Of a stretch of DNA of 64,000 nucleotides, positions 1 through 64,000 are shown piece after piece. Where the stretch lies: positions 285,231-349,230 of the forward strand of contig OZ242174.1 of assembly GCA_965205685.1 (NCBI GenBank), read 5' to 3'. The notes under the pieces were generated by a model. It saw only the letters and a program-made list of their open reading frames with translations, was not told the origin of the DNA and did no database searches. Source of the stretch: Gammaproteobacteria bacterium. Its GTDB lineage: Bacteria > Pseudomonadota > Gammaproteobacteria > UBA4575. Positions within the stretch are counted from its first letter, which is position 1, and each line of letters begins with the position of its first letter. The position numbers were made by a program, and so were the translations under genes.

Positions 1-97
1 TTCTCGTTCCATCCTGCAGCGCCTGCTGGTTCGAAGTTTGAAGCCGACGCAACCCTTCAAGGAAGGGGATGATTTTCCTGCTTTCTCCGGCTATGGC

Positions 98-934
98 TTA
101 CTCGGCAACCTTCCTGCCACCGTATGCGCCAACCAGGCCTTCGGGATGATCGAACACGCCGCCCACTTCCTCATGGCCAGGGCCGAAAAAGGCCCCTGAC
201 AGGCGGTTGTCGTCGGCATGATAACGGCTGAACTCCCCGTCCGTCACGGACATGCCCTCAAAGACCATGTCGGTATATGCCTGCCCGGTTGCGGTATTGG
301 CCAGGCCCGTCAAGCGAACGTCCGCCAGCACCTCGTCGTCGATACGCACGGCTATGCTGGCATCACCGACCACCACGGATTCCAGGTCCTCAGCGATGTT
401 GTGGTCCCTGGCCGTCGCAAAGCCGGTCCAGGTGGCTTCGGTGACGGGATTGGTCATGGTCGCATTGCCGGCGATGGTGCCATACGTCTGGGTCACGCCT
501 TGGTCGGGGTCGATCTCGTGCTTGAAAAGCACGACCGTGGAGGCAAAGAAGCTGTACTCCATCCACCCTGCATAGCTGTGCAGGTCATTGAAAGGGCTGA
601 TGGTCTGCTCGATTCCCGTGTTGATTCCGTTAGTGTCTGCAAGGATCGTGATCTCTTCGGGCACCAGGCTGTACACCTTGTTTGCGCGGATGAACGCCGA
701 GTAGCCCACCGAGCAGTACAGGCCCTTGCATTCCACGGAAACCCGTTCCGGCTCGATTCGTCCTGGGACCCAATTGATCCGGTCCGTGGAAAGCAGGAGG
801 TTGGCGCTCCCGGCAATCCGCTCGTAGTCCTGGATCGCATGGTATTCCGGGGTGTCCGGTGGCTTGTGCCGGGGACTGCCGCCACAGCCTGCGATCAGCA
901 GGCCCAGTACAGCGATGGCCAGTGTAATTCTCAT
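98..934 (-). CDS. surface lipoprotein with TbpB-like C-terminal beta-barrel domain
   Basis: ORF 98..1096 was trimmed to the internal Met that gives the MRITLAIAVLGLLIAGCGG lipobox signal peptide. The C-terminus GAFFGPGHEEVGGVFDHPEGLVGAYGG resembles the transferrin-binding-protein-B-like (Slam-dependent) lipoprotein handle domain. Confidence 0.5.
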   Translation of the reverse strand: MRITLAIAVLGLLIAGCGGSPRHKPPDTPEYHAIQDYERIAGSANLLLSTDRINWVPGRIEPERVSVECKGLYCSVGYSAFIRANKVYSLVPEEITILADTNGINTGIEQTISPFNDLHSYAGWMEYSFFASTVVLFKHEIDPDQGVTQTYGTIAGNATMTNPVTEATWTGFATARDHNIAEDLESVVVGDASIAVRIDDEVLADVRLTGLANTATGQAYTDMVFEGMSVTDGEFSRYHADDNRLSGAFFGPGHEEVGGVFDHPEGLVGAYGGRKVAE

Positions 935-1234
935 TATGCCTGCTGCCTCTTCCTTGATTTCATCCATCTCATTTGAGGTGGAGAATGTATCGGATTCACA
1001 GTCAAAATGCACCTGTCTCAATTCATGCAGCGCGTCCCCCACATCCCCATCTGGAAAGAGCCTTGGGCAGTCATCCTTGTAAATTTGAAGTAACACTTCA
1101 ATTTTGCAAGGTTACAGGCGCTGTGCATGCATGGGCCCCACAGGGACTGCAATGCGATACCCCAGCTGGTTTCGCTGCCGCATGGACAGGGACTGGCTCC
1201 CCAGTCACGGGTTTGGAAGGGCTTTCGATGGGGG

Positions 1235-2509
1235 CTAGCAGCCCAGTCCCCGGGCCATCTGGTCGTAGCTGGTAAGCGGCACCGCGCACATGCGCGCCCA
1301 GTCTGCCTCACTGAGGTCCGGGCGCTTCAGGATCTCGAGCATCTCGTTGAACTGGGCCAGCGCCTTGCAGTCCACCGCCTCGGGAGCCGCGGCTGTGCTG
1401 TGCGACGGCCAGACGTGATCTTTGGCGTGCTGCCAGAAGGGGCTGTCAAACTTCGAGCCGCAGGAATAGTGCCAGCCGACGAACAGCCCGTAACAGAGCA
1501 TGTTGTTGACCAGAAACCGGTTGACCGCATCGGCATCGCCGTCGGCATATTCGCCCGGGCGATTGAGGCGCATGTGCAGGATCATGCCGATCTGGATCTG
1601 CGCGGAGACGATGGCGGTGGCCTCGAGCGGCTCCATGAAGGCCGCCGCATTGCCGATGCGCGCGATCGCGCCATCGTAGATCCTGCGATTCACGAAGTTG
1701 GGAAAAGGGATGACCGAGCGCGGCTCGAACTCGCCCACACCGTCACTCTCGAGGAAGGCATCGAAATCCGCCTGCACTTCGTCGAGCTCGCTGAGGTCGC
1801 GGTTGAAGATGTAGCCGTAGGAGGTGTGCACCGTGAGCGGGATCACGAAAATCCAGCCGTGCGGACGTGCCACGGCCCGGGTGTAGGTGTGTTGCAGCAC
1901 CGGACCGTCGCCCTTGGCATCGAAAAGTGTCGGGCAGCGGCGGATGCAGGCGGTGTTGGTCGGGATGAACGAGATGTTGATGTGGTGTTCGGGATTCAGT
2001 TCCCTAGGGAAGCCGCGGGCATCGAAGACCAGATCGTAACGCTCAGGCTCACGGCCCTCGAAGGTGACCTCGGCCCCGCCGTCTATGCGCGTGATGTCCA
2101 GGACCTTCGCATCGATGTGCTGCGCGCGTGTGCGCTCGTACAGGAGTTCGGCAAGATAATCGGCCGACAGGTGGTAGGCGTAGGCAACATCCTTCGGCGA
2201 GAAGAAATGCGTGAAGTCCTGGTCGCATCGGCCCCATCCCTCGAAGGCCACGCCGTACTTGCGCGTGCCCCGCAAGTGCTGCTGGACGTCGTCGTTCGGA
2301 AGGTCCGTGAGTTGCTGCAGGTGTTCGACCAACGCCGGCCAGCTGCCCTCGCCCACGCCGATCACCGGGATGCGCGAGTCATAGATGTGGTGCAGTTCAT
2401 AGTCGTCCCCTGGGTGCAGGCGGGTGATGCTTGCAGCCGCCAGAGAACCCGCAGTGCCTCGCCCGACCACCGCGACCTTGCGCAAGGATTGGCTACCTGG
2501 CTGGATCAT
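1235..2509 (-). CDS. flavin-dependent (tryptophan-type) halogenase
   Basis: N-terminal FAD fold VAVVGRGTAGSLAA. It has the GWIFVIPL motif, the analogue of the GWxWxIP motif of flavin-dependent halogenases. Length 424 aa. Confidence 0.7.
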   Translation of the reverse strand: MIQPGSQSLRKVAVVGRGTAGSLAAASITRLHPGDDYELHHIYDSRIPVIGVGEGSWPALVEHLQQLTDLPNDDVQQHLRGTRKYGVAFEGWGRCDQDFTHFFSPKDVAYAYHLSADYLAELLYERTRAQHIDAKVLDITRIDGGAEVTFEGREPERYDLVFDARGFPRELNPEHHINISFIPTNTACIRRCPTLFDAKGDGPVLQHTYTRAVARPHGWIFVIPLTVHTSYGYIFNRDLSELDEVQADFDAFLESDGVGEFEPRSVIPFPNFVNRRIYDGAIARIGNAAAFMEPLEATAIVSAQIQIGMILHMRLNRPGEYADGDADAVNRFLVNNMLCYGLFVGWHYSCGSKFDSPFWQHAKDHVWPSHSTAAAPEAVDCKALAQFNEMLEILKRPDLSEADWARMCAVPLTSYDQMARGLGC

Positions 2510-2615
2510 CCTTCATGACCTCCACTGAGGTTGAAGCAGTCGACATCGACAAGGGTTCGCATTCCTGACTGCCAAAAAAAGCAAGGGCCTCCGAAGAGAC
2601 CCTGCGCCCTGCAGT

Positions 2616-2813
2616 CTAAACTGCAAGGGGTGTTGCCAAAATACTAGCCATCCTCACACCCTGGATCAAGTTTTCCACCGTACCGATTTCTAGGACTTCC
2701 TCTTCTTTCCCATGCATCATCACGATCACTGTCAGCTCACGGTTTTGTACATGCAAGGGAAGCTGTGCAAATTCTGGTTGTATGGTGTCAAGTGCTGAAC
2801 GATACCAGTCCAT
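2616..2813 (-). CDS. small hypothetical ORF (65 aa) in a lower-GC spacer
   Basis: Only the ORF track and local drop in GC support this; no recognisable similarity. Confidence 0.15.
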   Translation of the reverse strand: MDWYRSALDTIQPEFAQLPLHVQNRELTVIVMMHGKEEEVLEIGTVENLIQGVRMASILATPLAV

Positions 2814-2828
2814 GTCTGCTTGGTGTGA

Positions 2829-4058
2829 TTAGAAGCTGAAGATGAGTTCCGCACCCGCGAAACTGTCGCGCCTGCCATCGTAGGTCAGGTCCTTGCGGTC
2901 TGAGCCCAAGTTGGCGAAGGTCTCAAGTCGCATCGACCAGCTGCCCGCGAGGCGGCGTTTGAATTCCAGGTTCAGGGTACGCGTGTTGTAGCGAAGATCG
3001 GCAAGCAGGCCAGCGATAAGCTCCGTGCCCTGCACGTCGTTGAAGGCGAGAAAGCCGGTGAGGTACATATCGTTTTGCCAGGCGCTGGTGGCCCGGCTGC
3101 CGCGTTCATCGTAGAGCCACTCGCCCAGCAGGGTCAGGTCGTACGGGGAATCAAAGAGCGCATAGAGCGTGCGCTCCACGCCAACGATGAAGGCACCGTA
3201 ATCTTCCCCCTCACCGAGCAGGTTTTGCGCGCCGTGCCGGCGGATGGCTTCCAGCTTGTACAGCACAGGCTCGGTGGTGAGCTGCGCTTCGAGCCCGAAC
3301 TGGCGGATCTGCTCGTAGAACGGCAGTAAGGGAGCACCCATGCCCGGTATGCTCCCGGCATCCGGATCCACCACGAACCGGGGTTCGCGGTTGGTGCCGG
3401 AAAACGCGCTCAGCGCGATGTCGAGCACGCCCACGGCGTGGCTGTAGCGAAACGCGACATCGACGTGGCGCTCCTCGGCGCCGCTCTCGTAGGCGGCATC
3501 GTCCTCGATCAGGCGGCCTGCACGCAGCCGCCCGGAACGCCCCGGAAAGGTCTGCCTGCGGTGGTAGGGCAGTACGAAGGTCTCGGCCAGGCCCCAGTCC
3601 CCGGAGACCGCCAGGTGAAGCATCGGCTGCCCCAGCTTGGGCCGGTCGCGCGGGTGCTCGACGAGGTCGATCTGGTTGACGATGTCGACCAGGTTGTGCA
3701 CCTCTGCCACGCCCCAGAAAACGCGGTCCACGCCCGCTCGCAGCTGCCAGGAATGCCCGCCCCACTCGCCGTACCTCAGCAGGTAGGCCTCGCGCACATC
3801 CGCGTGCGTGCGCCTGGAATCGGCGGTATCAAAGCGGTACAGCGGGGTGAAGGTGAAGCTGGTGGTGGGAGTGAGTTCACCGTGCAGCGTCGGCTCGAGC
3901 ACCCAGCCCACGGTGGACGAGCGCTGCCCCGCATGCGCGGGCGACTCCGGGTAGCCGCGGGTCTGCAGGCTGAGATCACCCGAGAGATCCAGCGCCCGAG
4001 CCTCGATGCCCGCACCGGCCAGGAACACGAGGGACGCTATGGCGCCAGAGAATCGCAT
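2829..4058 (-). CDS. outer-membrane beta-barrel protein (DUF1302-like partner of RND exporters)
   Basis: Signal peptide MRFSGAIASLVFLAGAGIEARA. The C-terminus ends with an aromatic residue (…ELIFSF), typical of OM barrels. The start overlaps the stop of the upstream LolA-like gene. Confidence 0.55.
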   Translation of the reverse strand: MRFSGAIASLVFLAGAGIEARALDLSGDLSLQTRGYPESPAHAGQRSSTVGWVLEPTLHGELTPTTSFTFTPLYRFDTADSRRTHADVREAYLLRYGEWGGHSWQLRAGVDRVFWGVAEVHNLVDIVNQIDLVEHPRDRPKLGQPMLHLAVSGDWGLAETFVLPYHRRQTFPGRSGRLRAGRLIEDDAAYESGAEERHVDVAFRYSHAVGVLDIALSAFSGTNREPRFVVDPDAGSIPGMGAPLLPFYEQIRQFGLEAQLTTEPVLYKLEAIRRHGAQNLLGEGEDYGAFIVGVERTLYALFDSPYDLTLLGEWLYDERGSRATSAWQNDMYLTGFLAFNDVQGTELIAGLLADLRYNTRTLNLEFKRRLAGSWSMRLETFANLGSDRKDLTYDGRRDSFAGAELIFSF

Positions 4059-4924
4059 CAGCGCACGCGTCGCAGTGCCAGTTTGTTGAATTCGCTGTCG
4101 TCGAGGTTGGTGCGAAACCTGAAGTCGGTCCAGTGCAGCACCGTGCTGGCCTTGGTCAGGTGGTTCACCATGGTCTGTTCCCCGGCCCGCCAGAACTGGT
4201 CCAGGTATTGCCGGTAGTTCGCAAACGTGAGTGTCTTCAGGTGCGAGTCCTTGCGGTCGTACAGTTCCATCTTCCAGACCCGAAGCTCACCGGTGTCCTG
4301 CCAGACGATCTTGCGGCTGTATCCGGAATTCTTGTCCAGCGGCACCTGCTCGGTCACCGTACAGCTGAGCACGCCACAGGACTCGTCGCGAAGGTACTTG
4401 TAGGTGTATTCCTCCACTTCCGGTGTGCTCATGTCCTCGTAGGAGAACTCGCTGCCCATGAAGGACCCGGAACGCTTCGAGGCGTTGATGCGCTTCACCC
4501 GCTTCAGGGCCGGCAGGTACAGCCACTGGTCGTCCTGGGTGTTGATGTGGGCATGGGTCAGCAAGGCGGTGCCCTGCACGTCGCGCGGCTGGTCGAACAC
4601 GAACAGGCTCTTGTCCCCGTCGCCTGCCACCTCCAGCACCTTGAAGCGCATCTGGCGGATGCTCTCGCGCCCGTACCGATCGCGCAGCACCATCGTCATG
4701 CCCGCAGTGAAATCCCCGAAGCCGTCGTTGCGGGCCTCGGCCTCCAGCGCGATCCTCAGCCCCTTCTCCTGCGCCGTCTCCGCCTGGACCGGTGCCTGCG
4801 CGAGGCCCAGGACCGCGAGGACCAGGGCCAGGGTCCCGAGCCATCCCTTGCGGGGGCGTAGGAAAGCCTTCGTCGGGTCTTTTGGACCCCATCGGTTTCG
4901 GGCGGTTTCGTGATCAGGAAACAT
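4058..4924 (-). CDS. LolA-like outer-membrane lipoprotein-sorting family protein
   Basis: The signal peptide WLGTLALVLAVLGLAQAPVQA is followed by motifs typical of the LolA-like family that accompanies COG1033 RND exporters. The start was chosen at an internal Met (ORF extends to 5038) and is uncertain. Confidence 0.55.
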   Translation of the reverse strand: MFPDHETARNRWGPKDPTKAFLRPRKGWLGTLALVLAVLGLAQAPVQAETAQEKGLRIALEAEARNDGFGDFTAGMTMVLRDRYGRESIRQMRFKVLEVAGDGDKSLFVFDQPRDVQGTALLTHAHINTQDDQWLYLPALKRVKRINASKRSGSFMGSEFSYEDMSTPEVEEYTYKYLRDESCGVLSCTVTEQVPLDKNSGYSRKIVWQDTGELRVWKMELYDRKDSHLKTLTFANYRQYLDQFWRAGEQTMVNHLTKASTVLHWTDFRFRTNLDDSEFNKLALRRVR

Positions 4925-5140
4925 CTGGACAGGCGTGTGATGGACGTGTGACATTGTACCTTGAGTGCCCGGAACAGGTGAAGTCACCGGCGTGCGAAGC
5001 CCCGGGCCGGGGCGGCACCATGGCGAGAATTTAGTCATTCCCGGTCGAGATTGCTTATAATCGCTAAAAGTTTCAACACCATCCTGAACGGGATGGCCCC
5101 GGGACTTTGCTTGGTCCAGGTGAGGAGGCTGCTCTAGGTC

Positions 5141-5692
5141 GTGTTCAACAATCCATTCGAGTCATTTCACAACATGGTCGCCGAGGCCAAGGAAGAACGT
5201 GAGCAGCTGGACCGGCTGCTGACCATTTCTACCCCCAATGAGCGTGCGCTGGTGGCTGCCATCGCCGGGGTGCTGGTGGTGCTTTTGGTCTGGCTGGTGT
5301 TTGGCAGCGTGGCCCGCAGCCTGACGTTCGACGGGGTCCTGGCCGGTCCCGGTGAGAGCACGCTGACAGGCGAGCACAACCTGCAGGCGATGGTGTGGAT
5401 CAAGCGTGATGCCGCGGCACAGATCGAGGCCGGTCAGCCTGCGAGGATCGAGTTCAGTGGAGCCGACGGGCACCTCCACACCCTGGCAGGGGAAGTGACA
5501 GGCATTTCCGCACTGCCCCTGACCGAGTTCCTGGCGATGTTCGAGGGCCGTGCACCGCTGTCGGTGCACCGCCTGCACATCCGACTCGATGAACGCCCCG
5601 AGGGCGCTGTGCCTGCACGCAAGGAATGTGAAGTCACCATCGAAGTGGGCAGACAGTCGCCGATCGCACGCCTTCGGATGAGGCCCTCCTGA
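5141..5692 (+). CDS. truncated HlyD-like membrane-fusion protein of an NHLP-type bacteriocin export system
   Basis: A single TM segment (LVAAIAGVLVVLLVWLVF) is followed by a beta-barrel/lipoyl-like segment. It is only 183 aa and lacks the alpha-helical hairpin. Its stop lies 1 nt before the C39 ABC exporter start. Confidence 0.5.
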   Translation: MFNNPFESFHNMVAEAKEEREQLDRLLTISTPNERALVAAIAGVLVVLLVWLVFGSVARSLTFDGVLAGPGESTLTGEHNLQAMVWIKRDAAAQIEAGQPARIEFSGADGHLHTLAGEVTGISALPLTEFLAMFEGRAPLSVHRLHIRLDERPEGAVPARKECEVTIEVGRQSPIARLRMRPS

Positions 5693-5693
5693 G

Positions 5694-7904
5694 ATGGCAC
5701 CGAGTGCCTCCAAGGGCACCGGGGATCAGGCCACCTCGGATTCCGTCAAGCACCGGATCGCCACACCCGTGATGCTGCAGATGCACGCCTCCGAATGCGG
5801 GGCGGCGAGCCTCGGCAGCGTACTGGGCTTTTTCGGGCGCTGGGTGCCGCTGACCGAGTTGCGCGAGAAGTGCGAGGTCAGCCGCGACGGCAGCAGCGCG
5901 GCGAGCCTGCTGCGGGCCTCCCGCCACTACGGGCTGGAATGCAGTGGCCTGAGCGTACGTTCCGAGTCGCTGAAAAAACTGGAGTTGCCGCTGATCCTGT
6001 TCTGGCAGTTCAGTCATTTCCTGGTCCTCGAAGGCTTCGACGAGCGGTACTTCTACCTCAACGACCCGTCCACCGGGCGGCGCAAGGTCAGCGCCGAGGA
6101 GTTCGAAAAGAGCTACAGCGGGATCGCCTTGCGCTTCAAGCGCGGCAAGGATTTCAAGGCCGGCGGCGAGGCTCCCGGCCTGTTCACACAACTTGGCACC
6201 CTGCTGGCCGGCTCCTGGACGGTGCTTGCCGGAGTGGCGGCCACCGCCCTCATGGTGACGTTGCTGGCCCTGGTCGTGCCCGCGGTGCTCAGCATCTTCG
6301 TTGACGACGTGCTGGAAAACCACGGCGCCTGGGGCGGGCTGGTGGGCGCGCTGCTGGGTGCCGGGGTGCTGGTCTACCTGCTTTCCCTGCTCAAGCACCG
6401 GTTTTTGAAGCGACTGGCGGTGCGGATTTCGGTGATTGGATACAACCGCAACCTGACGCGCCTGCTGCGCCTGCCAGTGGAATTTTTCGAGCACCGCCTG
6501 ACCGGTGACCTGACCGACCGGGTGTCCTCCATCGACCGCATCGCGAAAAATCTCACTGACCAGTTCCTGGTGCTGCTCGTCGACATGGTCATGAGCGCGG
6601 TGCTGCTGATCGTGATGCTGGTGTACGAACCCCTGCTGAGCCTGATCGTGGTGTTACTCGCCGTCCTTCACGGCATGGTCGTGCACTTTTTGAATTCGCT
6701 TCGCACGGTGCGCATCCAGTCGATGCGCCGCGAACAGGGATTGCTGATCGGCGTGGGCATGCAGATGCTGAGCCATGCGGACACCCTTCGCATGACCGGT
6801 GCGGACGACCGGTTCTTCTCGCGCTGGAGCGGCCAGCAGGCGCGCGAACTGGAGGCGCGCCAGCACTACTTTGAACTCAGCGCATTCAACACCGCGCTGC
6901 CGGGGCTGGTGGCCATTCTCCGGGCCGCCGTGATCCTCGGCATCGGCGGAAGCCTGGTGCTGGCCGGGGAAATGAGCCTGGGTGCCTTGGTCGGGTTCTA
7001 CATCCTGGCGGAGATGTTCCTGTCGCCCATCGGGCAGTTCCTGGAGTTCGCCGACAGGCGCCAGGCCCTGGAGACCGACCTGCAGCGACTCGAGGACATC
7101 TCGCGGGCCGCTGAAGATCCCGTGATCCGCCGCCGAAGCCCGGAATCGGAGTCCATCCCGACGTTCAACGGGCGCCTGCAGCTGACCGGGCAACTCGAAC
7201 TGCGCGACGTCACCTTCGGATTCAACAGGAGCCGCCCGCCCCTGCTCAAGGAGTTCAACCTGACGATCCAGTCCGGGCAGCGCGTTGCCGTGGTGGGCCC
7301 GAGCGGTTCCGGCAAGTCGACCCTGGCGCGCCTGGTGTCCGGGGTGTACCAGCCCTGGTCCGGCGAAATCCTGTTCGACGGGCACCTGCGCGATGAGATC
7401 CCGGAGGAAGTCCTGCGCCAGTCCATCTCCATGGTGGACCAGGAGGTCGTGCTGTTTTCCGCGTCGCTGCGCGACAATATCACCTTGTGGAATTCGGCCA
7501 TCCCGGATGAGGCCATCTTCGCCGCCACGCGCGATGCCTGGATCCACGACGAGATCCTGCTTCGCCCGCAAGGCTATGCGACCGAGGTCGAGGAAGGTGG
7601 GGTAAACTTCAGCGGCGGCCAGCGCCAGCGCCTGGAAATCGCCCGCGCGCTGGTCGGCAACCCGACCGTACTCATCCTGGACGAGGCCACCAGCGCGCTC
7701 GATGCGGCGACCGAGGAGCATGTCGATGATGCCTTGCGCCGTCGCGGCGTGACCTGCCTGATCGTGGCACACCGCCTGAGCACGGTGCGCGACTGCGACG
7801 AAATCATCGTGCTCGATCAGGGGACCGTGGTGCAGCGCGGCACGCACGATGACCTGATTGCAGATCGCGATGGCACCTATTACAAGCTGGTCAAGTCGGG
7901 ATAA
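5694..7904 (+). CDS. NHLP/bacteriocin-family ABC exporter with N-terminal C39 peptidase domain
   Basis: C39 active-site context QMHASECGAASLGSV. Six TM helices. Walker [10 protein letters not shown], signature FSGGQRQRLEIAR, Walker B LILDEATSALD. Confidence 0.9.
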   Translation: MAPSASKGTGDQATSDSVKHRIATPVMLQMHASECGAASLGSVLGFFGRWVPLTELREKCEVSRDGSSAASLLRASRHYGLECSGLSVRSESLKKLELPLILFWQFSHFLVLEGFDERYFYLNDPSTGRRKVSAEEFEKSYSGIALRFKRGKDFKAGGEAPGLFTQLGTLLAGSWTVLAGVAATALMVTLLALVVPAVLSIFVDDVLENHGAWGGLVGALLGAGVLVYLLSLLKHRFLKRLAVRISVIGYNRNLTRLLRLPVEFFEHRLTGDLTDRVSSIDRIAKNLTDQFLVLLVDMVMSAVLLIVMLVYEPLLSLIVVLLAVLHGMVVHFLNSLRTVRIQSMRREQGLLIGVGMQMLSHADTLRMTGADDRFFSRWSGQQARELEARQHYFELSAFNTALPGLVAILRAAVILGIGGSLVLAGEMSLGALVGFYILAEMFLSPIGQFLEFADRRQALETDLQRLEDISRAAEDPVIRRRSPESESIPTFNGRLQLTGQLELRDVTFGFNRSRPPLLKEFNLTIQSGQRVAVVGPSGSGKSTLARLVSGVYQPWSGEILFDGHLRDEIPEEVLRQSISMVDQEVVLFSASLRDNITLWNSAIPDEAIFAATRDAWIHDEILLRPQGYATEVEEGGVNFSGGQRQRLEIARALVGNPTVLILDEATSALDAATEEHVDDALRRRGVTCLIVAHRLSTVRDCDEIIVLDQGTVVQRGTHDDLIADRDGTYYKLVKSG

Positions 7905-10846
7905 TGCAGGACACCCAGCCCGCCTACTCCTCGATCGCCGAACTCGCGGCCCGCCTGGGGACTGACGTGCCCTGTGCCGGTAACCTGCCGGTGAAGCTCG
8001 ACGATGCGGACAGCATCTGGCTCATTGACCGGGGCACCGTCAACCTGTTTTTAGTCGAGCTCAAGGACGGTGTGGAGCAGTCGTCTCCACAGCATCTGCT
8101 GCGCCGCGAGGCGGGCTGGTTCCTGCCAGGGGTTCCTGCGCGCGAACCTGATGCGCAGGATGGAACCACGCTGAGCCTGGTAGCCAAGGGTCTGCCCTGC
8201 ACCTTGCTGAAACGCTTGCCGGTCTCCCTGCTGTCCAAGGTGCACCCGGGCGAGCTTGCCGAGCAGACCGATGCCTGGCTGAGCGAGATGACCGACACGC
8301 TGTCGCGCTTCGCCACGCCCGCACCGCGCCCGACGGCCCTGGCCGAGGCCGGTGCGATACAGGTCCCGGCGCATAGCACGCTGTCGGTGCAGCGCAAGGT
8401 GGTGTGGGCGTCCCCGCACCCGGGCAGTGCGCTGCTGTTCATGGACATCGTCGATCCGATGGAGTTGGCCGAGGCCAGCGGCGCAGGGGATGCGGTTCTG
8501 CCGCTGACCCGCACCAGCTGGCTGACCACGCTGGAGGAGACCACGCTGGAGTGCGTGAGCACGCAAACCCTGGCCGAGCAGGGCCGCCTGCAGGGCGCAC
8601 TGTCGTATTTTCATGAGGTCGCCTTCACCCTGGAGCGCCTGAACCGCCGCCTAGCCGTGGTCGACGATGTGAACCTCGAACGTGCCCGCACAACGAGCCG
8701 GCGCACGGCCGAGAAGGCGGCCCGCGCGCGCCTGTTCAACCTCTACGACCAGCCGGTGGGCCGCTATGCCGGCCTTGAGGACACCACCTTGGTCGATGCC
8801 CTGCAGGTCATTGGCCGCCACGAGGGTATCGATTTTAAGATTCCCGTACGTTCCGGGCCTTCGCAGGCTTCGCTCGGCTTGGTCGACGTGCTGGATGCCT
8901 CCGGAGTGCGCGCAAGGCGCGTGCGGCTCAAGGACGAGGACCGGTGGTGGCGCACCGACAGCCACGCGATGCTGGGATTTCGTGCCAAGGACGGCCAGCC
9001 CGTGGCCCTGCTGCCGGGTGTGTTCGGCGGCTACCGCGAAATCGACCCGGTCAGCAAGCGCACGGTTCGCGTCAGCCAGGAACGCGCAGATGCACTGCGT
9101 GAGGACGCGTGGATGTTCTACCGCCCCTTGCCTGCAGACGAGGTGAAACCGGCGGACCTGCTGGGCCTGGCTCTGCAGGGATCGGGACCGGACATTGCCC
9201 GGCTGGTGCTCGCAGGACTTCCCTACGGGCTGATCCAGTTGTTGCCGGCCATCGCGCTTGGCTTTGTCGCCCATGAAATCGCCGCAGGCGGCACTGCCGG
9301 TGCGATCTACGCCGTGGCCTGGGTGTTGGCCGGGTTCGGCCTTCTCGGGGCACTGCTGCACCTCGCGCAAAGTACGGCGATGATGCGTCTTGAGGGGCGC
9401 TCGGCCTCGCGCGCAGAAGCGGCCTTCTGGGACCGCCTCATGCGATTGCCGCCGGCCATCCTGCACCGCCATCCGTCAGGCGACCTGGCGATGTCGGGCA
9501 TGACCTTCCAGAACCTTCGAGACGGCCTGCAGGGAGTGGTCGCCGACAGCTTCCTGTCAGTCATCTTCCTGGCCCCGGTGTTTGCCGTCATCTTCTTCTA
9601 CGATGCCGCCCTCGGCAGTCTCGCCCTGGCCTTCAGCCTGGGGTCGCTGCTCATTACAGGGATGCTCGGTGTCCTGCAGATTGCCCCGTACGGGCGCATG
9701 ATTCGTGCGTCACGGCGTGTCGCCGGGCGCCTGTTCCAGATCGTTGGCGGCTTTGCCAAGCTGCGCGTGGAAAATGCCGAAGGCTCCGCGTTTGCCATGT
9801 GGGCCGAGGACTACCGCGAGCAAAAACGCGCGGAACTCGATTTGAGCGTGCTGGAGGGGCATTCGCGGGCGTTTTCCGCAGCATTGCCGTTTCTCGCGGG
9901 AGCCTTCTTGCTGCTGGCCGCAGTGACCGTCGGCGAGCGCATCATGCCGGTCGGTGATTTTCTGGTCGTCTACCTGGTCTTCATCGCCTTCCAGAGCGCG
10001 ATCGCACGCCTTGGCGAGTCTCTGGGGACCGTTGCGGCCCTGTTGCCGGCGTTCAAGCAGATGCGCCCGCTGCTGGCTGCAGATCCAGAAACCGAGACCG
10101 AAGGCGAGCCGGTGGAATACCTGGGCGGGGACCTCCTGTTCGACCGCATCTCGTTTCGCTACGACCCGGACGGCCCGCTGATTCTCGACGATGTCACGAT
10201 CCACGCACGCGCAGGCGAGTTCATCGCCATCGCCGGCGAGTCCGGCACCGGCAAGAGCACCCTGTTTCGCCTCGCACTCGGCATCGACCGGCCCACGGCG
10301 GGCGCGGTGTACTACGACGGGCGCGATGTGCGCCACCTGAACCTGCGCCAGCTGCGCCGCAAGGTTGGTGCGGTGCCGCAAGCCGTGGGACTTCACCCCC
10401 TGGATATCTGGGACAACCTGGTCAGCCATCATGACGGGATCACCACCGAAGAGGTCTGGGAGGCGGTGCGAACCGCCGAAGTCGAGAAAGAGATCAAGGC
10501 CATGCCCATGGGCATGATGACCATGGTCGGCGCTAGCGGCTCGGTGCTGTCTGGTGGCGAGAGCCAGCGCGTCACCATCGCCCGCTCGGTGATCGGCAAG
10601 CCGCGGATCATGTTGTTCGACGAGGCGACCAACTGGCTGGATAACGAAAACCAGGCCCGGGTCATGGACAACCTGACCGACCTGACCTCTACCCGGCTGG
10701 TCATCGCCCACCGCCTGTCCACGCTCGAGCAGGCGGATCGCATCTACGTGCTGTCCGGCGGCAAGGTGGTGCAGCACGGCAGCTTCGAGGAACTCATGGA
10801 AGAGGACGGGGTGTTCAAGGAACTGGTCAAAAGGCAGATCGCCTGA
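7904..10846 (+). CDS. second ABC exporter of the NHLP bacteriocin system (long N-terminal extension, permease and ATPase)
   Basis: A ~430-aa N-terminal domain precedes the TM domain. Walker A GESGTGKST, signature LSGGESQRVTIAR, Walker B MLFDEATNWLD. ATG overlaps the preceding stop (TAATG). Confidence 0.85.
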   Translation: MQDTQPAYSSIAELAARLGTDVPCAGNLPVKLDDADSIWLIDRGTVNLFLVELKDGVEQSSPQHLLRREAGWFLPGVPAREPDAQDGTTLSLVAKGLPCTLLKRLPVSLLSKVHPGELAEQTDAWLSEMTDTLSRFATPAPRPTALAEAGAIQVPAHSTLSVQRKVVWASPHPGSALLFMDIVDPMELAEASGAGDAVLPLTRTSWLTTLEETTLECVSTQTLAEQGRLQGALSYFHEVAFTLERLNRRLAVVDDVNLERARTTSRRTAEKAARARLFNLYDQPVGRYAGLEDTTLVDALQVIGRHEGIDFKIPVRSGPSQASLGLVDVLDASGVRARRVRLKDEDRWWRTDSHAMLGFRAKDGQPVALLPGVFGGYREIDPVSKRTVRVSQERADALREDAWMFYRPLPADEVKPADLLGLALQGSGPDIARLVLAGLPYGLIQLLPAIALGFVAHEIAAGGTAGAIYAVAWVLAGFGLLGALLHLAQSTAMMRLEGRSASRAEAAFWDRLMRLPPAILHRHPSGDLAMSGMTFQNLRDGLQGVVADSFLSVIFLAPVFAVIFFYDAALGSLALAFSLGSLLITGMLGVLQIAPYGRMIRASRRVAGRLFQIVGGFAKLRVENAEGSAFAMWAEDYREQKRAELDLSVLEGHSRAFSAALPFLAGAFLLLAAVTVGERIMPVGDFLVVYLVFIAFQSAIARLGESLGTVAALLPAFKQMRPLLAADPETETEGEPVEYLGGDLLFDRISFRYDPDGPLILDDVTIHARAGEFIAIAGESGTGKSTLFRLALGIDRPTAGAVYYDGRDVRHLNLRQLRRKVGAVPQAVGLHPLDIWDNLVSHHDGITTEEVWEAVRTAEVEKEIKAMPMGMMTMVGASGSVLSGGESQRVTIARSVIGKPRIMLFDEATNWLDNENQARVMDNLTDLTSTRLVIAHRLSTLEQADRIYVLSGGKVVQHGSFEELMEEDGVFKELVKRQIA

Positions 10847-10900
10847 TCCGAACCCGAACGGTCCACTTCGACTCCACAGCAGGCTTGTGAAAACACTCCC

Positions 10901-12196
10901 ATGAACCCTCCCATCGATGGTGCAGGCCAGCTCATTTTGCGTGCGGGCCGGGACGAAGGCTTTCGACAACGCCTCATCGATAATCCCAGGCAGGCCATCG
11001 AGGAGGCCCTCGGCGTGAAGATCTCCGCAGACCAGCAGGTGTTCGTGCACGAGTCGAATGAAACCGAAGCCCACCTTGTGCTGCCGCCGGTGAGCACGCG
11101 CACGCCAGCCGAACGCGAGGCCGCGAGAACCGGCGTGGCCTCCCTGGAGTTTCTTCGCAAGACGCTGCACGACCCGGCCCCGCCGATGCGCACTCCCGCA
11201 CCGGCCCGGGCAGTGGACCCCGGGGCGGGCGCCGAGGACCTGGCGTCGGCCGCGCGCAACAGTATCGGTCGTGGCCTCGAATTCCTGCAATCCAGCATCA
11301 CCGATGACGGTGCCTGGCACTGCATTCGCTTCAACATTGCCGATCCCGAGGTGCCCCGGCATTTCGAGCGGCCTGCATTCGTGACGGCATTTTGCGTACT
11401 GGCCCTGCAAGGCTGCGGAGATGTGCGCGCGAAGGCCCTGTACGAGACGAGCCGGGCGTACCTGATGGACACCATGGAATATCCCGGCATGTGGCGCTAC
11501 TACCGCCACCTGCCCCAGGATCTGGACAGCACGACCCTGTGCTCGCTGATCCTTGGTTCGCATCCGTGGATCGCGCTCGGGCGAAACGTGGCAAAGATCC
11601 TGTCGAACCGCGATGCACAGGGCCGTTTCCTGACTTGGGTGCTGGGCGAGGACGAGCCCGATGTCGTGTCAAAATTTCGCATCGAGGCCGACCCGGTGGT
11701 GAATGCGAACGTCATCGCCTACCTCGGCGATCACCCGCAGACCCGTCCCGCGCAGCGCTGGCTCGAAGAGCTGGTACGCGAGGACCGCGTACAGGGCACC
11801 TCGAAATGGTATCCCGATACGATAGCGATCTACTACGCCATCACGCGCACAATGGTGCGCGCTCGCCCCGCGCTCGAGTCGCTTCGCCCGATCCTGGCAG
11901 ACCGTATCCTCGGTCTTCGCGACCCCGAGGGCGGGTTTGGCAACCTACTGCAAAGCGCCCAGGCAGTCTCGGCGCTCGACAACGTGCAGTGCCTGGGCCG
12001 TATCGACATGAAAGTCGAGCTGGCCCGCCTGCTGGGTGCACAGCACGAGGACGGAAGCTGGCCGGAGCTGCTCGCTTTCGGCGACCAGACGCTCAAGTGG
12101 GGGGTGGTCGGTCAGTTCGGACACGCCTCGGAGCCCGTGACCACGGCCTTCTGCATCGAGGCGCTGGGACGCCTCGCACAAGCGCTGAGCAGCTGA
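10901..12196 (+). CDS. NHLP leader-peptide domain fused to a prenyltransferase/squalene-cyclase-repeat (alpha/alpha-toroid) domain
   Basis: Residues ~18-63 (GFRQRLIDNPRQAIEEALGVKISADQQVFVHESNETEAHLVLPP) are paralogous to the leader of the precursor at 13475..13726. After a Pro/Ala-rich linker there are QW-type repeats (RGLEFLQSSITDDGAWH, DAQGRF, DPEGGFGN, HEDGSWP). Confidence 0.7.
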   Translation: MNPPIDGAGQLILRAGRDEGFRQRLIDNPRQAIEEALGVKISADQQVFVHESNETEAHLVLPPVSTRTPAEREAARTGVASLEFLRKTLHDPAPPMRTPAPARAVDPGAGAEDLASAARNSIGRGLEFLQSSITDDGAWHCIRFNIADPEVPRHFERPAFVTAFCVLALQGCGDVRAKALYETSRAYLMDTMEYPGMWRYYRHLPQDLDSTTLCSLILGSHPWIALGRNVAKILSNRDAQGRFLTWVLGEDEPDVVSKFRIEADPVVNANVIAYLGDHPQTRPAQRWLEELVREDRVQGTSKWYPDTIAIYYAITRTMVRARPALESLRPILADRILGLRDPEGGFGNLLQSAQAVSALDNVQCLGRIDMKVELARLLGAQHEDGSWPELLAFGDQTLKWGVVGQFGHASEPVTTAFCIEALGRLAQALSS

Positions 12197-12207
12197 GGAA
12201 GTAAGGT

Positions 12208-13347
12208 ATGGCATCTGCCCCAGAGGACATCAGCATCGACGAGGCCATCCTGCTGACCCAGGAGCGCCTAGACGATGAAGGCGACAGCATGGCCGACTTG
12301 CTCGAGCACTTTCGCGAGCGAATCTCGCCGGTGCTGATCGGCGACTCCCAATGGACCCGAGTACTCGATTGCGTCGCCAAGCTTCCGATCACCATGGCGG
12401 CCCTTCCCTTCGGTTTCGAACTGCCCCTGCATGAGACAGCACCGCTGGCGGATTTTGGCGCCTCGCTGGCTGCCGGCACGCGATCGGCCGAACCATTCCT
12501 TGCCCGTGCGAAGGCGGACCCCGGCGATGCACTGGCGTGCGCGATCGCCCGCCTGTTCCGCCAGATGGAGGCCGAGCCCTCGCCGCTTCGCGAGGTGGTC
12601 GGGCGAAAGCTCATGCTCGAATATGACATCGGTTCGGCCGGGCCGGGCAAGCCGCCCTTCCCTGGCATGTTTTTGCGCCCCGGCGAGCGCCCGATACTCG
12701 GGGCCTGCGAGCAGCACGACGAGGTTGCCCTGGTGGCGGATGCGCTGGTGTCCTGTCTTGGCTGGTCGATGGATGAGGCCCATCGCGGGCACATTGAACG
12801 CAGCTACCGGATGCAGCCCGAGGATACGCGCATGGACTCGTTCGGTGTGTTTCCCTCACGCTCGCAAGCCATACGCCTGGCGGTCATGGGCTTTCGCTCG
12901 AGCGCACAGCTTGGCGAGTATCTTGAGAACACCGGCTGGCCCGGGGACATTGCAGCCGTCGATGCGGTGCTCAAGCGATTCGCTGAGCGCGCGGACATCG
13001 TTCGCACCGGCATCAATATCGACGTCCAGGAGCAGGGCCTGGGTCCGACGCTGGGCCTGACGCTGATCGTCAAGCAGCGCTATACGAAAGATTCCCGCTA
13101 CTGGCTCGATGGCCTGACCGACTGGGAGCCGTTCCTTGAGGCGCTGGGCCAGGAGGCGCTGGTGGACCGGGACAAGCTGGCCGAGCTGGCCACGTGGGTG
13201 AGCAAGCCGACGACGCTGTTTGCGAAGTCCGGGCGCTTTGTGCTGCTGCGTGGCATCCACCACATCAAGCTGGTGATCTCCGAGAATGAACTGCGAAAAG
13301 CCAAGGCCTACGTGTTCATGGTGCTGTCCGGTGCGGTCAGTTTCTGA
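12208..13347 (+). CDS. hypothetical protein, co-transcribed with the leader-toroid fusion
   Basis: Clean 379-aa ORF, 11 nt after the upstream stop. No recognisable family. Confidence 0.45.
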   Translation: MASAPEDISIDEAILLTQERLDDEGDSMADLLEHFRERISPVLIGDSQWTRVLDCVAKLPITMAALPFGFELPLHETAPLADFGASLAAGTRSAEPFLARAKADPGDALACAIARLFRQMEAEPSPLREVVGRKLMLEYDIGSAGPGKPPFPGMFLRPGERPILGACEQHDEVALVADALVSCLGWSMDEAHRGHIERSYRMQPEDTRMDSFGVFPSRSQAIRLAVMGFRSSAQLGEYLENTGWPGDIAAVDAVLKRFAERADIVRTGINIDVQEQGLGPTLGLTLIVKQRYTKDSRYWLDGLTDWEPFLEALGQEALVDRDKLAELATWVSKPTTLFAKSGRFVLLRGIHHIKLVISENELRKAKAYVFMVLSGAVSF

Positions 13348-13372
13348 ATTCGTCCCGGGTAAGCGGACGAAA

Positions 13373-13467
13373 CCCTCCGTCCCGGTGCGGGACGGAGGGT
13401 CAGTCTAGATAAAAGCAGATCGACGCAGGCGCGGATGGCCTGCGTCTGGACCGGCTAGTAGCCGGTC
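13373..13467. terminator. cluster of three stem-loops between convergent genes (bidirectional terminator region)
   Basis: CCCTCCGTCCC-ggtgc-GGGACGGAGGG, GACGCAGG-n9-CCTGCGTC and GACCGGCT-agt-AGCCGGTC. The last lies ~8 nt past the precursor stop. Confidence 0.45.
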
Positions 13468-13474
13468 ATCGGTG

Positions 13475-13726
13475 TTACCAGCAGCAGCAAAGCCCGGCGG
13501 AAATCGCTTCGAGCTGCTCTTCGCTGATGTTCGGGTCCGGTGGCAGGGCAAGATGCACCGTCTGCATGTCGCTCTCATGGACCACAACGTTCATCGACTC
13601 GGGCATGGTAATGCCCAACTCTGCGCTGATGGTAGATTTCGGGTCATCGAGAAGCTGTTGCCTGAATTCTGTGTCCAGGGCAGACTTCTCAACAATCTGC
13701 TTAAGCATGTCATCGCCGCTTCTCAT
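13475..13726 (-). CDS. NHLP-family RiPP precursor peptide, predicted core LCCCW
   Basis: Leader motif FRQQLLDDPKSTISAELGITMPESMNVVVHESDMQTVHLALPPDP. A double-glycine-type site QLEAISAG (L-7, I-4, AG-2/-1) is followed by the C-terminal LCCCW. AAGGAGG lies 6 nt before the ATG. Confidence 0.75.
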   Translation of the reverse strand: MRSGDDMLKQIVEKSALDTEFRQQLLDDPKSTISAELGITMPESMNVVVHESDMQTVHLALPPDPNISEEQLEAISAGLCCCW

Positions 13727-13891
13727 GGCAATCCTCCTTAGTAATACATCGAATACCGTGTTGTTGTTGGATTCATGCTAGCGCGTTCACCTGCACCACT
13801 CAAGATTTTTAAGTAGTTAGGGGCTTGATGGGTTTTTGCCCGATCACGGGAATCCGGTCAGGACAACGCAATCCGTTGCACGGCCGTGCGC

Positions 13892-14329
13892 CTACTTGAA
13901 CGTCTCGTCCCCCTCGAAGATGCCCTGCAGGCGGATCTTGCTCTTCTTGTTGGCCATTTCAGTGCGGATCCGCTGCTCCATGAACCATGCCGTTTTCTGG
14001 TTCAGGATCAGACTGCGGGCCAGCCGGTAGCTGGACAGGTTTTTCCCGGCATGGACGATCAGGCCGACCGCCAGAAACCATTTTTGCAGCGGGATGCGGG
14101 TCTTCTCGAACAGCGTGCCCGAAAGGACGTTGAAGCTGGACCTGCATCCATGGCAGTTCCAGCGCCCGACGCGACCCGAGTCTATCTTTCTGGCCACGCG
14201 GACACTTCCACAATGCGGGCAACGGGGCTGATCCCCCCAGCGGAGCCCTTCAAGGTGCCCAATGCAGGCCGCCTGGTCCGGGAAGCGGTGGAAGATCCGC
14301 AGGATGTCGATGGCTCGAGCTTTGGCCAT
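13892..14329 (-). mobile_element. IS1595-family transposase N-terminal fragment (remnant)
   Basis: Zinc-ribbon CPHCGS…CHGC and IS1595-type N-terminus. It is only 145 aa, the DDE domain is absent, and no inverted repeats were identified. Confidence 0.55.
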
Positions 14330-14439
14330 GGTAGCGAACAGTCTAGGTCAGCGAACCCTGAAAGTTAAGCCCCTGATGGCTTGGCCGCTGCAGTAAGGCG
14401 GTTCGGGTCTCCCGGCATTCGCCCCGACAAAAGGGCGGA

Positions 14440-16773
14440 TCAGGGTGAGGCCGCGGAGGACTTTCCGGGCATTCGGTCCACCAGCATCAACAGCGCCGGC
14501 AAGAGGGTCAGGTCGGCCACCAGCGCAAAGCCGATGATCAACGCGGTCAGCACGCCCACCTGCGCGGTGGGCACGAACGGCGAGAACACGAAGATCAGGA
14601 AGCCCGCGACCAGCACGAGCGTGGTGGTGAGCAGCGCGCGCCCAGCCGTATCGAAGGCATAATGAATGGCCTGCTCGGGCGCCTGGCCGTATTCGCGGCG
14701 CGCCCTCTGGTACTTGCTTAGAAAATGCACCGTGTCGTCGACGACGATGCCGACGGTCATGGCGACCACGACCGAGAGCGAAAGCCCCACCTGCCCGACC
14801 GTCAACCCCCAGACCCCGAAGCCCAGCGCCGCCGGCACCAGGTTGGGCACGATGCTGATCAGGCCCAGGCGAATCGACTGCAGGGCGATCAGCAGGATGG
14901 CGGAAATTGCCACCAGCACCAGCACGGTGCCAATCAGCATGGCGCGGATGTTGCGCTGTCCGATATAGGCGAACAGGGCCGCCGGCCCGGTGCTGTTGAT
15001 CTCGGTAATGTCCGATGCGTTCTCGGCCAGCCAGGCGTTGGCGTGCGAATTCAGCTCCAGCACCTCCCGCGAGGACAGCGTCTCGGCCGAGACCGAGACG
15101 CGCGTCGCCGACCTCGAGCGGTCGATCTGGTTGTTCATGTCCAGGCCCTGCGGCAGCGACAGCTCGTACAGCAGCAGGTACTGCGCCGCGAGCTCCTGGC
15201 TTTCCGGGAGCCGGTAGGCCGCGGGATCATCGCCATGCATGCTCATGTTGAGTTGCTGGAAGGTGTCTGTGATGACCGCGACGTGGCGCACCGGGGGCTG
15301 TTCACGGTACCACTCGGCAAACCGGGCGATCTCGGTCAGGAAATCCGGGTGGGTGGCCCCGCCTTCCTCGGGAGCGTGCAGCGAGTACTCCAGCAGGGTG
15401 TTGCCGCTCAGGTGCTCGTCCATGAAATCGGTGTCCTGGCGAAACTCCGTGCCCTCGTCGAAAAAGTGCACCAGCACGTCGCTGAGCTCGTTGCGGGGAA
15501 TGGCCGTGAGCATGACCGGAACGATCACCAGCCAGGTGACGAACAGCGCAGTCCTGTAGCGCAGCACGGTGTTGGCGAGGCGCTCGATGGTGACCGCACC
15601 CAGCTTTCGCTCTGGGCGCGCACGAAACGGCAACAGCGAGATCAGGGCCGGCAGGAAGGTCACCGAGAGCGTGAAGGAGGCGACGATGCCGATGGCGATG
15701 AAGTTGCCGAGATGACGGTAGGGCGGCACCTCGGAGAAATTCATGCTCAAAAACCCGAGCGCGGTGGTCAGGCTCGCCAGAAACACCGGGTGCAGGTTGT
15801 ATCTGAGCGACTCGACGATGGCCTCATTCTTGGAATCGCCCGCGCGAAGCCGCTGCTGCAGGGCCACCAGCAGGTGCACGCAGTTGGCCACGACGATCAT
15901 CAGCACGATGGTCGGAGCCGGCGAGATGGGCGGCGAGAACGGCAGGCCAAGCCACACGCCACCGCCAAGGGATACGAGGATGGAAAAGACGATCACCAGG
16001 CCGGTCGCGGCCACACCCGTCCAGCTGCGGACGAGCAGGCCGAGAATCACGGCCATGAGCACGAGGCTGGCCGGCAGGAAAATCTTCTGGCTGTCGACCG
16101 AGGCCTCGACAAAGGTCTGGCTGACCATGACCGTGCCGACGATGCGAAGGTCAATGCCCGGGAAGCGCTGCTCGCCCTCGCCAGCCACCTTGCGGGCGTA
16201 CCCGGTCACTTCTGCCACGGCCTCGAGCAGCCCCTCCTCCGGCGGCTCCAGGGTGACGTTGACGACACTGACATCGCCGCCGCGCCCGAGGATGCTGCCG
16301 GCGATCCTGGGGTCGGACAGCGCAATGGCCCGGATCTGCTTGCGAACCTCGGCATCGTCCAGTGTTTGCGGGTCGATGAGGTCGCGCACGTACAGGTCAT
16401 CGCCGTCGGCGGTGGTGTACTGGAAGTTGGCGAGCGAGTCCACGCGTCGCGAATAGGGCGTTCGCCAGGCGGCCTCGGTCAGCCAGACGGTGGCCGAAAG
16501 CGCGTTTTGCGAGGTGGCGTCACCGTCGTCGGGGACGATCAGGAACGCGAGGTTCTCGTTCTTGCCGTAGGTTTTCTCAAGCGCCTCCAGATCCAGCAGC
16601 TGCGGGTTGTCTCCATCGAAGAAGATGCGGTAGTTGGCGGAGAACTCAAATCGCGCGATGCCGCTTGCAGCGAGGGCCACCAGCACCAGCGAGGCGACAA
16701 TGATTGGCCAGCGCCAGGCGATCACCCACTCGCCAAAGCGCATCGCAAACGGTGGATGTCCGGGTGTATTCAC
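14440..16773 (-). CDS. RND-superfamily exporter (COG1033 / MMPL/HpnN-like)
   Basis: 777 aa with twelve predicted TM segments in two blocks separated by large periplasmic loops. The N-terminus MRFGEWVIAWRWPIIVASLVLVALAASG is typical of this family. Confidence 0.85.
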   Translation of the reverse strand: MNTPGHPPFAMRFGEWVIAWRWPIIVASLVLVALAASGIARFEFSANYRIFFDGDNPQLLDLEALEKTYGKNENLAFLIVPDDGDATSQNALSATVWLTEAAWRTPYSRRVDSLANFQYTTADGDDLYVRDLIDPQTLDDAEVRKQIRAIALSDPRIAGSILGRGGDVSVVNVTLEPPEEGLLEAVAEVTGYARKVAGEGEQRFPGIDLRIVGTVMVSQTFVEASVDSQKIFLPASLVLMAVILGLLVRSWTGVAATGLVIVFSILVSLGGGVWLGLPFSPPISPAPTIVLMIVVANCVHLLVALQQRLRAGDSKNEAIVESLRYNLHPVFLASLTTALGFLSMNFSEVPPYRHLGNFIAIGIVASFTLSVTFLPALISLLPFRARPERKLGAVTIERLANTVLRYRTALFVTWLVIVPVMLTAIPRNELSDVLVHFFDEGTEFRQDTDFMDEHLSGNTLLEYSLHAPEEGGATHPDFLTEIARFAEWYREQPPVRHVAVITDTFQQLNMSMHGDDPAAYRLPESQELAAQYLLLYELSLPQGLDMNNQIDRSRSATRVSVSAETLSSREVLELNSHANAWLAENASDITEINSTGPAALFAYIGQRNIRAMLIGTVLVLVAISAILLIALQSIRLGLISIVPNLVPAALGFGVWGLTVGQVGLSLSVVVAMTVGIVVDDTVHFLSKYQRARREYGQAPEQAIHYAFDTAGRALLTTTLVLVAGFLIFVFSPFVPTAQVGVLTALIIGFALVADLTLLPALLMLVDRMPGKSSAASP

Positions 16774-16784
16774 GCTGCGGTGCC

Positions 16785-19184
16785 TCAGGCGATGACCGCC
16801 ACGGGGTTGAGGTCAGCCTCGGCCAGCGGTGCCGTGCGCCTGCCCACCTGCACCGGCACCTCGTACAGGCGCCCCGGGGCAAAGCGCTCCCAGAAGTGGC
16901 GCATGCCCGGCACGATGACCCGTGCCACCGGCATGCCGATATCGGGCCGGGTCTGCTCGAGCACCAGCATCTCCAGGCCCTTGTCGGCCACCAGGGTACA
17001 GCAGCGCTCGACGTCCTCCTTGATGTCGGCAGTCTCGGGCAGCGGGTAGTCCGTCCGTCCCCGCGCGGGTACCCCGGGGTCCGGAGCCAGGTAGGGATGA
17101 TCCTCGAGCCTCGCGTTCTGCCACCAGGCGAGGCACATCGGGTCATCGACCCCGTATCCGGTGTGCCCGGCCTGCGGGCGCGGAACCCAGGTCAGGCACT
17201 GGTTCATCTCGCACACTGCCCGCAAGGCGGCGATGCGCGCATCGGTGTGTGCTCCGGCCCCGTACAGGATGTCTTCGGACTGCGCATCGGTCCTGCGCGA
17301 CAGGGCCACGAAGGCCGGGATGGGAAAATCGGCGCTGACGTCGAGCAGCCACATGTCGCGCTCGAGCGTTCGGTAGTAGTCCGGTGCACCGGCCAGGTAG
17401 TCGTCGTTGAAACTCTCAAGCTCGACGCGCGGACAGCGCAGGCGGTTGTACCACCAGATAGAGAAGGCATCGCGCTCCACCAGCTCGAGAAAGCCCTGCA
17501 GGATGGCCTCCTCCAGCGTGTTGCCGGCCGCGCACCCGTTCGAGTCCGCCCAAAGATCCCGCGGGCCGCGCTGCTCGGGGGTCATGCCGTAGAGTATCGA
17601 GGTCGGCAGGTAGCAGTGGCGCGCGCGGGTGAGCGAGTACACCGGCGACCAGTCGACCTCGGCTTCCACATTAAAGCGCGGGGGAATGATGTTGTAGGGG
17701 TGCGCGCGGGCATTAATATCATCGGCGTGCTCGAGCTGGTGGTCGCTGAACAGCTGCACCTCGTTCGGATGGATGGCCTGCCCGTCTTCGCCCTGGCCTT
17801 CGAACTCCGAATAGCGCTTGCGGGTGCGGATCTCATCGCCGTGGAAGGCGCCCGAATAGCGCTCGATGGCCTCGCAAAGCGCGCTCGCCTGCGACTGCTC
17901 GGGCGTGCTTCCCTTGCCCGCGCTCTTGCTTCGAAGGCTGCGCCGCAGCGAACTCAGGCTCTTGATGCGAAGCGCCAGGTTGGAGCCTGCCCAGTGCACG
18001 TGCAGCCAGGAGTCGCTGACCTCCGTGGTGCGTTCCAGCCAGCTGACCACGCCGCTGACCGGGCTGATCAGGTGGCGGTAGCGGGCCAGGGTCTGCTCCG
18101 GATGGACCGCGCGAAGCCCGCCGCTGTTTTGCACATCCTTCGGGCTGGGCTTGAGCTGCACTGCCCGTGGCGGGCGATCCGCCCGGTAGTGCGTTTCCTC
18201 GCCACACACGGGACACTGCGGGCGCCTGCACACGGGATGGCTCTGCGTTTTCAGAGGACCAAGTTCGAGCGTGATGGCATTCGAGTGGATCGGGGCACGC
18301 TCGGTGAAGACCAGCCACTTGGCGATCTCGGCCGCGATCAGTGCGTGCACGGCGCCCAGCAGCCCGGGCTCGGCGGCGAAGGCACGAAAAGCGCCTGCCT
18401 CGCCCTCGCGGTTGCGCACGAAGGTGTGGACCTCTTGGTGGTTTTGCAGGCGGTAGGCGAGACAGTTCCAGCACGGCCCGCCCGTGCCCGGTCGAAACAC
18501 CGGACCGATGAGCGGGCTGGTCCCCTTGGGACGGGCCAGCATCCAGGGGCGGCCCGAGGCCAGGTGCCCGCGGTTGAGGCCGGCGTGCTGCGCATCGAGA
18601 TAGTCCTCGCAGACCACCACGTCAAGTGCCTCACCCTGTGGGCTCACGGCCACCCCGAGCGACTCCAGCGCACCCGTGAGGGCACATTCCTCGTCCCCGG
18701 CCACGCTCACACCCGTGCTCTCCAGGCGCTCCTCGACGAACCGCGGGGAGGCCCCGAGCGAGGACCACCAGGCTGCGCGCTCGCGCGCCATGCGGTATTC
18801 ACCTGAAACGATGTAGCCTCGCGAGGTGAGGGATTTGAGCCAGGCGTTGGGGTCTTGGCCAACCCACTGTGCCCCCAGGGTAGCGGTGATCTCGTCGTGG
18901 CTGTTCGTGCCATCCAGCAGCGCCAGCAGCGGTCCGTAGAATGGACCGTGCAGCAGCGTGTTGAAGGATTCGGAGACGAGCAGCACGCGCTCCTCATCGA
19001 GGATCCGGTACTCGAGATGCGGGGCCAGCACGGGCATTTCGATAACGCCGGTATCGGCCGCACTCACCTTGTGCAACAGGCCTTGCGGGGCAGTCGCATT
19101 CGGCCCTGTGCCCGCCGCGTGCGGGCTGTGTGGTCCTGGCATACCCGAATCCGCAACCATGCTCCGTAGCATAAAGGGGATCAC
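16785..19184 (-). CDS. TOMM-type cyclodehydratase: E1-like (ThiF-like) docking domain fused to YcaO
   Basis: The N-terminal domain has a CxxC…CxxC zinc tetrad (CWNC…CPVC). The C-terminal YcaO region includes SGGLRAVHPEQTLARY and ALCEAIERYSG. This architecture co-occurs with NHLP/Nif11 precursors. Confidence 0.85.
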   Translation of the reverse strand: MIPFMLRSMVADSGMPGPHSPHAAGTGPNATAPQGLLHKVSAADTGVIEMPVLAPHLEYRILDEERVLLVSESFNTLLHGPFYGPLLALLDGTNSHDEITATLGAQWVGQDPNAWLKSLTSRGYIVSGEYRMARERAAWWSSLGASPRFVEERLESTGVSVAGDEECALTGALESLGVAVSPQGEALDVVVCEDYLDAQHAGLNRGHLASGRPWMLARPKGTSPLIGPVFRPGTGGPCWNCLAYRLQNHQEVHTFVRNREGEAGAFRAFAAEPGLLGAVHALIAAEIAKWLVFTERAPIHSNAITLELGPLKTQSHPVCRRPQCPVCGEETHYRADRPPRAVQLKPSPKDVQNSGGLRAVHPEQTLARYRHLISPVSGVVSWLERTTEVSDSWLHVHWAGSNLALRIKSLSSLRRSLRSKSAGKGSTPEQSQASALCEAIERYSGAFHGDEIRTRKRYSEFEGQGEDGQAIHPNEVQLFSDHQLEHADDINARAHPYNIIPPRFNVEAEVDWSPVYSLTRARHCYLPTSILYGMTPEQRGPRDLWADSNGCAAGNTLEEAILQGFLELVERDAFSIWWYNRLRCPRVELESFNDDYLAGAPDYYRTLERDMWLLDVSADFPIPAFVALSRRTDAQSEDILYGAGAHTDARIAALRAVCEMNQCLTWVPRPQAGHTGYGVDDPMCLAWWQNARLEDHPYLAPDPGVPARGRTDYPLPETADIKEDVERCCTLVADKGLEMLVLEQTRPDIGMPVARVIVPGMRHFWERFAPGRLYEVPVQVGRRTAPLAEADLNPVAVIA

Positions 19185-19294
19185 AGGCGCTGACCAGCGT
19201 GAAATGCGCCAGTCCGGCGCCTTGACATGCCAATCCCGATGCGGACAATGAATTTCAATGATGAATACATTCCAGCGCTTGGCTGGAGGTTGTT

Positions 19295-21763
19295 ATGGCG
19301 ATAGGTAATGTAGAGCCGGGTGGTGTGGGTGCCGGTGCCGGCCCTCGAGGCGGCATCATCGAGCCGACGATCTGGGCGGCCCTTCCGTATTTCATCTCGC
19401 TGATGGTCTTCCCCTTGATGCTGCTGGCCGCCACCTTCGGGGGCTGGTGGCTGCTTGGTCCGGCCTTCTATTTCATGCTGGCGGGCTGGTTCGACAAGCT
19501 GTTCGGCACGGAAACGCGCAACATGGACCCGGAGGCCACCCTGGAGAGCCAGCTGGTCCTGTACAAGCTGGCAATCTGGGCCTGGGCACTTCTGTGGCTG
19601 GTGACGTTCGTCTATGCGCTCTGGCAGATCCTGGTTGTGGGCCAGCTGGCGCTGTGGGAGAGCCTGCTGCTGGCCGTCCTGCTGGCCCTGGTGGGACAGG
19701 CGGTGTTCATCGCCGGACATGAGCTGATCCATCAACGTGCCCTGTGGGAGCGTCGCCTGGGCGAGCTTTTGCTGGCGTCCGTGTCGTACCCGATCTACGC
19801 CACCGAACACATCTACGTGCACCATGCCCTGGTGTGCACGCCGGCCGATCACGGCACGGCGATCAAGGGTCAGAGCTTCTGGCAGTACCTGCCGAAGGAT
19901 CTTGCCGCAAGCCTGCGCGAGTCCTGGCGTTTTGAGTGCAGCCGGCTGTCGAGGCGGCACCTGCCGGTGTGGCATTACAGCAACCCGTTCTGGCGCTATG
20001 GCCTGACGATGGCCGGATGGTATCTGCTGGTCTACTGGATGGGCGGGATCTGGGCGGTGCTGGTGTTTGCGCTGTTTTGCTCGGGCATCATCCTGTCCAT
20101 GAAAATCATCAACTACGTGCAGCACTACGGGTTGCAGCGCATCCGCTTGCCCAATGGCCGCTTCGAGCGTGTCGCGCCCCGCCATTCCTGGAGTGCGGCC
20201 AGCAAGTTCACCAACTGGATCTACTACAACATGCAGCGCCATGCCGACCATCACATCGAGGCCACCCGCTACTATCCGCTGCTGCAGCATCACGGCGAGG
20301 AGGAATCCCCGCAGCTGCCCAGGAACTATTCCGAGATGGCCGGGCTCGCCGTGGCCCCCAAACGCTGGTTCGAGGTCATGGATCCGATGGTGGACCGCTG
20401 GCGCGCGCGCTTCTATCCGCATATCAGTGACTGGAGCGCCTACGACAGTGCGGCCTTCGTAGCCCGCCCGGAATCGATCGAGCGCATCCAGGAAATCCTC
20501 GGAGCCTCGCCGCGCCTGACCGAGTGGATCAACGCCGCCCCGGAACTGCTGGACTGCCTCGAGGAGCGCGAGTTCACCGACCTGGACTTGCCCGACGGCT
20601 TCGGCCCGGACACGGGCTTTGAGACGATCGCGCGCAAGGGGCTTGCGCGGTTGTACTGGACGCATGAATTCGGCGTGGTAGAGATGACCGAGCAGCTGTC
20701 CGAGCTGCCGGCACAGGGCGAGCGCGAGAAAGTCGAGACCGTGCGCAACTGGCTCAACGACAAGGTCTTCCAGGTGAGCGTGCACGTGATGCGCGGCAAC
20801 CTCTCGCCGGTGGAGGCAGGACCCGTGTTCACGAACCTTGCACAGGCCTCGATCTCCGTGCTGCTGGCCGCCGTCGAGGACGAGTACCGCTCCACTTCGA
20901 GGCGTGCACGACGTTCCCGCGGCGCACTGGCCGCAGTCCTGCTCGGCGATGCGGCGAGCGGCGAAGCCGTTCCCGGTTGCGAACTCGAGGTTGCGTTCGT
21001 GTACCAGGGCACTCCGCCCGAGTACTACCGGGCCCTGGGGACACGCCTTTACAATGCACTGCGCGCGTTCTCCCATGAGAACCTGCTGTTCATCGAGGTC
21101 CCGCGCACCCGGGAAGCCCCGCGGGTACGCTCCCTGGAGGAATTTTCCGAGCACTACAGGACTGAGGGCACGGCCAGCGAGCTGCACGCGCTGATGCAGG
21201 CGCGTTGCGTGTTTGCACCGGTCGACTCCAGCCTGGACGTTCAGTTCGACAAGGTACGCTGCGAGGTGCTGACGCACGGGGCTGCTCGTCTTGAACTGCT
21301 GGACAAGCTCTCGGAGGCGTGTGGCGATGCCCCCCAGCCGGGGCTTGCCTCCATCGAGGACATGCACGGCGGCCAGGATGAACTCGAACGTGCGGCGCGC
21401 TGGGTGCAGTTGACCCATGCCGAGGATGCCCTGACCCTGCTGGTACCCGATACCGCCTCCGTGTTCGAAACGGCCGGCGGCTGCGGGCTGATGGATGAAC
21501 AAGCGGCCACGCGCCTGGCCGAGGCCACCCGCCTGTGGAGAAATATCCAAGGCGCCCTGCAGATGGTGGTGGGCTATCCCCTGGACGGGGAGGCGCTGGA
21601 CCCCAAGGTCAAGGCGGCCATTGCGCGTGCCTGCGCACAGGATGATTTTGATGAACTGGCCGAGCTCATTCGCGAGACCGCATCGCGCGCCGGCCTCGAT
21701 CTTGGTGCCCTGGAGGGTTTGCGGGAGAGTGATTCGGACCCCTTGCAGGATGCGCCCGGATAG
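19295..21763 (+). CDS. AlkB-like integral-membrane di-iron hydroxylase/desaturase fused to a GlnE/GlnD-like nucleotidyltransferase-type C-terminal domain
   Basis: His boxes HELIH, EHIYVHH, NYVQHYGL and RHADHH match the AlkB family. The C-terminal ~470 aa has a GlnE-like helical region and a degenerate NTase motif (GDAASGEAVPGCELEVAFVY). Confidence 0.65.
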   Translation: MAIGNVEPGGVGAGAGPRGGIIEPTIWAALPYFISLMVFPLMLLAATFGGWWLLGPAFYFMLAGWFDKLFGTETRNMDPEATLESQLVLYKLAIWAWALLWLVTFVYALWQILVVGQLALWESLLLAVLLALVGQAVFIAGHELIHQRALWERRLGELLLASVSYPIYATEHIYVHHALVCTPADHGTAIKGQSFWQYLPKDLAASLRESWRFECSRLSRRHLPVWHYSNPFWRYGLTMAGWYLLVYWMGGIWAVLVFALFCSGIILSMKIINYVQHYGLQRIRLPNGRFERVAPRHSWSAASKFTNWIYYNMQRHADHHIEATRYYPLLQHHGEEESPQLPRNYSEMAGLAVAPKRWFEVMDPMVDRWRARFYPHISDWSAYDSAAFVARPESIERIQEILGASPRLTEWINAAPELLDCLEEREFTDLDLPDGFGPDTGFETIARKGLARLYWTHEFGVVEMTEQLSELPAQGEREKVETVRNWLNDKVFQVSVHVMRGNLSPVEAGPVFTNLAQASISVLLAAVEDEYRSTSRRARRSRGALAAVLLGDAASGEAVPGCELEVAFVYQGTPPEYYRALGTRLYNALRAFSHENLLFIEVPRTREAPRVRSLEEFSEHYRTEGTASELHALMQARCVFAPVDSSLDVQFDKVRCEVLTHGAARLELLDKLSEACGDAPQPGLASIEDMHGGQDELERAARWVQLTHAEDALTLLVPDTASVFETAGGCGLMDEQAATRLAEATRLWRNIQGALQMVVGYPLDGEALDPKVKAAIARACAQDDFDELAELIRETASRAGLDLGALEGLRESDSDPLQDAPG

Positions 21764-21877
21764 CACGCCTCATACGAGTTGAATAGCAAGCGCGAGCGCG
21801 CCTGATTTACAATTCCCCTCCACGGTGACCGCAGCCTTGCGGGGGATTACCGAGAGAACCCCCGGACCGGAACCCGT

Positions 21878-24385
21878 TTGAGAACATACATGATGACGCA
21901 CCCTGTCTTTTGCCAGCCTCGCGTGCCGGGTTCATCCGGCGGTCTTGCGGGCAAGGGAACCCTGCGCCTGGCCGGTCTTGTGCTGGTCATGGCCCTCGGT
22001 GCCTGCGGGGGTGGCGGAGGAGGAGGCTCCAGTTCGGATACCCAGCCGCCTGCAACGCCCCCTCAGGGGGGCTCCGACCCGGTAGAAACCCCGGAGCAGC
22101 AAACCCCGGTCGAGATGGCCGCCCCGGCACCGACCCTGACACCACCATCGCTACCGTCATTACCCCCGGACCCCTCCACGCTGTGTATCCAGACGGTCAA
22201 CAAGGGCTGCCTTGGGCTTGCGGAATTCGACAATGAGGTGAGTGGCCGGATGACGGTCTACGAGAACCAGCGCAACTTCAACAACCAGTGGGGCCTGTCC
22301 AGCATCCGTGCGCAACGCGCCTATGCCCACATGGAGTTGCTCACCGGGCTTCCCATTGACCCGGGCGAGGGGGTGACGATCGGCTTCGTGGACTCCGGCA
22401 TCGATCTATCCCACCAGCTGTTTGCCGGTTCGACCATCAACGAGGTCTTCCTGGGCGGGGCCAGCAACGAAACCGGTACCCGGTTCTCCCATGGCACCGC
22501 GGTGGCCAGCGTGGCGGCGGCTCCGCGAATCGTCACGACCGTCAATGCCAGTCACGGTGTCGCCTGGGGTGCAAACATCGCCATGTTCGCCATTCCGACG
22601 GGCCGGGGCCCGGCGGGCTACAACCCGATTACACTGGCCGGCCTGCAGTCCCGCGACAGCTTCTGGACGACCGTCATCAACGGTGCCCTGAACTGGCGAA
22701 GCGGAACGAGGAGGGTGGATTTCCTGAATCTCAGCGTGGGTTCGGAGGGCATCATCAACAGTTACAGCGAGCGCGAGCTGCGCGCTAATTTCAGCAATGC
22801 CATCGCCGCGATGGCCCAGCGCGGCGCAAGCGAGAAGACCGTGCTGGTATGGGCAGCCGGCAACGGCCACGGGGATTCGTGTCAGGCTGGAGAAGACTAC
22901 TGCCGGAACCTGGCGATCAATGCGGCCTCGGTCGAGGTGCTGCCTGGCCTGATGGCCCGCATCCCGGAGCTTCGCGGACATACGGTCGCCGTGACGGCCA
23001 TCGGTGAGGACGGCCTGATTACCGATTTCTCCAACCGTTGCGGTATCGCCGCGAACTGGTGCCTGGCTGCCCCGGGCGAGGATGTCCTGGCGGCCTATTT
23101 CGGGCCGCACGAGGGCCAGGACGGATTCCGGGGCATCGCGACCGTCGATGGCACCTCGTTTGCCGCCCCCATGGTCTCCGGTGGGCTGGCGGTGATGAAG
23201 CAGTTGTTCAGAAACCAGCTCTCCAACACGGCCTTGCTGTCCAGGCTGCTCGACACTGCCAATGACCGCGGGATCTATGCCAACCGCTTGATATACGGTC
23301 ACGGCCTGATGGACCTCGGCGCTGCTACCTCGCCCGTCGGGCTGCTCGAGGTTCCCCGGCAAACTAGCATCGGCACTCCGGGCGTATTGCTGCAGACCAC
23401 GCAGCTGCAGACTGGACCGGCCTTCGGTGACGGCCTCGTGCAATCACTGCGCGGGCACGAGATGGCTGCCTTCGATGCCCTCGGTGCGCCCTTCTGGTTT
23501 GATCTCGGCAGTTTCGCTACATCAGCCTCTGAACCCTCGGTGAACGTGCAGCTGCGGGACTTCCTGTCCGCCGCCCCCGACAGCCGCACCCCGCTGGGCG
23601 AGGACTTCGATTTCAGCTACGTGCAGGAACTGGTCTCGCCCGGGCTTTCTGCCTCACGCTGGAGGCTTGGCTTGCTGGAGATGCCGGGGGTAGGCCAGGC
23701 CGGTCATTTCGCACGTGCCGAGCCGGCCGTGGCACTGAGCGTGTCGGACCCGTCCGGTTTCTCAGCGAGTGCGTTCACGAGCGAAGGCACGACGGATGAA
23801 GCTCCGGCCACCGGTGCGCTGGTGTCCTGGCAGGCTGCGGGCACTGTAGCCCTGCATGCCGGGTGGCTAGGTGAGTCTGATTCCCTGCTTGGTGCCCGTG
23901 CGGAAGGTGCATTTGGCGAGCTGGGCGCGGATGCCGTCTTTTTCGGGCTGTCGATAGATTCGGAGCTTGCCGGCTGGGCCCTTGGGGCGAGTGCCGAGAT
24001 CGGCCGGGTACGTCCCGCGTCCACGCGGGGCCTGATCACCGGGGTCTCCTCGCTTGCAACCAGCACGTTCGCGGTTCGCGCCACCCGGGAAGTCGGTGAG
24101 GCCGGCACGTTTCGCTTGTCGGTGTCACAGCCGCTTCGCATCGAGGGGGGCCACGCCTCCCTCAAAGTCCCCGTTGGGCGCACCCCTGCGGGCATCGTCC
24201 TGCAACGTTCCATGACTGCCCGCCTGGCGCCGAGCGGTCGCCAGGTGGATGTGGCCGCGCACTGGCGCCAGCCCCTGGTCCTGGGCGAATGGCGCCTTGG
24301 CGCGACCTGGTCGCATGAGCCCGAGCACCGTGAAGAAGCGGAAGCCGAATTCACCTTGCTGAGCGGCTGGCTGTACAGCTTCTGA
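21878..24385 (+). CDS. subtilisin-like (S8) serine protease lipoprotein with C-terminal autotransporter-like beta-barrel (NalP-like)
   Basis: Lipobox LGAC followed by a Gly/Ser linker. Catalytic triad contexts FVDSGID, HGTAVAS, GTSFAAPMVSG. The C-terminus ends …LSGWLYSF. Confidence 0.8.
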   Translation: MRTYMMTHPVFCQPRVPGSSGGLAGKGTLRLAGLVLVMALGACGGGGGGGSSSDTQPPATPPQGGSDPVETPEQQTPVEMAAPAPTLTPPSLPSLPPDPSTLCIQTVNKGCLGLAEFDNEVSGRMTVYENQRNFNNQWGLSSIRAQRAYAHMELLTGLPIDPGEGVTIGFVDSGIDLSHQLFAGSTINEVFLGGASNETGTRFSHGTAVASVAAAPRIVTTVNASHGVAWGANIAMFAIPTGRGPAGYNPITLAGLQSRDSFWTTVINGALNWRSGTRRVDFLNLSVGSEGIINSYSERELRANFSNAIAAMAQRGASEKTVLVWAAGNGHGDSCQAGEDYCRNLAINAASVEVLPGLMARIPELRGHTVAVTAIGEDGLITDFSNRCGIAANWCLAAPGEDVLAAYFGPHEGQDGFRGIATVDGTSFAAPMVSGGLAVMKQLFRNQLSNTALLSRLLDTANDRGIYANRLIYGHGLMDLGAATSPVGLLEVPRQTSIGTPGVLLQTTQLQTGPAFGDGLVQSLRGHEMAAFDALGAPFWFDLGSFATSASEPSVNVQLRDFLSAAPDSRTPLGEDFDFSYVQELVSPGLSASRWRLGLLEMPGVGQAGHFARAEPAVALSVSDPSGFSASAFTSEGTTDEAPATGALVSWQAAGTVALHAGWLGESDSLLGARAEGAFGELGADAVFFGLSIDSELAGWALGASAEIGRVRPASTRGLITGVSSLATSTFAVRATREVGEAGTFRLSVSQPLRIEGGHASLKVPVGRTPAGIVLQRSMTARLAPSGRQVDVAAHWRQPLVLGEWRLGATWSHEPEHREEAEAEFTLLSGWLYSF

Positions 24386-24657
24386 GCCCTCGTGCCGGAT
24401 TGCGGGCGTACCGGTTGACCGGAAGCCGCCTGCCGTACCCGGGCGGTCTGGTGATCTGGGGTAATCTGGTCTGGGGTTCGGACGGACGTCCGGATCAGGG
24501 ATGCAGGGGGTTCGGGTCTTGGCCGGACTGCGGCCCAATGTTCACGGCATCAAGTGCCGACCTTCGTTCACGTTTGATCCGGAGACGATGCGATGGGCAA
24601 TGCAGTGTATGGGATCTGCTCTGGCAGACCTGCCCGGCCCGCTTCACTCGGCGTCGA

Positions 24658-24945
24658 TCAGCTTCCGTCTTGCATCACTTGCGCCAGGGCATTCTCCGCG
24701 CTGTCGAACATTTCCTGCAGGATTGACTTGCGTTCCAGCTTGAGCGACTCGACCTGCGCCCACAGCGCCTCTTTGATCTTCGCGGTCGCCTGTTCACGTT
24801 GCTCGACCGAGAGGGTGCAGTCGTTCTTGAATTCGTGCTTTTCGATCACGAAGTCTGCAATCCCGAGGATATTGTCCGTGACAATACTGAAATCGACGGA
24901 ACTCTTGACGTTCTCCAGTATTTCCTGGTCATCATTTTCAGACAT
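24658..24945 (-). CDS. small hypothetical protein (95 aa), AT-richer
   Basis: Start MSENDDQEIL with an AAGGAG RBS 6-8 nt upstream. The region has lower GC than its surroundings. Confidence 0.4.
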   Translation of the reverse strand: MSENDDQEILENVKSSVDFSIVTDNILGIADFVIEKHEFKNDCTLSVEQREQATAKIKEALWAQVESLKLERKSILQEMFDSAENALAQVMQDGS

Positions 24946-25045
24946 GGGGTTCTCCTTAATAAGGAACAAGTATATACAAAGCACCCGGGCATGAGAAGAA
25001 ATACAAGACGTTATGGGCTAGGGTGGAGTGCCCCCTGCACAGGAT

Positions 25046-26176
25046 TCATGAAGTGCCGGGTTCGCGGCTGCTGGCCAGGACTTGGGGCGCCTCCACAGAT
25101 CCCAGTTCGATCATCTGCGAGAACATGTCGGTGATGGCCTGCTCGGTGGCACGGTATTGCATGCCCAGGGATTGCCTGGACTTGGAATTGTCGGCGCGCC
25201 AGGGATGTCTCATGTTCTTGCGAACAACCGGGCGGGTGAAGGCCTTGTCGGCCCGCGGCCCCACCAGCCAGAGGAGCCATTTCGGCAGCACCCGGTGGGG
25301 AAACGGCCGATGATCCTTGAACAGGGCATGCAACAGTGCGGACACGTCGATGAGGCGTTTCACATCGGAGAAGATGATGTGGCGCCCTTGCGCCCCGGGC
25401 AGGAAGCCTGCACGCAGGTGGGCTTCGGCCACGTCACGCACATCCACCATGCCGGTCTCGTAGGGGGGCACGCCCGCTTTCAGGGTGCCGTCTGCGAACT
25501 TCTTGATCAGTGAGAAGGAGTAGGCCTCGGGAATGTAGTCGGTGACACAGGGCCCGAGGACCAGCCCCGGGTTGACAGTCACCAGGCGCCAGCGATCCTG
25601 GGCTTCGGCAATTTCCCAGGCGATGCGTTCCGCCTGCGTCTTCGAGTAGGGATAGGGCTGGTGCTTGGGTGTGGATGTCGTGTTCCAGGCCTCCTCATTG
25701 AGGACCTTGCCCGGCAGCTTCGCGATATCCGCGTTGTCGCCGTAGGTTGCGACCACGGAACTGGTCAGCACCACCCGGCGCACGCTGCCCGTGACGTTGA
25801 CGCTGTCCAGCACGCTGCGGGTGCCGAGCACGGCGGGATCGATCAGCTCGCGCTGCGGGTCGCGAACGGCAAGCTCAAATGGTGAGGCGGTATGAAAGAC
25901 CACGCTGCAGCCCTTCATGGCCCGGGTGTAGCTGCCGCGTTCAAGCAGGTCGGCCTGGAAGAACTGGATGGAGCCCGGCAGTTCACGGCGCATGCGCACG
26001 ATGTGTGTCATCTGGTTGGCGATGCCCGGGTTGCGCACCGCCGCATGCACGCTGAAGCCCTCCTCCAGCAGCCGCCGGGTCAGCCAGCCCGCGACGTAGC
26101 CGGTGGCCCCGGTTACCAGTACCGGCGCCGAGGTATCGTACTCCAGAGCAAGCGGGGATTCCTGAGGCTTCTGCAT
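25046..26176 (-). CDS. NAD-dependent epimerase/dehydratase family (SDR) protein
   Basis: Rossmann motif VLVTGATGYVAGWLTRRLL. It resembles the 3-beta-HSD/dihydroflavonol-reductase-like subfamily. Confidence 0.8.
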   Translation of the reverse strand: MQKPQESPLALEYDTSAPVLVTGATGYVAGWLTRRLLEEGFSVHAAVRNPGIANQMTHIVRMRRELPGSIQFFQADLLERGSYTRAMKGCSVVFHTASPFELAVRDPQRELIDPAVLGTRSVLDSVNVTGSVRRVVLTSSVVATYGDNADIAKLPGKVLNEEAWNTTSTPKHQPYPYSKTQAERIAWEIAEAQDRWRLVTVNPGLVLGPCVTDYIPEAYSFSLIKKFADGTLKAGVPPYETGMVDVRDVAEAHLRAGFLPGAQGRHIIFSDVKRLIDVSALLHALFKDHRPFPHRVLPKWLLWLVGPRADKAFTRPVVRKNMRHPWRADNSKSRQSLGMQYRATEQAITDMFSQMIELGSVEAPQVLASSREPGTS

Positions 26177-26225
26177 TGAGGCAGAATAGGCCAGGACAGG
26201 CGCTTATGGAAGCCCTGGCGTGCCC

Positions 26226-29200
26226 TCAGAACTGCATTCTGGACCACAGTCCGATGCCGTAGCCCGAGGCATCCGCGGTGTCGCCGAGACGCCCGCCTTC
26301 GAGGCTCAGGTGCAGCGAGCGCGCAACCTCGAGACTGCCCCCCAGGCGGATGTCCAGGCCGCCTTCGTCGATCAGCGAGATGTCGGCAAACGGCACCCAG
26401 AGCCCTCGCCCGCCGAGTGCCGGCAGGCCGTATTCAAGCTTGGCATTCAAACTCCCGGTCATCTGCGGGCGTACGCCCTGCTCTCCGGTGCCGGCATCCC
26501 ATGCCCAGAGCCTGTCCAGGGAACTAGACGGCAGGCCCCAGCGCGGCGAGAGGCTGAATGCGAGGCCGTGGCGCCCGGGCGTGGGATCGACCCGGACCTC
26601 GCCCATGAGGCCCCACTCGTCGTAATCATCGTCGTGGTCGATCAGAACACGGGCCCTGCCTTCCATGGCGAGGCGCCGATTCGGATCGCTGTAGCGCACC
26701 CCGGTGCCGAGCTCGATGCCGGAGCCGGTGAGCGCGTCGCCGCGGTCATGGCGAAAGCCCACTTCAAGCGAAGGGATCAGCAGCCGGCCGTCGCTTTTCT
26801 CCAGCACGTGGCTGCCCTCCAGTGCCAGGCGCGCGCGCCTGAAGCCGGCATTCAGGGAAGCGATCTCCTCGCCGCCGCGGGCGCGGATCTTCGTGGCATT
26901 GCCCTCGCCCTTGAGGCGCAGGGTGGAGACCCCGGGGGCGTACAGGTCCTGCATCGAAACCAGCCGGGTGCTGAAGCCGAGCGTCGCGCTCATCATCTGG
27001 GTGTCACTGGAATCCCTCCAGTCCTCGGCATCGATGCGCACTTCGCCCTCGCCGTAGCCCACGGTGGACCAGATGTGCATGTGGTTGTCCGGCGAGGACC
27101 AGCTGAGGTACGGGTGCAGGCTGGTCAGCTCGGCATCGTAATCGCCTTGTACGGCATCCTCGCGGTCATCGAAATCAAAGTCGCCGTCCGAGCGCGACAG
27201 CGCAATGCCGGCCAGCAGGTTGGGCCGCAGCCACGCATCGAGCCCCATGTGGGCGTTGGTCAGGTCGCCGTCCCAGATCACCGGGCGGTCGCGCCCGCCG
27301 CCGATGTCACGGTAGTCGCCGCGCACCCACAGCGAGGCCGCCTCCCAGGGTCCGCTGTCGGCACCGAGCGGCAGCACGAAGGATTTTCCGTCCAGCAGGT
27401 ACTTGAGGTCCACGGACTCGCCGGGCTGCAAATGGGGAATGGAGATCAGGATTTCCTCGATCGAGGTCACATCCTCTTCTGCCTCGGGCTCCTGCGTCTT
27501 GCCCACGCCCCCGGGTGCGGCCATCTCCATGCGCCCGGAGATGGCAGACAGCGTGCTCGACATCATGGCCTGGGTGATGCGCGGCAGCAGCTCGTCATTG
27601 ACCCGCGTGCGCGATCCGGTCGGCTCATCGTCGTCACGCACAACCACGGCCGCGGCGCCCGGCTCGCCGATCGTGTAGGTGGTGGCAGCCCGCAGGCGTG
27701 CCGTGACCACACTGTCCGGCTCGTTGCGCCGGTCTGCGACCGTCGGCACCGACAGCAGGGCGAGCATCTTGCCGGCATCGAAGGATACGTGCGTGGGCGG
27801 GTGTCTCCGCAGCATCCTGCCGGACTCGCTCACCGCGACCTCGACCTTCAGGGCGGTCTCTCTTGGCCCGGTTCTTCGCAGCGTGAAGGCCACCTCCGTG
27901 CCCTCGATCACCGGAGAGGGCCCGGCCAGGATCACAACTTCGGGCAGTACCTTGGCCGGCACATCGGTGGGCGCCTCCCCAGGCCCGCCCTGCGGGTTGC
28001 GCGGATTGATCGTGTTGCCGTTGCTCGTGCCGTCATCATCGCGCACGTCGATCGTCGCGGCAGAAGGCGTACCCACGGTGTAGGCGCTGTCCAAGACCAC
28101 CGTCACCGTAATGCGGCTGTCGGGCTCGTCCACGTCGTCTGCCACGGTATCCAGGGTCAGCTGGATCTGGCTGTCACCGATGCCGAACGTTTCCGTGCTC
28201 GTGCCGTCCTGCGCGGTCATCTCTCCGGTCTCCTGCACGCTCACCATCACACCCAGGGCCGCCGTGGTGTCCCCGGTTCGCGAAAGGGTCAGGGTCGCGC
28301 TTTGGCCTTCTGTCAGGCTCGTTCGATCCGAACGGATGGTCACCACCGGGAGCCCCGGGGTCGTGTCGTCGTCCTCGACGATGACCGAGGCGGTGGAAGG
28401 CGATCCAATCGTGTAGGTTCTGGCACCCCCGGGCCGAATCGTCGCCGTGATCGAGCTGTTGTTTTCATCCACATCGTCGTCACTGATCGGCACCTCGAGC
28501 AGGGTCATGGCGTGATTGGCCGGGAAGGTCACGGTCGTTGGGGGTGTGTAGTTCGAATCCACCATGTCTCCGGACTCCTGCACCTGTACATTGATCACCA
28601 GCTCGCCGTCGATCAGCCCGACGCGCTTGAAGGTGAAGGTTGCGGGTCCGTTCGCCTCGCCGATCGGCGTGGGCCCGGCGACCACGCTCACGCTCGGCCA
28701 GTTGTTGTCCTCGACGGTGACCGAGGCCGAGCCCGGGCTGCCAATCGTGTAGGCGGAGTTCGCGACAAGGGTCGCGGTGACCAGGCTGTCAAGCTCATCG
28801 AGCTCGTCGTCGTCGGTTTGCAGGAAGAGCGGGGCGGTATCATTGCCGGAGGTAAAGGTTACGGTGTGTGACCTCTGCAAGGAGGTCGGGATCATGTCCT
28901 CGCTTTCGGTCACGTGCACGGTGACGGTCAGGCTGGTGGCCGTGTCGCCGGTTCGGGTCAGGGTGAAGTCGGCGGTCTCGCCCTCCTCCACGGTCGAGGC
29001 GTCCGCCGCGATCGTGACTGTCGGCAACTCCACGGTGTTTTCCACGTTTTCTTCCACGCCGTCTGTCTCCGTGCCCTTCGTGTCCGAGCCTTGCTCACTC
29101 ACCAGATTCAGTACCGGGGTGGTGATGACGTTCAGCCCGCGCGGAGTATCGCAGCCCTGCGAATAGTCGGCCACGCCGTCCGAGTCCCAGGAAAAAGTCA

Positions 29201-29684
29201 CTACATCGCCGGGTGCGATCGGCACCAGCATGTCGAATCCGAAGCTGGACGACACATATGCCGTTTCCGAATCGACGTCGGCGCGCGTGCCGTCGGCCTT
29301 GTAGCGGTCGTATCCGTAGCCGCCGCTGGGGCAGTAGGTGTTGCCATTGACGTGCACCTTGATGATGAAGCGGAATGGGGACCCGTGGTAGCCCAGCAGA
29401 TCACTGAACTCCGAATTGCGCAGGCAAGCATTGATCCGGGCCCGGGGGCTCCGCCCCTCCTGGAAGTTCGCGTTGTCGACCACCGCCCAGCTGTCCGTAT
29501 CGGAATTCGGCAACGCGTCCCATTCGGTATGCAGCCTGGTGTTCTTGCACAGGTCGCCGGCCTGGGCTTGCGGGCCCAGAAAGACCAGGACCGCCAGCAC
29601 GAACGCCAGGGACTGCAGGAATCGGGCGAGGGGGTAAGGGCAGGCGATCAAGTCGGCGCCTTGGTCCGGACCGTGCCGGTGCAT
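26226..29684 (-). CDS. autotransporter with Calx-beta repeat passenger
   Basis: At least five ~100-aa repeats fit the Calx-beta pattern (…EGETADFTLTRTGDT…LTVTVHV…). The C-terminal beta-barrel ends …GIGLWSRMQF. Confidence 0.65.
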   Translation of the reverse strand: MHRHGPDQGADLIACPYPLARFLQSLAFVLAVLVFLGPQAQAGDLCKNTRLHTEWDALPNSDTDSWAVVDNANFQEGRSPRARINACLRNSEFSDLLGYHGSPFRFIIKVHVNGNTYCPSGGYGYDRYKADGTRADVDSETAYVSSSFGFDMLVPIAPGDVVTFSWDSDGVADYSQGCDTPRGLNVITTPVLNLVSEQGSDTKGTETDGVEENVENTVELPTVTIAADASTVEEGETADFTLTRTGDTATSLTVTVHVTESEDMIPTSLQRSHTVTFTSGNDTAPLFLQTDDDELDELDSLVTATLVANSAYTIGSPGSASVTVEDNNWPSVSVVAGPTPIGEANGPATFTFKRVGLIDGELVINVQVQESGDMVDSNYTPPTTVTFPANHAMTLLEVPISDDDVDENNSSITATIRPGGARTYTIGSPSTASVIVEDDDTTPGLPVVTIRSDRTSLTEGQSATLTLSRTGDTTAALGVMVSVQETGEMTAQDGTSTETFGIGDSQIQLTLDTVADDVDEPDSRITVTVVLDSAYTVGTPSAATIDVRDDDGTSNGNTINPRNPQGGPGEAPTDVPAKVLPEVVILAGPSPVIEGTEVAFTLRRTGPRETALKVEVAVSESGRMLRRHPPTHVSFDAGKMLALLSVPTVADRRNEPDSVVTARLRAATTYTIGEPGAAAVVVRDDDEPTGSRTRVNDELLPRITQAMMSSTLSAISGRMEMAAPGGVGKTQEPEAEEDVTSIEEILISIPHLQPGESVDLKYLLDGKSFVLPLGADSGPWEAASLWVRGDYRDIGGGRDRPVIWDGDLTNAHMGLDAWLRPNLLAGIALSRSDGDFDFDDREDAVQGDYDAELTSLHPYLSWSSPDNHMHIWSTVGYGEGEVRIDAEDWRDSSDTQMMSATLGFSTRLVSMQDLYAPGVSTLRLKGEGNATKIRARGGEEIASLNAGFRRARLALEGSHVLEKSDGRLLIPSLEVGFRHDRGDALTGSGIELGTGVRYSDPNRRLAMEGRARVLIDHDDDYDEWGLMGEVRVDPTPGRHGLAFSLSPRWGLPSSSLDRLWAWDAGTGEQGVRPQMTGSLNAKLEYGLPALGGRGLWVPFADISLIDEGGLDIRLGGSLEVARSLHLSLEGGRLGDTADASGYGIGLWSRMQF

Positions 29685-30078
29685 GGTGGAACAGTCGCAA
29701 TGTCCTTGTGCAAGTGCCTGGGCCTCCGTGGCGCGGGTCCTGTGTTAGTGCGGCTACATGGTTTCATCATGTAACTGGATGATGAAATCATGAAAATCGC
29801 AGGAATTATATACAATTCCACTACATATAGTATATAGGTAGAAATAGAATAACAATATGTGCGTATCTTCGGTATTTACCTGATTCCGCATAGGAATCCT
29901 GGGGATGAATTCGACGAAACGGGAATGGTTTTGACTGCAGGAAATGCGAGTCGGCACGTGCGAATTTGACATGCACGGATGCGGGTTTCATAGTGCAAGA
30001 AACACTGCCCAGGCCCGGTGGTACGTGGGACACCGGCCATCGAGGCACGTGCGTGAGATCGAATTGCGAGGAGGAAGC

Positions 30079-32598
30079 ATGACGGCCGACAACCCCCCTG
30101 GAATTTCGCGGAGCCTCTGTCGAAATCGGTGCACCTGCAGTCCGGTTGCCACGCTGCTGGTCGCACTGGTGCTGGCTTGTGTGGCCTTGCCGGCCCACAG
30201 CCAGAGTCCGGTGCAGACGCTGAAACCTGTTGCGGTCATTGACCGCATGGCGATCGAGCTGTCGGGCATGACGACCCTGTCGCAGCTTCTTTCAAGCCGC
30301 TCGGCGTTCAACGTGTTCGGAATCAACGGCCTGGCTGCGGCGATCGGCGGCTCCTACTGGGTAGACGGGCGCCCGGTCACGGGACTCGACTTCGGGACCT
30401 TTCCGCTCTCGAGCGTGGAGCGCATCGAACTGATCGAGGAAGGTGCGACCCGTTTTCGCGGGCATATCGGCGATGGCACCATCAACATCGTGCGCCGTCG
30501 CGACTTCCAGGGCACCGAGGTTTCGGCCGGTCTCGGCCGCCCGGATCAGCCCGGCATTGACTCCAATGCCGGCAGCGCCCTGTGGGGTGGGCCCTTGGGC
30601 GGTGGCCATGTCCTGGCCGGAATCGACCATGTGTTCAGCGAGGAGGTGAAAGATTCCCAACGCAGCTACACCCGCACCCGGTTCACCGATTCCCTGGCCG
30701 GTGCCAGGAGTGTGTCGATTGCCGGCAACACGCTGCTTGTCGGCAATGACAGCTATGTCCTCGGCGCCTGCGATCCCCAGGTCTACACCGGCCCTCTCGA
30801 GGGCAGTTCCGGGGAGGTCTGCGGATACCCGTACGGCAATGTCGCGTGGTTCGCCGATTATCCCAGAAGCCAGCGAGAGAGCGTGTTTCTGCATGCCGAC
30901 CATCCCATTGGGGAGCGCGCGGAGGTCTATCTGGATGTGCTCGCTGCCCAGACGCGTACCCGCTACACATGGGCGCCGCCGCCTGGCACCTTTACCTTCG
31001 ATGTCTCACAGGCCAGTTCCGTCCGGGATGCGCTGGAGGCCGCAGTCCCGGGCCTTGTGATTCCTGCGGACGGCAGCGTGACGGTTGCCCACCGCTTCGT
31101 GGGCCACGGCACACGGAACTGGCGCTGGGACTGGGATGATCGCAATATCGTTGCCGGAATTCGCGGAGAGTTGGCCTCGGGCCTGGGCTATGACGCACAC
31201 ATCCGGCATTACCGCGAACGCGGCATCGAAGACGGCAAGACGTTCGTCAGCGAAGAACTGGTGACCGCCGAGATCCTGAGCGGGAACTACGACATCGTGA
31301 ATCCACTCTCGACGGAACCGGCACACCTGGCCGCCATCCACAGGACCTCACTGCACAGCCGTCAGAACCAGGACCAGGAGATCACGGTCGTGCACGTTGC
31401 ACTCGATGGATCCGCCCTGGCACTGCCCGGCGGCCCCATCCGCTGGACGACCGCATTCGAGTTCGAAGACTACTCGTTTCAGGATGTGGTCCATCACCGG
31501 GATTTCGAAAACCGGGAGTACGATGTCACGAAGATCCTCGGCAGCGGCGGCTCACTGGTTGATGCGGACCGTCACGTGATGTCGGCCGAGGCGGCGGCAA
31601 GCCTGCCCGTGCTCCCGGACTGGGAGCTGGTACTGACGGGGCAGCTTCGGGACTATGACGATGTCGGTGGGACACCGGCCTGGCGGGTGTCCAGTTATTA
31701 CCGGGTGAACGATGCATTCAGATTTCGCCTGCATTCCGATTACACGGAGTTCTCACCCGGCATCCGGGATCTGTACGAGTCCGACAGAAACGTTTTTCCG
31801 TACGTGCGCGACTGCAAGGCCTACCTTGACGCTCCGCAGGCATGTGTCGATCACGCGCCCGTGCTTCAGATCAAGACCGAGGATGTCGGGAACCCGAACC
31901 TCGTACCGGCCAAGGCCAAATCGGTCGGTATCGGTGCCACCTTGCGGTTCGCATCGATGTTTCTTACGGCTGATTGGTATCGACAAAAAGTCTGGAACCA
32001 GGCATCCCGACCGAGCCCCCAGCTTCTCGTGAACCTGGAAAACCGTGGCCAGGACTTGCCGGAGGGTGCGCAAGTCTTGCGTGTCGGGGGCAGCGAGACC
32101 GGAACGATCGAAAAGATCGTACGCCCGTTGATGAATGACAGGGACAATGACAGCCGCACGGAAGGCCTGGCCTTGCGCGCCGGTGCGGCCTGGGAGACCG
32201 CCTGGGCCTTGCTGGACCTGGATATCAACTACCTGCGTACCATCGACAGCCAGTCGCGGGTGCAAGGCGTGAAGCTGCCAGGCGATTATCCACGCCACCG
32301 CGCCCATGCCGTGCTGCGGGCCAGCCGGGGGGACCTGACGGCCAGCTGGAATGTGCATAGGATCTCCAGCTATTACAATCCCACAGGCACGGGCCGCTGG
32401 GACAGCTGGACGGGCCATGACCTGGCGCTGCAGTGGCAGGGCGCCTACGGTCTGCAAGGACTCAGGCTCAGTGCCGGGGCACTCAATGTCGACGATCGCA
32501 AGCCGGCCCTGAACCCGGCGAACCCGGACAACCCGGCGTTGAGCTACGATTCCGTCAGGGGCCGCACCTACTTTATCAATGCCAGCCTCGGCTGGTAA
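30079..32598 (+). CDS. TonB-dependent outer-membrane receptor
   Basis: Signal peptide LLVALVLACVALPAHSQ. Plug-domain motifs are present and the C-terminus …YFINASLGW is aromatic. GAGGAGGAAG lies upstream of the internal ATG chosen as start. Confidence 0.8.
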   Translation: MTADNPPGISRSLCRNRCTCSPVATLLVALVLACVALPAHSQSPVQTLKPVAVIDRMAIELSGMTTLSQLLSSRSAFNVFGINGLAAAIGGSYWVDGRPVTGLDFGTFPLSSVERIELIEEGATRFRGHIGDGTINIVRRRDFQGTEVSAGLGRPDQPGIDSNAGSALWGGPLGGGHVLAGIDHVFSEEVKDSQRSYTRTRFTDSLAGARSVSIAGNTLLVGNDSYVLGACDPQVYTGPLEGSSGEVCGYPYGNVAWFADYPRSQRESVFLHADHPIGERAEVYLDVLAAQTRTRYTWAPPPGTFTFDVSQASSVRDALEAAVPGLVIPADGSVTVAHRFVGHGTRNWRWDWDDRNIVAGIRGELASGLGYDAHIRHYRERGIEDGKTFVSEELVTAEILSGNYDIVNPLSTEPAHLAAIHRTSLHSRQNQDQEITVVHVALDGSALALPGGPIRWTTAFEFEDYSFQDVVHHRDFENREYDVTKILGSGGSLVDADRHVMSAEAAASLPVLPDWELVLTGQLRDYDDVGGTPAWRVSSYYRVNDAFRFRLHSDYTEFSPGIRDLYESDRNVFPYVRDCKAYLDAPQACVDHAPVLQIKTEDVGNPNLVPAKAKSVGIGATLRFASMFLTADWYRQKVWNQASRPSPQLLVNLENRGQDLPEGAQVLRVGGSETGTIEKIVRPLMNDRDNDSRTEGLALRAGAAWETAWALLDLDINYLRTIDSQSRVQGVKLPGDYPRHRAHAVLRASRGDLTASWNVHRISSYYNPTGTGRWDSWTGHDLALQWQGAYGLQGLRLSAGALNVDDRKPALNPANPDNPALSYDSVRGRTYFINASLGW

Positions 32599-32651
32599 GG
32601 CGCGCCAGGAATTCAGGCATGGGCCCCGCGCCTTGAGTCGGGAAGTTTGGG

Positions 32652-33431
32652 CTAGGTATGGTCGAGAATCTGGCTTAGAAACAGCTTGGTCCGGTCGTGC
32701 TGCGGGTTGTCGAAGAATTCCTGCGGGCTGTTCTGCTCGATGATCTCCCCGCCGTCCATGAAGATCACGCGGTCGGCCACGGTTTTCGCAAAGCCCATCT
32801 CGTGGGTCACGCACAGCATGGTGATGCCTTCGCCTGCGAGCTCGACCATGACGTCCAGCACCTCCTTGATCATCTCCGGGTCCAGTGCCGAGGTGGGCTC
32901 ATCGAACAGCATGATCCGCGGGCGCTTGCACAGGCTTCTCGCGATGGCCACGCGCTGCTGCTGACCGCCTGAGAGCTGCCCGGGGTACTTGTGCGCCTGC
33001 TCCGGAATCTTGACCCGCTCCAGGTACTTCATGGCGATTTCCTCGGCCTCGGCCTTGGGCATCTTCTTGACCCAGATCGGGGCCAGCGTGCAGTTCTCGA
33101 GCACGGTCAGGTGCGGGAACAGGTTGAAGTGCTGGAACACCATGCCGACTTCGCTCCTGACCTTGTCGATGTGCTTGAGGTCGTTGGTCAGTTCCGTGCC
33201 GTCGACGATGATGTCGCCCTCCTGGTGTTCCTCGAGGCGGTTGATGCAGCGGATCAGCGTCGACTTGCCGGAGCCGGACGGCCCGCAGATGACGATCTTC
33301 TCGCCGCGGGTCACGTTCAGGTTCAGGTTCTTGAGCACATGGAACGGGCCGAACCACTTGTGCACGTTGCGCATGACCACGGCGTACTCGCTGTCTTCGC
33401 GCGGGTGGGAATCGTTCGGGTTTTCGCTCAT
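32652..33431 (-). CDS. aapP: polar amino-acid ABC transporter ATP-binding protein
   Basis: Walker [10 protein letters not shown], signature [13 protein letters not shown], Walker [12 protein letters not shown]. Operon context with two permeases and a substrate-binding protein. Confidence 0.9.
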
Positions 33432-33452
33432 GCGGGTTCCTTGGTGTCCGGA

Positions 33453-34562
33453 TCAGTGATCATGCTCGGTCTGGAGCTTTTTTTCCAGATACAGCGAGTA
33501 GCGCGACATGGAAAAGCAGGAAATGAAGAAGAAGATGGCGACGAACAGGTAGACCTCGTTGTGGAGTCCGGTCCACTTGGTGTCGGCGAGCGAGGAGCGC
33601 CCGATGCCGAGCGGGTCCAGCAGGCCGATGATGATCACCAGGGTGGTGTCCTTGTACAGGCCGATGAAGGTGTTGACGATGCCCGGGATGGAGATCTTCA
33701 GGGCCTGGGGCAGCACCACCAGGCGCATCGACTGCCAGTATTTCATGCCGATCGCCTCGGCCGCCTCGACCTGGCCCTTGGGGATGGCCTGCAGGCCGCC
33801 GCGGATGACCTCGGCCATGTAGGCCGAGGCGAACAGCGTGACCATGATCAGCACGCGCAGCAGCAGGTCGAACACCGTGCCCTTGGGCAGGAAGTAGTTG
33901 AGCATGGTCGAGGCCACGAACAGCAGCGTGATCAGCGGCACACCGCGGATGAACTCGATGAAGCCCACGCATACCAGGCGAATGACGGGCAGCGAGGACT
34001 GGCGACCCATCGCCAGCAGGATGCCGATCGGCAAAGAGAACGCGATGCCGGTCACGCCGATCACCAAGGTCAGCATGAAGCCGCCGAACTGGTCGGTGTC
34101 GACCGGCGCGAGCCCCCAGCCGCCGAGCAGCAGCCAGCCCGCAATCAGCGGGAAGACCATGGAATAGTAGAGTCCGTACTTTCGAAGGGGCAGGCGGTCA
34201 TAGAGCACCGGCACCAGCGCCAGCAACAGCAAAACGAAAGCGAGGTTCACGCGCCAGCGCTCCTCGGCCGGGTAAAAGCCGTAGGTGAACAGGCGAAAGC
34301 GCTCGGCGATGAATGCCCAGCAGGCGCCGCCGGCCTGGGCCCGGCAGGCATCTCTGTTCTCGCCGCTGAAGGCCGCATCGAAGAGCATCCAGTTCAGCAT
34401 GGGCGGTACCAGCTCGAAGAGCAGCCAGACCGAGACCAGGGTCATGACGACGTTGGTGGGCGAGGAGAACAGGTTGTTGCGCACCCAGGCAAGTGGCCCT
34501 GTGACGCTTGCAGGCGGTGGCAGGTCAGGGTGTTCGCCGATCTTGTAGGAGAGGGGTTTCAT
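33453..34562 (-). CDS. aapM: general L-amino-acid ABC transporter permease
   Basis: Polytopic membrane protein with a HisM/GlnP-like EAA loop region (…AEVIRGGLQAIPKGQVEAAEAIG…). Confidence 0.8.
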   Translation of the reverse strand: MKPLSYKIGEHPDLPPPASVTGPLAWVRNNLFSSPTNVVMTLVSVWLLFELVPPMLNWMLFDAAFSGENRDACRAQAGGACWAFIAERFRLFTYGFYPAEERWRVNLAFVLLLLALVPVLYDRLPLRKYGLYYSMVFPLIAGWLLLGGWGLAPVDTDQFGGFMLTLVIGVTGIAFSLPIGILLAMGRQSSLPVIRLVCVGFIEFIRGVPLITLLFVASTMLNYFLPKGTVFDLLLRVLIMVTLFASAYMAEVIRGGLQAIPKGQVEAAEAIGMKYWQSMRLVVLPQALKISIPGIVNTFIGLYKDTTLVIIIGLLDPLGIGRSSLADTKWTGLHNEVYLFVAIFFFISCFSMSRYSLYLEKKLQTEHDH

Positions 34563-34566
34563 TGCG

Positions 34567-35754
34567 TCAGCGCTCCACCAGCTTGATGCGCTTGTTGTAC
34601 CAGTTCATGACCGCCGAGATAGCCAGCGAAAGCAGCAGGTACAGCAGCAGCACGATGAGCATGCATTCCATCTCCCGCCCGGTCTGGTTGAGCGAGATGC
34701 CGCCGATGGTCGCGACGATGTCCATGTAGCCGATGGCGATCGCCAGCGAGGAGTTCTTGGCCAGGTTCAGGTACTGGCTGGTGAGCGGCGGGATGATGGC
34801 CCGCAGCGCCTGCGGGATCACCACCAGGGTGAGGGTTCGCCCTCGTGAGATGCTGAGCGCGTAGGCCGCCTCGGTCTGGCCCCGGTTGACCGCCTGGATG
34901 CCGGCGCGCACGATCTCGCCGATGAAGGCTGCCGTGTACAGGGACAGCGCCAGCCACAGGGCGATGAACTCGGGACGCACCACCATGCCGCCTTCGAAAT
35001 TGAAGCGCTGCAGGCTTGGAACATCCCAGGCGATCGGGGCCCCGAGTGCGAGAAAGGCCAGCACCGGCGCACCCACGACCGCACCGAGCCCGACCCAGAA
35101 CACCGGGTATTGCGCCCCGGTGCGGTCCTGCTCGCGCTTGGCAAACCCCCTGAACCAGGCGAAGAAGGCGATGCCCGCGACAAACACTGCGATCACGCCC
35201 CAGAAGGCGGGCTCGTAGACGGGTTTCGGGACGAAGAAGCCGCGGTTGGTAAGAAAGGCGCCGTCGCCGACACTGATGGCCTGCTTGGGCACCGGCAGCG
35301 TGTTCACGATGATGCCGTGTACCAGCAGGATATGCAGCAGTACCGGCACGTTGCGCACGAACTCGATGTACATGTAGGCGAGCCGGTTGGTGATCCAGTT
35401 CTTCGACAGGCGCAGCACGCCGAGGATGAAGCCCACCACGGTCGACAGCGCGATGCCGCACACGGCCACCAGCAGGGTGTTGAGGATGCCGACCCACATG
35501 GCGGTGAAATGTGTCGACTTGCTGGAGTACTCGATCAGGTGCTGGTTGATGTCGTAGGCGGAGGTCTGGAACAGAAAATCGTAGCTGAAGCCCTTGCCGA
35601 GGGCCTCCAGGTTCACGTAAGCGTTGCGGATGATGTAGGCGAAGAAGGCGAAGAAGGCCAGCGTGGCGATGACCTGGACGACCAGCGAGCGCGTGTCCTT
35701 GTCGTTCCAGAGCCGGCTCAGGAAGTTGCCTTCAAAAGTGCTCAGTGCAGGCAT
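34567..35754 (-). CDS. aapQ: general L-amino-acid ABC transporter permease
   Basis: Polytopic membrane protein. EAA-like region GEIVRAGIQAVNRGQTEAAYALSISRGRT. Confidence 0.8.
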   Translation of the reverse strand: MPALSTFEGNFLSRLWNDKDTRSLVVQVIATLAFFAFFAYIIRNAYVNLEALGKGFSYDFLFQTSAYDINQHLIEYSSKSTHFTAMWVGILNTLLVAVCGIALSTVVGFILGVLRLSKNWITNRLAYMYIEFVRNVPVLLHILLVHGIIVNTLPVPKQAISVGDGAFLTNRGFFVPKPVYEPAFWGVIAVFVAGIAFFAWFRGFAKREQDRTGAQYPVFWVGLGAVVGAPVLAFLALGAPIAWDVPSLQRFNFEGGMVVRPEFIALWLALSLYTAAFIGEIVRAGIQAVNRGQTEAAYALSISRGRTLTLVVIPQALRAIIPPLTSQYLNLAKNSSLAIAIGYMDIVATIGGISLNQTGREMECMLIVLLLYLLLSLAISAVMNWYNKRIKLVER

Positions 35755-35917
35755 CGGGATGACGGGCGGATAGCATCGGTTGGGTCGTTTTGCATGAGCA
35801 TGGACCGCGCCTGCGGGCCTGTCAATAGGCCGCAGTCCTCAACCGTGTCCCGAATTGCGCGGGACGGGACGGGGCCCCGCCTCGCGGGACCCCGTCGGGT
35901 TCATCGTGCCGGTCCAG

Positions 35918-36937
35918 CTAGCGGATCGGCGCTGCGTACAGGATGCCGCCGCTCTTCCAGGACGCGTTCAGGCCACGCTCAAGCGCGAGCGGGGTGTCCG
36001 GACCGATGGTGGCATTGAAGATTTCCGCGTAGTTGCCGGCATTGTCGATTGCACGCACGGCCCACTGCGCATCCAGCCCGATGAAGGCGCCCATGTTGCC
36101 CTCGGTCCCGCACAGGCGGTTGATGCTCGGGTTGTCGCCGGCGGCTGCACAATGATCATGCAGGTTGGCCTTGGTGACACCAAGTTCCTCGGCGATGATC
36201 AGCGCGTTGACCACCCACTTGGCAATGTCCGTCCAGTTGTCATCGCCGTGGCGAACGGCTCCTGCGAGCGGTTCCTTGGAGATGATTTCCGGCAGGATGA
36301 TGTGTGCGGACGGATCCTTCAGGGCCGCACGGGTCGAGGCCAGCGCGGAGGCGTCCGTGGTGTAGGTATCACAGCGGTTCGACGTGTAGTTGGCGATACT
36401 TTCCTCGTTGGTCTCGGAGTTCACCGGCTCGTAGTCCATCTTGTTGGAACTGAAGAAGTCCGCCAGGTTCAGCTCGGTGGTGGTGCCGGTCTGGATACAC
36501 ACGGAAGCCCCGCTCAGGTCCATCGCCGAGGTGATGCCGGAGTCCTTGCGGATCAAAAAGCCCTGTCCGTCGTAGTAGTTGACGGGCAAGAACGTCAGTT
36601 TCAGGTCGGTGTCGCGGCTCATGGTCTCGGTGGTGTTGCGAAACAGGATGTCGCCCTCACCGGAGTTCAGCAGGGTGAAGCGTGTCTTGCCGGTGGATGG
36701 CACGAAGCGGACCTTCTCGCCATCGCCCAGCACCGCGGCAGCCACGGCCCGGCAGAACTCGACATCAAATCCTTCCCAGCGGCCGTTCTCATCCGGGGCC
36801 GCAAAACCGGCCAGCCCGGTGGTCACCACGCAGTTCAGCACGCCGCGGGCCTTGACCTCTTCCAGCGTGCTCGCCTGGGCAACCGCGGAGGCCAGCGCCA
36901 GGACCGCGCCGAGGATCATAAATCTAGTAATTTTCAT
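35918..36937 (-). CDS. aapJ: amino-acid ABC transporter periplasmic substrate-binding protein
   Basis: Start at internal Met MKITRFMILGAVLALASAVAQA (signal peptide) with an AGGAGA RBS. SBP family 3 features are present. Confidence 0.8.
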   Translation of the reverse strand: MKITRFMILGAVLALASAVAQASTLEEVKARGVLNCVVTTGLAGFAAPDENGRWEGFDVEFCRAVAAAVLGDGEKVRFVPSTGKTRFTLLNSGEGDILFRNTTETMSRDTDLKLTFLPVNYYDGQGFLIRKDSGITSAMDLSGASVCIQTGTTTELNLADFFSSNKMDYEPVNSETNEESIANYTSNRCDTYTTDASALASTRAALKDPSAHIILPEIISKEPLAGAVRHGDDNWTDIAKWVVNALIIAEELGVTKANLHDHCAAAGDNPSINRLCGTEGNMGAFIGLDAQWAVRAIDNAGNYAEIFNATIGPDTPLALERGLNASWKSGGILYAAPIR

Positions 36938-37247
36938 TCGGGAATCTCCTTGGGGTGTTCTCGTTCTTGTTAGCTGACGGGAATTATAACCCGGATTCGT
37001 GCCGATCATTAACCGCAAATGGGAGATTATGTGGCTTTCGGCCTGCATAAAGCCCGTGAATGTTTGCCACACAGCGCACACATTGACCCTGCCACAGGTA
37101 CAGGTATAATCCTGCCCGGACTGGGCCGACATTCCGGTGCCAGGTCCGTGGGTGAAGGCGGTCCACTGTCTTCAGTACGCGGTCCGGTCACGGAATACAA
37201 AATATGCTTGTCCACTCCGCGGCATTGGAGGCCGTATTCGCGGACAC

Positions 37248-38663
37248 ATGGAGCATTGTGAAATCATACCCGGAGAGCAGGATGCCTGGGTGCCCGCAGC
37301 ACGTGTGCAGGCCCCGCACCCGCCTTCTGATCCCAGCTCATCATTCATCCGCCGCTCATGGCGCGTTGCAGCTTTTGCATGTGTCGCCGGGCTGGTGCTC
37401 GCACCTGCCTCGGCCCGGTCCGATTCGATCGGGTCACATCTTGAAGGATTCTCGTCACAGGTGGGCGCATGCGAGACCGCGTTCGGCGAGGCACTGTCTG
37501 ACGGGGCTGACTGTCTCATCGGTCAGGGCCTGAATTATCTGCTGAATGAAGGCGCCAGTCAGGTGCGCGAGTACGGCGTGCAGGCTTTTGGCCCCCACTT
37601 CCAGGTGGTCGCGAACCCGGCCGCTTCCATGCTCGGTGATGGCGTGCGCATCGGCGGAGAGCTGGACGTCGTCATCCCGTTCGCCGGCGACACGTCCCTG
37701 GCACTGTCCGAGCCGTCGACCTCCGCACTGTTTGTGCAGCAGGGCATCACCCGCTGGTGGGACGGCGAAGGGCGGTTACACAACGATCTTCGGTTCGGGC
37801 TCGTCTACCGCTTTCGCATGGGCGGACAGGCGGATGCGGATATCCTCGGCGTCTCCCTGTTGCAACAGCATAATGTCGAGTCGCAGCACGAGGTGCTGGT
37901 CTCCGGGATCGACTACCAGGGCCGTCTTGGGAACGGCTCGTTTCGCTATTACAGCCCGACCACGGGCTGGCGCACCAACCGCCTGGCGCAAAAAGAGCGC
38001 GCCCTCGAGGGCGCGGAGTTTGGGACCCGTCTTGACCTGACCACCACCTTGCGCATGCAGGCCACCGGTTATCGCTGGCAGGCCGGGGACGGTTCCGGGC
38101 GCTGGACAGATGGCATGCGCCTCGGCTTCGGACTGCGACCGCATCCGTGGCTGAACCTGACCGGCGAGTACGACCATGCGAGTACGCGAGAAGGCGGGCT
38201 GTCCCTGCATGCCGGGCTGCGGATTCCGTTCGGCCAGCTGCCAAAGCCGCCACGCTGGCAAGGGCTGGGGGTGGCCGAGGACACGTCCACCTCGGACGAA
38301 TCCCAGCTGTGGCGACCGGTCGAGGACACAGGACGCATCCGGGTAGCGACGCTGAGCGAGGTCGCCGGGATCAGCGGCGAAGTGGAGATCTATTTCCTGC
38401 AGGATGAAGCGTCCAGTGGAAGCACGGTGGAACTGGAAGTCGTGCTGGCGTCTGAAGCCCAGGCGGACACCACGCTCGAGGTCCGCCTGGTGCCGGGAAG
38501 CGGTGACAACCCTGCCGTACCCGGCGTGGACTTTGTCGACCAGCCGGTGCAGATGGTGATTTCGCAGGGTGCGACCAGCGGCAGGGTTTCGATCCAGCTG
38601 TTGCAAAACGAAGACCAGCAGGAAAACCGCAGCTTGAGTGCGACAGTATCGGTGCTCACGTGA
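37248..38663 (+). CDS. intimin/invasin-like (inverse-autotransporter-type) outer-membrane beta-barrel protein with C-terminal Calx-beta domain
   Basis: Signal peptide RRSWRVAAFACVAGLVLAPASA. The central beta-rich region contains HNDLRFGLVYRF and GIDYQGRLGNGSFRYYSPTTGWR. The C-terminus has a Calx-beta-like segment. The start is uncertain. Confidence 0.5.
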   Translation: MEHCEIIPGEQDAWVPAARVQAPHPPSDPSSSFIRRSWRVAAFACVAGLVLAPASARSDSIGSHLEGFSSQVGACETAFGEALSDGADCLIGQGLNYLLNEGASQVREYGVQAFGPHFQVVANPAASMLGDGVRIGGELDVVIPFAGDTSLALSEPSTSALFVQQGITRWWDGEGRLHNDLRFGLVYRFRMGGQADADILGVSLLQQHNVESQHEVLVSGIDYQGRLGNGSFRYYSPTTGWRTNRLAQKERALEGAEFGTRLDLTTTLRMQATGYRWQAGDGSGRWTDGMRLGFGLRPHPWLNLTGEYDHASTREGGLSLHAGLRIPFGQLPKPPRWQGLGVAEDTSTSDESQLWRPVEDTGRIRVATLSEVAGISGEVEIYFLQDEASSGSTVELEVVLASEAQADTTLEVRLVPGSGDNPAVPGVDFVDQPVQMVISQGATSGRVSIQLLQNEDQQENRSLSATVSVLT

Positions 38664-39355
38664 GCCCTGCGCTGCAGTCGGAAATTGGCAGAAGGATTCG
38701 GGGAATCGGATGCAAGGACCGCACTGACATCACCGGATATACGCCATCGCGAACGAGCACCCTGACTCTCGCATTTGCCATCCTTGTCCTGTCGGCCTGC
38801 AGCGGCGGCGGTGGTGGCTCATCCGCACCGGATATGGAAAGCAGTGGCCCGCCCGCGCCGAATTCGGGAAATACCGTTGTCTCCACTACCGAGATGACAA
38901 TCACACCGCCCCAGATGCCCGGCCAGAGCCAAAGCCAGACCCCTACACCGCCCCAGACATCCAGTCAGAGCCAGACCTCCACACCGCCCCAGACTCCCGT
39001 CCCGAGTAACAGCAATAGCAACACACCAGGGAACACGCCACCTACTTGCACGGTCGGCCTTACGTTGGATTCCAGCAGGACCAGGTGTTACGGCGAACAA
39101 TTCTCGGAGAGCAGCCAGCCAACGTACACCATTGGTTTGAGCTACTACGAGGGTTCGATGGTGTGGCTCATGAGATATAGCGGAACGAGATCAGTCGGAT
39201 ATTCTTCTGGAGAAGCCTGTCTTTCAATAGCCGGGTTTGTCGCTACAAGAGCAGCGGACGGCGAGACATGGACGATCCAGCAGACTCACTATCCCGATAT
39301 TGATAACAACGTCTTTGGACTCGATTGTGATGGCCACCAGTTAGTATCAAGATAA
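38660..39355 (+). CDS. lipoprotein with S/T/P/Q-rich low-complexity linker
   Basis: Lipobox LVLSAC followed by GGGGGSS and Pro/Gln/Thr-rich repeats. Overlaps the upstream gene by 4 nt. Confidence 0.4.
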   Translation: MSPALQSEIGRRIRGIGCKDRTDITGYTPSRTSTLTLAFAILVLSACSGGGGGSSAPDMESSGPPAPNSGNTVVSTTEMTITPPQMPGQSQSQTPTPPQTSSQSQTSTPPQTPVPSNSNSNTPGNTPPTCTVGLTLDSSRTRCYGEQFSESSQPTYTIGLSYYEGSMVWLMRYSGTRSVGYSSGEACLSIAGFVATRAADGETWTIQQTHYPDIDNNVFGLDCDGHQLVSR

Positions 39356-39814
39356 CCGGAACGCTGCGAACGGGCACCCTGATTCTTGCTTTTGCCATGC
39401 ACATGACTGTCTGCATGTCGCGGCAGCCGTGGCTCATCCGCATCCGAAGTTGCATCCTGCGTGTCCACAAGCACCGTGCCGGCAGACCACGCCTTAGAAC
39501 ACCTGATCACACCGCTTGTAGACCCGGCGCCCCAAAGCGGCGTGTCGACCCCGGCCCAAGACGTGGTGCACCCCCCCGACGCCCCACAAACGACTGCGCG
39601 CAGGGCTGCAACGGCGACGTGGCCTTTACGACCATCGTTTCGCAGAGTAAGAGCCCGGATGCCGAGGAATCCGTTTCGTTCACCTGCCAGTAAACCCCGC
39701 TGCATCCTGCTGTCCGGCTCTTACCCGCTGGCCACACACAAACGGCCCTTGTCCCAGGCTGGCGGAACTGCACGGCAGCTCCGGCAGGTCACGGTGGCTG
39801 TGTATCTCAGGGGG

Positions 39815-40615
39815 ATGATTCTGTCCATGTTGAATTTGGGGTATACATCTTTCATGTTCAGGTTCGTGCTCACGGGTTGGCTGGTATGGGTGATGCCCGC
39901 CCTGGCCTTGGCGGGCATGCAGGCGGATCGCGCTCCGGTTGAACTGGACGGGGTGCTTGCACCTCTCGGTTCAGGGGTGGAGTCCGGCCTGGATGAGGCG
40001 CCCAGTGATACCGATCGATACACTGTAGACCGATACCGTAATGCAGCGGAAGCCGGGCATGCCTGGGCCCAGTTCAGACTGGGTCTCATGTATGCCGAAG
40101 GCGGTGCAGTGGCCCCGGATGCCCGTGTGGCGGTGTTCTGGTTTCGCAAGGCTGCGGCGCAGGAACATGCCGCAGCCCAGTACGCGCTGGGCGTGGTGCA
40201 TGCGTTCGGGCATGGCGTGGCCCGGGATGAGGTGCTGGCCGTGCACTGGTTTCGGGTTGCGGCCGAGCAGGGATACCCCTTGGCCCAGCACGACCTCGGT
40301 CTCATGTACTACAAGGGGATGGGGGTGGAAAAGGACGATGCCGAGGCGGTGCGCTGGTGGATGAAAGCGGCCGAGCAGGGCAATGCCCCGGCCCAGTCCA
40401 AGCTCGGCGCCATGTACATCCGTGGCACCGGAGTGCCGCGCGATCACGTGCAGGCCTACGCCTGGATCAGCATCGCGGCCGCTCGCGGGGATGTCGCGGC
40501 CACGAAGGCCATGGCCATGATCGACGAAATCCTCACGCCAAGTGAGCGCGAGCGCGCCAGGCAATTGTCCGGCGAATACCGCCGCACCTACGGCCCGTTA
40601 CCCCCGCCCCGCTGA
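39815..40615 (+). CDS. Sel1-repeat (TPR-like) exported protein
   Basis: At least five Sel1 repeats (AWAQFRLGLMYAEG, AQYALGVVHAFGHGV, AQHDLGLMYYKGMGV, AQSKLGAMYIRGTGV). Hydrophobic N-terminus. Alternative start at 39854. Confidence 0.7.
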   Translation: MILSMLNLGYTSFMFRFVLTGWLVWVMPALALAGMQADRAPVELDGVLAPLGSGVESGLDEAPSDTDRYTVDRYRNAAEAGHAWAQFRLGLMYAEGGAVAPDARVAVFWFRKAAAQEHAAAQYALGVVHAFGHGVARDEVLAVHWFRVAAEQGYPLAQHDLGLMYYKGMGVEKDDAEAVRWWMKAAEQGNAPAQSKLGAMYIRGTGVPRDHVQAYAWISIAAARGDVAATKAMAMIDEILTPSERERARQLSGEYRRTYGPLPPPR

Positions 40616-40670
40616 GGGCATGGGAGGATCGGGCGCGCACGGGCCGGCACGGATACGTGGATGGGCCTAG

Positions 40671-40952
40671 CTATTCCGCCGCGAGGGCATCGAAGGTGTC
40701 GATATCCAGTGCGGGAGCAGTCTGGAACCTTGCGCCCGTGAGGCGGCTCAGGCCCAGGGAAATCTTCGCCGCCGCTTCGATATCCGGCAGCTCGACAATC
40801 AGTACCAGGTCGGTGGACCCGAGCAGCGTGTAGATCCCGACGGTCTCCCCGCCGGCATCCTGAATCAGTTTTTTTGCCTTCTCGGTGCGTAATGCATCGA
40901 TCCCTTCCAGGGATTCCTTTGAATAGCTTCCAAACATGAAGAACGTGGTCAT
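40671..40952 (-). CDS. GYD-domain protein
   Basis: The start MTTFFMFGSYSKESLEGI is typical of the GYD family. Length 93 aa. Confidence 0.65.
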   Translation of the reverse strand: MTTFFMFGSYSKESLEGIDALRTEKAKKLIQDAGGETVGIYTLLGSTDLVLIVELPDIEAAAKISLGLSRLTGARFQTAPALDIDTFDALAAE

Positions 40953-41022
40953 GGTGTCCTCCTGTGATCGGAATTCATGGAGAGCCCCATGGTACCACGG
41001 CGGCACCAAGCAAGGGCGTGGG

Positions 41023-42315
41023 TTAGCCCGGATCCTGCGCGAAGTACTCCTCGGTGCCCTGTTCGCGAATGGCCCCGACGATGCGCTTGACCCCGTGCAG
41101 GTAGGCTGCAGTTCGAAGGCTCACGTCCTCGTCCCCGGCGGCCTCGAAAATATGGTCGGCTTCACGCTCCATGGTCTTTTTCAGGCGCCGCGTCACCTCG
41201 GCTTCCTCCCAGTACAGCCCGGACCGGTTTTGCAGCCATTCGAAGTAGCTGACCGTCACCCCGCCCGAGTTCACCAGTACGTCGGGCAGCACGGTGATTC
41301 CACGCTGGCCCAGCACTGCATCGCTGCGCGAGTCCACCGGGCCGTTGGCGATCTCCAGCAGGCAGGAAGCCCGGATGCGCCCGACGTTGTCTTCGGTGAC
41401 CTGGTTTTCCAGGGCCGCGAGCGCCAGCACGTCGACGTCGAGCTCCAGCAACTCCTGGTTGGTGATGACCTTGTAGACGTTCGACTCGCACAACGAGGAG
41501 TCGCAGTACAGCATCTGGCTGATCTCGCGGTGCGTGCGTTTCTGGGCCATCAGCAGCTCCGGATCCAGGCCGGCATCGGAATACACCGCACCCCTGGAAT
41601 CGGAGATCGCGACGATGCGGTACCCCGCTTGGTGGGCGAGACAGGCGAAATGCGCCCCGGCATTGCCGAAACCCTGCACGGCGATACGCATTTTACTGGG
41701 ATCCAGCCCGGCGCGCTCGACCCAGCGCTCCAGCACGAACAGGGCGCCCTGGCCGGTGGCAGCCTCGCGCCCCAGCGAGCCGCCCAGGTGCACGGGCTTG
41801 CCGGTGATGACCCCGGGCACGTTCTTGCGTACGATGGTGTAGTACTCGTCCGCCATCCAGCCCATGATGGTGGCATTGGTGTACATGTCCGGGGCCGGGA
41901 TGTCGCGTGTCGGCCCGATGATGTCGGCAATGGCGCGGATGTAGCCTCGCGAGAGACGCTCGAGTTCCAGGCGCGAGAGCGATTTCGCGTCCACGGCAAT
42001 GCCGCCCTTGGCCCCGCCGTAGGGCAGGCCGGCGACCGCGCACTTGATGGTCATCCAGAAGGCCAGCGAGGTGACCTCGTCGGCACTCACCTGCGGATGA
42101 AACCGCACGCCGCCCTTGGTCGGCCCGCGAATGTCGTTGTACTGCACCCGGTAGCCCTGCAGCACGCGAAGGCGCCCGTCATCCATGCGCAACGGAATGT
42201 TGACCTCCAGCATGATCTTGGGGTGCGCGAGGCGCTCATCGACATCATCGGAGGCCTCGATGCGGCTGAACACATCGGCCAAGCGGGCCTTGGCATCCTG
42301 GAAGGTGTTATTCAT
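41023..42315 (-). CDS. gdhA: Glu/Leu/Phe/Val-family glutamate dehydrogenase
   Basis: Catalytic lysine context LPYGGAKGGIAVD. NAD(P) fold GFGNAGAH. Length 430 aa. Confidence 0.85.
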   Translation of the reverse strand: MNNTFQDAKARLADVFSRIEASDDVDERLAHPKIMLEVNIPLRMDDGRLRVLQGYRVQYNDIRGPTKGGVRFHPQVSADEVTSLAFWMTIKCAVAGLPYGGAKGGIAVDAKSLSRLELERLSRGYIRAIADIIGPTRDIPAPDMYTNATIMGWMADEYYTIVRKNVPGVITGKPVHLGGSLGREAATGQGALFVLERWVERAGLDPSKMRIAVQGFGNAGAHFACLAHQAGYRIVAISDSRGAVYSDAGLDPELLMAQKRTHREISQMLYCDSSLCESNVYKVITNQELLELDVDVLALAALENQVTEDNVGRIRASCLLEIANGPVDSRSDAVLGQRGITVLPDVLVNSGGVTVSYFEWLQNRSGLYWEEAEVTRRLKKTMEREADHIFEAAGDEDVSLRTAAYLHGVKRIVGAIREQGTEEYFAQDPG

Positions 42316-42583
42316 CGGGTATTCCTTGGACTATCTCGACGTCCTGCTCATCAGACCGGTAAAAGCATGCAGGGGTTCACAGGAATGTCGTGTATATAAA
42401 AGGCTTTCAGAGCCCCTTGTCGCCGGGTGCCGGGTGCCTTAGTATACCCACAAGGGATTGCTTCATTTCAATGAAACCGGAGTAAGAACAAAAACATACA
42501 ATATCTAGACTGACTGGATTTTACGGCCCCTATATATGGGGTATAATCGTGGAATTCGGAGCGAACCCAAAAGGATCCTACCT

Positions 42584-43777
42584 ATGAAATATCTCAATTT
42601 GATTACATTGCGCAAGGCCATGAAGCCCCTACAGGTCTTCGTGGTTGCGATGGCTATGTTCATGGCGGGCTCTGTACAGGCGGGCGGGAGTGCAGACATG
42701 CACACCCTGGAATCGCTGGTAGAGACCATCAAGGAACAGCAACGCCAGTTGGAGGCACTGCAAAAGCAGGTGGAACATCTCAAGGAGGTGGCCACCGCAG
42801 CAGACAGCCATGCCAAGCATGCGGTAGCGGAGGCACAGAAGAAGCAGGGCGTGGTCCTCTATGGCAGCCTTCGTCCCTCGTTGACCTATAGTGACTTTGG
42901 CGATGACACCAACTATGACGTGACGGACTTTCTCTCCCGTGTGGGCGTAAAGGGCCATGTGGATATCAGCGAGGGCCTGACCGCCTTTTATCGGGGTGAG
43001 TGGGATGTCGACATCGAAAACAACGGTGACTTCGGTGATGCACGCCTGGCCTATGTCGGAGTCACGACCGGGCTTGGCCAGATCGCCATTGGCAAGCAGT
43101 GGGACCCGCATTTCAACATCGTGGCGGAGGTGACTGACATCTTCAACCACCGCGCGAGCCCGTTCGGTTACGATGATGTCGGCCCGTTCCGCACCAACCA
43201 ACTGGTGACCTATAAGGCCCAGATGGGCGGCCTCAACATCCAGGCCGGTGCACGCTTTGACGGCACATCGGACAACAGTGCGGGAGGCGACAACAGCGGT
43301 GCCTCAGAGCCTGACGATGCGGATGCCGGCTCGCTTGGCATCGGTTACCGCATGGGACCCCTGTATGCCGGGGTGTCCTACCTTGAGGTGCACCATGCCG
43401 AAGACCGCGAGCAGACCTTCATGGGGTTTGGCGCCAGCATGGACGTGTCGGAGAACCTGTATCTCGCCGTTACCTACCAGGACATCGATGACGACGACCG
43501 GCTGGTGGACAATGCTGCCATGGATCTGGACCAGTCTACGCTGGACATCGCCGCAGCCATGGGGCTCGGTGGGGGCTACAAGCTCAAGGCCGCCTACTTT
43601 GACTGGGACGGTGATGATGTAGATCGCAGCTTCGACGGTTACAACCTGACGCTGGAGAATCAGATCAACAAAAACTTGCGCGTCTACGCGGAATGGCTGC
43701 AGCGTGACATCGACGACGTCGACGAGCACGATCACATCAGCGTCGGCTTTCGCTACGACTTCGAAGCGGAACTGTAG
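42584..43777 (+). CDS. Gram-negative porin
   Basis: Signal peptide, beta-rich sequence and C-terminus …ISVGFRYDFEAEL. Start at internal Met MKYLNL. Confidence 0.65.
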   Translation: MKYLNLITLRKAMKPLQVFVVAMAMFMAGSVQAGGSADMHTLESLVETIKEQQRQLEALQKQVEHLKEVATAADSHAKHAVAEAQKKQGVVLYGSLRPSLTYSDFGDDTNYDVTDFLSRVGVKGHVDISEGLTAFYRGEWDVDIENNGDFGDARLAYVGVTTGLGQIAIGKQWDPHFNIVAEVTDIFNHRASPFGYDDVGPFRTNQLVTYKAQMGGLNIQAGARFDGTSDNSAGGDNSGASEPDDADAGSLGIGYRMGPLYAGVSYLEVHHAEDREQTFMGFGASMDVSENLYLAVTYQDIDDDDRLVDNAAMDLDQSTLDIAAAMGLGGGYKLKAAYFDWDGDDVDRSFDGYNLTLENQINKNLRVYAEWLQRDIDDVDEHDHISVGFRYDFEAEL

Positions 43778-43889
43778 GAAACGCTTCTATCTACAGCTCT
43801 TCCCGGGTGGCGCACTCGCCACCCGGGGCAGGGCTTCAATTTTGTTCTTGTCTTTGACCTGATTGGCCCCGGCGAAAAGTGCCGGCGGT

Positions 43890-44672
43890 TCAGTCAAACG
43901 GATTCCACCAACGCTTTTTCTTGTCCTTGCGAGCCGGTTCCGGCCGGTCGCTTCGAGGGTCTGCTCCAGCCACACGCGAAAGGGTCTTCAGGGCTGCGGC
44001 GATCTGGCTTGCGGTGTGCCCGCCGCGGATCGCGATGCGGGTTGAATTGCTGCGCTTCTGCCAGTTGAAATGCGGCTTGAGCTTCTGCTGGTATTTTCTC
44101 GGATACTCGGTGAAGTCCTGCTGCGGGAAGCGCTGGATCCTGCCCTCGATGGTGACCGTGGCCTTGCCGAACAGCCCGAATTCGCGGCCGTACTTGCCGA
44201 CTCCCAGGCCTGCACGCATGATGCGAAAATCGACCTCGGGGCATAGCTTGAGATGCTGGGGGAAATCCGGATCCTCTCGCACCTCCAGGCAGGCCTGCTT
44301 GGTGTACTGGAGCGAGTCCTCGTCCACCATCAGCCCGATCACGTCCGCACCGGACACCAGCGTCTCGATCGCGGCGCGCTCTCGCTCCGTGAAGCCGCTG
44401 AGGTCCATGTCGGTCTCCTGCGCACGGGCATCCTGGCCGCGCCCGCTCCGGATCTCGCGCCGGGGTGCGCGCTCGATGACGACCGCCGGCGGCTCGTACG
44501 GGGTGTATTCGGGGATATCGGAGGTGTCAACCGAGCAGATCTTGGTGATCTGTTCCTGGGTGAAGCCCCGGTCGAGGTAGAACTGCACGTCTTCCGGATC
44601 GCAGGCGGCAAAGCCATCGGCTGCCAGCGCAAGCCACAGGCCAACGGGCCATAAGATTCGTCGCATCCGCAT
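43890..44672 (-). CDS. hypothetical exported protein
   Basis: Signal peptide MRMRRILWPVGLWLALAADGFAA. No family recognised. Confidence 0.45.
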   Translation of the reverse strand: MRMRRILWPVGLWLALAADGFAACDPEDVQFYLDRGFTQEQITKICSVDTSDIPEYTPYEPPAVVIERAPRREIRSGRGQDARAQETDMDLSGFTERERAAIETLVSGADVIGLMVDEDSLQYTKQACLEVREDPDFPQHLKLCPEVDFRIMRAGLGVGKYGREFGLFGKATVTIEGRIQRFPQQDFTEYPRKYQQKLKPHFNWQKRSNSTRIAIRGGHTASQIAAALKTLSRVAGADPRSDRPEPARKDKKKRWWNPFD

Positions 44673-44768
44673 CAGTGAGTCGTGGTAAAGGGGAGCCTGT
44701 ATGATTGCTGCGCCATGGTAATCAATGCGCACAGAACAAGCAAATTAGAGACGTGCGAGCCAATGGAT

Positions 44769-44802
44769 GGGAAAAAAACAGGTGCCCGAAGCCGGGCACC
44801 TG
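44769..44802 (-). terminator. Rho-independent terminator (minus strand)
   Basis: Perfect 10-bp stem CAGGTGCCCG-aagc-CGGGCACCTG followed on the minus strand by T7-8. It lies ~380 nt downstream of the SOUL gene stop. Coordinates are approximate to within 2 nt. Confidence 0.5.
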
Positions 44803-45179
44803 TCGTGTGCTTCCCCGCTACGTCCCTGGCTGAAAAGCACCAAAACTGCAGTGGACTTAGGTGTCCAGACCACTGCATAGAAACTCCTCAAATGGATACC
44901 TGCTGGCGGACTCTCCTCTTGATCCGGCAGGCTGAGCTTCCCTCCCCCCTGGCAATTTCAGGCCTGTTCGTGGATGCAAAGTCGGCGTTCCTTGCCGACT
45001 CTACATCACCAGTCGATGCAACGGAGGTCGCATCGGGAATACACACTGCCTTGTATTTCAAGCAAAGTCAAGCACTATATGTAGTATTTTAATGCAAATT
45101 CCTAGTTTGGTGTCCTAACCTCCCTTTTCGACCATCTCCGAAGCCCCCGGTAGCCTGCCTGTACGGGGTTACACGCACG

Positions 45180-45848
45180 TTATGGCAGGCTCACCAGTAC
45201 CTCGTTTCTGCGAAGCGCAGGCAGCGTCCAGGGCGGGTTGTACCCTGCGATCTGCCAGTCGCCCGCATGTTCGAGACCGCGGGCTTCAAGCCATTCTGCC
45301 AGCTCCTTTCGGGCGGTCTCCGCCGAGCTGTCGTTGAGGCGTCCACGAAACACGATGCAGGCGATGCGGTGTGCACCGATGTCGGTGACGGTGATTCGTT
45401 CATCCTGCGGCTGCGGTGCACTGGCCTTGGCATAACCCTGCGGCAGCACGAAGGCAATGCTCCAGGTGTCGATGCCATCACCCACCAGGGTACCCGTTTC
45501 TCCGGATCCGGCTTGCGGTTCGATGAGTACCGGTGCGGCCATCTCGATGACTTCTGGTTGGGGTGTGATCAGCACCGGGGCTGTCATGTCGATGTCGGTC
45601 GTGGTTTGATTGTCCCCTGTGATGTACCCGAACAGTCGGCGAAAGCCGGTGCGGGTGGCTTCCCGGTAGGTAGCGGTGACAGTGGTGCGGGCAATGGCAT
45701 AACCTTCGTATTCGCGCACTTCAATGAGCCCGTCTTTGAGGGTGGCGCGATAGGCGGGTTCTTCCGCTGCCTTGCCTCCCAGCAAGGTGCAGGCGGACAG
45801 GATGAACGGCAGCATGACGGCTAAAAGGATGGGGTACCGGCGCTTCAT
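45180..45848 (-). CDS. SOUL heme-binding-family lipoprotein
   Basis: Start MKRRYPILLAVMLPFILSAC (lipobox). The rest matches SOUL/HBP-family features. Confidence 0.65.
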   Translation of the reverse strand: MKRRYPILLAVMLPFILSACTLLGGKAAEEPAYRATLKDGLIEVREYEGYAIARTTVTATYREATRTGFRRLFGYITGDNQTTTDIDMTAPVLITPQPEVIEMAAPVLIEPQAGSGETGTLVGDGIDTWSIAFVLPQGYAKASAPQPQDERITVTDIGAHRIACIVFRGRLNDSSAETARKELAEWLEARGLEHAGDWQIAGYNPPWTLPALRRNEVLVSLP

Positions 45849-46087
45849 ATATGCCTCCTCAAATAGGATGCTCCAGTTCCTGGTCAGGAAGTCCATGTCT
45901 GGCCCAGGGGTTGTCTGAATTGAAACACCTGCGGACCCTCCGGTTTGAATTATTTTAGGATGATCTATAATAATATATTTATCTATAATTATGATGAGTG
46001 TATATGTATTGTATACAGATCAAGAATTCTGATTTAATCTGTATTAATATATATAATTAATCTTATGATTTATAATAACCTATCGAT

Positions 46088-46684
46088 ATGACCTACACCA
46101 CTGAACATATTACCCAGACACTCAAGCGCGCCCGAGAGGCTCAAGCGCTCAGCCAGCGCACACTCGGCACCCAAGCCGGTGTGCCCCAGGGACATATCTC
46201 GAAAATCGAAAACGGGGCCGTGGACCTGCGTATATCGAGTCTGGTCGAGCTTGCACGCGTGCTGGGTTTGGAGGTCATGCTCGTGCCCCGCAAAAGCGTT
46301 TCAGCCGTGCAGGCCTTGGTGCGAAACACAGGGGGACTTGGCGAGGGACCTGCGCCCAAGGCACCTAGGGAATTAGGTCGATTGCAAGGCAGGATCGCCA
46401 ACCTTGTGCAAAAGCACCCCACTGTGCATGAGGTGGCGCAGCTGCACCGCCAGGCAAACGAATTGGCACATGTTCGTATCCCGCAGGACCACCTTGCAGT
46501 GATCAGGGCGGTGGAGGATCTGGTAGAGGAGTATTCCAGTGACAGCATGCGCACGGTTTCCCTGGTTGAGGCGTTTGAACGGATTCGCCGCCTGCGCAAT
46601 AAACTGGCCCATGGAGTTGAAGCTCAGCAGGATGATCCGCAAGTGCGCCCGGCCTATCGTTTGGACGAGGATGAGGATGGCTGA
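46088..46684 (+). CDS. hipB: HipB-like XRE-family HTH antitoxin with long C-terminal extension
   Basis: HTH LSQRTLGTQAGVPQGHISKIENG. Its stop overlaps the hipA start by 8 nt. Confidence 0.7.
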   Translation: MTYTTEHITQTLKRAREAQALSQRTLGTQAGVPQGHISKIENGAVDLRISSLVELARVLGLEVMLVPRKSVSAVQALVRNTGGLGEGPAPKAPRELGRLQGRIANLVQKHPTVHEVAQLHRQANELAHVRIPQDHLAVIRAVEDLVEEYSSDSMRTVSLVEAFERIRRLRNKLAHGVEAQQDDPQVRPAYRLDEDEDG

Positions 46685-55676: not shown

Positions 55677-56185
55677 TCATCAAATGACAAACAACCCAGC
55701 AACGCTTCCAGTTCCAGAACATTGTGCCTGCGAATCTCCAGAACATCCTTAGGAAAATTTGTCTTGTAGTTGTCTTGAGTCGTCAGTGTGGTTGGAAGCA
55801 AATTGTTCACCCGTGACTTGCACTCTGCACATGTGCTTGGCACCGGCTCATCGAGAATTTTTAGCAACAGTCCTTCGATGCAGGGTGTCGAGCCTATGAT
55901 CCGAATCTTTTTTGATTGGGCACGCTTCTGTATCGCTGCCGATATTTCCAGGTCGGTATCCAGCAAAGCTATAACCCGGTTGTATGCCGCATTCCTGCAT
56001 TGTTTGATGGCGTAGTCCACTACATGAGCCGGCCCTTTACCGTGCGCATTGCGAATCTTGGCACTCACTCCGCACCCGCGACCGACATAGAGAGATTTGA
56101 CGTGACAGAGAAATGCGCACTCGGTTTTACCCTCCCCTACCAGCAGGACGGTATGACGGGCAGCGCGCCATTCGCGTGAAGGCAT
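55673..56185 (-). CDS. RloB-like protein (partner of abortive-infection AAA ATPases)
   Basis: 170 aa with a VLLVGEGKTE start typical of the RloB/DUF4276-like TOPRIM-type family. 11 nt after the ATPase stop. Confidence 0.6.
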   Translation of the reverse strand: MPSREWRAARHTVLLVGEGKTECAFLCHVKSLYVGRGCGVSAKIRNAHGKGPAHVVDYAIKQCRNAAYNRVIALLDTDLEISAAIQKRAQSKKIRIIGSTPCIEGLLLKILDEPVPSTCAECKSRVNNLLPTTLTTQDNYKTNFPKDVLEIRRHNVLELEALLGCLSFDD

Positions 56186-56196
56186 CCGTGATCCCT

Positions 56197-57393
56197 TTAA
56201 AAATCAGGAACAGCGCCGTATGCACCGGCACGGTACTTGGCATACAGATTGTCATCCCGGCGAATACCCTTCATGTCACCGAGTCGCCAGGCCTCACTGT
56301 TGCCGTCTGGATCTTTTTCAATGAGCAGGACTTGGTCCTTTTGCAATTCATTGAGAATCTCGTGTGCATGGCATGTAAATATGATTTGAGCATTCTGCGG
56401 GTTGTGATCGCGATCGATGAAGAGATCAAGCAGCGCAATGATCATGTCTGGGTGCAGGTCCGCCTCAATCTCGTCGATGATGACGATGCCACCATGCTCT
56501 AGGGCTGGCAGGATCCTCTCCAGCAGAACAAATGCCGCCTGCGTGCCACTGGATTCATATTCGAGTGGTAGCTTATGCTCCTGTCCAGCCTTGCGGTGAA
56601 CACCAAAGGGAACATTGACCTCCTCACTCTTGCCGGACTGCCTTTCCACATACTTACGCGATTCAATGATGACTTCGGCAATACCCAAATCCAGACGGCT
56701 CAGGATAGCGGACATTTGCGCACGTAACGCCGGGCGGTCATGGAAGAAATCGGCTACATCGAACACGTCCCGCACATCAAAATGATCTCGACCGCTGTCG
56801 TACACGTTGGAGTAGAATTGCGAAAAATAATTGACCAGTCCCTGTGCGCACGGCACGTTGTATTGCGCCGAAGTCGAGATTAATGATGCGTTCGGGCGGA
56901 CTTTTTCGGCCTCACTGGCCGCAAAACCAAATTTCTGCTGGCGGATGTTGTAGGAAGAATCCGACTCGGACCAGTCCCGACGAAAAATAAAGCTGAAGAA
57001 CTTGCTGGTCTTGAGATACAAGGATTCATGCAGGACCCGCTTCGGGGTGACGGTCAGGTAATAGCGGTAAAACTGTCCCTGGTCCTCGAATTCAATCTCG
57101 AACTCGCTATGGGCCGAGTCGGAGAAAAAATGAGGATGTACCGGGATATCCTCCTCCGGTTTTATGGAAGTGAACGAATCTGCGATGAACCAACTCAGGA
57201 AAGACAGCGGCTTCAGCACGTTGGTCTTGCCGGAAGCATTGGGACCGATGACTGCAAGGACTTTCGACAGACGTGCACCTCCCGGACTCAGGAACACCAG
57301 GTCCGAGTTCGGCACCTGGCGATTGAGTACGAAAGAGACCTCCGTTTTCTCGGCAAACGAGAAAAAGTTCTTGAATCGGTATTTATGCAGCAT
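56197..57393 (-). CDS. AAA-family ATPase (AbiL/RloA-like, AAA_15/21)
   Basis: Walker A GPNASGKTN. Walker B/D-loop IVIIDEIEADLHP. Typical split ABC-type ATPase of two-gene defence modules. Confidence 0.75.
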   Translation of the reverse strand: MLHKYRFKNFFSFAEKTEVSFVLNRQVPNSDLVFLSPGGARLSKVLAVIGPNASGKTNVLKPLSFLSWFIADSFTSIKPEEDIPVHPHFFSDSAHSEFEIEFEDQGQFYRYYLTVTPKRVLHESLYLKTSKFFSFIFRRDWSESDSSYNIRQQKFGFAASEAEKVRPNASLISTSAQYNVPCAQGLVNYFSQFYSNVYDSGRDHFDVRDVFDVADFFHDRPALRAQMSAILSRLDLGIAEVIIESRKYVERQSGKSEEVNVPFGVHRKAGQEHKLPLEYESSGTQAAFVLLERILPALEHGGIVIIDEIEADLHPDMIIALLDLFIDRDHNPQNAQIIFTCHAHEILNELQKDQVLLIEKDPDGNSEAWRLGDMKGIRRDDNLYAKYRAGAYGAVPDF

Positions 57394-57423
57394 GAGCCCA
57401 CCTGGACAGTATAATAAAAGCAA

Positions 57424-57447
57424 TAATTAACATAATTATGTTAATTA
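57424..57447. promoter_or_regulatory. 24-bp perfect palindrome upstream of the ATPase operon
   Basis: TAATTAACAT-aatt-ATGTTAATTA, ~30 nt upstream of the ATPase start codon. Confidence 0.4.
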
Positions 57448-57571
57448 TGGACTTATACAGGATTAAATCAAGGCTTGCTTGCGATTTCGATTGGAATTAA
57501 ATGCCTTGACTGGACACTGCAGATGCCGGAGACCCTCAGCGCCACCTTCATAGGTCAGGTGATTCTGAGAT

Positions 57572-58252
57572 TCAGACCACCATGCCCTTGAACACCACGA
57601 CCCCGCAGATGGTAGCATCCGAATTGATCTCGATGATGCGCTCCGGCCAGGCCGGGTTCAGCGCTCTCAGGTACTGGCGCTCGCCTTCAACGACCAGTTG
57701 CTTGAAGGTTGTCTCGTTGGTGGAGTTGAGCATCACGACTACGTACTTGCCGTGGCTTGCCACCACCTCGGGGTCGACAAAGACGAGGTCCCCCTCGTGG
57801 AAGTCGGGTTCCATGCTGACGCCGCTGACCCGCAGCACGAAGGTGCGGCTTGAACAGCGTACCGGGCAAGGCAGTAGCTCGGTGTCGTAGTCCGGCACGA
57901 ACTCCTGGCACGTCTCGCGCCAGGCACCCGCCTGCACCCAAGAGATCAGCGGGCACAGGGTGTGGGTGCCGCCCTCGCCGTGAAAGCGTACACCGCTGCC
58001 GAATTCGCGGTTCACCGGCTCATGGTGCTCGTCCATCCAGCCCTCGGGCTTGCCCATGCCGGCCTCCAGCATGCCGGCCACCTCATCGCCAAGCCGTCGC
58101 GGCGTGCCGCTGGGGGTGCGGGTCTGGTGGCGTACCTGGCTGAGGTAGGACTTGTTGGTGCCGGCCGCCTTGGCCAGCTCGGCGACCGAGCCCGCCTCGC
58201 GGATCAGGCGCTCGAGATTTTGCAGGCGGATCTGGTCCTGTTTTCGCGTCAT
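57572..58252 (-). CDS. cI/LexA-like repressor (HTH plus S24 peptidase domain)
   Basis: N-terminal HTH, a C-terminal GVSMEP serine and a KQL lysine of the S24 autoproteolytic fold. Confidence 0.75.
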   Translation of the reverse strand: MTRKQDQIRLQNLERLIREAGSVAELAKAAGTNKSYLSQVRHQTRTPSGTPRRLGDEVAGMLEAGMGKPEGWMDEHHEPVNREFGSGVRFHGEGGTHTLCPLISWVQAGAWRETCQEFVPDYDTELLPCPVRCSSRTFVLRVSGVSMEPDFHEGDLVFVDPEVVASHGKYVVVMLNSTNETTFKQLVVEGERQYLRALNPAWPERIIEINSDATICGVVVFKGMVV

Positions 58253-58268
58253 GCCGGGTACTATAGCA

Positions 58269-58322
58269 TATAATTATCTATATGATAATTAATACTTGCC
58301 CATCAGTTATCACTTTGATAAC
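58269..58322. promoter_or_regulatory. divergent promoter region with two TTATC/GATAA-type inverted repeats (candidate operators)
   Basis: ATAATTATC-tatat-GATAATTAa and AGTTATCA-ctt-TGATAACT, between the repressor gene and the ParB-like gene. Coordinates are approximate to within 1-2 nt. Confidence 0.45.
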
Positions 58323-58330
58323 TTAAATGG

Positions 58331-59746
58331 ATGAGCCGTTCCCCGCAAACTGCCCTGCCGGTCGCCCCCGGCGATCCATGGATCCCGGCCGAGGGTCCGC
58401 AGCCGATGCAGGTGGAGGTTGCCCGCATCAGGTGTTACGAGCGCAATCCCCGGCGCCTGGAGAATCCGCAATACGACCGTATCAAGGCCTCGATCCGCAC
58501 TCGCGGCATGGACCAGCCGCTGTACATCACCTGCCGCCCCGGCGAGTCGGACTACATCGTGCAGGCCGGCGGCAACACCCGGCTTCGCATCCTCAAGGAA
58601 CTGCATGCGCACACGGGTGAATCCCGCTATGCGCACGTGCATTGCCTGCTCAGGCCCTGGACCTGCGAGTCCGACGTGCTGCTCGCGCATCTTCGCGAGA
58701 ACGAGCTGCGCGGCAACCTTCCCTTCATCGACAAGGCGCAGGCCGTGCTTGAGACCCGCTCACTGCTCGAGGAGGAGCAGGGAAGTCCTCTTACCCAGCG
58801 CGCGCTCGAGGCGCGGCTTCGCGAGCGCGGCTACAGCATCACCCACGGGCGGATTTCGCTGATGGAGTACGCGGTCACCACGCTGGTGCCCTGGATTCCG
58901 CAGGCGCTGGAAGCCGGTCTCGGCAAGTTGCAGGTGGCGCGCCTTCGGGCTCTTCACCGGGCCGGCGCACGGCTGTGGGAGCGTTATTGCCCGGACTGCG
59001 AGACGGCCTTCGATGCGCTGTTCGCGGTCCTGTGCCGGCGCTACGACGGCCCGGACTGGGACGGGGCCGCCCTGCAGGGAGCCGTGGAGGTTGAAATCGC
59101 CTTGGAGGCCGAACTCGGCCTGCACACCGTTCGAACCGCCCTGGATGCTGAACTGCAGGGCCGCATCGTGACCTTCCCGCCCCCCGAGCCCGAACCGCAG
59201 GATCCGCCCCCCGCTCCCGCACGCGCGCAGGCTGCAAAGACAGAACCCGGCCTCGGGTCCACGGACCTGGTCGACCCCGAGGCCCGCGATCTCCCGTATG
59301 TCTTGGCCGAGCAGGCCCTGGCCGAAGGCCCGGACCTCAACCAGCTGCGTGATCGCATCCGGCAACTGGCCGAGCGCTTGGCCGAACGGGCAGGCTTCGC
59401 TGGGCAGGTTCGCCCGCTGGCGGAACTGGGGTGTGGCTTCGTGCTCGACGGGAATCCGCCCGAGCTGGCCGGGGACTGCAAGGAAGAGGAATTTTGTGCC
59501 CGCATGCTGTGGTGGCAGTTGGCGGCCTGTGCGGAGATGACGCAGGTTCCGGACGATGTACTGGCTAGCGGGCGTTTTGAAGATGCGGCCTTTGGCACGG
59601 CCATCGAGGTTCAGGACCTTGCCCGGCTTTGGCGCAGCCTGCACGAGCAGGACTGGAACGACCTGGTGCGCCTGATGGATGCCTACCGGCGCCTGCATCT
59701 TGGTGCCGAGGCACGTGGGCAGGCGCTGTGGACGGGTATCCCATGA
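58331..59746 (+). CDS. ParB-like nuclease domain protein (ICE/prophage-associated)
   Basis: ParB/Srx motif region with RCYERNPRRL and a long C-terminal extension. 471 aa. Confidence 0.65.
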   Translation: MSRSPQTALPVAPGDPWIPAEGPQPMQVEVARIRCYERNPRRLENPQYDRIKASIRTRGMDQPLYITCRPGESDYIVQAGGNTRLRILKELHAHTGESRYAHVHCLLRPWTCESDVLLAHLRENELRGNLPFIDKAQAVLETRSLLEEEQGSPLTQRALEARLRERGYSITHGRISLMEYAVTTLVPWIPQALEAGLGKLQVARLRALHRAGARLWERYCPDCETAFDALFAVLCRRYDGPDWDGAALQGAVEVEIALEAELGLHTVRTALDAELQGRIVTFPPPEPEPQDPPPAPARAQAAKTEPGLGSTDLVDPEARDLPYVLAEQALAEGPDLNQLRDRIRQLAERLAERAGFAGQVRPLAELGCGFVLDGNPPELAGDCKEEEFCARMLWWQLAACAEMTQVPDDVLASGRFEDAAFGTAIEVQDLARLWRSLHEQDWNDLVRLMDAYRRLHLGAEARGQALWTGIP

Positions 59747-60342
59747 AAGGGACCAAGGAAGCCGAGCTGGTCACCGCGGTGCTCATGTATGCCGTGCGCT
59801 GCCTGGCCGAGGGCGACCTGGCCGCGCTTCGCCTCATGAAATTCGGGGCGCGCGAGATCGAGGCGCTTCGCGAGATGAGCCTGCCGGACTTCTACCGGGT
59901 CGAGGCCTTGCGTGCGCATTGCCTGGAGATCCGCCTGAACCGGCAGGTGTACTGGCCCATGATCGAATACCTGCGTGAGCAGCGCAAATCCGAGGACGTC
60001 ATGCAGGCGCTGGTGGCCGCCGATGCCCCGCGCGAGATGCTGCAGGTGCTGTTTGGCCTGAACTCGAGGGAATACGGGCGGCTTCGTCGCAGCCTGTCGG
60101 TGGACCCTTCGAGCGGGCGCCCGCCGGCCCCGGACGAGGACAGCTCGCACGAGCTGTGGAAAATCTGGTCGGCACGCACCGACCGTGACGCCTCGGGACT
60201 GCTGGCACCCAAGGCCTATCTGGAACTGCAACAGGAAACCGGCTTGTCCATGCGCGCCATCTGGTACCTGACGCGGCGCTGGGTGCAGTACGGAAACCTG
60301 GCCGAGACCTTCGATGAGGCCGTGAGCCGTACCAATCGCTGA
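59743..60342 (+). CDS. ICE-associated conserved hypothetical protein
   Basis: 4-nt overlap with the ParB-like gene. It resembles conserved hypotheticals that follow parB-like genes in pKLC102/PFGI-1-type ICEs. Confidence 0.4.
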   Translation: MKGTKEAELVTAVLMYAVRCLAEGDLAALRLMKFGAREIEALREMSLPDFYRVEALRAHCLEIRLNRQVYWPMIEYLREQRKSEDVMQALVAADAPREMLQVLFGLNSREYGRLRRSLSVDPSSGRPPAPDEDSSHELWKIWSARTDRDASGLLAPKAYLELQQETGLSMRAIWYLTRRWVQYGNLAETFDEAVSRTNR

Positions 60343-60598
60343 ATCGCCCGTACCAGCAAACAGGCACTTACGTCTCGCACCTCATGTCAAGGGTATGGTC
60401 CCCTGGGGACCAAGGCGGGGCATGCCTTGGGCCTTGGCCAATGAGGCAGACCTGATGGAGGGCAAGGTTTGTCCATGTGGCAGTCGGCAATGATTGGTAT
60501 ACGACTGCTCGACTTGCGCTGTCTTTCAACACACTGCTTACCTGGGGGATCGCAGTGCCGCCGGCGTAGCGATCCCATTGACCAGTGAATGTATTCGC

Positions 60599-60631
60599 AT
60601 GCATAATGATTGCATTGCAATCATTATGCAT
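60599..60631. promoter_or_regulatory. 33-bp perfect palindrome upstream of vapB (candidate autoregulatory operator)
   Basis: ATGCATAATGATTGCA-t-TGCAATCATTATGCAT, ~35 nt upstream of the vapB start. Confidence 0.5.
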
Positions 60632-60664
60632 TGGGTTCTCGAACGATCTGGAGGGTGTGCGACC

Positions 60665-60910
60665 ATGGCAAGTATCACGATCCGAAACCTCGACGGTGAT
60701 GTGAAAACGCGCCTGCGTGTACGTGCCGCTGAACACAGCCGTTCGATGGAGGAGGAGGTCCGCATCATCCTACGGGATGCCGTCAGCGACAAGAAGTCTG
60801 AGCTGCGGAATCTAGCAGAATTCACGCGCGAGTGTTTTGGGCCACTTGGTGGCGTGGAATTGGAGCTTCCGCCTCGCAGTCCGATGCGCGAACCTCCGGA
60901 CTTCTCCTGA
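60665..60910 (+). CDS. vapB: VapB/FitA-type ribbon-helix-helix antitoxin
   Basis: The N-terminus MASITIRNLDGDVKTRLRVRAAEHSRSMEEEVRIIL is typical of the RHH family. Confidence 0.75.
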   Translation: MASITIRNLDGDVKTRLRVRAAEHSRSMEEEVRIILRDAVSDKKSELRNLAEFTRECFGPLGGVELELPPRSPMREPPDFS

Positions 60911-60922
60911 AGCTGGTCCCAC

Positions 60923-61345
60923 ATGTACATCATCGACACGAATGTGGCCTCCGAACTGATGCGGCCAGAGCCGGCACCTGCGGTTATGGCATGGATTGCG
61001 AAGCGGGATGTCGGAGATCTTTGCCTGACGGCAATCAGCGAAGCCGAGTTGCGCTACGGAGTCGCAATCGTCCCGGCTGGCAAGCGAAAGAATGATTTGG
61101 AAGCTGCCATGATCCGTTGGCTTGACACGGGCTTTGGTGAGCGGATTCTGCCGTTTGACAGCGCCGCTGCAGTGCATTATGCAGAGGTCGGCTCACGTCG
61201 GCGCCACGTGGGTCGACCTATCGAAGAGGCCGACTGCCAGATTGCCGCCATTTGCCGCTCACGCGGGGCTGTTCTGGTGACCCGCAATGTCCGGGACTTC
61301 ATCGACACCGACATTGAAGTCGTCGACCCCTGGGCGGCAGAATAA
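60923..61345 (+). CDS. vapC: PIN-domain VapC/FitB-type toxin
   Basis: MYIIDTNVASE (Asp of PIN), E…D…TRNVRDF acidic residues. 140 aa. Confidence 0.8.
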   Translation: MYIIDTNVASELMRPEPAPAVMAWIAKRDVGDLCLTAISEAELRYGVAIVPAGKRKNDLEAAMIRWLDTGFGERILPFDSAAAVHYAEVGSRRRHVGRPIEEADCQIAAICRSRGAVLVTRNVRDFIDTDIEVVDPWAAE

Positions 61346-61536
61346 CCCAACAGTTTCACAACACCGGCGGTTCGCGCATCAAGTCGAGTTCTGCGCCGAC
61401 GTGCAGGTTGACTCATTCATCGACGCCCGATACGATCGAAAGGCCCTGCCCAAAACCATGGCCCGTCGACGCCTGGCGAGGCGGTCAGGCAGACAGCAGG
61501 ACTGCACTCCGATTTCTTGAGGATGGAGTTTGATCA

Positions 61537-62073
61537 ATGACGACCCCTGTCACCATGCTTAGGTGGTTTGGCTGGATCAGCGTGTTCGCCATCGCTTCGG
61601 CTTCAGCACTGGCACAGCACCCTCACGCGGCATCGCCGCATGCGCATGCCCAGAGCAGCGAAGTTCCAGGCCTCTCACCCGATGAAGTGCGCGCGCTGCA
61701 AAACGGCGAAGGCATGGGCCTTGCGCTTGCAGCCGAGCTGAACCACCACCCAGGGCCGAAACACGTTCTCGATCTGCGCTCGGAGCTCAAGCTCGACGAC
61801 ACACAGATCGAGCAGATCGAGGCGGTTTACCGGAAGATGAAAACCCATGCCATCACCAAAGGCGAAGACATCCTCCAGGCAGAGACTCGCCTTGCGAACC
61901 TGTTCAGCTCGGGATCGCCGGCAACTGCACAAGTGAATCATGCCACCGAACACCTCGGCGTGTTGCGAGGCCAGCTCCAGGCGATTCACCTGCTCGCGCA
62001 TATGGAGACTGTCTGCATACTGACGCCTGAACAGGTTGACGCGTACGACCTGCACAGGGGCCACCGGCACTGA
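61537..62073 (+). CDS. periplasmic CpxP/Spy-family (LTXXQ) protein
   Basis: Signal peptide, His-rich segment and LTPEQ motif. 178 aa. Confidence 0.6.
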   Translation: MTTPVTMLRWFGWISVFAIASASALAQHPHAASPHAHAQSSEVPGLSPDEVRALQNGEGMGLALAAELNHHPGPKHVLDLRSELKLDDTQIEQIEAVYRKMKTHAITKGEDILQAETRLANLFSSGSPATAQVNHATEHLGVLRGQLQAIHLLAHMETVCILTPEQVDAYDLHRGHRH

Positions 62074-62245
62074 CCGCAGCGGCTCACCGACCCCGGTCAC
62101 AAACCGCCTGACGCACCCGGAAGGCGCACCCGCGGTGCGCAGGGTGTGAACGGCAACACCCGGGGGATCGTTTTCGACTTGCCGCACCCCGTCTCCGCAT
62201 GGGTTCATAGGCGCTCGCACCCAATCCCGGGAGGAGCCCCGTTAC

Positions 62246-62977
62246 ATGGACACCGAAGATTCCGAATCCCTGCAAGATGCCACGCCCAAGTCCGGCCCGG
62301 TCCCGGGCCGTCCCGGGGTGTTGCGCCCCGAGGTCTGGCTGGTCCTGCACACCCGCCAGGCGCAGTTGCTGATCCAGGGGCGACCGGCAGCACACAACAA
62401 GCCGACCATCATAGGGTTGCTCACCTTTGCCGATCGCCTGCGCCTGATCTGGGACGGCTCGCGCGCCGATGATCCCTGGGCCGACTGGTGGCTGGTCAAG
62501 GTCTGCGATGCCCTCGAGGCCACGCGCCAGCTGATCGGCAAGTGGCGGCGCGACATGGACAACCTGTTGGCCCTGCAGGCCCCTGGCATGCAGGTCTCGC
62601 TGGCTCAGTCCAAGCGACCGCACCGCACCCGCCTCGCGTTCGCCAACCCCTACGCCTACCAGGGTGCCGAGCTGCTCTGCGAGTACGATGCGCTGGTCTG
62701 CCGGGCGCTGACCGCAAGCCACATCGGCCGCCTCGACAACGCCACCCGCCATGAACTGCTGGTCGGCTGTTCGCGCAAGCTTCGCGCGGCCTTCATGATC
62801 CCGCAAGGCTACCGCTACACCGGCGTGGACCGCCAGGCCCTGCAGGAGAAAGACGGCAGGATTCGTACCGCCTGCTGGACCATGGGCGAGGTGCCCGAGG
62901 CGATCCTGTCCGGTGAGCTCCAGGCCCCGCAGGTGCCGCGAAAGTCCCAGGCTCCGAAACGCATGGCATTGAATTGA
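62246..62977 (+). CDS. ICE-associated conserved hypothetical protein
   Basis: No enzymatic motif. Position and size are compatible with conserved ICE core proteins of the PFGI-1/pKLC102 family. Confidence 0.35.
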   Translation: MDTEDSESLQDATPKSGPVPGRPGVLRPEVWLVLHTRQAQLLIQGRPAAHNKPTIIGLLTFADRLRLIWDGSRADDPWADWWLVKVCDALEATRQLIGKWRRDMDNLLALQAPGMQVSLAQSKRPHRTRLAFANPYAYQGAELLCEYDALVCRALTASHIGRLDNATRHELLVGCSRKLRAAFMIPQGYRYTGVDRQALQEKDGRIRTACWTMGEVPEAILSGELQAPQVPRKSQAPKRMALN

Positions 62978-63160
62978 TCCGTGGCCACTGCGGTATATCA
63001 GTGGCAAAGAGGCACCGCCCGGACCGTGCAACCGGTGCACCAGCGAACGCTGCGGTCCATTTTCGAGCAGGCAAGCCCGTCTTGCCTGCACCACCCCTGT
63101 CGGGTTGCGACCCGCAGGGGCCGCTTGCCCGGCAGTCTTACCAACTGAAGGAGTAAGCAA

Positions 63161-63559
63161 ATGTCAAAAGACGAAAAGTATTTCGATCTTCAAACCACCG
63201 GCGTCGGCTATCTGAGTCGCGTCCGGGAGGTGACTCCCGAGCAGGGTTCGCCCTTTCTCGCGGTCACCATTGGCGCCCTTCGCGGGCGCACAGGCCAGGT
63301 CCAGTACACTCATTTCGAGTGTTCCGTGGTCGGCAGCAAGGCACAGGCGACTGTGCGCGAGCTGCAATCGGCCGTGGAGGGCCAGTTGAAGGTGCTCATC
63401 GGATTCACGCTCAGCAACCTGAGCGCGGAATCCTTCACCTTCCAAAGCGGCGAGCAGGCCGGCCAGCCCGGCGTGCGCCTGAAGGCGCGACTGCTGCGCA
63501 TCTCGTATGCCAAGGTGGACGGCCAGCCGTTCATCACGGACGCGAAGGCCGCCGCGTAA
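63161..63559 (+). CDS. ICE-associated small conserved protein
   Basis: 132 aa with an AAGGAG RBS upstream. Similar small proteins precede radC-like genes in ICEs. Confidence 0.4.
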   Translation: MSKDEKYFDLQTTGVGYLSRVREVTPEQGSPFLAVTIGALRGRTGQVQYTHFECSVVGSKAQATVRELQSAVEGQLKVLIGFTLSNLSAESFTFQSGEQAGQPGVRLKARLLRISYAKVDGQPFITDAKAAA

Positions 63560-63657
63560 TTCGAGTACGGCCGCCCAGGTTTCCTGGGTGGCCACCTTTC
63601 ACCCACAGGGGAGATCTTCCCTGCGGGACGGGTCTCCCTGTACCTACAAGGAGATCC

Positions 63658-63999
63658 ATGATGAACAACGAGCATGACCGGTTTTCCGGTCTGAAACTGT
63701 CGGAGCTGAATGTCGCAGAGCGGCATTCGGTGGTGAAACTTGCGATCCGTTCGCTGGCGATGAAGCATCGCGCAGGCCAGACCCTGGGCAGCCCGGACGA
63801 GACACGAAACTACTTGTGTCTGCGTCTGGCCGAGTACCGCAACGAGGTGTTCGGTGCCCTGTTCCTGGACAACCTGTGTCGCATCCTCGCCGTGCGCGAG
63901 CTGTTCCAGGGCACGGTCAACAGTGCCTCGGTGCACCCGCGCGTGGTCGTGCAGCAGGCGATGGACGCGAACGCCGCGGCCATCGTCTTTTTTCACAAC
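63658..63999 (+). CDS. RadC-like JAB-domain protein (partial, continues beyond window)
   Basis: MMNNEHDRF…DETRNYLCLRLAEYRNEVFGALFLDNLCRILAVRELFQGTVNSASVHPRVVVQQA matches RadC/UPF0758. No stop before the window end. GGAGA lies upstream of the ATG. Confidence 0.6.
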   Translation, partial: MMNNEHDRFSGLKLSELNVAERHSVVKLAIRSLAMKHRAGQTLGSPDETRNYLCLRLAEYRNEVFGALFLDNLCRILAVRELFQGTVNSASVHPRVVVQQAMDANAAAIVFFHN

Positions 64000-64000
64000 C

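What the first reader, a model, noticed from the sequence alone, without database searches (positions are those of the whole stretch)
57572..60342. cI-like repressor divergent from a ParB-like nuclease gene with two GATAA/TTATC operators
The 78-bp divergent region holds ATAATTATC-N5-GATAATTAA and AGTTATCA-N3-TGATAACT. This is classical lysogeny/ICE-switch architecture. The downstream ParB-like protein and conserved hypotheticals resemble the core of PFGI-1/pKLC102-class ICEs, and vapBC and radC-like genes follow. The window probably ends inside the element.
Basis: partly seen in the sequence, partly recalled or inferred. Interest (0 to 1): 0.5.

Follow-up and report, generated by a model that had tools for sequence, protein, structure and literature searches.

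The report
SOS-type repressor switch guarding an ICE
This is the on/off control region of a conjugative genomic island. A phage-lambda-like, self-cleaving repressor sits back to back with the island's master activator genes and probably holds them off through two matching DNA sites. That wiring has not been described for this island class, although every part is of a known kind.

Summary
A 226-aa HTH + Peptidase_S24 repressor (57572-58252, minus strand) is divergent from a ParB-family gene (58331-59746) across 78 bp. That spacer holds two copies of one motif, TTATC-N5-GATAA, 33 bp apart. These are the only two copies in 64 kb (0.01 expected).

The "ParB-like nuclease" is better read as a BisD-type CTP-clamp activator. 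It has GNTR and ENELR motifs, a ParB/Noc/KorB fold, a Pro-rich linker and a conserved C-terminal domain. Its DUF2857 partner (BisC-like) follows, then AcaB/PFL_4669, STY4534/DUF3577 and RadC. All are PFGI-1/pKLC102/ICEclc-class ICE core genes. A sister genome continues into PilL2, TIGR03759 and TIGR03765.

In 80 related loci the repressor keeps its operator at about -36 from its start codon. Most also carry bisDC on one side and xis-int-tRNA on the other, and 68 of 80 have a small Cro-like gene.

The window's copy is reduced. It has no Cro-like gene, integrase or tRNA, and a low-GC toxin-antitoxin/defence island sits in their place.

Best model: SetR/lambda-CI-like repression of bisDC, relieved by RecA-stimulated self-cleavage. 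This is a new variant of a known kind and of moderate interest.

The parts
57572..58252 (-). Rep: a 226-aa lambda-CI/SetR-like repressor. It has an N-terminal HTH, a predicted self-cleavage site at Ala108-Gly109 (WVQA^GAW), and the Ser146 (GVSMEP) / Lys184 (TFKQL) catalytic pair.
   Evidence: Peptidase_S24 scores 95.5 bits over residues 101-220. phrog_4 'transcriptional repressor' scores 117 bits over residues 9-223, and phrog_12107 covers residues 6-80. Lambda CI C-terminal domains are the best PDB matches. S146, K184 and A108 are invariant and G109 is at least 90% conserved in 20 homologues (A1). dN/dS against sister loci is 0.08-0.16.
58274..58288 (.). O1: operator TTATCTATATGATAA (extended palindrome 58271-58291). 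It overlaps the -35 element and spacer of the repressor promoter.
   Evidence: A site at the same position, about -36 from the Rep ATG (-34 to -49 across the family), is present in 61 of 74 related loci. The arms are conserved and the 5-nt spacer is free.
58307..58321 (.). O2: operator TTATCACTTTGATAA (extended palindrome 58305-58323). It overlaps the spacer and the extended -10 of the bisD-side promoter.
   Evidence: It is conserved as TTATCAGAATGATAA in L001-L004. Distant relatives have a second TTAGC-N5-GCTAA-type site next to the divergent gene.
58260..58288 (-). P_rep: -35 TTATCA (58288-58283), a 17-nt spacer, and an extended -10 TGCTATAGT (58268-58260). Seven nt then separate the -10 from the ATG at 58252, with no Shine-Dalgarno sequence, so the mRNA is predicted to be leaderless.
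   Evidence: The promoter scan gives 9 of 12 matches plus TG. TGCTATA(G/C)T / TGCTAAAGT lies 7-8 nt before the ATG across most of the family. Leaderless expression is an inference. SetR mRNA is reported to be leaderless (PMC4542580).
58296..58324 (+). Candidate P_bisD: -35 TTGCCC (58296-58301), a 17-nt spacer, and an extended -10 TGaTAACTT (58316-58324). Six nt then separate the -10 from the ATG at 58331, so this mRNA is also predicted to be leaderless. It is a weak core promoter.
   Evidence: Read directly from the sequence. It matches only 7 of 12 positions and the scan did not list it. Both elements and the 6-nt distance to the ATG are kept in L001-L004. This is an inference.
58331..59746 (+). 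BisD-like ParB-family CTP-clamp activator subunit, 471 aa. It has G81NTR84 and E123NELR127 motifs, a Pro-rich disordered linker at about 283-332, and a conserved helical C-terminal domain.
   Evidence: TIGR03764 scores 267.7 bits. The motifs are invariant in 35 homologues (A2). In the AF2 model the N-terminal part has high pLDDT and the linker is below 50. Foldseek finds Noc, ParB-CTP and KorB clamps at probability 1.00. The architecture matches that described for ICEclc BisD (PMC12409273).
59743..60342 (+). BisC-like DUF2857 protein, 199 aa. Its start codon overlaps the bisD stop codon (ATGA).
   Evidence: DUF2857 scores 148.5 bits. BisC of ICEclc is a DUF2857, FlhC-like protein (PMC7423338).
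60599..61345 (+). Inserted vapBC cassette: a 33-bp perfect palindrome (60599-60631), FitA-like VapB (60665-60910) and PIN VapC (60923-61345).
   Evidence: The cassette is absent from the sister loci L001 and L002.
61537..62073 (+). Periplasmic LTXXQ / Metal_resist-like protein (cargo). The family hits are weak.
   Evidence: both hits are below Pfam's cut-off. Present in L002 at 77% identity and absent from L001.
62246..62977 (+). AcaB / PFL_4669-family ICE regulator
   Evidence: TIGR03761 scores 169 bits and Pfam AcaB 199.8 bits.
63161..63559 (+). STY4534 / DUF3577 ICE protein
   Evidence: DUF3577 scores 157.8 bits. STY4534_fam scores 142.6 bits, below its cut-off of 160.
63658..64000 (+). RadC-like JAB protein, cut off by the end of the window.
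   Evidence: The translation ends ...VFFHN. The orthologue in L002 scores 141 bits on RadC.

Best explanation
This is the regulatory switch at the integrase-proximal end of a PFGI-1/pKLC102/ICEclc-class (MPF_G) integrative conjugative element.

**Proposed mechanism.** Rep is a lambda-CI/SetR-type repressor made of an HTH domain and an S24 self-cleaving domain. Dimers of Rep bind two identical 15-bp palindromes, TTATC-N5-GATAA, whose centres are 33 bp apart (about three helical turns) in the 78-bp spacer. O2 covers the spacer and extended -10 of the rightward promoter. It thereby shuts off the operon that starts with bisD-like (a ParB-type CTP clamp) and bisC-like (DUF2857) and continues to AcaB/PFL_4669, STY4534 and RadC. 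O1 covers the -35 of rep's own promoter, so Rep limits its own synthesis. Both genes appear to be leaderless.

DNA damage would produce RecA*, which stimulates Rep to cut itself at Ala108-Gly109 using Ser146/Lys184. Repression would then lapse and BisDC would be made. As in ICEclc, BisDC would load on the element and switch on the transfer-competence promoters.

**Shown here:**
- the gene identities, motifs and fold;
- the uniqueness of the sites in the window;
- family-wide conservation of site position and arms;
- synteny with bisDC and with xis-int-tRNA in relatives;
- purifying selection on the genes.

**Inferred:**
- that Rep binds these sites;
- the promoter assignments and leaderless transcripts;
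- RecA dependence;
- that the BisDC homologues activate transfer genes.

**This copy is a reduced version.** The Cro-like gene found in 68 of 80 relatives, and the xis-int-tRNA end, are missing. A low-GC toxin-antitoxin/defence island (about 46.0-57.4 kb) takes their place.
For: - **Repressor.** S24 domain, conserved cleavage site and catalytic pair, and lambda CI as the best solved relative.
- **Sites in the window.** Two exact copies against 0.01 expected.
- **Family conservation.** 61 of 74 relatives have a site within one mismatch of TTATC-N5-GATAA, almost all at the same distance from the Rep ATG. 66 of 75 non-redundant upstream regions fit TTAKC-N5-GMTAA within two mismatches. Information content is 1.81 bits in the arms against 0.62 in the spacer and 0.61 in the flanks (the sites were chosen by the motif, so the arm value is inflated).
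- **The site travels with Rep.** It is kept in loci that have Rep but no ParB: L005, L006, L067 and L076.
- **Covariation.** Rep residues 43-48 (TRTPSG-like against LPTKKG-like) track the arm GATAA against GCTAA across several lineages.
- **Promoter.** The extended -10 is conserved 7-8 nt before the ATG.
- **Synteny.** Rep is divergent from ParB-DUF2857-AcaB-STY4534 in about 60 of 80 loci from many Gammaproteobacteria.
- **ICE end in relatives.** xis/int and a tRNA or guaA lie directly downstream of Rep.
- **BisD features.**. BisC = DUF2857.
- **Conjugation genes.** They follow in sister locus L002.
- **Selection.** dN/dS is 0.06-0.40 for all five genes compared.
- **Precedent.** SetR is a leaderless S24 repressor at the ICE end that represses a master activator and is relieved by RecA* (PMC4542580).
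Against: - There is no binding, cleavage or expression data.
- P_bisD is a weak consensus match (7 of 12) and the scan did not find it.
- No N-terminal HTH passes Pfam's threshold (HTH_3 E = 0.06).
- The ICEclc bisS sequence is absent from the window, so the BisD loading site here is unknown.
- The C-terminal domain of the BisD-like protein was not compared directly with ICEclc BisD, and pKLC102 ParB aligns only over residues 25-242.
- In this copy no integrase, excisionase, tRNA or Cro-like gene lies within the 64 kb. The switch may therefore no longer lead to excision.
- O1-O2 spacing differs between clades (33 bp against about 47 bp), so cooperative binding is not a given.
Confidence: 0.7

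Rival explanations
1. Relic switch in an immobilised, decaying ICE. Rep and bisDC are retained, but this copy can no longer excise or transfer. The module either regulates only what is left of the element or is on its way to being lost. This concerns the state of this copy and is compatible with the mechanism above.
For: - There is no integrase, xis, tRNA or Cro-like gene in the window, whereas relatives have them next to Rep.
- The same chromosomal flank (SOUL/porin genes at about 41-45.9 kb) lies beyond the island in L004, L009 and L011, which represent different species.
- The 1.9-Mb MAG chromosomes (isolates from the sponge-associated bins) carry three Rep paralogues each, some without bisDC.
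- L011 keeps only Rep residues 75-226.
- The STY4528-family gene present in L021 and pKLC102 is missing here.
Against: - Rep, bisD, bisC, AcaB and STY4534 are all under purifying selection (dN/dS 0.06-0.40), and the operators and promoter elements are intact.
- The sister locus continues into conjugation genes and has an Integrase_1-type recombinase 3 kb beyond the window end.
- The far end of the element was not seen, so an integrase there cannot be excluded.
Confidence: 0.35
2. Rep is not SOS/RecA-controlled. It is inactivated by another signal or partner (an antirepressor, a protease or a small molecule), or it acts as a stable repressor.
For: RecA dependence is only inferred. Some CI-like ICE repressors use a partner protease (ImmR/ImmA in ICEBs1; my own knowledge). 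One family member, P0112, has the cleavage motif altered to YAAE.
Against: The Ala-Gly site and the Ser/Lys pair are invariant or nearly so across the family, which is expected only if self-cleavage matters. No ImmA-like gene lies next to Rep in the window or in the relatives inspected.
Confidence: 0.2
3. The palindromes are not Rep operators. They would be promoter elements only, or sites for another factor such as a Fur-like regulator (GATAAT/ATTATC hexamers) or the ParB-like protein itself (a parS/bisS-like site).
For: The arms contain Fur-box-like hexamers. O1 coincides with the -35 of P_rep and O2 with the -10 of P_bisD, so promoter conservation alone could explain part of the footprint.
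Against: - Both arms are conserved as a dyad with a free 5-nt spacer.
- In most relatives the arms are TTAGC/GCTAA, which is not Fur-like.
- The site stays with Rep where ParB is absent.
- The arm base tracks Rep residues 43-48.
- The known BisD sites are GC-rich 11-bp repeats inside inrR and ssb (PMC12409273).
- The orientation TTATC-N5-GATAA is not the 7-1-7 or 6-6-1-6 Fur-box layout (my own knowledge).
Confidence: 0.08
4. It is a prophage immunity region (cI-cro) rather than an ICE.
For: The repressor's best family hits are phage repressor PHROGs, and lambda CI is its best solved relative.
Against: The repressed operon consists of ICE-specific families (TIGR03764, DUF2857, TIGR03761, STY4534). 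The sister locus continues into the conjugative genes PilL2, TIGR03759 and TIGR03765. No phage structural or lysis genes appeared among the ORFs scanned between about 33 and 64 kb.
Confidence: 0.02

Closest known systems
SetR / CroS / SetCD switch of SXT/R391 ICEs
   Same: Both have a CI-like HTH + Peptidase_S24 repressor of similar size (215 aa against 226 aa) encoded at the extremity of the integrated ICE. Both are expressed from a leaderless mRNA; this is reported for setR and predicted here. In both, dyad operators lie in a divergent intergenic region and the repressor keeps the element's master activator off. In SXT/R391 relief comes through RecA*-stimulated autoproteolysis (PMC4542580). 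Most relatives of the window's element also carry a small divergent Cro-like gene.
   Different: The ICE class differs: PFGI-1/ICEclc-type core and MPF_G-type conjugation genes here. The activator is a ParB-type CTP clamp plus a DUF2857 protein (BisDC-like), not FlhDC-like SetCD. There are two operators rather than four. The window's copy has no Cro-like gene. Sequence relatedness of Rep to SetR was not tested.
ICEclc BisDC regulatory cascade (MfsR-TciR-BisR-PalpA-bisDC)
   Same: The ParB-like protein has GNTR and ENELR CTP-pocket motifs, a long linker and an extra C-terminal domain, and is followed directly by a DUF2857 protein. Further ICE core genes follow (PMC7423338 and PMC12409273; window data).
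   Different: There is no alpA-parA-shi upstream of bisD and no sign of a BisR/TciR/MfsR input. A divergent S24 repressor sits there instead. The ICEclc bisS sequence is absent. In relatives the integrase lies next to the regulatory end rather than at the opposite end. The protein is shorter (471 aa against 550 aa).
pKLC102 / PAPI-1 / PFGI-1 replication-partition-regulation cluster
   Same: The gene order ParB family - DUF2857 - (STY4528) - PFL_4669 - ... - ssb is shared, with vapBC nearby. The same NCBIfam ICE families hit.
   Different: In pKLC102 the genes upstream of parB run in the same direction (dnaB, yejK/ndpA2, an Arc-family gene), and no S24 repressor is present. PAPI-1 transfer is reported to be controlled by TprA, NdpA2 and MvaT (PMC8565334; title only). 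Only residues 25-242 of the window protein align to pKLC102 ParB, at 40% identity.
Phage lambda CI / OR-PRM-PR
   Same: Shared features are the S24 C-terminal domain with a VQA^G cleavage site and Ser/Lys pair, divergent promoters overlapped by dyad operators, and a leaderless repressor mRNA (lambda cI from PRM; my own knowledge).
   Different: This is not a phage. There are two operators 33 bp apart rather than three at 23-24 bp. This copy has no cro. The repressed operon encodes ICE regulators.

Membership tests
Lambda-CI/LexA-type self-cleaving (Peptidase S24) repressors | C-terminal Peptidase_S24 domain | tested here: met
   PF00717 scores 95.5 bits over residues 101-220. Lambda CI C-terminal domains are the best PDB hits.
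Lambda-CI/LexA-type self-cleaving (Peptidase S24) repressors | Ser-Lys catalytic pair and an Ala-Gly cleavage site in the hinge | tested here: met
   S146 (GVSMEP) and K184 (TFKQL) are invariant. A108 is invariant and G109 is at least 90% conserved in 20 homologues. The site aligns to lambda HVQAG.
Lambda-CI/LexA-type self-cleaving (Peptidase S24) repressors | N-terminal DNA-binding helix-turn-helix domain | tested here: inconclusive
   Pfam HTH_3 gives only E = 0.06. Phage repressor families do cover the N-terminus: phrog_4 over residues 9-223, phrog_12107 over 6-80 and phrog_5736 over 6-77.
Lambda-CI/LexA-type self-cleaving (Peptidase S24) repressors | RecA*-stimulated autoproteolysis and operator binding | not testable with these tools
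   This needs biochemistry. Only conserved dyad sites at a fixed distance from the gene support binding.
PFGI-1 / pKLC102 / ICEclc-class ICE (MPF_G) | Signature core genes: ParB TIGR03764, DUF2857, PFL_4669 TIGR03761, STY4534/DUF3577 | tested here: met
   Scores are 267.7, 148.5, 169.3 and 157.8 (Pfam DUF3577) bits. STY4534_fam scores 142.6 bits, below its cut-off of 160. The order matches pKLC102.
PFGI-1 / pKLC102 / ICEclc-class ICE (MPF_G) | Conjugation genes (PilL2, TIGR03759, TIGR03765, T4SS, MOBH relaxase) | tested here: inconclusive
   None lie inside the window. In sister locus L002 (88% DNA identity), PilL2 (100.9 bits), TIGR03759 (206.8 bits) and TIGR03765 (119.6 bits) lie within 5 kb beyond the window's end. 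The relaxase and the rest of the T4SS were not seen.
PFGI-1 / pKLC102 / ICEclc-class ICE (MPF_G) | Terminal tyrosine integrase next to a tRNA or other att site, with flanking direct repeats | tested here: not met
   There is no tRNA in 64 kb. tblastn finds no match to three integrase types or to xis, and no integrase domain appears among the ORFs scanned from 33 to 57 kb. Relatives have int (with or without xis) plus a tRNA or guaA within 2 kb of Rep. The far end of the element lies outside the window, so the att repeats could not be tested.
BisDC master activator (ICEclc) | BisD: ParB-like N-terminal CTP-binding domain with GxxR and ENxxR motifs, plus an HTH | tested here: met
   G81NTR84 and E123NELR127 have the same residues as BisD G92NTR95 and E136NELR140 and are invariant in A2. 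The AF2 model matches Noc, ParB-CTP-gamma-S, KorB and 6SDK at probability 1.00.
BisDC master activator (ICEclc) | BisD: long disordered linker and an extra all-helical C-terminal activation domain | tested here: inconclusive
   The architecture fits. The segments 283-305 and 307-332 have pLDDT below 50, and residues 322-461 are mostly helical with two short strands. The C-terminal domain is conserved in homologues and has no PDB match.
BisDC master activator (ICEclc) | BisC: a DUF2857 protein encoded immediately downstream | tested here: met
   DUF2857 scores 148.5 bits and the ATGA start/stop codons overlap. BisC = DUF2857.
BisDC master activator (ICEclc) | bisS loading sites (GAGCTATCCCCnGGGGATAGCTC) and upstream alpA-parA-shi with BisR input | tested here: not met
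   There is no match with up to 3 mismatches. No co-directional upstream genes exist; the divergent Rep sits there instead. A diverged cognate site may exist, most likely outside the window.
SXT/R391 SetR-CroS-SetCD switch | CI-like S24 repressor at the ICE end, divergent from the operon that leads to the master activator | tested here: met
   In relatives Rep is within 2 kb of the att-side integrase.
SXT/R391 SetR-CroS-SetCD switch | A Cro-like second repressor as the first gene of the divergent operon | tested here: not met
   There is no homologue in the window. It is present in 68 of 80 relatives, where its HTH assignment is only weak (phrog_35 E = 0.003, phrog_10248 E = 5e-7).
SXT/R391 SetR-CroS-SetCD switch | FlhDC-type SetCD activator and SXT-type core genes | tested here: not met
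   The activator pair is ParB-type plus DUF2857, and the core genes are PFGI-1-class. The switch works like SXT's but is not a member of that family.
   The top 25 structural matches are CTP-switch ParB, Noc, KorB and related ParB proteins that include the HTH. The CTP-pocket motifs are conserved. Nothing points to a nuclease.

The most novel reading that the evidence does not exclude
A large, mostly marine gammaproteobacterial clade of ICEclc/PFGI-1-class ICEs has replaced the MfsR-TciR-BisR input with a lambda/SXT-style SOS switch wired directly onto the BisDC CTP-clamp activator. The switch consists of the CI-like Rep, usually together with a Cro-like gene and xis-int on the same module.

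In this lineage (MAGs with ~1.9-Mb chromosomes, several from sponge-associated bins) the switch has been pared down to Rep plus two operators fused to a leaderless bisD. It stays under purifying selection after loss of the adjacent integrase. That would make it a retained DNA-damage-responsive regulator of a resident, possibly immobilised, conjugative island.
Probability: 0.3. Interest if true: 0.6.

Novelty: new variant of a known kind. Interest (0 to 1): 0.42.

Why it matters
BisDC is the conserved last step that turns on transfer of ICEclc-like elements. These elements carry resistance, virulence and catabolic genes in many Proteobacteria. The upstream cues are known only for ICEclc itself, and they appear to differ in other hosts (PMC13393423).

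A clade in which bisDC sits directly behind an SOS-type self-cleaving repressor gives a simple, testable cue: DNA damage. It also provides a compact two-operator system for studying how a ParB-type CTP clamp is brought under phage-like control, and it extends the SXT logic of 'antibiotic stress promotes ICE spread' to another ICE class. Several cultured strains carry the complete module, so the test is feasible.

For annotation, the result corrects 'ParB partition protein/nuclease' to 'BisD-like activator subunit'. It also flags this copy as a reduced ICE end that has been overrun by a defence/toxin-antitoxin island.

Tried and rejected
- **Source contig.** An exact look-up of the window's STY4534 protein found nothing on record, so the window could not be extended directly. 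I used sister locus L002 instead.
- **Integrase, xis and tRNA in the window.** ARAGORN found no tRNA. tblastn with three integrase types and xis gave only noise. Pfam found no integrase between 33 and 57 kb.
- **ICEclc bisS site.** It is absent with up to 3 mismatches. Other palindromes in 58.3-64 kb gave only the 33-bp vapB-proximal one, which belongs to an insertion.
- **Sequence search of the ParB-like protein against the PDB.** No meaningful hit. The fold had to be tested with a model.
- **Pfam on the small Cro-like ORF of relatives.** Nothing significant, and only weak PHROG hits. Its structure could not be predicted because it is not encoded in the window.
- **Strict specificity switch between TTATC and TTAGC operators.** Rejected as a clean rule, because many loci mix both arm types. 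Only a trend with Rep residues 43-48 remains.
- **Literature.** No paper in the searchable library describes an S24 repressor next to bisDC or parB in PFGI-1/ICEclc-class ICEs. The absence applies only to that library.
- **Considered and set aside.** Host LexA or UmuD (TIGR00498 scores 37.5 bits against a cut-off of 111) and a prophage (no phage genes).

Full report
**1. Observation**

The sequence is as described. A 226-aa ORF on the minus strand (57572-58252) and a 471-aa ORF on the plus strand (58331-59746) are separated by 78 bp. This spacer holds two perfect 8-nt-arm inverted repeats, at 58271-58291 and 58305-58323.

Both repeats reduce to one 15-bp motif, TTATC-N5-GATAA, at 58274-58288 and 58307-58321, 33 bp apart. 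They are the only two matches in the 64-kb window on either strand. Shuffles give 0.01 expected, and 0 of 100 reach two matches. The same holds for the degenerate family consensus TTAKC-N5-GMTAA (0.05 expected). One-mismatch matches elsewhere are at background.

**2. The genes**

*Repressor.* Rep carries a Peptidase_S24 domain (95.5 bits). Its best solved relatives are lambda CI C-terminal domains (E = 2e-8), and the alignment includes the cleavage region (query WVQAGAW against lambda HVQAGMF). In 20 homologues at 58-95% identity, Ser146, Lys184 and Ala108 are invariant and Gly109 is at least 90% conserved. The N-terminus is covered by phage repressor families (phrog_4 full length at 117 bits; phrog_12107 over residues 6-80). 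Pfam HTH_3 is only marginal (E = 0.06). Rep is not host LexA or UmuD, since it scores far below those cut-offs.

*ParB-family gene.* It scores 267.7 bits on TIGR03764 (ICE_PFGI_1_parB, cut-off 143.75).

*Following genes.* The next gene overlaps the ParB stop codon (ATGA) and is a DUF2857 protein (148.5 bits). After it come:
- a FitA-like VapB and a PIN VapC;
- a weakly LTXXQ-like periplasmic protein;
- an AcaB/PFL_4669-family protein (TIGR03761 169 bits, Pfam AcaB 199.8 bits);
- a DUF3577/STY4534 protein;
- a RadC-like ORF that runs off the window.

**3. Reinterpreting 'ParB-like nuclease'**

In ICEclc the former parB and orf97571 genes are bisD and bisC. Together they form the master activator of all transfer-competence promoters. 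BisC is a DUF2857, FlhC-like protein (PMC7423338).

BisD is a 550-aa ParB-like CTP-binding clamp. It has G92NTR95 and E136NELR140 motifs, a roughly 70-aa linker and a unique helical C-terminal activation domain (PMC12409273).

The window protein matches this description in several ways:
- It has G81NTR84 and E123NELR127, invariant in 35 homologues.
- Homologues cover 93-100% of its length and are 470-557 aa long.
- In an AlphaFold2 model (mean pLDDT 72.3), the N-terminal part up to about residue 280 is largely confident. Segments 283-305 and 307-332 have pLDDT below 50. The C-terminal domain is mostly helical.
- Foldseek against the PDB returns Noc, ParB-CTP-gamma-S, KorB and B. subtilis ParB 6SDK, all at probability 1.00. 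Nothing matches the C-terminal domain.

No nuclease reading is supported. The repressor therefore faces a bisDC-like activator operon, not a partition or nuclease gene.

**4. Relatives**

*Abundance.* The Rep family is large. There are 707 protein clusters with E <= 1e-5, and 163 stretches in species-representative genomes encode a relative, of which 80 were fetched.

*Synteny.* In about 60 of the 80 loci, Rep is divergent from ParB-DUF2857-...-AcaB-STY4534. The hosts include:
- cultured Alcanivorax nanhaiticus, Porticoccus litoralis, Haliea salexigens and Sedimenticola selenatireducens;
- many MAGs, among them Thiodiazotropha, Chromatiaceae, Halieaceae and unclassified Gammaproteobacteria from sponge-associated bins.

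*The other side of Rep.* Many relatives have a tRNA gene 1.5-2 kb downstream, pointing towards Rep. The interval holds an HTH_17 or DUF4224 excisionase-like gene and a tyrosine integrase. In L021 it holds instead a P4-type integrase next to guaA. With only three integrase queries, 28 of 69 loci with enough flank have an integrase within 3.5 kb of Rep. Rep thus marks the integrase-proximal end of the element.

*Cro-like gene.* In 68 of 80 loci the first gene of the divergent operon is a conserved ORF of about 95 aa (MELK...). It has weak similarity to phage repressor HTH families and is a candidate Cro analogue.

**5. Operators across the family**

A site within one mismatch of TTATC-N5-GATAA is found upstream of Rep in 61 of 74 loci, almost all 34-49 nt before the Rep ATG. 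With the consensus TTAKC-N5-GMTAA, most loci show two sites: O1 at about -36 or -47, and O2 at about -83 to -96, next to the divergent gene.

The arms carry 1.81 bits per position at O1 and 1.45 at O2, against about 0.6 for the 5-nt spacer and the flanks. The sites were selected with the motif, so the arm values are inflated. The contrast is also obvious in the raw ATG-anchored listing.

Two further points tie the site to Rep. It remains upstream of Rep in loci that lack ParB (L005, L006, L067, L076). The arm base (GATAA against GCTAA) tracks Rep residues 43-48 in several lineages, although the lineages are not independent enough for statistics.

Between the window and L001-L004, the arms, the extended -10 TGCTATA(G/C)T and the TTGCC(C/T) element are kept, while the spacers and the 7-nt leader change.

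**6. Promoters**

*P_rep.* The scan finds TTATCA-17-TATAGT with an upstream TG on the minus strand (58288 to 58260, 9 of 12 matches). The -10 ends 7 nt before the ATG and there is no Shine-Dalgarno sequence. This geometry is conserved across most of the family, so a leaderless rep mRNA is predicted. The same is reported for setR (PMC4542580).

*P_bisD.* On the plus strand I read TTGCCC-17-TAACTT with TG at the extended position, ending 6 nt before the ATG at 58331. This is a weak match that the scan did not list, so it is an inference. The N-terminal residues LPVAPGDP are conserved at the protein level in L003 despite DNA divergence, which supports 58331 as the start.

*Geometry.* O1 is centred at about -28 of P_rep and O2 at about -17 of P_bisD.

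**7. Mechanism**

The best-supported model has four steps.

1. Rep dimers on O2 block bisDC transcription.
2. Rep on O1 limits its own synthesis.
3. RecA* triggers Rep self-cleavage at Ala108-Gly109.
4. BisDC is then made and activates the transfer genes. The AcaB-family gene in the same operon may add feedback, as AcaB does for acaDC on IncC plasmids (PMC8373056). That last link is speculative here.

This is the logic of SetR-SetCD in SXT/R391 applied to the BisDC activator of the ICEclc class. Which steps are shown and which are inferred is listed under the best explanation.

**8. State of this copy**

The window's clade (L001-L004, Rep 93-96% identical) differs from the majority in four ways:
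- it has no Cro-like gene, so bisD is fused directly to the promoter;
- it has no STY4528-family gene;
- vapBC and the LTXXQ gene are inserted here but are missing in L001, and L002 lacks vapBC only;
- it has no xis, int or tRNA after Rep.

Instead Rep is followed by a low-GC region (0.46-0.55 against about 0.64). It contains AbiL, a HEPN/RES protein, a solo HigA-like gene, a Fic protein, AbiE, a HipA_2 kinase and HipBA. Its content varies between sister genomes. The chromosomal flank resumes at about 45.86 kb (L009 and L011).

Beyond the window's right end, the sister locus L002 has RadC, DUF6573, an Integrase_1-type recombinase, PilL2, TIGR03759 and TIGR03765. The window therefore ends inside a PFGI-1-class element.

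All five genes compared are under purifying selection (dN/dS 0.06-0.40, with Rep lowest at 0.08-0.16). The module is thus functional, but whether this copy can still excise is open.

**9. Comparison and novelty**

pKLC102 has ParB-DUF2857-STY4528-PFL_4669-DUF3158-Rha-ssb preceded by co-directional yejK and Arc-family genes, with no S24 repressor. ICEclc drives bisDC from PalpA through BisR, TciR and MfsR.

No paper in the searchable library links an S24 repressor to bisDC or parB of this ICE class. The parts are known and the combination is not described, which makes this a new variant of a known kind.

Interest is moderate. The finding gives a testable activation cue for a widespread ICE class, and cultured carriers are available. 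It is not surprising in principle, given SXT and ICEBs1.

Noticed in passing
window 60599-60631: A perfect 16-1-16 palindrome, ATGCATAATGATTGCA-T-TGCAATCATTATGCAT, lies 34 bp upstream of the FitA-like vapB. It is probably the VapBC autoregulatory operator. The whole vapBC cassette is an insertion absent from sister loci L001 and L002.
   Followed up: partly
window 46000-57430: A low-GC (0.46-0.55) toxin-antitoxin/defence island sits directly after the repressor. It contains HipBA (46088-47915), a HipA_2 kinase (48106-48918), AbiEii/AbiEi (50345-51945), a SoFic-like Fic protein (52069-53562), a solo HigA-like HTH (53774-54073), a HEPN/RES protein (54447-55676), and AbiLii/RloB (55673-56185) with AbiLi/AAA_21 (56197-57423). 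Gene content differs between sister genomes, as at a hotspot.
   Followed up: partly
L002/L006/L055 (OZ244850.1) and L003/L005/L061 (OZ243969.1): Two MAG chromosomes of about 1.9 Mb each carry three Rep paralogues in different states. One has bisDC but no int. One has Rep-DUF4224-int-tRNA-Arg but no bisDC, with an Integrase_1 recombinase and a type I HsdM upstream. One has Cro-like-bisDC. These look like serial acquisition and decay of related ICEs in small genomes.
   Followed up: partly
L011 10001-10456: Only Rep residues 75-226 remain, with no ParB within 10 kb upstream. The same TA island and chromosomal flank as in the window follow. The ICE core seems to have been deleted there, leaving a rep fragment. 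ARAGORN calls an unusual tRNA-Ala(AGC) just upstream, which may be spurious.
   Followed up: no
L021 9621-9905 and 67 other loci: A conserved ORF of about 95 aa (MELKDFLK...) is the first gene divergent from Rep in 68 of 80 loci, including loci without ParB. It has no Pfam family and only weak hits to phage repressor PHROGs. It is a candidate Cro-like partner. A third TTAGC half-site overlaps its start codon, 21 bp from O2.
   Followed up: partly
L021 3808-4914: The relatives' ICE core includes a ParM/StbA-like actin ATPase between the AcaB-family and DUF3577 genes. This gene is absent from the window's element.
   Followed up: no
window 58273-58302, minus strand: A second promoter-like match for rep (TGGGCA-18-GATAAT) has its -10 inside O1. 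It would give a transcript with a short leader. Its relation to the main predicted promoter is unknown.
   Followed up: no
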